A stretch of 64,000 bases of DNA from Bacillus subtilis subsp. subtilis str. 168 (GTDB lineage Bacteria; Bacillota; Bacilli; Bacillales; Bacillaceae). Below the pieces are notes generated by a model, which had not been told where the DNA came from, did not search any database, and was given only the letters and a program-made list of their open reading frames with translations. Position numbers and translations under genes: made by a program. The stretch is taken from NCBI RefSeq assembly GCF_000009045.1, contig NC_000964.3, positions 1 through 64,000 of the forward strand, read 5' to 3'. Below are positions 1 through 64,000 of this stretch, piece by piece (the stretch's first letter is position 1; each line of letters starts with the position of its first letter).

Positions 1-20
1 ATCTTTTTCGGCTTTTTTTA

Positions 21-257
21 GTATCCACAGAGGTTATCGACAACATTTTCACATTACCAACCCCTGTGGACAAGGTTTTTTCAACAGGTTGTCCGCTTTG
101 TGGATAAGATTGTGACAACCATTGCAAGCTCTCGTTTATTTTGGTATTATATTTGTGTTTTAACTCTTGATTACTAATCCTACCTTTCCTCTTTATCCAC
201 AAAGTGTGGATAAGTTGTGGATTGATTTCACACAGCTTGTGTAGAAGGTTGTCCACA
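21..257. promoter_or_regulatory. oriC: oriC, upstream DnaA-box cluster (incA/incB part)
   Basis: Perfect DnaA boxes TGTGGATAA at 99-107 and 205-213 and TTATCCACA at 193-201; one-mismatch boxes at 21-29, 34-42, 65-73 and 249-257; lies directly upstream of dnaA. Confidence 0.95.
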
Positions 258-268
258 AGTTGTGAAAT

Positions 269-297
269 TTGTCGAAAAGCTATTTATCTACTATATT
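269..297 (+). promoter_or_regulatory. sigmaA promoter of dnaA-dnaN, overlapped by a Spo0A box
   Basis: TTGTCG (269-274), 17 bp, TATATT (292-297). TGTCGAA at 270-276 is a perfect 0A box. Confidence 0.7.
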
Positions 298-409
298 ATA
301 TGTTTTCAACATTTAATGTGTACGAATGGTAAGCGCCATTTGCTCTTTTTTTGTGTTCTATAACAGAGAAAGACGCCATTTTCTAAGAAAAGGAGGGACG
401 TGCCGGAAG

Positions 410-1750
410 ATGGAAAATATATTAGACCTGTGGAACCAAGCCCTTGCTCAAATCGAAAAAAAGTTGAGCAAACCGAGTTTTGAGACTTGGATGAAGTCAA
501 CCAAAGCCCACTCACTGCAAGGCGATACATTAACAATCACGGCTCCCAATGAATTTGCCAGAGACTGGCTGGAGTCCAGATACTTGCATCTGATTGCAGA
601 TACTATATATGAATTAACCGGGGAAGAATTGAGCATTAAGTTTGTCATTCCTCAAAATCAAGATGTTGAGGACTTTATGCCGAAACCGCAAGTCAAAAAA
701 GCGGTCAAAGAAGATACATCTGATTTTCCTCAAAATATGCTCAATCCAAAATATACTTTTGATACTTTTGTCATCGGATCTGGAAACCGATTTGCACATG
801 CTGCTTCCCTCGCAGTAGCGGAAGCGCCCGCGAAAGCTTACAACCCTTTATTTATCTATGGGGGCGTCGGCTTAGGGAAAACACACTTAATGCATGCGAT
901 CGGCCATTATGTAATAGATCATAATCCTTCTGCCAAAGTGGTTTATCTGTCTTCTGAGAAATTTACAAACGAATTCATCAACTCTATCCGAGATAATAAA
1001 GCCGTCGACTTCCGCAATCGCTATCGAAATGTTGATGTGCTTTTGATAGATGATATTCAATTTTTAGCGGGGAAAGAACAAACCCAGGAAGAATTTTTCC
1101 ATACATTTAACACATTACACGAAGAAAGCAAACAAATCGTCATTTCAAGTGACCGGCCGCCAAAGGAAATTCCGACACTTGAAGACAGATTGCGCTCACG
1201 TTTTGAATGGGGACTTATTACAGATATCACACCGCCTGATCTAGAAACGAGAATTGCAATTTTAAGAAAAAAGGCCAAAGCAGAGGGCCTCGATATTCCG
1301 AACGAGGTTATGCTTTACATCGCGAATCAAATCGACAGCAATATTCGGGAACTCGAAGGAGCATTAATCAGAGTTGTCGCTTATTCATCTTTAATTAATA
1401 AAGATATTAATGCTGATCTGGCCGCTGAGGCGTTGAAAGATATTATTCCTTCCTCAAAACCGAAAGTCATTACGATAAAAGAAATTCAGAGGGTAGTAGG
1501 CCAGCAATTTAATATTAAACTCGAGGATTTCAAAGCAAAAAAACGGACAAAGTCAGTAGCTTTTCCGCGTCAAATCGCCATGTACTTATCAAGGGAAATG
1601 ACTGATTCCTCTCTTCCTAAAATCGGTGAAGAGTTTGGAGGACGTGATCATACGACCGTTATTCATGCGCATGAAAAAATTTCAAAACTGCTGGCAGATG
1701 ATGAACAGCTTCAGCAGCATGTAAAAGAAATTAAAGAACAGCTTAAATAG
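410..1750 (+). CDS. dnaA: Chromosomal replication initiator DnaA
   Basis: SD AAGGAGG before ATG 410; Walker [17 protein letters not shown] and C-terminal GGRDHTTV domain IV. The ORF-track extension to 326 has no SD. Confidence 0.99.
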
Positions 1751-1776
1751 CAGGACCGGGGATCAATCGGGGAAAG

Positions 1777-1915
1777 TGTGAATAACTTTTCGGAAGTCAT
1801 ACACAGTCTGTCCACATGTGGATAGGCTGTGTTTCCTGTCTTTTTCACAACTTATCCACAAATCCACAGGCCCTACTATTACTTCTACTATTTTTTATAA
1901 ATATATATATTAATA
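1777..1915. promoter_or_regulatory. oriC: oriC incC: DnaA boxes, DnaA-trios and AT-rich unwinding region
   Basis: Boxes at 1777-1785, 1797-1805, 1808-1816, 1817-1825, 1841-1849, 1852-1860 (perfect) and 1860-1868, then GGCC, trios CTA CTA TTA CTT CTA CTA (1873-1890) and an AT-only run (1891-1915). Confidence 0.95.
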
Positions 1916-1938
1916 CATTATCCGTTAGGAGGATAAAA

Positions 1939-3075
1939 ATGAAATTCACGATTCAAAAAGATCGTCTTGTTGAAAGTGTCCAAGATGTATTAAAAGCAGT
2001 TTCATCCAGAACCACGATTCCCATTCTGACTGGTATTAAAATTGTTGCATCAGATGATGGAGTATCCTTTACAGGGAGTGACTCAGATATTTCTATTGAA
2101 TCCTTCATTCCAAAAGAAGAAGGAGATAAAGAAATCGTCACTATTGAACAGCCCGGAAGCATCGTTTTACAGGCTCGCTTTTTTAGTGAAATTGTAAAAA
2201 AATTGCCGATGGCAACTGTAGAAATTGAAGTCCAAAATCAGTATTTGACGATTATCCGTTCTGGTAAAGCTGAATTTAATCTAAACGGACTGGATGCTGA
2301 TGAATATCCGCACTTGCCGCAGATTGAAGAGCATCATGCGATTCAGATCCCAACTGATTTGTTAAAAAATCTAATCAGACAAACAGTATTTGCAGTGTCC
2401 ACCTCAGAAACACGCCCTATCTTGACAGGTGTAAACTGGAAAGTGGAGCAAAGTGAATTATTATGCACTGCAACGGATAGCCACCGTCTTGCATTAAGAA
2501 AGGCGAAACTTGATATTCCAGAAGACAGATCTTATAACGTCGTGATTCCGGGAAAAAGTTTAACTGAACTCAGCAAGATTTTAGATGACAACCAGGAACT
2601 TGTAGATATCGTCATCACAGAAACCCAAGTTCTGTTTAAAGCGAAAAACGTCTTGTTCTTCTCACGGCTTCTGGACGGGAATTATCCAGACACAACCAGC
2701 CTGATTCCGCAAGACAGCAAAACAGAAATCATTGTGAACACAAAAGAATTCCTTCAGGCCATTGATCGTGCATCTCTTTTAGCTAGAGAGGGACGCAACA
2801 ACGTTGTAAAACTGTCCGCAAAACCGGCTGAATCCATTGAAATTTCTTCCAATTCGCCAGAAATCGGTAAAGTTGTGGAAGCAATTGTTGCGGATCAAAT
2901 TGAAGGTGAGGAATTAAATATCTCTTTTAGTCCAAAATATATGCTGGATGCACTAAAGGTGCTTGAAGGAGCAGAAATACGCGTAAGCTTTACAGGCGCA
3001 ATGAGACCTTTCTTAATTCGCACGCCGAATGATGAAACGATTGTACAGCTTATCCTTCCTGTCAGAACCTATTAA
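1939..3075 (+). CDS. dnaN: DNA polymerase III beta sliding clamp
   Basis: SD AGGAGG then ATG 1939; MKFTIQKD N-terminus, ATDSHRLA motif and C-terminal LILPVRTY. Confidence 0.99.
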   Translation: MKFTIQKDRLVESVQDVLKAVSSRTTIPILTGIKIVASDDGVSFTGSDSDISIESFIPKEEGDKEIVTIEQPGSIVLQARFFSEIVKKLPMATVEIEVQNQYLTIIRSGKAEFNLNGLDADEYPHLPQIEEHHAIQIPTDLLKNLIRQTVFAVSTSETRPILTGVNWKVEQSELLCTATDSHRLALRKAKLDIPEDRSYNVVIPGKSLTELSKILDDNQELVDIVITETQVLFKAKNVLFFSRLLDGNYPDTTSLIPQDSKTEIIVNTKEFLQAIDRASLLAREGRNNVVKLSAKPAESIEISSNSPEIGKVVEAIVADQIEGEELNISFSPKYMLDALKVLEGAEIRVSFTGAMRPFLIRTPNDETIVQLILPVRTY

Positions 3076-3086
3076 TCCGATACACT

Positions 3087-3110
3087 GCTGCCGACCCGTC
3101 GGCAGCTTTT
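3087..3110 (+). terminator. Intrinsic terminator after dnaN
   Basis: GCTGCCGA-cccg-TCGGCAGC-TTTT. Confidence 0.75.
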
Positions 3111-3142
3111 CTATTCGGTATCTGCTCCGACAAGTTTTCCCT

Positions 3143-3171
3143 TTCCCTAATTCGTTTTTTTTTAGTACAAT
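3143..3171 (+). promoter_or_regulatory. Putative sigmaA promoter of rlbA-recF-remB-gyrB
   Basis: TTCCCT, 17 bp (containing T9), TACAAT. Confidence 0.6.
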
Positions 3172-3205
3172 TAGATATTAGTGATATTTGAAAGAGGTCG
3201 ATATA

Positions 3206-3421
3206 ATGGCAAATCCGATTTCAATTGATACAGAGATGATTACACTCGGACAATTCTTAAAATTAGCCGATGTGATTCAGTCTGGCGGTATGGCGAAGTG
3301 GTTTTTAAGCGAGCATGAAGTGCTTGTGAACGATGAGCCGGACAACCGCCGGGGCAGAAAGCTGTATGTTGGAGATGTGGTAGAGATTGAAGGATTTGGT
3401 TCATTTCAAGTCGTCAATTAA
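3206..3421 (+). CDS. rlbA: S4-domain RNA-binding protein YaaA/RlbA
   Basis: SD AAAGAGG, ATG 3206; ITLGQFLK...SGGMAK...RRGRKL is the S4-like YaaA family; conserved position between dnaN and recF. Confidence 0.93.
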   Translation: MANPISIDTEMITLGQFLKLADVIQSGGMAKWFLSEHEVLVNDEPDNRRGRKLYVGDVVEIEGFGSFQVVN

Positions 3422-3436
3422 AGCGGGTGACACTGA

Positions 3437-4549
3437 TTGTATATCCAGAACTTAGAACTGACATCTTACCGCAACTACGACCATGCTGAACTTCAATTTG
3501 AAAATAAAGTAAATGTGATCATCGGAGAAAACGCCCAGGGGAAGACAAACCTCATGGAGGCGATCTATGTCTTGTCCATGGCGAAATCGCACCGGACATC
3601 AAATGACAAAGAACTTATACGGTGGGACAAAGACTATGCTAAAATAGAGGGAAGAGTGATGAAGCAAAACGGGGCGATCCCGATGCAGCTCGTCATCTCC
3701 AAAAAGGGTAAAAAGGGCAAGGTCAATCATATTGAACAGCAAAAGCTCAGCCAGTATGTCGGGGCCCTCAACACCATTATGTTCGCGCCGGAAGATTTAA
3801 ATCTTGTAAAGGGAAGCCCTCAAGTGAGAAGGCGGTTTCTTGACATGGAAATCGGACAGGTTTCTCCCGTCTACCTTCATGATCTTTCTCTTTACCAGAA
3901 AATCCTTTCCCAGCGGAATCATTTTTTGAAACAGCTGCAAACAAGAAAACAAACTGACCGGACGATGCTCGATGTTCTGACCGATCAGCTTGTAGAAGTT
4001 GCAGCAAAAGTCGTCGTAAAACGCCTGCAGTTTACAGCACAGCTCGAGAAATGGGCGCAGCCCATCCATGCAGGCATCTCAAGAGGGCTTGAAGAACTGA
4101 CCCTGAAATACCATACAGCTCTTGATGTATCAGATCCCCTAGATTTGTCGAAAATAGGAGATAGCTATCAAGAAGCGTTTTCTAAATTAAGAGAAAAAGA
4201 AATTGAGCGTGGTGTGACGCTGTCAGGGCCTCATCGCGATGATGTTCTTTTCTATGTGAACGGACGCGATGTGCAGACGTATGGTTCTCAAGGACAGCAG
4301 CGAACGACGGCGTTGTCCCTTAAGCTGGCGGAGATTGACCTGATCCATGAAGAAATCGGAGAATATCCCATTTTACTATTGGATGATGTACTGAGTGAAC
4401 TGGATGATTATCGCCAGTCACACTTGCTTCATACGATCCAAGGCCGTGTACAAACGTTTGTCACAACGACAAGCGTTGATGGCATTGATCACGAAACCTT
4501 ACGTCAAGCAGGAATGTTCCGTGTGCAAAATGGTGCGTTAGTGAAGTGA
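3437..4549 (+). CDS. recF: DNA repair protein RecF
   Basis: TTG start; Walker [17 protein letters not shown] signature and [11 protein letters not shown]. Confidence 0.99.
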
Positions 4550-4566
4550 AGAAATGAGGTGAGCAA

Positions 4567-4812
4567 TTGTATATTCATTTAGGTGATGACTTTGTGGTTT
4601 CAACACGAGATATTGTCGGCATTTTTGACTTTAAAGCCAACATGTCGCCTATTGTTGAAGAATTTCTGAAAAAACAGAAACACAAGGTGGTGCCTTCCGT
4701 AAACGGCACGCCCAAATCTATCGTAGTCACGGTTCAGAATATATATTACTCTCCCTTATCTTCCAGCACATTAAAAAAACGTGCGCAATTTATGTTTGAA
4801 ATAGATTCTTAG
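4567..4812 (+). CDS. remB: RemB/YaaB (DUF370 family) biofilm regulator
   Basis: TTG start after GAGGTGA; MYIHLG N-terminus typical of the family; sits between recF and gyrB. Confidence 0.9.
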   Translation: MYIHLGDDFVVSTRDIVGIFDFKANMSPIVEEFLKKQKHKVVPSVNGTPKSIVVTVQNIYYSPLSSSTLKKRAQFMFEIDS

Positions 4813-4851
4813 AAATTTTTTATCACGAATATATCGTTTAGAAAAGTGTAG

Positions 4852-6783
<1,932 letters not shown>

Positions 6784-6787
6784 TCAT

Positions 6788-6824
6788 AAAAAGCCTTATT
6801 TCCAATAAGAAATAAGGCTTTTTT
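6788..6824 (+). terminator. Intrinsic terminator after gyrB
   Basis: AAGCCTTATTTC-caataa-GAAATAAGGCTT-TTTT. Confidence 0.85.
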
Positions 6825-6993
6825 CTGAACAAGATCAGATGCAGCGATGCCTGCAATACCTATATATTCTAGCAATTTAATGTGTATAATCATAAGTTTA
6901 TTGATATAATGGAGAATAGTGAAATCGTATTGAAGGTCATAATGGACAATCTACTCCCACATATTTCATGTGATACTTCAGGGAGGTTTTTTA

Positions 6994-9459
6994 ATGAGTG
7001 AACAAAACACACCACAAGTTCGTGAAATAAATATCAGTCAGGAAATGCGTACGTCCTTCTTGGATTATGCAATGAGCGTTATCGTGTCCCGTGCTCTTCC
7101 GGATGTTCGTGACGGTTTAAAACCGGTTCATAGACGGATTTTGTATGCAATGAATGATTTAGGCATGACAAGTGACAAGCCTTATAAAAAATCCGCGCGT
7201 ATCGTTGGAGAAGTTATCGGGAAATACCACCCGCACGGTGATTCAGCGGTATATGAATCCATGGTCAGAATGGCTCAGGATTTCAACTACCGTTATATGC
7301 TCGTTGACGGTCACGGAAACTTCGGTTCTGTTGACGGAGACTCAGCGGCGGCCATGCGTTATACAGAAGCACGAATGTCTAAAATCTCAATGGAGATTCT
7401 TCGCGACATCACAAAAGACACAATCGATTACCAGGATAACTATGACGGGTCAGAAAGAGAACCTGTCGTTATGCCTTCAAGGTTCCCGAATCTGCTCGTG
7501 AACGGTGCTGCCGGCATTGCGGTAGGTATGGCAACAAACATTCCTCCGCACCAGCTGGGAGAAATCATTGACGGTGTACTTGCTGTTAGTGAGAATCCGG
7601 ACATTACAATTCCAGAGCTTATGGAAGTCATTCCAGGGCCTGATTTCCCGACCGCGGGTCAAATCTTGGGACGCAGCGGTATCCGGAAAGCATACGAATC
7701 AGGCCGAGGCTCTATCACGATCCGGGCAAAAGCTGAGATCGAACAAACATCTTCGGGTAAAGAAAGAATTATCGTTACAGAGTTACCTTACCAAGTAAAT
7801 AAGGCGAAATTAATTGAGAAAATTGCTGATCTCGTAAGGGACAAAAAGATAGAGGGTATCACAGATCTGCGTGATGAGTCAGATCGTACAGGTATGAGAA
7901 TTGTCATTGAAATCAGACGCGATGCCAATGCGAATGTTATCTTAAACAATCTGTACAAACAAACTGCTCTACAAACATCTTTTGGCATCAACCTGCTTGC
8001 GCTTGTTGATGGCCAGCCGAAAGTTTTAACTCTTAAGCAATGCCTGGAGCATTACCTTGACCATCAAAAAGTTGTCATTAGACGCCGTACTGCTTATGAA
8101 TTGCGTAAAGCAGAAGCGAGAGCTCATATCTTGGAAGGATTGAGAGTTGCACTGGATCATCTCGATGCAGTTATCTCCCTTATCCGTAATTCTCAAACGG
8201 CTGAAATTGCGAGAACAGGTTTAATTGAACAATTCTCACTGACAGAGAAGCAAGCACAAGCGATCCTTGACATGAGGCTCCAGCGTTTAACGGGACTGGA
8301 ACGTGAAAAGATCGAAGAAGAATACCAGTCTCTTGTTAAATTAATTGCAGAGCTAAAAGACATCTTGGCAAATGAATATAAAGTGCTTGAGATCATTCGT
8401 GAAGAACTCACGGAAATCAAAGAGCGTTTTAACGATGAAAGACGTACTGAGATCGTCACTTCTGGACTGGAGACAATTGAAGATGAAGATCTCATCGAGA
8501 GAGAAAATATCGTAGTTACTCTGACGCACAACGGATACGTCAAACGTCTTCCTGCATCAACTTACCGCAGTCAAAAACGGGGCGGAAAAGGTGTACAAGG
8601 TATGGGAACAAACGAAGATGATTTCGTTGAACATTTGATCTCTACGTCAACTCATGACACGATTCTCTTCTTCTCGAACAAGGGGAAAGTGTATCGTGCA
8701 AAAGGGTATGAAATCCCTGAATACGGCAGAACGGCAAAAGGAATCCCGATTATTAACCTGCTGGAGGTAGAAAAGGGTGAGTGGATCAACGCGATTATTC
8801 CAGTCACGGAATTCAATGCGGAGCTTTACCTCTTCTTCACTACAAAGCATGGGGTTTCAAAACGAACATCGCTATCTCAATTCGCTAATATCCGCAACAA
8901 TGGTCTAATTGCTCTGAGTCTTCGTGAAGATGATGAACTGATGGGTGTACGTCTGACTGACGGCACAAAACAAATCATCATTGGAACGAAAAACGGTTTA
9001 CTGATTCGTTTCCCTGAAACAGATGTCCGAGAGATGGGAAGAACTGCGGCGGGCGTAAAAGGCATCACCCTGACGGATGACGACGTTGTTGTCGGCATGG
9101 AGATTTTAGAGGAAGAATCACACGTCCTTATCGTAACTGAAAAAGGGTACGGAAAACGAACTCCTGCTGAAGAGTACAGAACCCAAAGCCGGGGCGGAAA
9201 AGGACTCAAAACAGCGAAAATCACCGAGAACAACGGCCAACTAGTAGCAGTGAAAGCTACTAAAGGTGAAGAGGATCTAATGATTATTACAGCTAGCGGC
9301 GTACTCATCAGAATGGACATCAATGATATCTCCATCACCGGACGTGTCACTCAAGGTGTGCGTCTCATCAGAATGGCAGAAGAAGAGCATGTTGCTACAG
9401 TAGCTTTAGTTGAGAAAAACGAAGAAGATGAGAATGAAGAAGAACAAGAAGAAGTGTGA
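6994..9459 (+). CDS. gyrA: DNA gyrase subunit A
   Basis: SD GGGAGG; [10 protein letters not shown] (QRDR, wild-type Ser), AAMRYTE catalytic Tyr, GyrA-box QKRGGKG and acidic tail. Confidence 0.99.
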
Positions 9460-9492
9460 AAAAAAGCGCAGCTGAAATAGCTGCGCTTTTTT
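9460..9492 (+). terminator. Intrinsic terminator after gyrA
   Basis: A-tract, GCGCAGCT-gaaat-AGCTGCGC, T6. Confidence 0.88.
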
Positions 9493-9504
9493 GTGTCATA
9501 ACCC

Positions 9505-9630
9505 TTTACAGTCATAAAAATTATGGTATAATCATTTCTGTTGTCTTTTTAAAGACACAAGCATGACCATTATGACTAGTAAAAACTTTTTCAAAAAAGT
9601 ATTGACCTAGTTAACTAAAAATGTTACTAT
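9505..9630 (+). promoter_or_regulatory. rrnO tandem promoters P1 and P2
   Basis: P1: TTTACA (9505), 16 bp, TGg-TATAAT (9527-9532). P2: TTGACC (9602), 17 bp, TACTAT (9625-9630). boxA-like TCTTTGAAAA near 9663. Confidence 0.85.
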
Positions 9631-9810
9631 TAAGTAGTCGCTTTGAGAGAAGCACACAAAGTTCTTTGAAAACTAAACAAGACAAAACGTACCTGTTAAT
9701 TCATTTTTATAAATCGCACAGCGATGTGCGTAGTCAGTCAAACTAGGGCCTGCACGACGCAGGTCACACAGGTGTCGCCGCAGGATGCGGTGAACTTAAC
9801 CTGTGATCCA

Positions 9811-11371
<1,561 letters not shown>

Positions 11372-11463
11372 TTTACGGAATATAAGACCTTGGGTCTTAT
11401 AAACAGAACGTTCCCTGTCTTGTTTAGTTTTGAAGGAACTTTGTTCCTTGAATAAGTTAAGAT

Positions 11464-11540
<77 letters not shown>

Positions 11541-11551
11541 TCTTATATAAC

Positions 11552-11627
11552 GGGGCCTTAGCTCAGCTGGGAGAGCGCCTGCTTTGCACGCAGGAGGTCA
11601 GCGGTTCGATCCCGCTAGGCTCCACCA
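11552..11627 (+). tRNA. trnO-Ala: tRNA-Ala (anticodon TGC)
   Basis: GGGGCCT acceptor stem with G3.U70, CCTGC-TT-TGC-AC-GCAGG and encoded CCA. Confidence 0.98.
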
Positions 11628-11708
11628 ACGTGTTCTTTGAAAACTAGATAACAGTAGACATCACATTCAATTAGTAACACAAGATATCACATAGTGATTC
11701 TTTTTAAC

Positions 11709-14636
<2,928 letters not shown>

Positions 14637-14691
14637 ATTTTTGAATGATGTCACACCTGTTATCTAGTTTTGAGAGAACACTCTCAATTTG

Positions 14692-14807
14692 TTTGGTGGC
14701 GATAGCGAAGAGGTCACACCCGTTCCCATACCGAACACGGAAGTTAAGCTCTTCAGCGCCGATGGTAGTCGGGGGTTTCCCCCTGTGAGAGTAGGACGCC
14801 GCCAAGC
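14692..14807 (+). rRNA. rrnO-5S: 5S rRNA (rrnO)
   Basis: TTTGGTGGCG...CGCCGCCAAGC with CCGAAC loop; 116 nt. Confidence 0.98.
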
Positions 14808-14813
14808 AAGCTT

Positions 14814-14841
14814 AAACCCAGCTCAATGAGCTGGGTTTTTT
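14814..14841. terminator. rrnO terminator, probably bidirectional with yaaC
   Basis: AAACCCAGCTC-aat-GAGCTGGGTTTTTT. Confidence 0.88.
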
Positions 14842-14846
14842 GTTTG

Positions 14847-15794
14847 TTAAAAATGAAGAAGAAACTGTGAAGCGTATTTAGGGAATTTCTTTTCTGATAC
14901 TAATAAAAACTGCTGAATTAACACGTAGTCATCACTTATATGCTGTGTTAATAACTCATACCACCATTCTGTTTCATACCTTGCAATCATCCCAACGTTG
15001 TACAAAATCAAATAATGAATTGTCATTTCGGGAAGCCTCAGAAATTGCTCCCTTTGAGAAGGGATATAATATTGGTTCTTTTCCATGTCAAACAATAAGC
15101 TGGTCGATGTCCATGGCTCCTTGTCTTGTGGTGAAATTTCGAACAGCAGCCCGTGTTCATTTTTTTTTGTAAAAGACCATTGATAATGATGGGACATGTA
15201 TTCAGCAAACCTTGAATCAGACATTTTGTAATTGATTACTACTTCCTCCGGTACAAAAATTTCGTTCTTATCCTTCTCAACTTTTGTCATAAATCGTTCT
15301 TTCTGCTGAAAGTAGAAAATATCGCTAAGTTCTGGAATGGCCATTAATAATTTTTTCATGGTATACCGTTCATCTACTATATCCGATTGTCCGAATAAAT
15401 GTTTCATAAAATGTACGCATAGGCCATTCCGTTGTATTTTCACTTCATCGTCGCTAAAACAATAATTTTGTTTCTTTCGTTTTCTTGTTGTTACGCCATG
15501 TGCCAGTACTGATGTATGGCTTGGATAATGAGGATCACGTGTAATTAAGCATGCTTTGATAAGCTGTGCCATTCCATAAAATAAAAGAATCGGTTTGATT
15601 TCTAAGGGAGAATATGCGGCTTGTTTATAAAACGATTCGGCATGCTTTAAGAAATAAATAAACCGTTCACTGTTTTTAAAAGAGTTTTTTTTCGCATCGT
15701 TAATACCGTTTAAGATATAAACCTTTTCTAGAAATTTCTGGGTTGATTCAACGGAGTAAAATAGCGCTAAGTCTTTCCACTCATGATATGTCAT
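14847..15794 (-). CDS. yaaC: YaaC-family protein of unknown function
   Basis: 315-aa ORF filling the rrnO-guaB gap, ATG with upstream AAAGGA; recognised by position and sequence. Confidence 0.88.
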
Positions 15795-15824
15795 GTATAT
15801 TTCTTAATCCTTTCCGTTATCTAA

Positions 15825-17381
<1,557 letters not shown>

Positions 17382-17407
17382 TAAATTGTTACAAATTAAA
17401 AACATTT

Positions 17408-17438
17408 GACAGGGTCTCTGACTCTGTCTATTTTTTTT
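17408..17438 (+). terminator. Terminator after guaB
   Basis: GACAGGGTC-tct-GACTCTGTC-ta-T8. Confidence 0.8.
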
Positions 17439-17533
17439 ATACTGATTATGATAAAATTTATACTGTTGTGCATTGAAAATGTCCTTAACGGCTTAATTAT
17501 AGATGAAGAAAATGAAATACGGAGGTCGTACGA

Positions 17534-18865
17534 TTGAACATCAAGAAATGTAAACAGCTACTGATGTCATTGGTTGTGTTAACTCTAGCTGTCACGTGTC
17601 TGGCTCCAATGTCAAAAGCGAAAGCAGCCAGCGATCCAATTGATATCAATGCATCTGCTGCTATTATGATCGAAGCTTCTTCAGGTAAAATTCTTTACAG
17701 TAAAAATGCAGATAAGAGACTGCCAATTGCGAGTATGACAAAAATGATGACAGAGTATCTGTTATTGGAAGCAATTGATCAAGGTAAAGTGAAATGGGAC
17801 CAAACCTATACGCCTGATGACTATGTGTATGAAATTTCCCAAGATAACAGCTTATCAAACGTTCCTCTTCGGAAAGACGGGAAATACACAGTAAAAGAAT
17901 TATATCAAGCTACAGCAATTTATTCTGCAAATGCTGCTGCTATTGCGATTGCAGAAATCGTTGCCGGTTCTGAAACTAAGTTTGTTGAAAAAATGAATGC
18001 AAAAGCAAAAGAACTAGGCTTAACAGATTACAAATTTGTTAACGCAACAGGTCTTGAAAACAAAGATCTTCACGGGCATCAGCCTGAGGGGACAAGCGTA
18101 AATGAAGAAAGTGAAGTTTCTGCAAAGGATATGGCGGTTCTTGCGGATCACTTGATTACTGACTACCCTGAGATACTGGAGACTTCCAGTATCGCCAAAA
18201 CGAAATTCAGAGAAGGCACCGATGATGAAATGGACATGCCGAACTGGAATTTTATGCTGAAGGGGCTTGTCAGCGAGTATAAAAAAGCGACTGTAGACGG
18301 ACTGAAAACAGGTTCTACTGACTCTGCGGGTTCATGCTTTACAGGAACAGCTGAACGCAACGGTATGCGTGTCATCACTGTTGTTTTAAACGCAAAGGGC
18401 AACCTTCATACAGGCCGTTTCGATGAAACGAAAAAAATGTTTGATTATGCTTTCGACAATTTCTCCATGAAAGAAATTTATGCTGAAGGCGATCAAGTAA
18501 AAGGCCATAAAACAATTTCAGTTGATAAGGGTAAAGAGAAAGAAGTAGGCATTGTGACAAACAAGGCGTTCTCTCTTCCTGTCAAAAATGGTGAAGAAAA
18601 GAATTACAAAGCGAAGGTCACACTGAATAAAGACAACTTAACTGCTCCTGTGAAAAAAGGAACCAAGGTTGGGAAGCTGACTGCGGAATACACAGGTGAT
18701 GAAAAGGATTACGGATTCCTTAACAGCGATCTGGCTGGCGTAGACCTTGTTACAAAAGAAAATGTAGAAAAAGCAAACTGGTTTGTTTTGACAATGCGCA
18801 GTATCGGCGGATTTTTTGCCGGAATTTGGGGAAGCATTGTTGATACGGTAACCGGCTGGTTTTAA
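17534..18865 (+). CDS. dacA: D-alanyl-D-alanine carboxypeptidase PBP5
   Basis: TTG start with GGAGG; signal peptide, SxxK (SMTK), SAN, KTG motifs and C-terminal amphipathic anchor. Confidence 0.98.
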
Positions 18866-18872
18866 TCAATTG

Positions 18873-18902
18873 AAAGAGCTCTGATGGATGTTAGGGCTCT
18901 TT
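18873..18902 (+). terminator. Putative terminator after dacA
   Basis: AGAGCTCT...AGGGCTCT-TT; short U-tract. Confidence 0.55.
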
Positions 18903-19061
18903 CGCGTAATATACTGAAAAAACCCAATTTTTAATAAAAAATGATTTTCAAAGCGCTAAAAACCGAATAAAATAGTATATATGCATATGAATTATTGGAT
19001 TTCTAGGATACAATAAGGATTAGAAATCATATAACTATACCTTGATTAGGGGGACCAAGAA

Positions 19062-19946
19062 ATGGCTCAAACAGGTACTGAACGTGTAAAACGCGGAATG
19101 GCAGAAATGCAAAAAGGCGGCGTCATCATGGACGTCATCAATGCGGAACAAGCGAAAATCGCTGAAGAAGCTGGAGCTGTCGCTGTAATGGCGCTAGAAC
19201 GTGTGCCAGCAGATATTCGCGCGGCTGGAGGAGTTGCCCGTATGGCTGACCCTACAATCGTGGAAGAAGTAATGAATGCAGTATCTATCCCGGTAATGGC
19301 AAAAGCGCGTATCGGACATATTGTTGAAGCGCGTGTGCTTGAAGCTATGGGTGTTGACTATATTGATGAAAGTGAAGTTCTGACGCCGGCTGACGAAGAA
19401 TTTCATTTAAATAAAAATGAATACACAGTTCCTTTTGTCTGTGGCTGCCGTGATCTTGGTGAAGCAACACGCCGTATTGCGGAAGGTGCTTCTATGCTTC
19501 GCACAAAAGGTGAGCCTGGAACAGGTAATATTGTTGAGGCTGTTCGCCATATGCGTAAAGTTAACGCTCAAGTGCGCAAAGTAGTTGCGATGAGTGAGGA
19601 TGAGCTAATGACAGAAGCGAAAAACCTAGGTGCTCCTTACGAGCTTCTTCTTCAAATTAAAAAAGACGGCAAGCTTCCTGTCGTTAACTTTGCCGCTGGC
19701 GGCGTAGCAACTCCAGCTGATGCTGCTCTCATGATGCAGCTTGGTGCTGACGGAGTATTTGTTGGTTCTGGTATTTTTAAATCAGACAACCCTGCTAAAT
19801 TTGCGAAAGCAATTGTGGAAGCAACAACTCACTTTACTGATTACAAATTAATCGCTGAGTTGTCAAAAGAGCTTGGTACTGCAATGAAAGGGATTGAAAT
19901 CTCAAACTTACTTCCAGAACAGCGTATGCAAGAACGCGGCTGGTAA
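19062..19946 (+). CDS. pdxS: PLP synthase subunit PdxS
   Basis: [16 protein letters not shown] and [13 protein letters not shown] motifs. Confidence 0.99.
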
Positions 19947-19967
19947 GAACATAGGAGCGCTGCTGAC

Positions 19968-20558
19968 ATGTTAACAATAGGTGTACTAGGACTTCAAGGA
20001 GCAGTTAGAGAGCACATCCATGCGATTGAAGCATGCGGCGCGGCTGGTCTTGTCGTAAAACGTCCGGAGCAGCTGAACGAAGTTGACGGGTTGATTTTGC
20101 CGGGCGGTGAGAGCACGACGATGCGCCGTTTGATCGATACGTATCAATTCATGGAGCCGCTTCGTGAATTCGCTGCTCAGGGCAAACCGATGTTTGGAAC
20201 ATGTGCCGGATTAATTATATTAGCAAAAGAAATTGCCGGTTCAGATAATCCTCATTTAGGTCTTCTGAATGTGGTTGTAGAACGTAATTCATTTGGCCGG
20301 CAGGTTGACAGCTTTGAAGCTGATTTAACAATTAAAGGCTTGGACGAGCCTTTTACTGGGGTATTCATCCGTGCTCCGCATATTTTAGAAGCTGGTGAAA
20401 ATGTTGAAGTTCTATCGGAGCATAATGGTCGTATTGTAGCCGCGAAACAGGGGCAATTCCTTGGCTGCTCATTCCATCCGGAGCTGACAGAAGATCACCG
20501 AGTGACGCAGCTGTTTGTTGAAATGGTTGAGGAATATAAGCAAAAGGCACTTGTATAA
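19968..20558 (+). CDS. pdxT: PLP synthase glutaminase subunit PdxT
   Basis: GVLGLQG, PGGEST, GTCAG nucleophile and FHPE triad. Confidence 0.99.
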
Positions 20559-20563
20559 AACAG

Positions 20564-20845
20564 TTGAAAGCTGTGGAAACTTATAGTACATTATAAGCAC
20601 AAATAAAGATCGAAAAGCGTTGATAGGAACTAGTAGGGAGCCTCTCTTTCTAAGAGAGCCGATGGTTGGTGCGAATCGGTGAAAGATGCTGTCTGAATCC
20701 ATCCTTGAGCGAAATGCTGAAGCGAGTAGGCATTTACGGGATAACCGTTATGTTTGAAAGTGGAAAACGAGTCTTTGATTTGTTTTCAATCAGGGTGGCA
20801 ACGCGAGAGCTCTCGTCCCTTTATGGGGATGAGGGCTCTTTTTAT
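20564..20845 (+). promoter_or_regulatory. serS sigmaA promoter and Ser T-box riboswitch
   Basis: TTGAAA-17-TACATT (20564-20592); stem I with specifier TCC (20698-20700); T-box CAGGGTGGCAACGCG (20791-20805); terminator 20806-20845 with U-tract. Confidence 0.93.
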
Positions 20846-20879
20846 TTTCGATAAATCAATAAAAAAAGGAGTGTTTCGC

Positions 20880-22157
20880 ATGCTTGATACGAAAATGCTG
20901 AGAGCAAATTTTCAAGAAATTAAAGCAAAGCTTGTACACAAAGGCGAAGACTTAACTGATTTTGATAAGTTTGAGGCGCTGGATGATAGACGAAGAGAGC
21001 TTATCGGCAAGGTTGAAGAGTTAAAAGGAAAACGAAATGAAGTTTCTCAGCAGGTTGCTGTGCTGAAGCGTGAGAAAAAAGACGCGGATCACATTATTAA
21101 AGAAATGCGTGAAGTCGGCGAGGAAATTAAAAAGCTCGATGAAGAATTACGGACAGTGGAAGCTGAGCTTGATACAATCCTGCTCTCAATCCCGAATATT
21201 CCGCATGAGTCTGTACCTGTCGGTGAAACAGAAGACGACAACGTAGAAGTGCGTAAATGGGGTGAAAAGCCTTCATTTGCTTATGAGCCGAAGCCGCACT
21301 GGGATATTGCGGATGAGCTGGGTATTCTGGATTTTGAACGTGCTGCCAAAGTAACAGGAAGCCGTTTCGTGTTCTATAAAGGCTTAGGTGCTCGTCTGGA
21401 GCGTGCGCTTTATAACTTTATGCTTGATCTGCATGTGGATGAGTATAACTACACTGAAGTGATCCCGCCATATATGGTAAACCGCGCAAGCATGACGGGA
21501 ACGGGGCAGCTTCCTAAATTTGAAGAGGATGCATTTAAAATCAGAGAAGAAGATTATTTCTTAATTCCAACGGCGGAAGTGCCGATTACAAACATGCATC
21601 GCGATGAAATCCTTTCAGGTGACAGCCTGCCGATCAACTATGCGGCATTCAGTGCTTGCTTCCGTTCTGAAGCTGGTTCAGCAGGACGTGACACACGCGG
21701 ATTAATTCGTCAGCACCAATTTAATAAAGTTGAGCTTGTAAAGTTTGTGAAGCCTGAAGATTCTTATGAAGAATTAGAGAAACTTACAAACCAAGCAGAA
21801 CGGGTTCTTCAGCTGCTTGAGCTTCCATACCGTGTCATGAGCATGTGTACGGGTGACTTAGGCTTTACGGCTGCGAAAAAATACGATATCGAAGTTTGGA
21901 TTCCAAGCCAAGACACATATCGAGAAATCTCTTCTTGCAGCAACTTCGAAGCGTTCCAGGCGAGACGTGCGAATATTCGTTTCAGACGTGAAGCGAAAGG
22001 CAAGCCTGAGCATGTACACACACTGAACGGCTCAGGACTGGCGGTTGGAAGAACAGTTGCTGCTATCTTAGAAAATTATCAGCAGGAAGACGGAAGCGTT
22101 GTGATTCCGAAAGTGCTTCGTCCTTATATGGGGAATAGAGAAGTAATGAAACCGTAA
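20880..22157 (+). CDS. serS: Seryl-tRNA synthetase
   Basis: SD AAAGGAG, ATG 20880; N-terminal coiled coil, [14 protein letters not shown] and TLNGSGLA class II motifs. Confidence 0.99.
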
Positions 22158-22165
22158 ATTATGGA

Positions 22166-22194
22166 AAGGCGTGCCTGACAAGGTGCGCCTTTTT
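22166..22194 (+). terminator. Terminator after serS
   Basis: AAGGCGTGCCT-gaca-AGGTGCGCCTT-TTT. Confidence 0.85.
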
Positions 22195-22246
22195 GCTTAT
22201 GTAAACACGGCATTTTCATAAAAACAAAAAAAGTTTTTAAAAATGC

Positions 22247-22276
22247 TTGACCACACGAGAACATACGTGATATAGT
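22247..22276 (+). promoter_or_regulatory. sigmaA promoter of tRNA-Ser
   Basis: TTGACC, 18 bp, TGa-TATAGT, preceded by an A/T-tract UP element. Confidence 0.7.
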
Positions 22277-22291
22277 TAGTCTTGTCGATAC

Positions 22292-22384
22292 GGAGGAATA
22301 CCCAAGTCCGGCTGAAGGGATCGGTCTTGAAAACCGACAGGGGTGTCAAAGCCCGCGGGGGTTCGAATCCCTCTTCCTCCGCCA
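22292..22384 (+). tRNA. trnSL-Ser1: tRNA-Ser (anticodon TGA), class II
   Basis: GGAGGAA/TTCCTCC acceptor stem, G discriminator, CCA; TCGGT-CT-TGA-AA-ACCGA; long variable arm. Confidence 0.98.
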
Positions 22385-22434
22385 TATTGATTTTAATTCT
22401 AATGAAACACAAGCATATATTGGAGATTGTTTTG

Positions 22435-22463
22435 TCCGTTGCATTCGGTGCGGCGGATTTTTT
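22435..22463 (+). terminator. Terminator after tRNA-Ser
   Basis: TCCGTTGCA-ttcgg-TGCGGCGGA-T6. Confidence 0.75.
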
Positions 22464-22472
22464 ATTTTAAAG

Positions 22473-22505
22473 AAAAAGTGAATCTCGACTGAGATTCACT
22501 TTTTT
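22473..22505. terminator. Bidirectional terminator overlapping the dck stop codon
   Basis: AAAAAGTGAATCTC-gact-GAGATTCACTTTTT. Confidence 0.8.
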
Positions 22506-23149
22506 TGATTATCATGAATAACTGAAGCAATTTGATCTACAATATTTTCAATCGAGTTTTCGTCGTTCAGAAGATCATAATCTTCAATGCGAAGTTTTAA
22601 AACAGGGCAGGCATTAAAACCGCTTATCCAGTTCTCGTAGCGTGTATGCATTTCTTCCCAATAAGACCGGCTTGTCTGAAGCTCCATCTCACGGCCGCGT
22701 TGTTCAATCCGGTTTAAAATGTTCTCCAGATCTCCTTCTAAATAGATCAACACATCTGGATGTGGGAAATACGGTGTCATTACCATTGCTTCGAAAAGGC
22801 TTGTGTAAGTCTTATAATCAACCTTTGACATTGTCCCTTTATCAGCATGCATTTTTGCGAAAATTCCTGTATCTTCATAAATCGAACGATCCTGTACAAA
22901 ACCTCCGCCGGCTTCAAAAATTGTTTTCTGTTCTTTGAAGCGTTCAGCTAAGAAGTAAATTTGAAGGTGAAAGCTCCAACGTTCAAAATCATGATAGAAC
23001 TTTTCCAAATATGGATTATGATCGACTTCCTCCAACGATGTTTTAAATCCAAGCCGTTTAGCTAAAGTTTTTGTTAAAGTCGATTTTCCGACACCTACTG
23101 TTCCTGCTACTGTAATAATTGAATTCTTAGGGATATGATGTTCCTTCAT
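22496..23149 (-). CDS. dck: Deoxyadenosine/deoxycytidine kinase
   Basis: P-loop GTVGVGKST, DRSIYED and RGREME lid; its start overlaps the dgk stop by 4 nt. Confidence 0.95.
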   Translation of the reverse strand: MKEHHIPKNSIITVAGTVGVGKSTLTKTLAKRLGFKTSLEEVDHNPYLEKFYHDFERWSFHLQIYFLAERFKEQKTIFEAGGGFVQDRSIYEDTGIFAKMHADKGTMSKVDYKTYTSLFEAMVMTPYFPHPDVLIYLEGDLENILNRIEQRGREMELQTSRSYWEEMHTRYENWISGFNACPVLKLRIEDYDLLNDENSIENIVDQIASVIHDNQKK

Positions 23150-23769
23150 ACGATAAGCTCCTTTACATGGGCGGCAATGCGTTCAAAGTCGCTCTTATTC
23201 AAAACGAAATCCTTTGAATCACCATCTACGGTTAACACTGTAAGTTCAGGGTCTGCTTCCTGCAGCTGCTTGATGGCGACTTCATAATCTGAAATCAGCT
23301 GCTCCAAATAGCTAGTTTCAATTTTTTTCTCAAAGGGGCGCCCGCGTTTTTCAATGCGGTGTAGCAATGTAGGCAGACTGGCCTTTATGTAAATGATGAA
23401 ATTCGGCTTTGGCAGATCATCCGTTAGCAGGTGATATATCTTTTTGTATTTTTCCAGCTGATGTGGAGACAAGGTTCGTTCCGCAAAAATCACATTTTTA
23501 TAAATATGATAATCAGCTATTACAGGCTGTCCCTTTTTTAAAAAGTGATCACTGGTGTCTTCAAGCTGTTTGTATCTGTGACAAAGAAAAAACATCTCGA
23601 GCTGGAAGCTCCATTCCTTTATATTGTCATAAAACTTATCAAGGTACGGGTTATCCTCTACAATCTCATTGATCATAGGGAATCCGAATTTTTGTGAGAG
23701 CATCGTTGCGAGAGTTGTTTTTCCTGCCCCGATAGGACCTTCTATTGCAATAAAAGGGGCTGTATTCAT
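23146..23769 (-). CDS. dgk: Deoxyguanosine kinase
   Basis: P-loop EGPIGAGKT and RGRPFE; paralog of the adjacent dck; SD AAGGAGG. Confidence 0.95.
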   Translation of the reverse strand: MNTAPFIAIEGPIGAGKTTLATMLSQKFGFPMINEIVEDNPYLDKFYDNIKEWSFQLEMFFLCHRYKQLEDTSDHFLKKGQPVIADYHIYKNVIFAERTLSPHQLEKYKKIYHLLTDDLPKPNFIIYIKASLPTLLHRIEKRGRPFEKKIETSYLEQLISDYEVAIKQLQEADPELTVLTVDGDSKDFVLNKSDFERIAAHVKELIV

Positions 23770-23848
23770 CGGAATCCTCCTTATATCTGAAAAACGTGCG
23801 TCAGTTACCGACCTTCATATTGTATCACAACCCTTGGGTGCCCCCATG

Positions 23849-23885
23849 AAAAAAAGACGTTTCCAAATTATCGAAACGTCTTTTT
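23849..23885. terminator. Terminator at the end of yaaH
   Basis: A7-GACGTTTC...GAAACGTC-T5; the yaaH stop codon lies in the loop. Confidence 0.8.
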
Positions 23886-25163
23886 GACAACATTAAATTG
23901 ATCAGACAGCAGCAGCCAGTTTTGTGGAAAGGAAAGACCCAGCTTCCAATAGCTGATGCCTCTTAAATTCAGCTCTTTAATCAGATTGAATTTTGCTTGA
24001 ATCGAGCGGGCATCCTCGAACCATACCTCGTGCCTTCTGTTTTCTGCATCAGTATAGCGGAAGAAAGGAGCTTGAGCGGTTTGGTCATACTGAATGGAAG
24101 CATTGTTCTGATCAGCTATGACAATGGCTTGCTGAGGGCTTACTGCTCTTGCTGGAGTTCCCCCTGCTGTATATGGCAGCGTCCAGTCATATCCATATAA
24201 ATTCTGGCCCATGACAATTTTGTTCGCAGGCATTTCAGTCAAAGCATATTCTATGACATCACGGACAGGTCCAATTGGAGAAACCGCTTGAGGCGGTCCG
24301 CCGCTATAGCCCCATTCATATGTCATGAGAACAACAAAGTCGACAATTTCGCCATGTGCCCTGTAATCATGAGCTTCATACCACCTGCCCTGCTGTGTTG
24401 CACTTGTTTTAGGAGCAAGAGCCGTAGAAATTTCTAAGCCCTCTCGATGGAAAAGATCCCTTGCTTCGCGGAGGAATTGATTATAGGCCTCTCTATCCTG
24501 GGGCCGCAAATATTCAAAGTCGAAATGAATGTCACGGAAGCCATATCTTCTGGCATTCTCGACTATTTCATTTAGAAGCCGTCTTTTTACAGTTTCGTCG
24601 TTCAAAAGGATCCGGCCAAGTTCATCGCTGAATGCCTGGTTTTCTAGGTTCGTTATAATCATCATCAATGTTGTATTTTGACTTTCTGTAATGCTCCTTA
24701 AATTCGTTAAAGGCGGTGCGACTAAGGTTCCGTTCCGCTGTGCCTGGAAGCTGAATGCGCCAAGGTAAGTTAAGTAGGGCGACGCTTCTCTGGCCGCCTG
24801 CTGGAGATTTTCGCTGACTTGATTTCCTCGGGGCTCCAAATAAGCATTTGATTCGATGTCTCGTTTAGGAGCTGGAGGGATGTATAAACGGAAACCAATC
24901 TGAAGCACGGTATTTAACTGGATGCGGTTAACCCTTGCGAGCTCGGCTGCTGTTGTATTGAACTGCCGGGCGATGGATGTCAGGGTATCACCTCGCTTCA
25001 CATCATAGAACTGGCCAGCTATTGGAATGACAATGGTTTGTCCGACAACAAGGCTGTCGGGATTCGGTATTTCATTCGTTTCAGTGATGTCATTTGTGGT
25101 TGTTCTGTATTGTGAAGCGATAGCAGAAAGAGTGTCGCCTTGTTTTACCACATAAATTTGAAT
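23868..25163 (-). CDS. yaaH: Spore cortex-lytic N-acetylglucosaminidase (2 LysM + GH18), YaaH/SleL
   Basis: Two LysM repeats (VKQGDTL, VKRGDTL) and GH18 DIHFDFEY. First canonical start is GTG at 25151; the SD position favours ATT at 25163 (see findings). Confidence 0.95.
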   Translation of the reverse strand: MQIYVVKQGDTLSAIASQYRTTTNDITETNEIPNPDSLVVGQTIVIPIAGQFYDVKRGDTLTSIARQFNTTAAELARVNRIQLNTVLQIGFRLYIPPAPKRDIESNAYLEPRGNQVSENLQQAAREASPYLTYLGAFSFQAQRNGTLVAPPLTNLRSITESQNTTLMMIITNLENQAFSDELGRILLNDETVKRRLLNEIVENARRYGFRDIHFDFEYLRPQDREAYNQFLREARDLFHREGLEISTALAPKTSATQQGRWYEAHDYRAHGEIVDFVVLMTYEWGYSGGPPQAVSPIGPVRDVIEYALTEMPANKIVMGQNLYGYDWTLPYTAGGTPARAVSPQQAIVIADQNNASIQYDQTAQAPFFRYTDAENRRHEVWFEDARSIQAKFNLIKELNLRGISYWKLGLSFPQNWLLLSDQFNVVKKTFR

Positions 25164-25191
25164 GAAAAACGCCTCCTTTCATATCGCTATC

Positions 25192-25219
25192 AATGTATGA
25201 AAGAAAAGCGCTGATCATG
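25192..25219 (-). promoter_or_regulatory. sigmaE-type promoter of yaaH
   Basis: Minus strand CATG...CATACATT, matching the sigmaE -10 CATAcanT, just upstream of the SD. Confidence 0.7.
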
Positions 25220-25220
25220 T

Positions 25221-25766
25221 TTATTTTTCTATAATTTGTTCTTCCGTCGTAATTTCTGCGAAAAGAACATTCTCCATCATGGTTAAGGCGAATTCGTTAT
25301 CTTCGTCACTGTTTGACGCGATACAGTCCTTAGGAATCGTGATGCTGTATTCCCTCATATAAGCGTCATTAGCGGTAAACAGCACGCATATATTGCCGGC
25401 TATACCTGTTATGATAATATGTCTCACCTGCAACTCAGTAAGAAGGGTGTGAAGTGCTGTTTCGTAGAAAGCGGAATGTTTCGGTTTGATTAAAAAATAA
25501 TCAGCATCTACCGGAGCTATCTTTGTGATGATATCCTTGCTTCTTTCATTTGTGCATTCTTGCTGTATGTTTTTAATGTCAGCTTGCCAAAGTCCATAAT
25601 GATCATTGATGTAAATAATCGGCCATTCATTTTGTCTCGCGTGCTCCTTTAATGATAAAATATGAGGAACGATTTTTTCTGTTTTTTTAGCGAGGGTTTC
25701 CCCCATATCGAATTCAAAATTATTGATCATGTCTACAATGAGAAGGGCTTTATCTGCTTTGGACAA
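25221..25766 (-). CDS. yaaI: Isochorismatase-like cysteine hydrolase
   Basis: ALLIVDMIN, KPKHSAF and GIAGNICV motifs; TTG start with AAAGGAG. Confidence 0.93.
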   Translation of the reverse strand: MSKADKALLIVDMINNFEFDMGETLAKKTEKIVPHILSLKEHARQNEWPIIYINDHYGLWQADIKNIQQECTNERSKDIITKIAPVDADYFLIKPKHSAFYETALHTLLTELQVRHIIITGIAGNICVLFTANDAYMREYSITIPKDCIASNSDEDNEFALTMMENVLFAEITTEEQIIEK

Positions 25767-25800
25767 TCGACAGTCTCCTTTCCGTTTCAGTTATAGTTAA

Positions 25801-26337
<537 letters not shown>

Positions 26338-26342
26338 TACGG

Positions 26343-26371
26343 TTGCAATTTTTAGGGGAAACAGATATACT
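26343..26371 (+). promoter_or_regulatory. sigmaA promoter of scr
   Basis: TTGCAA-17-TATACT. Confidence 0.75.
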
Positions 26372-26415
26372 TAAGTGTGCATCGTAATAGATGCAACATA
26401 AAATTTGATATTTAT

Positions 26416-26686
26416 TTTGCCGTGCTAAGCGGGGAGGTAGCGGTGCCCTGTACCTGCAATCCGCTCTAGCAGGGCCGAATCCCTTCTCGAGGTTCGTTTA
26501 CTTTAAGGCCTGCCTTAAGTAAGTGGTGTTGACGTTTGGGTCCTGCGCAATGGGAATTCATGAACCATGTCAGGTCCGGAAGGAAGCAGCATTAAGTGAA
26601 ACCTCTCATGTGCCGCAGGGTTGCCTGGGCCGAGCTAACTGCTTAAGTAACGCTTAGGGTAGCGAATCGACAGAAGGTGCACGGTA
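26416..26686 (+). ncRNA. scr: Small cytoplasmic RNA (large bacterial SRP RNA with Alu domain); precursor approx. 26379-26732
   Basis: Conserved domain IV GTCAGGTCCGGAAGGAAGCAGC (26569-26590); 5' GCCGTGC pairs with 3' GCACGGT; typical position upstream of dnaX. Confidence 0.96.
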
Positions 26687-26707
26687 AATCAATCATCAAA
26701 TTTTCAG

Positions 26708-26734
26708 ACTCACCTAATATTAGGTGAGTTTTTT
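26708..26734 (+). terminator. scr terminator
   Basis: Perfect 22-bp palindrome ACTCACCTAATATTAGGTGAGT followed by a T-tract. Confidence 0.85.
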
Positions 26735-26752
26735 GTTATGTAAAAAGAGCTT

Positions 26753-26781
26753 TTGGAATCGAAACAAGGTTCATGTATAAT
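26753..26781 (+). promoter_or_regulatory. sigmaA promoter of dnaX-yaaK-recR
   Basis: TTGGAA-17-TATAAT; a LexA-box-like sequence sits in the spacer. Confidence 0.7.
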
Positions 26782-26813
26782 GGGAATGATGAATAACGGA
26801 GGAGGGCAAACCC

Positions 26814-28505
26814 GTGAGTTACCAAGCTTTATATCGAGTATTCAGGCCTCAGCGCTTTGAAGATGTGGTCGGACAAGAACACATTACAAAAACGCTGCAA
26901 AATGCCCTTTTGCAAAAAAAGTTTTCTCACGCCTATCTGTTTTCCGGGCCTAGAGGAACCGGAAAAACCAGTGCAGCCAAAATATTTGCTAAGGCTGTCA
27001 ACTGTGAACATGCTCCTGTTGATGAGCCATGCAACGAATGTGCGGCCTGTAAAGGGATAACAAACGGGTCAATATCCGATGTCATAGAAATTGACGCCGC
27101 TTCTAATAACGGTGTTGATGAGATTCGTGACATTCGCGATAAAGTGAAGTTTGCCCCATCGGCCGTCACATATAAGGTATATATCATAGATGAGGTGCAT
27201 ATGCTTTCTATCGGCGCTTTTAATGCATTACTAAAAACATTAGAAGAGCCGCCTGAGCATTGTATTTTCATATTAGCAACAACTGAACCGCACAAAATTC
27301 CTTTAACCATTATCTCTAGATGTCAGCGTTTTGACTTTAAACGAATTACCTCCCAAGCGATTGTAGGCCGCATGAATAAAATTGTTGATGCTGAACAGCT
27401 GCAAGTGGAGGAAGGATCGCTGGAAATCATCGCGAGTGCTGCAGACGGAGGGATGAGGGATGCCCTGAGCCTTCTTGATCAGGCCATATCATTCAGCGGC
27501 GATATCCTGAAAGTCGAAGATGCGCTTTTAATTACGGGTGCTGTTTCTCAATTATATATCGGGAAGCTTGCAAAATCCCTGCATGATAAAAACGTTTCTG
27601 ACGCACTGGAAACATTAAATGAATTGCTTCAGCAAGGAAAAGATCCAGCTAAGCTGATAGAAGATATGATTTTCTATTTCAGGGACATGCTGCTGTACAA
27701 AACAGCCCCTGGCTTAGAGGGAGTGCTTGAGAAAGTAAAAGTCGATGAAACGTTCCGGGAACTAAGTGAACAAATTCCGGCTCAGGCCCTATATGAAATG
27801 ATTGATATTCTGAACAAGAGCCATCAGGAAATGAAATGGACAAATCATCCGCGTATCTTTTTCGAAGTGGCCGTTGTGAAGATTTGCCAAACCTCACATC
27901 AATCTGCTGCTGATCTCCCGGAAGTGGATATGCTGATGAAAAAAATCCAGCAGCTCGAACAGGAAGTAGAGCGGCTCAAAACAACGGGCATAAAAGCAGC
28001 TGCGGAAAGCCCGAAAAAAGAAGCGCCGCGTGTGCCAAAGGGCGGGAAATCCAATTACAAAGCGCCAGTAGGCAGAATTCATGAGATTTTGAAGGAAGCC
28101 ACAAGACCGGATCTTGATCTGCTCAGAAACAGTTGGGGCAAGCTTCTTGCTCATCTCAAACAGCAAAACAAAGTATCACATGCCGCTTTGCTGAATGACA
28201 GTGAACCTGTGGCTGCCGGATCGGCGGCATTTGTTCTGAAATTCAAATATGAAATTCATTGTAAAATGGTCGCTGAGGATAACAACGGAGTCCGGACTAA
28301 TCTTGAGCAGATTTTAGAATCGATGCTCGGAAAAAGAATGGATTTGATTGGCGTTCCAGAAGCACAATGGGGTAAAATAAGAGAAGAATTTTTAGAAGAT
28401 CATCAGCAGGAAAATGAAGGATCAAATGAACCGGCTGAAGAAGACCCGCTTATTGCCGAAGCGAAAAAGCTTGTTGGAGCGGATTTAATTGAAATAAAAG
28501 ACTAA
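26814..28505 (+). CDS. dnaX: DNA polymerase III tau subunit
   Basis: GTG start with GGAGG; GPRGTGKT, zinc module, IIDEVHML and SRC motif. Confidence 0.99.
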   Translation: MSYQALYRVFRPQRFEDVVGQEHITKTLQNALLQKKFSHAYLFSGPRGTGKTSAAKIFAKAVNCEHAPVDEPCNECAACKGITNGSISDVIEIDAASNNGVDEIRDIRDKVKFAPSAVTYKVYIIDEVHMLSIGAFNALLKTLEEPPEHCIFILATTEPHKIPLTIISRCQRFDFKRITSQAIVGRMNKIVDAEQLQVEEGSLEIIASAADGGMRDALSLLDQAISFSGDILKVEDALLITGAVSQLYIGKLAKSLHDKNVSDALETLNELLQQGKDPAKLIEDMIFYFRDMLLYKTAPGLEGVLEKVKVDETFRELSEQIPAQALYEMIDILNKSHQEMKWTNHPRIFFEVAVVKICQTSHQSAADLPEVDMLMKKIQQLEQEVERLKTTGIKAAAESPKKEAPRVPKGGKSNYKAPVGRIHEILKEATRPDLDLLRNSWGKLLAHLKQQNKVSHAALLNDSEPVAAGSAAFVLKFKYEIHCKMVAEDNNGVRTNLEQILESMLGKRMDLIGVPEAQWGKIREEFLEDHQQENEGSNEPAEEDPLIAEAKKLVGADLIEIKD

Positions 28506-28528
28506 CAAAATGAAAGAGAGTGAATGCT

Positions 28529-28852
28529 ATGCGTGGCGGAATGGGTAATATGCAAAAAATGATGAAACAAATGCAAAAAATGCAAAAGGACATGGCGAAG
28601 GCTCAAGAAGAGCTTGCAGAAAAGGTTGTTGAAGGAACTGCAGGCGGCGGTATGGTAACAGTAAAAGCAAACGGCCAAAAAGAAATCCTGGATGTTATCA
28701 TCAAAGAAGAAGTCGTTGATCCTGAAGATATTGATATGCTTCAAGATTTAGTGCTTGCTGCAACGAATGAAGCTTTGAAAAAAGTTGACGAAATCACAAA
28801 CGAAACAATGGGTCAATTTACAAAGGGAATGAACATGCCAGGTTTATTCTAG
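28529..28852 (+). CDS. yaaK: YbaB/EbfC nucleoid-associated protein
   Basis: [15 protein letters not shown] and [10 protein letters not shown]; conserved dnaX-ybaB-recR order. Confidence 0.95.
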
Positions 28853-28866
28853 GGGGATAAAAGAAC

Positions 28867-29463
28867 ATGCAATATCCTGAACCAATATCAAAGCTGATTG
28901 ACAGCTTTATGAAATTGCCAGGGATCGGACCGAAAACAGCGGTTCGTCTGGCTTTTTTTGTTCTAGGTATGAAAGAAGATGTAGTATTAGATTTTGCGAA
29001 AGCATTAGTAAATGCGAAACGCAACCTGACATATTGTTCAGTTTGCGGGCATATTACAGATCAGGACCCTTGCTATATATGTGAAGATACGCGCAGGGAT
29101 AAGTCTGTTATCTGTGTTGTGCAAGACCCTAAAGACGTTATCGCTATGGAGAAAATGAAGGAATACAACGGACAGTATCACGTTCTTCACGGCGCTATTT
29201 CTCCAATGGACGGCATCGGACCGGAGGATATTAAAATACCAGAATTGTTAAAACGATTACAGGATGATCAAGTGACAGAAGTGATCCTCGCGACAAACCC
29301 TAATATAGAAGGGGAAGCAACAGCGATGTATATATCAAGGCTCCTCAAGCCGTCTGGTATTAAGCTCTCCCGTATTGCCCACGGACTGCCCGTCGGCGGT
29401 GATTTGGAATATGCTGATGAGGTCACTCTTTCTAAAGCACTTGAAGGAAGACGTGAATTGTAA
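28867..29463 (+). CDS. recR: Recombination protein RecR
   Basis: Hh[11 protein letters not shown]4 zinc finger and toprim [11 protein letters not shown]. Confidence 0.99.
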
Positions 29464-29480
29464 GGAGGAAAAAGCGATCC

Positions 29481-29705
29481 ATGGGTTTTCTTCGCAAGAA
29501 AACATTAAGAAGAGAGTTTGATGAAAAACTAACCGAGCAGCTTTTTAAGCAAAAGGAAGAGTGGAACAGGCAAAAAAAGCTGGTTGAAAAAAGCTTAGAA
29601 CCGTCTGCTGAAGTGTTATACGAACTGAAAGTAGCTGAAGCGAAGTATTTTTTTTACTTAAGGGAAGCGAAGCAGCGAAATTTAAAAATCAGCCGGTGGA
29701 AGTAA
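29481..29705 (+). CDS. yaaL: YaaL family protein (unknown function)
   Basis: 74-aa ORF with SD AAGGAGG between recR and bofA. Confidence 0.88.
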   Translation: MGFLRKKTLRREFDEKLTEQLFKQKEEWNRQKKLVEKSLEPSAEVLYELKVAEAKYFFYLREAKQRNLKISRWK

Positions 29706-29709
29706 GTGG

Positions 29710-29737
29710 TCTAAACTCCTGGATCTTCTCATAAGCT
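29710..29737 (+). promoter_or_regulatory. Putative sigmaE promoter of bofA
   Basis: TCTAAA-14-CATAAGCT. Confidence 0.55.
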
Positions 29738-29771
29738 TGTACTAGAACAAGCGAAGGAGATGAGAAGATTC

Positions 29772-30035
29772 ATGGAGCCTATTTTTATTATTGGGATTAT
29801 TTTAGGACTGGTTATTCTTCTTTTTTTATCAGGTTCAGCAGCGAAGCCTTTAAAGTGGATTGGCATCACAGCTGTTAAATTTGTGGCAGGTGCTTTGCTG
29901 CTGGTTTGTGTAAATATGTTTGGCGGCAGTCTTGGCATTCATGTGCCGATTAATCTGGTTACAACAGCTATCAGCGGAATTTTAGGAATACCCGGAATAG
30001 CTGCGTTAGTCGTCATTAAGCAATTTATCATTTAA
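29772..30035 (+). CDS. bofA: Inhibitor of pro-sigmaK processing BofA
   Basis: Small hydrophobic membrane protein with GIHVPIN...LGIPG motif. Confidence 0.95.
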   Translation: MEPIFIIGIILGLVILLFLSGSAAKPLKWIGITAVKFVAGALLLVCVNMFGGSLGIHVPINLVTTAISGILGIPGIAALVVIKQFII

Positions 30036-30048
30036 TTGATATTATGTA

Positions 30049-30161
30049 TTGACTTAGACAACTGAAGGTGTTATTCTAATATACGTCGCTGATGACGAAC
30101 AGCTTTTTTGAAAAGAAAATGCTAAAAAGTTGTTGACAGTAGCGGCGGTAAATGTTATGAT
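30049..30161 (+). promoter_or_regulatory. rrnA tandem promoters P1 and P2
   Basis: P1: TTGACT-17-TATTCT (30049-30077). P2: TTGACA-17-TATGAT (30133-30161). Confidence 0.85.
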
Positions 30162-30278
30162 AATAAAGTCGCTTAAACGAGCGGTAAACAAAGTTCTTTG
30201 AAAACTAAACAAGACAAAACGTACCTGTTAATTCATTTTTATAAATCGCACAGCAATGTGCGTAGTCAGTCAAACTAC

Positions 30279-31839
<1,561 letters not shown>

Positions 31840-31931
31840 TTTACGGAATATAAGACCTTGGGTCTTATAAACAGAACGTTCCCTGTCTTGTTTAGTTTTG
31901 AAGGAACTTTGTTCCTTGAATAAGTTAAGAT

Positions 31932-32008
<77 letters not shown>

Positions 32009-32019
32009 TCTTATATAAC

Positions 32020-32095
32020 GGGGCCTTAGCTCAGCTGGGAGAGCGCCTGCTTTGCACGCAGGAGGTCAGCGGTTCGATCCCGCTAGGCTCCACCA
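32020..32095 (+). tRNA. trnA-Ala: tRNA-Ala (TGC)
   Basis: Identical to 11552-11627. Confidence 0.98.
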
Positions 32096-32176
32096 ACGTG
32101 TTCTTTGAAAACTAGATAACAGTAGACATCACATTCAATTAGTAACACAAGATATCACATAGTGATTCTTTTTAAC

Positions 32177-35103
<2,927 letters not shown>

Positions 35104-35236
35104 CATTTTGAATGATGTCACACCTGTTATCTAGTTTTGAGAGAACACCTCTCTAAAGGCGGAAGGTAAGGAAACTCCGCTAAGGGCTCTCACATCCTGT
35201 GAGAAACGCCCAGTACCTTCATCCTGAAGGCATTTG

Positions 35237-35352
35237 TTTGGTGGCGATAGCGAAGAGGTCACACCCGTTCCCATACCGAACACGGAAGTTAAGCTCTTCA
35301 GCGCCGATGGTAGTCGGGGGTTTCCCCCTGTGAGAGTAGGACGCCGCCAAGC
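35237..35352 (+). rRNA. rrnA-5S: 5S rRNA (rrnA)
   Basis: Matches 14692-14807. Confidence 0.98.
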
Positions 35353-35358
35353 AAGCTT

Positions 35359-35386
35359 AAACCCAGCTTAATGAGCTGGGTTTTTT
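35359..35386 (+). terminator. rrnA terminator
   Basis: AAACCCAGCTT-aat-GAGCTGGG-T6. Confidence 0.88.
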
Positions 35387-35480
35387 GTTTACTCAAGATC
35401 GAGAAAATCAAACAAATACAAACACCGAGGGCTTATATAGCCCATATACTGATTTAAAGTTTCAAAAAGGTCTAAATAGT

Positions 35481-35510
35481 GTATACAATATCCGTTTTAA
35501 GGGGAGGCTA
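35481..35510 (+). promoter_or_regulatory. sigmaF-type promoter of csfB
   Basis: GTATA-15-GGGGAGGCTA fits GyATA-N15-GGnnAnnnT. Confidence 0.7.
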
Positions 35511-35530
35511 ACTGTACGGAGGTGGAGAAG

Positions 35531-35725
35531 ATGGACGAAACAGTTAAACTTAATCATACATGTGTGATTTGTGATCAAGAGAAGAATAGAGGCATTCATC
35601 TTTATACGAAATTCATATGCTTAGATTGTGAGAGAAAAGTAATTTCTACATCAACTTCTGATCCTGACTATGCGTTTTACGTAAAAAAACTAAAGAGCAT
35701 TCATACACCGCCATTATATTCATAG
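35531..35725 (+). CDS. csfB: Anti-sigma factor CsfB/Gin
   Basis: CVIC...CLDC zinc finger; SD GGAGG; 64 aa. Confidence 0.95.
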   Translation: MDETVKLNHTCVICDQEKNRGIHLYTKFICLDCERKVISTSTSDPDYAFYVKKLKSIHTPPLYS

Positions 35726-35745
35726 ACCTGAAAAGGTCTTTTTTT
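35724..35745 (+). terminator. Terminator after csfB
   Basis: AGACCT-gaaa-AGGTCT-T6. Confidence 0.75.
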
Positions 35746-35769
35746 GTACTCTTAATAATAAAAAGAAGA

Positions 35770-35795
35770 TGAAACTTGTTTAAGGATTGAACGTA
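35770..35795 (+). promoter_or_regulatory. ECF (sigmaW-type) promoter of xpaC-yaaN
   Basis: TGAAAC-16-CGTA. Confidence 0.85.
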
Positions 35796-35844
35796 GTAGA
35801 TAATAATATTAAAACTGAGTATAGACACAGGAGTCGATTATCTC

Positions 35845-36459
35845 ATGCAGAGATTTTTTCACTTTTTGGTGTGGAGTTTAACTAGCAGTGCGACTTTTGT
35901 TTTCATTGGAATATTGAGCTTTTTTGGTTTAAACCAGTCGATTTTTTTATCTATTGTTTATGGGCTTGCTTCTGGAGCAGCCGTATATATAGCTGGCATC
36001 TGGAATGCAAGACGGTTATTTCTTAAAAAGCATGAATTGACAGGAAGAGAGTATGCTTACATTAAGAAAAACTTAGAGGAAGCAAGGCAGAAAATGGTCC
36101 GTCTTAGGAAAGCCTTGTTTCAGGCTAAAAGCATTCAAATGTTTAAGCAAAATGCAGAAATGCTAAGGATTGTGAGAAGGATTTATCTCCTCACCAAAAA
36201 AGAGCCAAAGCGGTTTTATCAGGCAGAACGATTTTTTTATCAAACTCTCGATTCGGTTGTTGAATTGACAGAGAAGTATGCTTTTCTATCATCTCACCCA
36301 AAAAAAAGCAAAGAACTGTCGATGTCGTTAAGTGAGACACGCATCACTCTTACTGAATTGACCAAGCGTTTAGAGGAAGATTTAACTCAAGCAATGGGTG
36401 ATGAAATTGACGAGTTGCAGTTTGAATTAGACGCAGCAAAACATTCATTAAAGAAATAA
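35845..36459 (+). CDS. xpaC: XpaC-family membrane protein
   Basis: Two N-terminal TM segments and a coiled-coil domain with AERFFYQTLDS; paired with TelA-like yaaN. Confidence 0.92.
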   Translation: MQRFFHFLVWSLTSSATFVFIGILSFFGLNQSIFLSIVYGLASGAAVYIAGIWNARRLFLKKHELTGREYAYIKKNLEEARQKMVRLRKALFQAKSIQMFKQNAEMLRIVRRIYLLTKKEPKRFYQAERFFYQTLDSVVELTEKYAFLSSHPKKSKELSMSLSETRITLTELTKRLEEDLTQAMGDEIDELQFELDAAKHSLKK

Positions 36460-36477
36460 GGGAAGAGGGTAAGAGCG

Positions 36478-37638
36478 ATGAACCGAGACCAAAGCGACCT
36501 TCATATAGATGAATTATTGGCAGATCCTTTTGGTGGTAACATAGAGATACCAGGTTCGGAGGCTGTAAAAGCAGAGAAAGAGCAAGTACGGCTTGTTGAT
36601 GTTCTTCCTGAGGAAAACAAGGAAAAAGCAATTCAGCTTGCTGGACAGATTGATCATAAAAATATGCAAAGCATTGTCTTATACGGTTCACAAGCTCAAT
36701 CTAAACTGCTGAACTTTTCTCATGATATGATTAATCATGTTCAAAAGAAGGATGTCGGGGAGATTGGCGAAATACTTGGAGAGCTGATGAAAAAGCTGGA
36801 GCAAGTAAATCCTGATGATCTCCAATCTAAGAAAAAGGGTTTTTTGGCACGCATGTTTGGAAGAGTATCAAGTTCTCTTCAAGAGGTGCTGTCTAAATAC
36901 CAAAAGACCAGTGTGCAGATAGACAGAATCAGCTTGAAGCTGGAGCACTCTAAAAATGCTTTAATCAGTGACAACAAGCTGTTAGAGCAGTTATATGAAA
37001 AAAATAAAGAATATTTCGCAGCGCTGAATGTTTATATTGCTGCAGGAGAACTGAAGCTGGAGGAATTAAAAACAAAAACGATTCCTGAACTGAAGCAACA
37101 GGCTGAATCGAGTGATCATAACCAAATGGCCGTTCAAGAGGTGAATGATTTAATTCAATTTGCTGACCGGTTAGATAAAAGGGTGCATGATTTGCTGCTG
37201 AGCAGGCAAATTACAATCCAAAGTGCACCGCAAATCAGGCTGATTCAAAATACAAACCAAGCGTTAGCTGAAAAGATTCAGTCATCCATTGTGACAGCGA
37301 TTCCGTTATGGAAAAATCAAGTTGCCATTGCACTGACGCTTTTAAGGCAGCGCAATGCAGTGGATGCACAGCAGAAAGTATCTGATACAACCAATGAGCT
37401 TTTGCTGAAAAATGCGGAGCTTTTAAAAACCAATACAATTGAAACTGCACGGGCAAATGAAAGAGGCCTTGTTGATATAGATACCTTGAAGAAGGTGCAG
37501 GAAAGCTTAATAAGCACGCTTGAAGAAACACTGACTATACAAGAAGAAGGACGAATCAAACGCCGTCAGGCAGAAGAAGAGCTCATGATGATGGAAGGCG
37601 ACCTGAAGCAAAAGCTGATTACAATAAAGGAAAGATGA
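36478..37638 (+). CDS. yaaN: Toxic anion resistance (TelA/KlaA) family protein
   Basis: [10 protein letters not shown]...IPLWKNQ motif. Confidence 0.93.
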
Positions 37639-37719
37639 TTACCAGTAAGTCTGGCTTTAAGTTCTGTCAGAGGCACGATATAATAAGGTGTAAGAAGACA
37701 CATTCAAAGGATTGTTTTC

Positions 37720-39162
37720 ATGAACACACCTTTATATAAAGCATTAATTCAACATGCGAGAAGAAATTCTCATTCATTTCATGTTCCGGGACATCACAAT
37801 GGAGATGTCTTTTTTGATGACGCTAAGTCAATATTCGATCCGCTTCTCACCATTGATGTAACTGAACTGGCAGGACTGGATGATCTCCATCATCCTTCTG
37901 GGGTGATTAAGGAAGCTCAGGAGCTTGCCAGTCAATTATATGGATCGGCGGAAAGTTTTTTTCTGGTAAATGGTACGACTGTCGGAAACTTAGCGATGAT
38001 TTTATCTGTTTGTGAACCTGGTGATACAATTCTGGTTCAAAGAAACTGTCATAAATCTGTATTTCATGCTGTTGATTTGTCCGGTGCTGAGCCGGTTTAT
38101 CTTGCACCTGACGTTGATTCAGCGATGCATGTGCCTACGCATGTTCCGCTTGGAACAATTAAAGAGGCCCTGGAAGCATATCCAGATGCGAAAGGCTTGG
38201 TACTGACCAATCCGACATATTACGGACATAGTGCTGATTTGACTGAGATCATTACTGAAGCCCATCATTACGGGATTCCTGTTTTGGTCGATGAAGCGCA
38301 TGGCGCACATTTTATTTTAGGTGAGCCTTTTCCGGTCTCAGCTTTAAAAATGGGGGCAGATATTGTTGTTCAGTCGGCCCACAAAACGTTGCCAGCCATG
38401 ACGATGGGTTCTTATTTGCATCTCAACAGCAGCTGCAGGATTAACAGGGATCGGGTGGCAGAGTATTTAAACCGATTACAAAGCAGCAGCCCGTCTTATC
38501 CGATTATGGCTTCGTTAGATATTGCCCGCGCTTATGTACAGCATATTATAGAAGAACAAAAGCTTTCTGACATTCTGCAGCGGATAGAAACACTTAAACA
38601 AACGTTTGATTCACTTACAAATGCAGAAGCTGTTAACCCTGCTAATCCACTGATCATCACGGATCCGCTAAAGCTCACAATTCGTTCAAAACGCGGGCAT
38701 TCTGGCTATACGCTGCAAAGCATTTTAGAGCGTGCCAACATATTCACTGAGCTTGCTGATGAAAATCAAGTTCTGCTCGTTCTCCCATTGGGAGGAAAAC
38801 GGAGAATAAACGCTGAAATCATTAGAAGCATCGATGAAGAGATTGAGAAAACGCCTCCGGATCAGACGTTTGTTTCTGCAGAATGGGGTGTGCAGCCTGT
38901 TACTGTCTTGCCTTATCCAAAAAAGGTCTTACATTCGTTTAAGAAAGAATATGTGAGCTTTGAGGAAGCAGCTGGCCGGCTTAATGCAGAAGATATCATC
39001 CCTTATCCTCCGGGTATCCCGATGATTATGGCGGGAGAAAGAATAACAAAAGAAAGTGTGCAAAAGCTCAGCCGCTTGATCAGCATGAAAACGCATGTTC
39101 AAGGGAATATGAAAATCAAAGAGAAACAACTACTTGTTTATATAGAAGAGGAGAAATCATGA
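37720..39162 (+). CDS. yaaO: PLP-dependent Arg/Lys/Orn decarboxylase-family protein
   Basis: FHVPGH, VNGTT, VDEAHG and QSAHKT PLP-lysine motif. Confidence 0.95.
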
Positions 39163-39797
39163 GCGGTTTATTTATTACATTCGAAGGTCCTGAAGGTGCA
39201 GGGAAAACGACTGTTCTGCAGGAGATCAAAAACATACTGACAGCAGAAGGCCTTCAGGTTATGGCAACTCGAGAGCCAGGCGGAATAGATATTGCAGAAC
39301 AAATTAGAGAGGTTATTCTGAATGAGAACAATATATTAATGGACCCAAAAACAGAAGCTCTCTTATATGCGGCTGCAAGACGCCAGCATTTAGTTGAAAA
39401 AGTAAAACCTGCTTTAGAACAGGGGTTTATCGTTCTTTGCGACAGATTCATAGACAGTTCTCTTGCGTATCAAGGATATGCAAGAGGGCTTGGAATTGAT
39501 GAGGTTCTGTCCATTAATGAATTTGCCATTGGAGATATGATGCCCCATGTAACGGTTTATTTTTCAATTGATCCGGAAGAAGGACTGAAGCGTATTTACG
39601 CAAACGGCTCACGGGAGAAAAACAGGCTCGATTTAGAAAAACTGGACTTTCATACAAAAGTACAAGAAGGTTATCAAGAGCTGATGAAGCGATTTCCGGA
39701 AAGATTTCATTCAGTTGATGCCGGGCAATCCAAAGACCTCGTCGTTCAGGATGTTCTAAAGGTGATCGATGAAGCGTTGAAAAAAATTCAATTGTGA
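39159..39797 (+). CDS. tmk: Thymidylate kinase
   Basis: [16 protein letters not shown] and CDRF; ATGA overlap with yaaO. Confidence 0.99.
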
Positions 39798-39813
39798 CCT
39801 GTTTCCCAATAGT

Positions 39814-39822
39814 TGATATAAT
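39814..39822 (+). promoter_or_regulatory. Putative extended -10 promoter upstream of darA
   Basis: TGa-TATAAT. Confidence 0.5.
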
Positions 39823-39855
39823 AATGTAAACGAGATCACGTTGTTTCCAATCTAA

Positions 39856-40200
<345 letters not shown>

Positions 40201-40212
40201 GGATCTGAAACT

Positions 40213-40653
40213 GTGAAAATTAATAAAGATATACGTACATTTATAGATAATAAGCAGATTCCCTCTGTGAAAACATCTGAGATCACAGCATCGTTTAAAA
40301 CATCAATGGAAAACCAAAGCAGCAAAATGAAGCTTGATCAGCTTACCAGGCTGTTATCTGATATAGAAGCATTTGGAAAAAGGCTAACGAAATCTCGGAA
40401 TTTTAAAGACTTAGCGAGATTTAAAGGACTTGTGAAACGTTTTGTCAAAGAAGCTGTGGACAGCGGTCTTTCACATGAAACATCGAAAAGCTTTGACCTT
40501 TACGGGAACAGCAGAACGCTGGGACTTGTGAAAGAAATAGATGACAAATTGATACAGCTTACGGAAGAGATGATGGATCAGGAAAAACCGGCAATTGATT
40601 TGCTGGAGCGTATTGGCGAAATAAAAGGTTTATTAATTAACCTTTACACATAG
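40213..40653 (+). CDS. yaaR: YaaR (DUF327) protein of unknown function
   Basis: GTG start; C-terminal IGEIKGLLINL typical of the family. Confidence 0.88.
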   Translation: MKINKDIRTFIDNKQIPSVKTSEITASFKTSMENQSSKMKLDQLTRLLSDIEAFGKRLTKSRNFKDLARFKGLVKRFVKEAVDSGLSHETSKSFDLYGNSRTLGLVKEIDDKLIQLTEEMMDQEKPAIDLLERIGEIKGLLINLYT

Positions 40654-40664
40654 AGAGTGATACA

Positions 40665-41654
40665 ATGGCAATATCCTGGAAGGAAATGAACGAGCTTCAG
40701 CCCAGAGTGATGAAGCTTTTATATAATAGTATTGAGAAGGACAGACTATCACACGCTTATTTGTTTGAGGGGAAAAAAGGAACAGGCAAGCTTGATGCCG
40801 CGCTGCTTCTTGCAAAAAGCTTCTTTTGTCTGGAGGGTGGCGCGGAGCCTTGTGAGAGCTGCCGAAACTGTAAACGGATAGAGTCAGGGAACCATCCTGA
40901 TCTCCATCTTGTTCAGCCTGATGGCTTATCAATCAAAAAGGCGCAAATTCAAGCGCTCCAAGAAGAGTTTTCTAAGACAGGACTTGAATCGCATAAAAAG
41001 CTGTATATTATTTCGCACGCAGATCAAATGACAGCAAATGCGGCGAACAGCCTGCTGAAATTTTTAGAAGAACCGAACAAAGACACAATGGCCGTCCTCA
41101 TCACTGAGCAGCCCCAAAGGTTATTGGATACCATCATTTCAAGATGCCAAACCCTTCCTTTTCAGCCTTTGCAGCCGAAAGCAATTGAAGACAGACTGAT
41201 CGAACAGGACGTCTCGCCTCATATGGCAAGGCTTCTGGCCAACATGACTAATAATGTAGCAGAAGCAGTCGAATTAAGTCGAAATGATGAGTTTGCAGAG
41301 TCTAGAGCGAAAGTGATAAAATTGTATGAAGTCCTACACCAGCGGAAAGGACATGCTTTTTTCTTTATTCAAGATCAATGGATGCCCTTTTTCAAAGAAA
41401 AAACCCATCAAGAAATGGGTCTTGATATGCTCTTATTGATATATCGTGATGTGTTGTCCATCCAAATAGGAAATGAAGATAAATTGATTTATCAAGACTT
41501 ATTCCAATCAATAAAACAGCATGCGCTACAATCAACACAACAAAGCGTTACGAATCAGATACTTGCTGTTTTAGAAGCAAAGAAACGGCTTCATTCCAAT
41601 GTGAATGTACAAGGATTAATGGAGCACTTGGTGTTAATGTTGCAGGAGGGATAA
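40665..41654 (+). CDS. holB: DNA polymerase III delta' subunit
   Basis: HAYLFEG, zinc module, GNHPD, AANSLLKFLEEP and SRC. Confidence 0.97.
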   Translation: MAISWKEMNELQPRVMKLLYNSIEKDRLSHAYLFEGKKGTGKLDAALLLAKSFFCLEGGAEPCESCRNCKRIESGNHPDLHLVQPDGLSIKKAQIQALQEEFSKTGLESHKKLYIISHADQMTANAANSLLKFLEEPNKDTMAVLITEQPQRLLDTIISRCQTLPFQPLQPKAIEDRLIEQDVSPHMARLLANMTNNVAEAVELSRNDEFAESRAKVIKLYEVLHQRKGHAFFFIQDQWMPFFKEKTHQEMGLDMLLLIYRDVLSIQIGNEDKLIYQDLFQSIKQHALQSTQQSVTNQILAVLEAKKRLHSNVNVQGLMEHLVLMLQEG

Positions 41655-41656
41655 GC

Positions 41657-42484
41657 TTGTACAATGTAATTGGTGTCCGCTTTAAGAAAGCGGGTAAAAT
41701 ATATTATTTTGATCCGAATGGATTTCATATAGAACATGACAGCTGCGTAATTGTAGAAACTGTCAGAGGCGTTGAGTACGGCCAGGTCGTAATTGCAAAT
41801 AAACAGGTGGATGAGCATGATGTGGTGCTTCCCCTTCGAAAAGTGATACGTGTGGCAGACGATCGCGATCTTCTCATTGTAGAAGAAAATAAACAGGAAG
41901 CACTATCAGCATTTGATATCTGCCAAAAGAAAGTGATTGAGCATGGCTTGGATATGAAGCTGGTCGATGTTGAATTCACGTTTGATCGCAATAAAGTCAT
42001 TTTTTACTTCACTGCTGACGGCCGAGTCGACTTTAGAGAGCTTGTAAAGGATTTGGCTTCTATCTTTAAGACAAGAATTGAGCTGCGCCAAATCGGAGTG
42101 AGGGATGAGGCAAAAATGCTCGGAGGAATCGGTCCTTGCGGAAGAATGCTTTGCTGTTCAACGTTTCTTGGAGATTTTGAACCCGTTTCCATTAAAATGG
42201 CCAAGGATCAGAACTTGTCTTTAAATCCTACGAAGATTTCGGGTCTTTGCGGACGATTGATGTGCTGTCTAAAATATGAGAACGATGAGTATGAGACGGC
42301 AAAAGAACAGCTTCCGGATATAGGAGAAATGATTACGACAGCAAACGGTCCCGCGAAGGTCGTCGGACTAAATATTCTGGAACGGGTGCTTCAGGTGGAA
42401 CTGATAAACCGTGAAAAAGTGATAGAATATACTTGGGAAGAGCTCTTGGAAGAGGGCGTCGTATCCGCACAAACCACAGATTAA
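41657..42484 (+). CDS. ricT: RicT (YaaT, PSP1 domain, Fe-S) subunit of RicAFT
   Basis: TTG start with GGAGG; [18 protein letters not shown] and [10 protein letters not shown]. Confidence 0.95.
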
Positions 42485-42498
42485 CGAGGTGTGGAACC

Positions 42499-42858
42499 TT
42501 GGATAAAAAAGAGTTATTTGATACAGTCATTAACTTAGAAGAACAAATTGGCTCACTGTACCGGCAGCTGGGGGATTTGAAGCAGCATATCGGTGAGATG
42601 ATTGAGGAAAATCATCATTTACAGCTTGAAAACAAGCATTTGCGCAAACGGCTGGACGATACGACGCAGCAGATTGAAAAGTTCAAAGCTGATAAAAAAG
42701 AATCAAAAACACAGAAGACAGAGCAAACTGATATAGGGGAAGGATATGATAATCTGGCACGTCTGTATCAAGAAGGATTTCATATCTGCAATGTCCACTA
42801 TGGAAGTGTTCGAAAAGAGGATTGTCTTTTCTGTCTGTCATTCTTAAATAAAAAATAG
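42499..42858 (+). CDS. yabA: Replication initiation control protein YabA
   Basis: TTG 42499 after GAGGTG; coiled coil and C-terminal EGFHIC..H...C..C zinc motif. Confidence 0.96.
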
Positions 42859-42860
42859 GG

Positions 42861-42892
42861 AAAAGGCTTCCGCATAAGACGGGAGCCTTTTT
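42861..42892 (+). terminator. Terminator/attenuator hairpin after yabA
   Basis: AAAAGGCTTCCG-cataaga-CGGGAGCCTTTT-T. Confidence 0.75.
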
Positions 42893-42916
42893 CAAAGGTA
42901 CTGAAAGGATAAGAAG

Positions 42917-43660
42917 ATGGTTTCATTACATGATGATGAAAGATTAGATTATTTGCTGGCAGAGGACATGAAAATCATACAAAGCCCAACAGTGTTTGCT
43001 TTTTCGTTGGACGCTGTGCTTCTGTCCAAATTTGCGTACGTTCCGATTCAAAAAGGGAAAATTGTTGATTTATGCACCGGCAATGGTATTGTGCCGCTGC
43101 TGCTCAGTACAAGATCAAAAGCAGACATTCTGGGAGTCGAAATTCAAGAAAGACTGCATGATATGGCTGTTCGCAGCGTGGAGTATAATAAGTTGGACGA
43201 TCAGATCCAGATCATACATGATGACCTGAAAAACATGCCGGAGAAACTTGGACATAATCGATATGATGTTGTCACCTGCAATCCGCCGTATTTTAAAACG
43301 CCGAAACAAACTGAACAAAACATGAACGAGCATCTCCGAATCGCAAGACATGAAATCCACTGCACGCTGGAGGATGTCATTTCAGTCAGCAGCAAGCTGC
43401 TCAAGCAAGGGGGAAAAGCAGCTCTTGTTCACCGGCCGGGAAGGCTTCTGGAGATTTTTGAACTGATGAAGGCTTATCAAATCGAGCCGAAACGTGTACA
43501 ATTTGTCTATCCGAAGCAAGGGAAAGAAGCCAATACCATTTTGGTTGAAGGTATCAAAGGCGGGCGCCCGGATTTGAAAATTCTTCCTCCCTTATTCGTA
43601 TATGATGAACAAAATGAATATACAAAAGAAATCAGGACCATTTTATATGGAGACAAATAA
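42917..43660 (+). CDS. yabB: tRNA adenine-N6 methyltransferase family (YabB)
   Basis: SAM motif VDLCTGNG and NPPY catalytic motif. Confidence 0.92.
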
Positions 43661-43946
43661 CCATTTCTTCTACGTCGTGAAATGTAAGGACAATAGCTGG
43701 TATGCCGGGTATACCAACGATCTGCATAAACGAGTGAAAACGCACAATGATGGAAAGGGCGCAAAGTACACAAAAGTAAGACGTCCGGTTGAATTAATTT
43801 TTGCCGAGAGCTTTTCAACAAAGCGGGAAGCTATGCAGGCGGAATATTATTTCAAAAAACTAACTCGGAAGAAAAAAGAGCTTTATATAGAAGAAAAGCG
43901 GAACAGCAAGGAGGCTGTATATGTTAAGGCGCCAAATGAGCTTTAA
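43647..43946 (+). CDS. yazA: GIY-YIG (UPF0213) putative endonuclease
   Basis: FYVVKC...WYAGYT...R...H.G.GAKYT...E pattern; overlaps yabB and rsmI. Confidence 0.9.
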
Positions 43947-44799
43947 TGGAAAGTCGGACATGGGGATTCTTTACTTGGTCCCAACCCCAATCGGAAATTT
44001 AGAGGATATGACATTCCGGGCGATCGACACGCTGAAATCAGTGGATGCGATTGCTGCGGAAGATACGAGGCAAACGAAAAAGCTTTGTCATGTATATGAA
44101 ATTGAAACACCGCTCGTCAGCTATCACGAACACAATAAAGAAAGCAGTGGGCACAAAATTATTGAATGGCTGAAATCGGGAAAAAACATTGCTCTTGTCA
44201 GTGATGCCGGTCTGCCGACGATTTCTGATCCCGGAGCGGAAATTGTAAAGGATTTTACGGATATAGGCGGTTATGTTGTTCCGTTGCCGGGAGCAAATGC
44301 TGCATTAACAGCTCTTATTGCTTCAGGTATTGTACCGCAGCCTTTTTTCTTTTACGGTTTTCTCAACAGACAGAAAAAAGAAAAGAAGAAGGAGCTTGAA
44401 GCCCTTAAAAAACGGCAGGAAACGATCATTTTTTATGAAGCGCCCCACAGATTGAAGGAAACCTTGTCAGCGATGGCAGAGATATTAGGAGATCGGGAAA
44501 TTGCTGTAACACGTGAACTCACTAAGAAATATGAAGAGTTTATCCGAGGAACCATATCTGAGGTCATTGGATGGGCAAACGAGGATCAGATACGCGGCGA
44601 GTTTTGTCTTGTCGTAGAAGGAAGTAATAATGAAGAGGTAGATGAGGAAGAACAATGGTGGGAAACCCTCACTGCGAAAGAACATGTCGAGCATTACATT
44701 TCGAAAGGCGCTACGTCTAAAGAAGCTATTAAAAAAGCAGCAGTCGATCGCAATGTACCAAAGCGTGAAGTGTACGATGCTTACCATATTAAGCAATAA
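43921..44799 (+). CDS. rsmI: 16S rRNA C1402 2'-O-methyltransferase
   Basis: PTPIGNLED, AEDTR, SDAGLPTISDPG and FYEAPHR. Confidence 0.97.
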   Translation: MLRRQMSFNGKSDMGILYLVPTPIGNLEDMTFRAIDTLKSVDAIAAEDTRQTKKLCHVYEIETPLVSYHEHNKESSGHKIIEWLKSGKNIALVSDAGLPTISDPGAEIVKDFTDIGGYVVPLPGANAALTALIASGIVPQPFFFYGFLNRQKKEKKKELEALKKRQETIIFYEAPHRLKETLSAMAEILGDREIAVTRELTKKYEEFIRGTISEVIGWANEDQIRGEFCLVVEGSNNEEVDEEEQWWETLTAKEHVEHYISKGATSKEAIKKAAVDRNVPKREVYDAYHIKQ

Positions 44800-44834
44800 A
44801 AAAACGTTCTTGTGTCATAACAAGAACGTTTTTT
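44798..44834. terminator. Bidirectional terminator between rsmI and abrB
   Basis: A7-CGTTCTTGT...ACAAGAACG-T6. Confidence 0.88.
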
Positions 44835-44847
44835 GTACAAGAAATGA

Positions 44848-45138
44848 TTATTTAAGGTTTTGAAGCTGGTTTTGGATTTCGCTGATGATTTGCTCAGCGC
44901 CTTCTTTACTAAGAACCAATTTACCGCCTGCAAGTTTAAGGTTATCATCAGAAACTTCACCAGTTACTTGGCAAGTCATGTTTGGTTTATATTTTTTAAG
45001 GATGATTTTTTCATCATCAACATAGATTTCAAGAGCATCTTTTTCTGCGATTCCAAGAGTACGACGCAGTTCGATAGGAATAACTACACGTCCTAATTCA
45101 TCAACTTTACGTACAATACCAGTAGATTTCATAAACAT
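44848..45138 (-). CDS. abrB: Transition-state regulator AbrB
   Basis: MKSTGIVRKVDELGRVVIP signature; SD GGAGG. Confidence 0.99.
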   Translation of the reverse strand: MFMKSTGIVRKVDELGRVVIPIELRRTLGIAEKDALEIYVDDEKIILKKYKPNMTCQVTGEVSDDNLKLAGGKLVLSKEGAEQIISEIQNQLQNLK

Positions 45139-45180
45139 TCTCCTCCCAAGAGATACTTATTTGTTTAAATTATATTTTTC

Positions 45181-45242
45181 TTCGTCATTATTCGACAAAA
45201 TCCTTACCTTCATAGCATAACAAGGTTTCCAATAATCGTCAA
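45181..45242 (-). promoter_or_regulatory. abrB promoter with downstream tandem Spo0A boxes
   Basis: Minus strand TTGACG (45242-45237), 17 bp, TATGCT (45219-45214); 0A boxes TGTCGAA (45197-45191) and TGACGAA (45187-45181). Confidence 0.88.
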
Positions 45243-45500
45243 TCATTTTGTTTACTATTGATTGTAAGAATTAGTTCTTATAGTCAGTAATGTCTTGGAA
45301 ACTACCGAAATAACAGCATTTTATAAATATTTAATAAAGCTATTATCCTACTAAAAATCCTTTTAAATCAAGACTTTCGAACCAAAGTTTTTTATTTCAT
45401 TTGATTATATACGACAAAATTCGACACGAACAGACTTTTTTTATTTTCATTAAAGATTTTTAATTTTAATTATTCTTTTTCAGGGCGTATGTATATATTC

Positions 45501-45528
45501 TTGATCTTAAAGGCTAAGATGGTATCAT
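45501..45528 (+). promoter_or_regulatory. Putative sigmaA promoter of metS
   Basis: TTGATC-16-TGg-TATCAT. Confidence 0.6.
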
Positions 45529-45579
45529 AGATAAAGGATAAATATAAATAATATTCATATATGATTTGCACTTATCGCC

Positions 45580-45607
45580 GCTCTCGTCCTTTGGGCGGGA
45601 GCTTTTT
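45580..45607 (+). terminator. Terminator-like hairpin in the metS leader
   Basis: GCTCTCGTCC-ttt-GGGCGGGAGC-T5, ending 12 nt before the SD. Confidence 0.7.
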
Positions 45608-45617
45608 GACATTCTGA

Positions 45618-47627
<2,010 letters not shown>

Positions 47628-47633
47628 TGATAA

Positions 47634-47677
47634 ACAAAAGGTGTTTCACGTGTAACAATTCGTCGAACACCTTTTGT
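47634..47677. terminator. Inverted repeat/terminator after metS
   Basis: ACAAAAGGTGTT...AACACCTTTTGT. Confidence 0.65.
47642..47657. promoter_or_regulatory. parS: parS centromere-like site (Spo0J/ParB)
   Basis: TGTTTCACGTGTAACA; the reverse complement TGTTACACGTGAAACA matches consensus TGTTNCACGTGAAACA; origin-proximal. Confidence 0.95.
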
Positions 47678-47705
47678 GTTTCGACAAGAAAGGAGTTTTT
47701 CACTT

Positions 47706-48473
47706 ATGTTGTTTGACACTCACGCGCATTTAAATGCAGAACAATATGATACTGATCTTGAAGAGGTTATTGAACGGGCAAAAGCTGAAAAAGTTGAACG
47801 AATTGTCGTAGTTGGTTTTGACCGTCCGACGATTACCCGTGCGATGGAAATGATTGAGGAATATGATTTTATTTATGCAGCCATTGGCTGGCACCCTGTT
47901 GACGCTATTGACATGACAGAGGAAGACTTAGCGTGGATTAAAGAGCTTTCTGCTCATGAGAAAGTGGTAGCGATAGGGGAAATGGGACTGGATTATCATT
48001 GGGATAAATCACCTAAAGATATTCAAAAAGAGGTGTTTAGAAATCAAATCGCCTTAGCGAAAGAGGTCAATTTGCCTATTATCATTCATAACCGTGATGC
48101 AACGGAGGATGTCGTGACCATTTTGAAAGAGGAAGGCGCAGAAGCTGTGGGCGGAATCATGCACTGCTTTACAGGAAGTGCGGAAGTGGCAAGAGAATGC
48201 ATGAAAATGAATTTTTATTTATCATTTGGGGGACCGGTGACATTTAAAAATGCGAAGAAACCGAAGGAAGTAGTGAAGGAAATTCCCAATGACCGGCTGC
48301 TGATTGAAACGGACTGCCCGTTTCTCACACCGCACCCTTTCCGCGGGAAAAGAAATGAGCCAAGCTATGTGAAATATGTGGCAGAACAAATCGCCGAATT
48401 AAAAGAAATGACCTTTGAAGAGATTGCTTCCATCACGACTGAAAATGCGAAAAGACTTTTCCGTATAAACTGA
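47706..48473 (+). CDS. yabD: TatD-family metal-dependent DNase
   Basis: DTHAH, GEMGLDY, HCF and ETDCP motifs; SD AAAGGAG. Confidence 0.96.
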   Translation: MLFDTHAHLNAEQYDTDLEEVIERAKAEKVERIVVVGFDRPTITRAMEMIEEYDFIYAAIGWHPVDAIDMTEEDLAWIKELSAHEKVVAIGEMGLDYHWDKSPKDIQKEVFRNQIALAKEVNLPIIIHNRDATEDVVTILKEEGAEAVGGIMHCFTGSAEVARECMKMNFYLSFGGPVTFKNAKKPKEVVKEIPNDRLLIETDCPFLTPHPFRGKRNEPSYVKYVAEQIAELKEMTFEEIASITTENAKRLFRIN

Positions 48474-48650
48474 CAAAAAACGCTAGCGGGTTTTGTAAGA
48501 GCTTGTCCCTTACAGCGTTTTTCTATAAAAGTTCTACATGCTTTCTTCTCCTCATAGGATAGGTTTGTCGACAAGTCTTTCTTCCGTTTCTCAGTGTATT
48601 TCAGGATAATGAAGAGGACACTGAGCTTTTGGGAGAAAGAGAAGGGAGGG

Positions 48651-48679
48651 TTGACAGCCTTTTAGATACTCTATATAAT
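48651..48679 (+). promoter_or_regulatory. Consensus sigmaA promoter of yabE
   Basis: Perfect TTGACA-17-TATAAT, located downstream of the ORF-track TTG start at 48629. Confidence 0.88.
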
Positions 48680-48706
48680 CTCTCCGAGGAGAAGGAGGCG
48701 TTTTTC

Positions 48707-49942
48707 ATCACACAAAAAATGAAAAAGCTGTTTTCCGTAAAGCTTAGCAAAAGCAAAGTCATTCTGGTTGCTGCTTGTTTGCTTTTGGCAGGAAGCGGGA
48801 CTGCGTACGCGGCTCATGAGCTGACGAAACAATCAGTCTCAGTTTCTATCAATGGCAAAAAGAAACATATACGCACACATGCAAATACAGTCGGTGATCT
48901 TTTGGAGACGCTTGATATAAAGACAAGAGACGAAGACAAGATCACACCTGCTAAACAGACAAAGATAACAGCAGACATGGACGTTGTGTATGAGGCTGCA
49001 AAACCTGTGAAGCTTACAATAAACGGGGAAGAAAAGACGTTATGGTCAACAGCAAAAACGGTCGGTGCATTACTGGACGAACAAGATGTTGATGTGAAAG
49101 AACAAGATCAAATTGATCCCGCAATAGATACAGATATTTCGAAAGACATGAAGATTAACATAGAGCCCGCATTTCAGGTTACTGTGAATGATGCAGGGAA
49201 ACAAAAGAAGATCTGGACGACTTCGACTACGGTCGCTGACTTTTTAAAACAGCAAAAGATGAACATAAAAGACGAAGATAAAATCAAGCCTGCGTTAGAT
49301 GCAAAGCTGACGAAAGGAAAGGCTGATATTACAATTACTCGTATCGAAAAGGTCACCGATGTAGTTGAAGAGAAGATTGCGTTCGATGTGAAAAAGCAAG
49401 AAGACGCTTCTCTTGAAAAAGGGAAAGAAAAGGTCGTCCAAAAAGGAAAAGAAGGCAAGCTAAAAAAACATTTCGAAGTCGTTAAAGAAAACGGTAAAGA
49501 AGTGTCCAGAGAGCTTGTAAAAGAAGAAACAGCTGAACAAAGCAAAGATAAAGTGATTGCTGTCGGCACAAAGCAAAGCAGTCCAAAATTTGAAACGGTC
49601 AGTGCTTCAGGTGATTCAAAAACAGTTGTGTCCCGCAGCAATGAATCAACAGGCAAAGTCATGACTGTATCATCTACGGCTTATACGGCAAGCTGCAGCG
49701 GTTGTTCAGGACATACAGCGACAGGCGTCAATTTAAAAAATAATCCGAATGCCAAAGTCATCGCTGTGGATCCAAATGTCATTCCGCTAGGCTCCAAAGT
49801 CCACGTGGAAGGCTATGGATATGCCATTGCTGCAGATACCGGTTCAGCGATTAAAGGGAACAAGATAGACGTCTTTTTCCCAGAGAAATCATCGGCGTAC
49901 CGATGGGGAAATAAAACAGTCAAAATTAAAATCTTAAATTAG
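48707..49942 (+). CDS. yabE: YabE cell-wall protein (DUF348 repeats, G5, 3D/Rpf-like domain)
   Basis: Signal peptide (KKLF...AYA), three DUF348-like repeats, G5 and 3D domain (IAVDP, AADTG, IDVF). The ORF is open from 48629, but promoter and SD positions imply a start at ATC 48707 or ATG 48719. Confidence 0.93.
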   Translation: MTQKMKKLFSVKLSKSKVILVAACLLLAGSGTAYAAHELTKQSVSVSINGKKKHIRTHANTVGDLLETLDIKTRDEDKITPAKQTKITADMDVVYEAAKPVKLTINGEEKTLWSTAKTVGALLDEQDVDVKEQDQIDPAIDTDISKDMKINIEPAFQVTVNDAGKQKKIWTTSTTVADFLKQQKMNIKDEDKIKPALDAKLTKGKADITITRIEKVTDVVEEKIAFDVKKQEDASLEKGKEKVVQKGKEGKLKKHFEVVKENGKEVSRELVKEETAEQSKDKVIAVGTKQSSPKFETVSASGDSKTVVSRSNESTGKVMTVSSTAYTASCSGCSGHTATGVNLKNNPNAKVIAVDPNVIPLGSKVHVEGYGYAIAADTGSAIKGNKIDVFFPEKSSAYRWGNKTVKIKILN

Positions 49943-49958
49943 TATATACTTATGTATT

Positions 49959-49986
49959 CAGAGGGTTTTGCGCCCTCTGTTTTTTT
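49959..49986 (+). terminator. Terminator after yabE
   Basis: CAGAGGG-ttttgcg-CCCTCTG-T7. Confidence 0.85.
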
Positions 49987-50021
49987 CGTTATAATAGACA
50001 AAGTGCATTTTCTGCTTATTA

Positions 50022-50047
50022 GACGCTCGATATAAGAAAAAGTTTCA
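50022..50047 (-). promoter_or_regulatory. ECF (sigmaM/X-type) promoter driving an antisense RNA across yabE
   Basis: Minus strand TGAAAC-16-CGTC pointing into yabE; an ECF-dependent yabE antisense RNA is known in B. subtilis. Confidence 0.85.
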
Positions 50048-50086
50048 TGAATATACAAAAGTTTTTATTTTGTCTTGGAGGAAATA

Positions 50087-51529
<1,443 letters not shown>

Positions 51530-51537
51530 GTTTTGCG

Positions 51538-51566
51538 CACCACATGGACTGCCGCTACATAGGCTA
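51538..51566 (+). promoter_or_regulatory. sigmaK-type promoter of yabG
   Basis: CACC-16-CATAGGCTA fits mACm-N16-CATAnnnTA. Confidence 0.75.
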
Positions 51567-51679
51567 GAGAAGGACCTTTCATTCAATGATAAGAAAAAAC
51601 TTGGACTCAGCGAAAAAAGGCGCTTTCTCAAGGCTCTTTCTTTCATGATGAGGCTTAGTCTATGTGTGGAGTGAGGAAC

Positions 51680-52552
51680 GTGCAATTTCAAATAGGGGAT
51701 ATGGTAGCCAGAAAATCCTATCAGATGGATGTTTTGTTTCGAATTATAGGAATAGAGCAAACAAGCAAAGGAAATTCAATTGCCATTTTGCATGGAGATG
51801 AAGTCAGGCTGATTGCTGATTCGGATTTTTCTGATCTGGTGGCAGTGAAAAAGGATGAGCAGATGATGCGGAAAAAGAAAGATGAGAGCAGAATGAATGA
51901 GTCGCTCGAATTGCTCCGCCAAGATTATAAGCTGCTCAGAGAAAAGCAGGAGTACTATGCGACAAGCCAATATCAGCATCAGGAGCATTATTTCCATATG
52001 CCGGGCAAAGTGCTTCATCTGGATGGTGACGAAGCATATTTGAAAAAATGCCTGAATGTCTATAAAAAAATTGGAGTGCCGGTCTATGGCATCCATTGCC
52101 ATGAAAAGAAAATGTCTGCTTCTATTGAAGTATTGCTCGACAAATATCGACCTGACATCCTGGTGATCACAGGGCATGATGCGTACTCGAAGCAAAAGGG
52201 CGGTATTGATGATTTGAATGCGTACAGACATTCTAAGCACTTTGTTGAAACAGTTCAAACAGCCCGAAAAAAGATCCCTCACTTAGATCAGCTTGTTATT
52301 TTTGCGGGGGCCTGCCAATCCCATTTTGAATCACTCATCAGAGCGGGTGCGAATTTTGCAAGTTCACCGTCAAGAGTCAATATTCATGCGCTTGATCCGG
52401 TATATATCGTCGCGAAGATCAGCTTTACGCCGTTTATGGAACGGATTAATGTATGGGAAGTGCTCCGTAATACGCTGACAAGAGAGAAAGGGCTTGGAGG
52501 TATTGAAACAAGAGGAGTTCTGAGAATTGGTATGCCTTATAAGTCCAATTAA
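51680..52552 (+). CDS. yabG: Sporulation-specific protease YabG
   Basis: GTG start; ARKSYQMDVLF, PGKVLHLDGD, TGHD, GACQS and SSPSR. Confidence 0.95.
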   Translation: MQFQIGDMVARKSYQMDVLFRIIGIEQTSKGNSIAILHGDEVRLIADSDFSDLVAVKKDEQMMRKKKDESRMNESLELLRQDYKLLREKQEYYATSQYQHQEHYFHMPGKVLHLDGDEAYLKKCLNVYKKIGVPVYGIHCHEKKMSASIEVLLDKYRPDILVITGHDAYSKQKGGIDDLNAYRHSKHFVETVQTARKKIPHLDQLVIFAGACQSHFESLIRAGANFASSPSRVNIHALDPVYIVAKISFTPFMERINVWEVLRNTLTREKGLGGIETRGVLRIGMPYKSN

Positions 52553-52560
52553 CAGTTGAA

Positions 52561-52591
52561 AACCTGCATAGGAGAGCTATGCGGGTTTTTT
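52561..52591 (+). terminator. Terminator after yabG
   Basis: AACCTGCATAG-gagag-CTATGCGGGTT-TTTT. Confidence 0.85.
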
Positions 52592-52671
52592 ATTTTACAT
52601 AATGATACATAATTTACCGAAACTTGCGGAACATAATTGAGGAATCATAGAATTTTGTCAAAATAATTTTA

Positions 52672-52741
52672 TTGACAACGTCTTATTAACGTTGATATAA
52701 TTTAAATTTTATTTGACAAAAATGGGCTCGTGTTGTACAAT
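52672..52741 (+). promoter_or_regulatory. Tandem strong sigmaA promoters of veg (Pveg)
   Basis: TTGACA-18-TATAAT (52672-52701) and TTGACA-17-TACAAT (52713-52741). Confidence 0.9.
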
Positions 52742-52762
52742 AAATGTAGTGAGGTGGATGCA

Positions 52763-53023
52763 ATGGCGAAGACGTTGTCCGATATTAAAAGATCGCTTGA
52801 TGGGAATTTAGGTAAAAGGCTGACGTTAAAAGCAAACGGTGGCCGCCGAAAAACGATTGAGCGTTCGGGCATTTTAGCTGAGACGTACCCTTCTGTTTTT
52901 GTGATACAACTAGATCAAGACGAGAACTCGTTTGAAAGAGTTTCATACAGTTATGCTGATATTTTGACTGAGACTGTTGAGCTGACATTTAATGATGACG
53001 CCGCAAGCTCAGTGGCATTTTAA
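52763..53023 (+). CDS. veg: Veg protein
   Basis: [16 protein letters not shown] and YSYADILT; SD GAGGTG. Confidence 0.97.
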
Positions 53024-53026
53024 CGG

Positions 53027-53054
53027 GCAGTGAACCTTTTGTTTACTGCTTTTT
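53027..53054 (+). terminator. Terminator after veg
   Basis: GCAGTGAAC-ctttt-GTTTACTGC-T5. Confidence 0.8.
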
Positions 53055-53182
53055 GTTTTGCCCTTTTTTGGTTTCCAATAATTTTAACGAAAGTTCCATC
53101 TGATTTAACAAAAGATAAAACAGTCACATATTATCGTGACGTGCACGAATGGCTATCACTTCTAAAAAAGGAGTTGTTTCGT

Positions 53183-53368
53183 TTGGGCAGACGTCGTGGA
53201 GTTATGTCAGATGAGTTTAAATATGAGCTGGCTAAAGACCTTGGTTTTTATGACACAGTAAAAAATGGAGGCTGGGGTGAAATTCGGGCCCGCGATGCCG
53301 GTAACATGGTGAAGCGTGCTATTGAAATCGCCGAACAGCAAATGGCTCAGAATCAGAATAACCGATAA
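53183..53368 (+). CDS. sspF: Small acid-soluble spore protein SspF
   Basis: TTG 53183 after AAGGAG; KYELAKDLG...GNMVKRAIE alpha/beta-SASP-like motif. Confidence 0.94.
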
Positions 53369-53377
53369 GGATGTGAC

Positions 53378-53407
53378 CCGGGGGACGTGCTGTTCCCTGG
53401 TTTTTTT
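53378..53407 (+). terminator. Terminator after sspF
   Basis: CCGGGGGAC-gtgct-GTTCCCTGG-T7. Confidence 0.8.
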
Positions 53408-53515
53408 ATTTTGGATATAAATACATAATGGGCTGAATATGGATATGTTCATCCTGTACTTCAAATGTGATACAATGTTCATACTTATGTTTAGATGGAG
53501 AAGTAGGTGAAAGCT

Positions 53516-54385
53516 ATGCGTATTTTAGAAAAAGCGCCAGCTAAGATCAATCTGTCACTTGACGTCACCCGAAAACGCCCGGATGGCTATCATGAAGTCG
53601 AAATGATCATGACGACAATTGATTTAGCTGATCGAATTGAATTGACGGAGCTTGCAGAGGATGAAGTGAGGGTTTCCTCCCACAACCGATTTGTGCCTGA
53701 TGACCAAAGAAACTTAGCTTATCAGGCTGCCAAGCTGATCAAGGACAGATACAACGTGAAAAAGGGAGTTTCCATCATGATTACGAAGGTAATTCCGGTG
53801 GCTGCCGGTCTTGCCGGCGGAAGCAGTGATGCGGCGGCGACACTCAGAGGGCTGAACAGACTGTGGAATTTAAATCTGTCCGCGGAAACGCTTGCTGAGC
53901 TTGGAGCGGAAATTGGCTCTGACGTTTCATTTTGTGTCTATGGCGGAACTGCATTAGCAACAGGGCGCGGCGAGAAAATTAAACATATCAGCACGCCTCC
54001 GCACTGCTGGGTCATTTTAGCGAAGCCGACAATCGGTGTTTCAACTGCTGAAGTGTACAGAGCGCTGAAACTGGATGGTATAGAGCATCCCGATGTACAA
54101 GGCATGATCGAGGCGATAGAAGAAAAGAGTTTTCAGAAGATGTGCAGCCGGTTAGGCAATGTGCTTGAATCTGTTACACTCGATATGCATCCTGAAGTTG
54201 CGATGATCAAAAACCAGATGAAACGCTTTGGTGCAGATGCCGTGTTAATGAGCGGGAGCGGCCCGACAGTGTTTGGACTGGTTCAGTATGAGTCGAAGGT
54301 GCAGAGAATTTATAACGGGTTAAGAGGCTTCTGCGATCAAGTTTATGCGGTGAGAATGATCGGCGAACAGAACGCTCTTGATTAA
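53516..54385 (+). CDS. ispE: 4-diphosphocytidyl-2-C-methyl-D-erythritol kinase
   Basis: APAKINL, GHMP motif [12 protein letters not shown] and MSGSG. Confidence 0.98.
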
Positions 54386-54427
54386 ATCCGTATGTTAAGT
54401 TATATTGATCTTAAAATATTCGGATTT
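54378..54427 (+). promoter_or_regulatory. purR promoter flanked by inverted PurBoxes
   Basis: TTGATT-17-TATATT (54378-54406); AAATCCGTATGTT (54384-54396) and the inverted AAATCCGAATATT (54427-54415). Confidence 0.8.
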
Positions 54428-54440
54428 TGGGGGTGAGTTC

Positions 54441-55298
54441 ATGAAGTTTCGTCGCAGCGGCAGATTGGTGGACTTAACAAATTATTTGTTAACCCATCCG
54501 CACGAGTTAATACCGCTAACCTTTTTCTCTGAGCGGTATGAATCTGCAAAATCATCGATCAGTGAAGATTTAACAATTATTAAACAAACCTTTGAACAGC
54601 AGGGGATTGGTACTTTGCTTACTGTTCCCGGAGCTGCCGGAGGCGTTAAATATATTCCGAAAATGAAGCAGGCTGAAGCTGAAGAGTTTGTGCAGACACT
54701 TGGACAGTCGCTGGCAAATCCTGAGCGTATCCTTCCGGGCGGTTATGTATATTTAACGGATATCTTAGGAAAGCCATCTGTACTCTCCAAGGTAGGGAAG
54801 CTGTTTGCTTCCGTGTTTGCAGAGCGCGAAATTGATGTTGTCATGACCGTTGCCACGAAAGGCATCCCTCTTGCGTACGCAGCTGCAAGCTATTTGAATG
54901 TGCCTGTTGTGATCGTTCGTAAAGACAATAAGGTAACAGAGGGCTCCACAGTCAGCATTAATTACGTTTCAGGCTCCTCAAACCGCATTCAAACAATGTC
55001 ACTTGCGAAAAGAAGCATGAAAACGGGTTCAAACGTACTCATTATTGATGACTTTATGAAAGCAGGCGGCACCATTAATGGTATGATTAACCTGTTGGAT
55101 GAGTTTAACGCAAATGTGGCGGGAATCGGCGTCTTAGTTGAAGCCGAAGGAGTAGATGAACGTCTTGTTGACGAATATATGTCACTTCTTACTCTTTCAA
55201 CCATCAACATGAAAGAGAAGTCCATTGAAATTCAGAATGGCAATTTTCTGCGTTTTTTTAAAGACAATCTTTTAAAGAATGGAGAGACAGAATCATGA
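54441..55298 (+). CDS. purR: Purine operon repressor PurR (wHTH + PRTase)
   Basis: [14 protein letters not shown] and [11 protein letters not shown]. Confidence 0.98.
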
Positions 55299-55672
55299 CA
55301 AAAGCAGTCCACACAAAACATGCCCCAGCGGCAATCGGGCCTTATTCACAAGGGATTATCGTCAACAATATGTTTTACAGCTCAGGCCAAATCCCTTTGA
55401 CTCCTTCAGGCGAAATGGTGAATGGCGATATTAAGGAGCAGACTCATCAAGTATTCAGCAATTTAAAGGCGGTTCTGGAAGAAGCGGGTGCTTCTTTTGA
55501 AACAGTTGTAAAAGCAACTGTATTTATCGCGGATATGGAACAGTTTGCGGAAGTAAACGAAGTGTACGGACAATATTTTGACACTCACAAACCGGCGAGA
55601 TCTTGTGTTGAAGTCGCGAGACTCCCGAAGGATGCGTTAGTCGAGATCGAAGTTATTGCACTGGTGAAATAA
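55295..55672 (+). CDS. ridA: Enamine/imine deaminase RidA (YabJ)
   Basis: [15 protein letters not shown] and PARSCVEV; ATGA overlap with purR. Confidence 0.97.
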
Positions 55673-55676
55673 TAAG

Positions 55677-55711
55677 AAAAGTGATTCTGGGAGAGCCGGG
55701 ATCACTTTTTT
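55677..55711 (+). terminator. Terminator after ridA
   Basis: AAAAGTGATTCTGG-gagag-CCGGGATCACTTTT. Confidence 0.85.
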
Positions 55712-55765
55712 ATTTACCTTATGCCCGAAATGAAAGCTTTATGACCTAATTGTGTAACTATATCC

Positions 55766-55821
55766 TATTTTTTCAAAAAATATTTTAAAAACGAGCAGGA
55801 TTTCAGAAAAAATCGTGGAAT
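55766..55821 (+). promoter_or_regulatory. sigmaH promoter of spoVG with AT-rich upstream element
   Basis: GCAGGATTT (55795-55803)...GAAT (55818-55821), preceded by an A/T tract (known AbrB target region). Confidence 0.88.
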
Positions 55822-55865
55822 TGATACACTAATGCTTTTATATAGGGAAAAGGTGGTGAACTACT

Positions 55866-56159
55866 GTGGAAGTTACTGACGTAAGATTACGCCGCGTGAA
55901 TACCGATGGTCGCATGAGAGCGATTGCATCCATCACGCTGGATCACGAATTTGTTGTACATGATATTCGTGTGATTGATGGAAACAATGGTCTTTTCGTT
56001 GCGATGCCGAGTAAACGCACCCCTGATGGAGAGTTCCGCGATATTACTCATCCTATTAATTCAAGCACGCGAGGAAAGATTCAAGATGCCGTGTTAAATG
56101 AGTATCATCGTCTGGGTGACACTGAAGCATTAGAATTCGAAGAAGCTGGAGCTTCTTAA
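55866..56159 (+). CDS. spoVG: SpoVG RNA-binding regulator
   Basis: GTG start; [15 protein letters not shown] and HPINS. Confidence 0.98.
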
Positions 56160-56175
56160 AAAATAACCAAAAAGC

Positions 56176-56225
56176 AAGGACTGCTGAAAGGGCTGACATA
56201 AGCCTTTTGCCGGCGGTCCTTTTTT
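56176..56225 (+). terminator. Terminator after spoVG
   Basis: AAGGACTGCTG...CGGCGGTCCTT-TTTT with an inner hairpin. Confidence 0.75.
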
Positions 56226-56287
56226 AATTCTGATTTTTCAAACTTAGTTGCACTCAATAGAAAATTCTTGCACTTCATGAAGTCTCC

Positions 56288-56316
56288 TTGAAATCAGAAG
56301 ATATTTAGGATATATT
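56288..56316 (+). promoter_or_regulatory. sigmaA (tms) promoter of glmU-prs-ctc
   Basis: TTGAAA-17-TATATT. Confidence 0.8.
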
Positions 56317-56351
56317 TTTCTATGGATAAAAGGGATATTGGAGGCCAATAA

Positions 56352-57722
56352 ATGGATAAGCGGTTTGCAGTTGTTTTAGCGGCTGGACAAGGAACGAGAA
56401 TGAAATCGAAGCTTTATAAAGTCCTTCATCCAGTTTGCGGTAAGCCTATGGTAGAGCACGTCGTGGACGAAGCCTTAAAATTATCTTTATCAAAGCTTGT
56501 CACGATTGTCGGACATGGTGCGGAAGAAGTGAAAAAGCAGCTTGGTGATAAAAGCGAGTACGCGCTTCAAGCAAAACAGCTTGGCACTGCTCATGCTGTA
56601 AAACAGGCACAGCCATTTCTTGCTGACGAAAAAGGCGTCACAATTGTCATTTGCGGAGATACGCCGCTTTTGACAGCAGAGACGATGGAACAGATGCTGA
56701 AAGAACATACACAAAGAGAAGCGAAAGCTACGATTTTAACTGCGGTTGCAGAAGATCCAACTGGATACGGCCGCATTATTCGCAGCGAAAACGGAGCGGT
56801 TCAAAAAATAGTTGAGCATAAGGACGCCTCTGAAGAAGAACGTCTTGTAACTGAGATCAACACCGGTACGTATTGTTTTGACAATGAAGCGCTATTTCGG
56901 GCTATTGATCAGGTGTCTAATGATAATGCACAAGGCGAGTATTATTTGCCGGATGTCATAGAGATTCTTAAAAATGAAGGCGAAACTGTTGCCGCTTACC
57001 AGACTGGTAATTTCCAAGAAACGCTCGGAGTTAATGATAGAGTTGCTCTTTCTCAGGCAGAACAATTTATGAAAGAGCGCATTAATAAACGGCATATGCA
57101 AAATGGCGTGACGTTGATTGACCCGATGAATACGTATATTTCTCCTGACGCTGTTATCGGAAGCGATACTGTGATTTACCCTGGAACTGTGATTAAAGGT
57201 GAGGTGCAAATCGGAGAAGATACGATTATTGGCCCTCATACGGAGATTATGAATAGTGCCATTGGCAGCCGTACGGTTATTAAACAATCGGTAGTCAATC
57301 ACAGTAAAGTGGGGAATGATGTAAACATAGGACCTTTTGCTCACATCAGACCTGATTCTGTCATCGGGAATGAAGTGAAGATCGGGAATTTTGTAGAAAT
57401 TAAAAAGACTCAATTCGGAGACCGAAGCAAGGCATCTCATCTAAGCTATGTCGGCGATGCTGAGGTAGGCACTGATGTAAACCTGGGCTGCGGTTCAATT
57501 ACTGTCAATTATGATGGAAAGAATAAGTATTTGACAAAAATTGAAGATGGCGCGTTTATCGGCTGCAATTCCAACTTGGTTGCCCCTGTCACAGTCGGAG
57601 AAGGCGCTTATGTGGCGGCAGGTTCAACTGTTACGGAAGATGTACCTGGAAAAGCACTTGCTATTGCCAGAGCGAGACAAGTAAATAAAGACGATTATGT
57701 GAAAAATATTCATAAAAAATAA
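56352..57722 (+). CDS. glmU: Bifunctional GlmU (GcaD)
   Basis: [18 protein letters not shown] and hexapeptide LbH repeats. Confidence 0.99.
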
Positions 57723-57744
57723 TCCTAAATTCGGAGGTTTATCC

Positions 57745-58698
57745 ATGTCTAATCAATACGGAGATAAGAATTTAAAGATTTTTTCTTTGAATTCGAATCC
57801 AGAGCTTGCAAAAGAAATCGCAGATATAGTTGGAGTTCAATTAGGGAAATGTTCTGTCACAAGATTTAGTGACGGGGAAGTCCAAATTAATATCGAAGAA
57901 AGTATTCGCGGATGTGATTGTTACATCATCCAGTCTACAAGTGACCCCGTTAACGAGCATATTATGGAACTGCTGATTATGGTAGATGCGTTAAAACGCG
58001 CTTCTGCAAAAACGATTAACATTGTTATTCCTTATTACGGTTATGCGCGTCAAGACAGAAAAGCAAGATCCCGTGAGCCAATCACAGCTAAACTTTTCGC
58101 TAACCTGCTTGAAACAGCCGGTGCGACTCGTGTGATTGCACTTGACCTGCATGCGCCGCAAATTCAAGGATTCTTTGATATACCGATTGACCACTTAATG
58201 GGTGTTCCGATTTTAGGAGAATATTTTGAAGGCAAAAATCTTGAAGATATCGTCATTGTTTCACCAGACCATGGCGGTGTGACACGTGCCCGCAAACTGG
58301 CTGACCGACTAAAAGCGCCAATTGCGATTATCGATAAACGCCGTCCGCGTCCAAACGTGGCGGAAGTCATGAATATTGTAGGTAACATCGAAGGGAAGAC
58401 TGCTATCCTCATCGATGACATTATTGATACTGCAGGTACGATTACACTTGCTGCTAATGCGCTCGTTGAAAACGGAGCGAAAGAAGTATATGCATGCTGT
58501 ACACACCCTGTACTATCAGGCCCTGCGGTTGAACGGATTAATAATTCAACAATTAAAGAGCTTGTTGTGACAAACAGCATCAAGCTTCCTGAAGAAAAGA
58601 AAATTGAACGCTTTAAGCAGCTTTCAGTCGGACCGCTTCTGGCCGAAGCGATTATTCGCGTTCATGAGCAGCAATCAGTCAGCTATCTGTTCAGCTAA
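57745..58698 (+). CDS. prs: Ribose-phosphate pyrophosphokinase
   Basis: [25 protein letters not shown] and [11 protein letters not shown]. Confidence 0.99.
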
Positions 58699-58711
58699 AC
58701 CATTTTTCGAG

Positions 58712-58737
58712 GTTTAAATCCTTATCGTTATGGGTAT
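58712..58737 (+). promoter_or_regulatory. sigmaB promoter of ctc
   Basis: GTTTAA-14-GGGTAT. Confidence 0.92.
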
Positions 58738-58782
58738 TGTTTGTAATAGGACAACTAAAACGACAAGAGGATGGTGCTGAAT

Positions 58783-59397
58783 ATGGCAACTTTAACGGCA
58801 AAAGAAAGAACGGACTTTACTCGTTCGTCTCTTCGGAATATCCGTACTTCAGGACATGTTCCAGGTATCATATATGGGAAGGATACGGGTAACAAACCTG
58901 TGTCATTAGACAGTGTGGAGCTCATCAAAACGCTGAGGGACGAAGGCAAAAATGCAGTCATTACGCTTGAGGTCAGCGGAGAAAAACACTCAGTCATGGT
59001 AACAGACCTGCAGACGGACCCGCTGAAAAATGAAATCACTCATGCTGATTTTCAAGTAGTTAATATGAGTGAGGACATTGAAGTGGAAGTTCCGATTCAT
59101 CTGACCGGAGAAGCCATTGGAGTGAAAAACGGAGGCGTACTGCAGCAGCCGTTATATGCACTTACTGTAAAGGCCAAGCCAAAAGCCATTCCGCAAACGA
59201 TTGAGGCTGATATTTCAAGCCTCGATGTAAATGAAGTACTGACGATTGCGGATTTGCCTGCTGGCGGTGACTACTCCTTTAATCATGAATCAGATGAGGT
59301 TGTGGCTTCAATCCTTCCTCCGCAGCAGCAGGAAGCAGCTGAGGTCGATGAAGAGGAATCTGCCGATGCTCAGCCTGAAGGTGAAAACGAACAATAA
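58783..59397 (+). CDS. ctc: General stress protein Ctc (ribosomal protein bL25)
   Basis: VPGIIYG, HADF and GVKNGG; acidic tail. Confidence 0.97.
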   Translation: MATLTAKERTDFTRSSLRNIRTSGHVPGIIYGKDTGNKPVSLDSVELIKTLRDEGKNAVITLEVSGEKHSVMVTDLQTDPLKNEITHADFQVVNMSEDIEVEVPIHLTGEAIGVKNGGVLQQPLYALTVKAKPKAIPQTIEADISSLDVNEVLTIADLPAGGDYSFNHESDEVVASILPPQQQEAAEVDEEESADAQPEGENEQ

Positions 59398-59406
59398 TAG
59401 CTTAAG

Positions 59407-59434
59407 GCGTAACCCTCCCGCGGTTACGTCTTTT
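59407..59434 (+). terminator. Terminator after ctc
   Basis: GCGTAACC-ctcccgc-GGTTACGT-CTTTT. Confidence 0.75.
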
Positions 59435-59503
59435 GTGCTAGAATGAGAAGAATTATAGCCCGTTTATGAAGACGGGAGTTATGTGACTAAGGGAGGATTC
59501 GCC

Positions 59504-60070
59504 ATGCTTGTGATTGCCGGTCTCGGAAACCCGGGGAAGAACTATGAAAATACACGGCATAATGTCGGATTTATGGTGATAGATCAGCTTGCAAAGGAAT
59601 GGAATATAGAGCTGAATCAAAATAAATTTAACGGATTATACGGAACCGGATTTGTTTCCGGCAAAAAGGTTCTACTTGTTAAACCGCTTACATATATGAA
59701 TTTATCAGGAGAATGTTTGCGGCCTTTAATGGACTACTATGATGTCGATAACGAAGATTTGACAGTCATTTACGACGACCTTGACCTTCCGACTGGCAAG
59801 ATCCGTTTAAGAACGAAAGGAAGCGCCGGAGGGCACAATGGCATCAAATCACTGATCCAGCATCTTGGAACGTCCGAGTTTGACCGTATCCGCATCGGAA
59901 TCGGCCGGCCTGTAAACGGCATGAAGGTCGTTGATTATGTGTTAGGCTCCTTTACCAAGGAGGAGGCACCTGAGATCGAAGAAGCGGTTGATAAATCTGT
60001 GAAGGCTTGTGAGGCTTCTTTGAGTAAACCGTTTTTAGAAGTCATGAACGAATTTAACGCAAAGGTATAA
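59504..60070 (+). CDS. pth: Peptidyl-tRNA hydrolase (SpoVC)
   Basis: [23 protein letters not shown] and GGHNG. Confidence 0.99.
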
Positions 60071-60094
60071 AATGTAACAACAAAGTCCATACTA
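60065..60094 (+). promoter_or_regulatory. sigmaF/G-type promoter of fin
   Basis: GTATA-15-GTCCATACTA. Confidence 0.75.
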
Positions 60095-60129
60095 CACCAA
60101 AATGACTTTTTCATCAGGAGGACCCTTGT

Positions 60130-60360
60130 ATGGCTTTGCATTATTATTGTCGTCATTGCGGAGTGAAAGTAGGCAGTCTCGAATCTTCAATGGTATCGAC
60201 AGACTCACTTGGATTTCAGCACTTAACAAATGAGGAAAGAAACGATATGATTTCTTATAAAGAAAATGGAGATGTCCATGTTTTGACGATATGTGAAGAC
60301 TGCCAAGAGGCGCTTGACCGAAATCCGCATTACCACGAATATCACACATTTATTCAATAA
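60130..60360 (+). CDS. fin: Anti-sigmaF factor Fin (YabK)
   Basis: CRHC...CEDC zinc motifs; SD AGGAGG. Confidence 0.93.
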
Positions 60361-60363
60361 AAA

Positions 60364-60396
60364 GCTTTGGTGTAGACACTAGACCAAAGCGTTTTT
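60364..60396 (+). terminator. Terminator after fin
   Basis: GCTTTGGT...ACCAAAGC-g-T5. Confidence 0.7.
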
Positions 60397-60429
60397 CTGT
60401 TCTCGCAGGAAACAGAGAGGAGGGGCCAT

Positions 60430-63400
60430 ATGGACAACATTCAAACCTTTATAAAAGAAAGCGATGACTTTAAATCCATCATCAACGGTTTACACGAGGG
60501 CCTGAAGGAACAGCTGCTCGCGGGTCTGTCGGGTTCCGCGCGTTCTGTTTTTACTTCTGCTCTGGCTAATGAAACGAATAAGCCTATCTTTCTCATCACC
60601 CATAACTTATATCAAGCCCAGAAAGTAACAGATGATCTGACTTCACTTCTAGAGGATCGGTCTGTCCTTTTGTACCCCGTCAATGAACTCATTTCATCAG
60701 AAATCGCAGTTGCAAGCCCTGAATTGCGGGCGCAGCGATTAGATGTCATTAATAGACTAACGAATGGAGAAGCGCCAATTGTCGTTGCTCCGGTAGCTGC
60801 AATCAGAAGAATGCTGCCGCCTGTTGAGGTGTGGAAAAGCAGCCAGATGCTCATTCAAGTAGGCCATGATATTGAACCTGACCAGCTTGCCTCACGGCTG
60901 GTAGAGGTAGGGTATGAGCGGTCTGATATGGTTTCTGCGCCCGGGGAATTCAGTATTCGCGGGGGAATCATTGACATTTATCCGCTGACTTCAGAGAATC
61001 CGGTGAGAATTGAACTTTTTGACACCGAGGTGGATTCAATCCGCAGCTTTAATTCAGATGATCAGCGGTCAATTGAGACCCTTACCTCGATCAATATCGG
61101 TCCCGCGAAGGAATTAATTATCAGACCGGAAGAAAAAGCGCGGGCGATGGAGAAAATCGATAGTGGTCTTGCCGCGAGCTTGAAAAAATTAAAGGCTGAC
61201 AAACAAAAAGAAATACTTCATGCGAATATTTCTCACGATAAAGAACGCTTGTCTGAAGGCCAGACAGATCAGGAGCTCGTGAAGTATCTCTCATATTTCT
61301 ATGAAAAGCCTGCTAGTTTACTAGATTATACACCTGATAATACACTTCTGATTTTGGATGAAGTCAGTCGGATTCATGAGATGGAAGAACAGCTTCAAAA
61401 AGAAGAAGCGGAGTTTATAACAAATCTTCTTGAGGAAGGGAAGATTTTGCATGACATTCGTTTGTCATTCAGCTTCCAAAAAATAGTGGCTGAGCAAAAA
61501 CGGCCTCTGCTGTACTACTCTTTATTTTTGCGGCATGTACACCATACGAGCCCGCAAAATATCGTCAATGTGTCAGGCCGGCAAATGCAGAGTTTCCATG
61601 GCCAAATGAACGTGCTTGCGGGCGAAATGGAGCGTTTTAAAAAATCAAATTTCACTGTTGTGTTCTTAGGAGCAAACAAGGAACGTACGCAGAAATTGTC
61701 ATCTGTTTTGGCTGATTATGATATCGAGGCCGCCATGACAGACAGCAAAAAAGCGCTTGTTCAGGGACAGGTCTATATCATGGAAGGCGAGCTCCAATCG
61801 GGATTTGAGCTGCCGTTAATGAAGCTTGCCGTTATCACGGAAGAAGAACTGTTCAAAAACCGTGTAAAGAAGAAGCCGCGAAAACAGAAGCTTACCAATG
61901 CAGAGCGCATCAAAAGCTATTCTGAGCTTCAAATTGGAGATTATGTCGTTCATATTAATCACGGGATCGGAAAATACCTGGGGATTGAAACTCTTGAAAT
62001 CAACGGCATTCATAAAGACTATTTAAATATACATTATCAGGGCAGTGACAAGCTTTACGTCCCTGTAGAACAAATTGATCAGGTCCAAAAATATGTTGGC
62101 TCCGAAGGAAAAGAGCCAAAGCTGTATAAATTAGGCGGAAGTGAATGGAAGCGGGTCAAGAAAAAAGTAGAGACATCCGTTCAGGATATTGCTGATGACT
62201 TAATTAAGCTGTATGCCGAAAGAGAAGCGAGCAAGGGCTATGCGTTTTCTCCTGACCATGAGATGCAGCGTGAATTCGAATCGGCTTTCCCTTATCAAGA
62301 GACTGAGGATCAGCTCCGTTCTATTCACGAAATCAAAAAAGACATGGAAAGAGAACGTCCGATGGACCGCTTGCTGTGCGGAGATGTGGGCTACGGTAAA
62401 ACAGAGGTTGCCATACGTGCCGCGTTTAAGGCGATCGGTGACGGAAAGCAGGTAGCTCTGCTCGTTCCGACAACCATTTTGGCACAGCAGCACTATGAAA
62501 CCATAAAAGAGCGCTTCCAGGACTATCCGATTAATATCGGCCTTCTCAGCAGGTTCAGAACGAGAAAAGAAGCAAACGAAACAATCAAAGGGCTGAAAAA
62601 TGGAACGGTTGATATCGTCATCGGGACGCATCGGCTGCTATCAAAGGATGTCGTGTATAAAGACTTAGGGCTCCTCATCATTGATGAAGAGCAGCGTTTC
62701 GGTGTAACCCATAAAGAAAAGATCAAGCAAATAAAAGCCAATGTTGATGTATTAACGTTAACAGCAACGCCGATTCCGCGTACGCTGCATATGTCTATGC
62801 TTGGCGTAAGGGACCTTTCAGTCATCGAGACTCCGCCGGAAAATCGCTTCCCCGTACAGACGTATGTTGTGGAATATAACGGCGCTCTTGTCAGAGAGGC
62901 GATTGAACGTGAGCTTGCACGCGGAGGCCAGGTCTATTTCTTGTACAACCGGGTAGAGGACATTGAGCGGAAAGCGGATGAAATTTCAATGCTAGTCCCT
63001 GACGCGAAGGTAGCATATGCGCATGGGAAAATGACAGAAAATGAATTAGAAACCGTTATGCTAAGCTTCCTTGAAGGAGAATCAGACGTTCTCGTCAGCA
63101 CAACCATTATCGAAACTGGCGTGGACATCCCAAACGTCAATACGCTGATCGTATTTGACGCCGACAAGATGGGACTTTCTCAGCTTTACCAGCTGCGGGG
63201 GCGTGTCGGCCGTTCTAACCGTGTGGCGTATGCGTACTTCACGTATCGCCGGGATAAAGTGCTGACAGAAGTGGCTGAAAAAAGGCTGCAGGCTATTAAA
63301 GAATTCACAGAGTTAGGTTCCGGTTTTAAAATCGCAATGCGTGACTTAACGATTCGCGGAGCCGGGAATCTTCTTGGTGCCCAGCAGCATGGCTTCATCG

Positions 63401-63963
63401 ATTCGGTCGGATTTGACCTCTATTCACAAATGCTGAAGGAGGCCATTGAGGAGCGTAAAGGAGACACAGCGAAGACAGAGCAGTTTGAAACAGAAATTGA
63501 TGTCGAGCTTGATGCGTATATTCCGGAAACTTATATTCAAGACGGCAAACAGAAAATTGATATGTATAAACGCTTCAGGTCTGTGGCGACAATCGAAGAG
63601 AAGAATGAGCTTCAAGATGAAATGATCGACCGCTTTGGAAACTATCCAAAAGAAGTCGAATACTTGTTTACTGTTGCAGAAATGAAAGTCTATGCGAGAC
63701 AGGAACGTGTCGAGCTGATTAAGCAGGATAAAGATGCTGTCAGATTGACGATTTCTGAAGAAGCAAGTGCTGAAATTGACGGGCAGAAGCTGTTTGAGCT
63801 TGGCAATCAATATGGCAGACAAATCGGACTGGGAATGGAAGGGAAAAAACTCAAAATCTCCATACAGACGAAAGGCCGTAGTGCTGATGAATGGCTCGAC
63901 ACCGTGCTGGGCATGCTGAAGGGCTTAAAAGATGTGAAAAAGCAAACCATTTCATCAACGTAA
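60430..63963 (+). CDS. mfd: Transcription-repair coupling factor Mfd
   Basis: UvrB-homology N-terminus, RID, GDVGYGKT, DEEQRFG, TRG motif QLRGRVGR and RGAGNLLG. Confidence 0.99.
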   Translation: MDNIQTFIKESDDFKSIINGLHEGLKEQLLAGLSGSARSVFTSALANETNKPIFLITHNLYQAQKVTDDLTSLLEDRSVLLYPVNELISSEIAVASPELRAQRLDVINRLTNGEAPIVVAPVAAIRRMLPPVEVWKSSQMLIQVGHDIEPDQLASRLVEVGYERSDMVSAPGEFSIRGGIIDIYPLTSENPVRIELFDTEVDSIRSFNSDDQRSIETLTSINIGPAKELIIRPEEKARAMEKIDSGLAASLKKLKADKQKEILHANISHDKERLSEGQTDQELVKYLSYFYEKPASLLDYTPDNTLLILDEVSRIHEMEEQLQKEEAEFITNLLEEGKILHDIRLSFSFQKIVAEQKRPLLYYSLFLRHVHHTSPQNIVNVSGRQMQSFHGQMNVLAGEMERFKKSNFTVVFLGANKERTQKLSSVLADYDIEAAMTDSKKALVQGQVYIMEGELQSGFELPLMKLAVITEEELFKNRVKKKPRKQKLTNAERIKSYSELQIGDYVVHINHGIGKYLGIETLEINGIHKDYLNIHYQGSDKLYVPVEQIDQVQKYVGSEGKEPKLYKLGGSEWKRVKKKVETSVQDIADDLIKLYAEREASKGYAFSPDHEMQREFESAFPYQETEDQLRSIHEIKKDMERERPMDRLLCGDVGYGKTEVAIRAAFKAIGDGKQVALLVPTTILAQQHYETIKERFQDYPINIGLLSRFRTRKEANETIKGLKNGTVDIVIGTHRLLSKDVVYKDLGLLIIDEEQRFGVTHKEKIKQIKANVDVLTLTATPIPRTLHMSMLGVRDLSVIETPPENRFPVQTYVVEYNGALVREAIERELARGGQVYFLYNRVEDIERKADEISMLVPDAKVAYAHGKMTENELETVMLSFLEGESDVLVSTTIIETGVDIPNVNTLIVFDADKMGLSQLYQLRGRVGRSNRVAYAYFTYRRDKVLTEVAEKRLQAIKEFTELGSGFKIAMRDLTIRGAGNLLGAQQHGFIDSVGFDLYSQMLKEAIEERKGDTAKTEQFETEIDVELDAYIPETYIQDGKQKIDMYKRFRSVATIEEKNELQDEMIDRFGNYPKEVEYLFTVAEMKVYARQERVELIKQDKDAVRLTISEEASAEIDGQKLFELGNQYGRQIGLGMEGKKLKISIQTKGRSADEWLDTVLGMLKGLKDVKKQTISST

Positions 63964-64000
63964 ATTTTGTTACTCTCTGGTGTATATTACATTTGATGTG

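Follow-up and report, generated by a model that had tools for sequence, protein, structure and literature searches.

What occupies the leader of rrnO in Bacillus subtilis subsp. subtilis str. 168, right beside the mature 16S rRNA, is the question that this locus raises. In the window (the whole stretch of 64,000 nucleotides that was analysed, positions 1 to 64,000 of NC_000964.3), alignment of the two leaders places 65 nt at 9746–9810 of rrnO against a single C (30278) in rrnA. A second insert, of about 77 nt, lies in the 23S–5S spacer of rrnA, and is present in rrnA only among seven aligned 23S–5S spacers (that alignment did not take in an eighth visible spacer, which lies at 951 kb). The first-pass annotation, made from the sequence alone, described both inserts with their hairpins and regarded them as one twin-hairpin element in opposite orientations, belonging to a DNA-level family that lands in dispensable rrn spacers. 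Alignment and folding confirmed the rrnO insert and its hairpins, and the seven-spacer alignment together with folding likewise bore out the rrnA-only insert and its twin ATCCT-loop hairpins. The features are:

9746..9810, minus strand (the family strand): rrnO leader insert, a Bacillaceae-1 copy antisense to rRNA and adjoining the mature 16S 5′ end
9749..9763, plus strand: rrnO hairpin CCTGC-ACGAC-GCAGG, which is family hairpin 2 seen on the opposite strand, with a loop off consensus
9767..9805, plus strand: rrnO outer stem (9767–9773 with 9799–9805) around CGCCGC-AGGAT-GCGGTG (9776–9792)
9812..11361, plus strand: 16S rRNA of rrnO; the RF01690 model's unpaired 5′ tail extends over its first bases, TTTAT
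14637..14691, plus strand: empty 23S–5S spacer of rrnO, for comparison
30278..30278, plus strand: empty leader site of rrnA, the single C opposite the 65-nt rrnO insert
about 35154..35231, plus strand: rrnA-only spacer insert (~77 nt), a Bacillaceae-1 copy sense to rRNA, ending 6 nt before 5S
35184..35211, plus strand: rrnA GGGC/GCCC stem around hairpin TCTCAC-ATCCT-GTGAGA; the longer outer stem of the family is degenerate here, with two C.C mismatches
35216..35230, plus strand: rrnA hairpin 2, CCTTC-ATCCT-GAAGG
35237..35352, plus strand: 5S rRNA of rrnA

The Two Inserts Are Copies of Bacillaceae-1

Both inserts are copies of the Bacillaceae-1 RNA (Rfam RF01690), lying on opposite strands. When the window was scanned against all Rfam families, RF01690 (curated gathering score, 35 bits) matched at 9749–9815 on the minus strand in rrnO with 72.6 bits and at 35164–35230 on the plus strand in rrnA with 62.6 bits, in both cases over model positions 1–67 of 67 (E-values 2e-11 and 4e-9). 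Because both inserts match the full-length model, they represent one family in opposite orientations, as the first-pass annotation had held.

In the Bacillaceae-1 module of ~67 nt, an outer stem encloses the first hairpin, a second hairpin comes after it, and both loops are close to RUCCUG. Both inserts carry the two-loop RUCCU consensus, except for one loop of rrnO. Read on the family strand, the rrnO copy has the loops AUCCU and GUCGU (non-consensus), a 7-bp outer stem and the internal loop GUUAAG/GAC, whereas in the rrnA copy both loops are AUCCU and the internal loop is CUAAG/AAC. One pair in the nested hairpin and outer stem region of rrnO (9767–9805) is G.U on the plus strand and A.C on the family strand.

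The motif was defined in 2010 from varied gene contexts, at times beside rRNA operons, and its two RUCCU loops were taken to hint at a homodimeric protein partner (Weinberg et al., 2010, Genome Biol 11:R31). The reverse complement of Bacillaceae-1 fits the motif that CsrA binds, and its discoverers are reported to have been unsure of the strand (Gardner and Eldai, 2015). BSGatlas annotates eight copies in B. subtilis. The suggestion that the shared architecture had escaped prior description therefore fails, given the publication of RF01690 in 2010 and the BSGatlas annotation: the twin-hairpin architecture is already known and is not a new kind of element, and the finding adds no new family because the element has been in Rfam since 2010.

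Target-site duplications, for which the first-pass annotation proposed to look, were not found at the rrn copies. Alignment of filled with empty leaders revealed neither these nor terminal inverted repeats at the leader insert, and alignment of filled with empty spacers revealed neither around the rrnA spacer insert.

The 951 kb 23S–5S spacer (rrnD; G000, about 951,385–951,465) has an A+T-rich insert of its own (~66 nt), in which a promoter-like pair, TTGATT … TATAAT, stands just 5′ of 5S. A hidden Bacillaceae-1 copy in this rrnD spacer was considered and rejected, as the insert is unrelated and has no match to the model.

Pairing, Covariation, and Strand

The fold z-scores of the inserts range from -2.1 to -3.9 as RNA and from -3.6 to -4.0 as DNA. 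Covariation was assessed in two sets of further copies (113 and 43) aligned to the covariance model, in which 93 and 97% of the pair cells, respectively, are paired. Compensatory cells numbered 426 and 186 versus 126 and 59 in shuffles, and none of 500 shuffles was as high; the compensatory stems noted in the first pass thus withstood the shuffled-control test proposed with them. Covariation scores were 0.63 and 0.79 (slid controls, <0.15), 16 of 17 and 15 of 17 pairs were changed on both sides, and one-sided (wobble) changes were confined to 24 of 1723 cells in the first set and 0 of 586 in the second. Covariation is therefore very strong and almost purely Watson–Crick. Across six genera, the RUCCUG loops are conserved, as are the unpaired positions CUAAG/AAC. 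Orthologous leader copies keep the fold through compensatory changes.

Mismatches in decayed copies, read on the Rfam strand, comprise 21 G.U, 41 A.C and 56 of other types, a spread that resembles neutral decay. An asymmetry between G.U and A.C was tried as a strand test (41 vs 21, p = 0.015) and rejected: there is no robust strand signature, because the A.C excess stems from the inherited C.A pair of one subfamily and genus g4 has 14 G.U and 14 A.C mismatches. In antisense rrn copies of four lineages, pairs that are A.C on the Rfam strand are G.U on the transcribed strand, and the reverse was seen in none, which suggests that it is the fold of the transcribed strand, be it one or the other, that is kept within rrn operons.

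Copies in the B. subtilis 168 Genome

Nine RF01690 matches (four in leaders, one in a spacer, three in 190-bp repeats, and one degenerate) were found in the genome (4,215,606 bp); bases 160001–176000 read N and fall outside the count, so that this copy number and the operon occupancy are lower bounds. On the published map, the masked interval holds three further rrn operons. The leader copies adjoin 16S and are all antisense to rRNA: besides rrnO, they occupy the leaders at 635 kb (rrnE on the published map), 946 kb (rrnD) and 3178 kb (rrnB). The leader of rrnA and those at 90.5 kb and 96.4 kb (rrnJ and rrnW on the same map) are empty. The element is thus missing from three of the seven visible leaders and seven of the eight visible 23S–5S spacers, and the comparison of filled with empty alleles in other rrn operons, which the first-pass annotation had recommended, yields both states at both kinds of site.

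The remaining copies are:

319 kb, 514 kb and 3774 kb: copies inside a dispersed repeat of ~190 bp
3830 kb: degenerate copy

By coordinates, the family strand of non-rrn copies is co-directional with replication in this genome and in two relatives.

Carriers of the Copies outside rrn

Of the 11 copies of the 190-bp repeat found in B. subtilis, three contain the module and eight do not; the module replaces a 17-nt hairpin that is found in the other eight. Four sibling species have neither the 319 kb repeat nor its module at the orthologous site; in B. subtilis the repeat is bordered by two copies of a 22-nt terminator hairpin. The 3774 kb block occurs in five relatives and is missing from three more distant ones. 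A 1564-bp element, with a 462-aa reading frame bearing DUF772 and DDE_Tnp_1_6 (Pfam domains typical of IS1182 transposases), is present in 12 copies in one genome (G044; L166:429–1992) and in two copies in another (G041; L167). On either side of this element stands one copy of the terminator hairpin into which it landed, and the element's first 20 nt match the end of the 190-bp repeat at 15 of 20 positions. Only the copies at 319 kb, 514 kb and 3774 kb are carried by IS1182-type mini-transposons that duplicate a terminator. On the two window inserts, the alignments of filled with empty sites revealed no arms of the 190-bp repeat.

Two ideas on the origin of this association were discarded. The module is not part of the full-length IS1182-type element, which contains no Bacillaceae-1 match. 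A derivation of the left arm of the 190-bp repeat from the reverse-complemented 16S 5′ end beside a leader copy was rejected because 45–80 of 1000 shuffles attained its score.

By their coordinates on the published gene map, the 319 kb and 514 kb copies correspond to yceJ and ydcA. The 190-bp repeats have been described as transcribed, conserved 3′ UTRs of nine genes, including these two (Rasmussen et al., 2009). Nothing direct on the "190-bp element" of Kunst 1997 was found in the literature searched.

Distribution and Occupancy in Relatives

Extending the scan to other Bacillaceae, as the first-pass annotation had suggested, revealed copies in 57 of 91 genomes of the family; the number per genome ranges from 0 to 49, and 34 of the 91 genomes have none. 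Across relatives, at least seven insertion points are used in rrn spacers. At one and the same junction with 16S, subtilis- and licheniformis-like genomes carry the element antisense, and five other members of the genus carry it in sense orientation. Further sites are:

88–91 nt after 16S
20 nt before 23S
5 nt after 23S
6–7 nt before 5S
after 5S, along with partial 5S repeats

Sibling species differ in the occupancy of orthologous operons. The equivalents of the rrnO and rrnA leaders are both filled in G037, the rrnA equivalent is filled and the rrnO equivalent empty in G005, no leader is filled in G029, and all eight are filled, in sense orientation, in G048. Presence/absence polymorphism is found among operons, between sibling species, and at two sites outside rrn, 319 kb and 3774 kb, and in other genera the orientation of the element relative to neighbouring genes is mixed. 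Because occupancy and orientation vary between species, the rrn copies are regarded as dispensable, and DNA-level events as having placed or removed them many times. The proposal of a DNA-level family in dispensable rrn spacers therefore stands as regards the orientation flip, the seven or more sites and the variable occupancy, and falls as regards the link to HUH enzymes that had been attached to it (see section Alternative Explanations).

Several loci have a composite structure. Genus g4 (L099, L100, L111; G086, G082) contains tandem arrays of 3–5 units of 180–198 nt with 84–95% matches, and these units hold further conserved sequence beyond the Bacillaceae-1 module. In genus g3 (L033:338–850, L035:932–1746), partial 5S copies of ~76 nt alternate with Bacillaceae-1 downstream of 5S, and element and 5S fragment appear to have been duplicated together. 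In G022 (L031:1501–2091), a leader with a sense element is followed by only a 16S fragment (model positions 58–351) and then by an empty 190-bp repeat, which looks like a truncated start of a pseudo-rrn operon. One 16S–23S spacer of G031 (L026:1501–1676) contains two copies on opposite strands, 44 nt apart.

A Proposed Dispersed Structured Module

The best-ranked reading, to which we assign slightly less than an even chance, is that the element is a structured module that can be dispensed with, that owes its dispersal to DNA-level events and that is passively transcribed. The module would be placed into DNA repeatedly, in either orientation. Among rrn operons it would spread by gene conversion, as the pattern of filled and empty operons suggests, and outside rrn it would spread by riding in IS1182-type mini-transposons (the 190-bp repeats). 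The rrn copies would be transcribed passively in the precursor, would have no ribosomal role, and would be removed by normal rRNA processing (RNase III and then RNase J1 for 16S; RNase M5 for 5S). The hairpins may be kept for two reasons: copying may need folded single strands, read at the conserved loops by a putative dimeric partner, and transcribed spacers may tolerate only compact folds.

This account is favoured by the occurrence of both orientations at one site, the many sites, the variable occupancy, the 0–49 copies per genome, the scarcity of G.U pairs, the three copies borne by mini-transposons and the mixed orientation relative to neighbouring genes in other genera. Against it, the rrn copies are without terminal inverted repeats or target duplication, no transposase here is able to move the module, and the full-length IS1182-type element is without it. 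In addition, conservation of the loops and of CUAAG/AAC across genera suits a selfish element no better than a conserved RNA-binding partner, the fact that leader copies of four lineages tolerate G.U on the transcribed strand alone points to selection on RNA as well, and short G+C-rich stems can be G.U-free for stability alone. Since loops and unpaired bases are conserved across genera and no insertion mechanism was found for the module, the rivals stay alive.

A more specific version is put forward tentatively, as a less likely possibility. Bacillaceae-1 may be a strand-symmetric hairpin module and not an sRNA gene, inserted at the DNA level without a resident transposase. It would prefer rRNA spacers, often beside mature 5′ ends and with no fixed orientation, and the interiors of IS1182-type mini-transposons, and its loops would be putative sites at which a dimeric protein of the host or of a mobile element acts on folded ssDNA.

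Alternative Explanations

The most serious rival holds that the Rfam strand is a functional RNA, acting in trans or within 3′ UTRs and spacers, with loops that either are bound by a homodimeric protein or pair with AGGA-type ribosome-binding sites. We consider it unlikely, yet well worth weighing. A functional RNA was the proposal of the discoverers (Weinberg et al., 2010), and it would fit the cross-genus conservation of loop and internal-loop bases. The non-rrn copies of B. subtilis all lie directly downstream of a gene on the same strand, and the 3774 kb copy is preceded, on the family strand, by a stop codon and followed by an intrinsic terminator. For yceJ and ydcA, transcription of the 3′ UTRs has been reported (Rasmussen, 2009), and the tandem arrays of 180–198-nt units in another genus resemble multi-copy small-RNA loci. 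However, the best-conserved rrn copies, namely the leader copies of the subtilis and licheniformis groups, are antisense, which means that the Rfam strand is not made there. The mismatches carry no wobble signature (G.U vs A.C, 21 vs 41 overall and 14 vs 14 in g4), the orientation to flanking genes is mixed, and more than a third of the genomes (34/91) do without a copy. Terminator-like sites, too, are equally common downstream on either strand: 118 non-rrn copies gave 46 versus 48, although hairpins of the carrier repeat dominate this signal, which therefore carries little information.

An improbable rival assigns the function to the opposite strand, whose hairpins each show CAGGAUG, the core of the CsrA-binding consensus, and could, judged by their sequence, serve as a putative decoy for the CsrA dimer, supplied by the strongly transcribed rrn leaders. 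CsrA dual-site binding works over 10–63 nt, and the spacing of the two loops is ~22 nt. Such a decoy has been proposed in the literature, with the doubt about the strand noted (Gardner and Eldai, 2015). Leaders of the rrnO type do transcribe this strand, whose fold is better than that of the Rfam strand (-33.5 vs -25.3 kcal/mol), and it is on this strand that the leader copies in four lineages bear G.U. However, the leader copies retain AGGAU in one loop only, the other being ACGAC (as in the rrnO transcript) or ACGAU. At other places the transcribed strand is the one that is not CsrA-like: this applies to the 23S–5S copies, most ITS copies, the MITE-borne copies and leader copies of the pumilus type, and the rrnA spacer transcript accordingly has AUCCU loops. 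CsrA itself is nearly universal (90 of 91 genomes), so that co-occurrence says little, whereas the element is absent from 34. B. subtilis CsrA is antagonised by the protein FliW, which also counts against an RNA decoy.

A working part in rRNA maturation, for instance in guiding or blocking RNase J1 or RNase M5 by the mature 5′ ends, is very doubtful. Several rrn sites do lie 0–20 nt upstream of the mature 5′ ends of 16S, 23S and 5S, and the fold is conserved in orthologous leaders; but most 23S–5S spacers and three leaders visible here do without the element, occupancy varies between sibling species and is nil in some, one site accepts both orientations, and, according to a published study, rrnA and rrnO gave the same results in processing.

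The association with HUH/RAYT or IS200/IS605 transposases that the first-pass annotation had expected did not materialize. The Y1 transposase domain (PF01797) has no match in the B. subtilis genome, with its nine copies, and is absent from 10–11 genomes that have at least 10 copies (10–27). Across the 91 genomes, transposase and element are distributed independently (2 × 2 table 23/34/14/20; Fisher p = 1.0), and nine genomes of genus g3 contain the transposase and no element. Movement of a REP- or PATE-like element by such an enzyme is therefore largely refuted and hardly credible, although a dimeric Y1 transposase would be well served by a pair of similar hairpins, and tandem arrays and patchy copy numbers recall REP elements.

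At one locus (G041:C1:3459714–3460394), a Bacillaceae-1 copy lies upstream of a gene for an IS200-like Y1 transposase, at a distance of ~260 nt. This proximity is probably a coincidence, because no element lies close to the two remaining copies of that IS.

Significance

To the published description of Bacillaceae-1, the present analysis adds the orientation flip at one rrn site, the many spacer positions, the species-specific occupancy, the lack of a wobble signature and the partial travel with mini-transposons. These additions bear on the published question of which strand, if any, is a functional RNA, and they advise caution in annotating Bacillaceae-1 loci as "sRNA genes." With filled and empty rrn operons side by side, a single genome also provides a natural test bed for the effects of spacer insertions on rRNA maturation.

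Comparison with Known Systems

The dispersed module shares single traits with several systems. The opposite strand of Bacillaceae-1 has GGA in hairpin loops, set in the context of the CsrA consensus, as do decoys of the CsrB/RsmZ type; this likeness is one of sequence only, and Bacillaceae-1 differs in having only two sites per unit and a transcribed strand that varies by locus. The 23S intervening sequences of Salmonella, Yersinia and Leptospira are stem-loop insertions that are distributed unevenly over the rrn operons of a genome and are cut from the precursor. Bacillaceae-1 resembles them in the stem-loop character and the uneven spread over the operons of one genome, whereas the intervening sequences sit in mature 23S and fragment the rRNA, and Bacillaceae-1 lies in spacers and outside rrn.

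REP/BIME elements with their RAYTs, and the PATEs of IS200/IS605, are likewise short, structured, multi-copy, sometimes tandem, orientation-free and intergenic. Here, however, there is no Y1 transposase or association with one, and the loops are conserved across genera and do not co-vary with a resident enzyme. With classical MITEs the module shares presence/absence polymorphism, but the terminal inverted repeats and target duplication of MITEs are absent at the window inserts. The 190-bp repeats, as miniatures of the IS1182 type, are closer still, in that they carry three of the nine copies, have filled and empty orthologous sites and come with a duplicated terminator hairpin; in contrast, the rrn copies are without repeat arms, and eight of the 11 repeats and the full-length IS are without the module.

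The system that the inserts match is Bacillaceae-1 (RF01690) itself. The deviations are minor: one off-consensus loop (GUCGU) and one A.C pair in rrnO, and a degenerate outer stem in rrnA. The nested hairpin followed by a second one, the RUCCU loops, the taxon and the proximity to rRNA operons are all the same, and there is no difference in kind.
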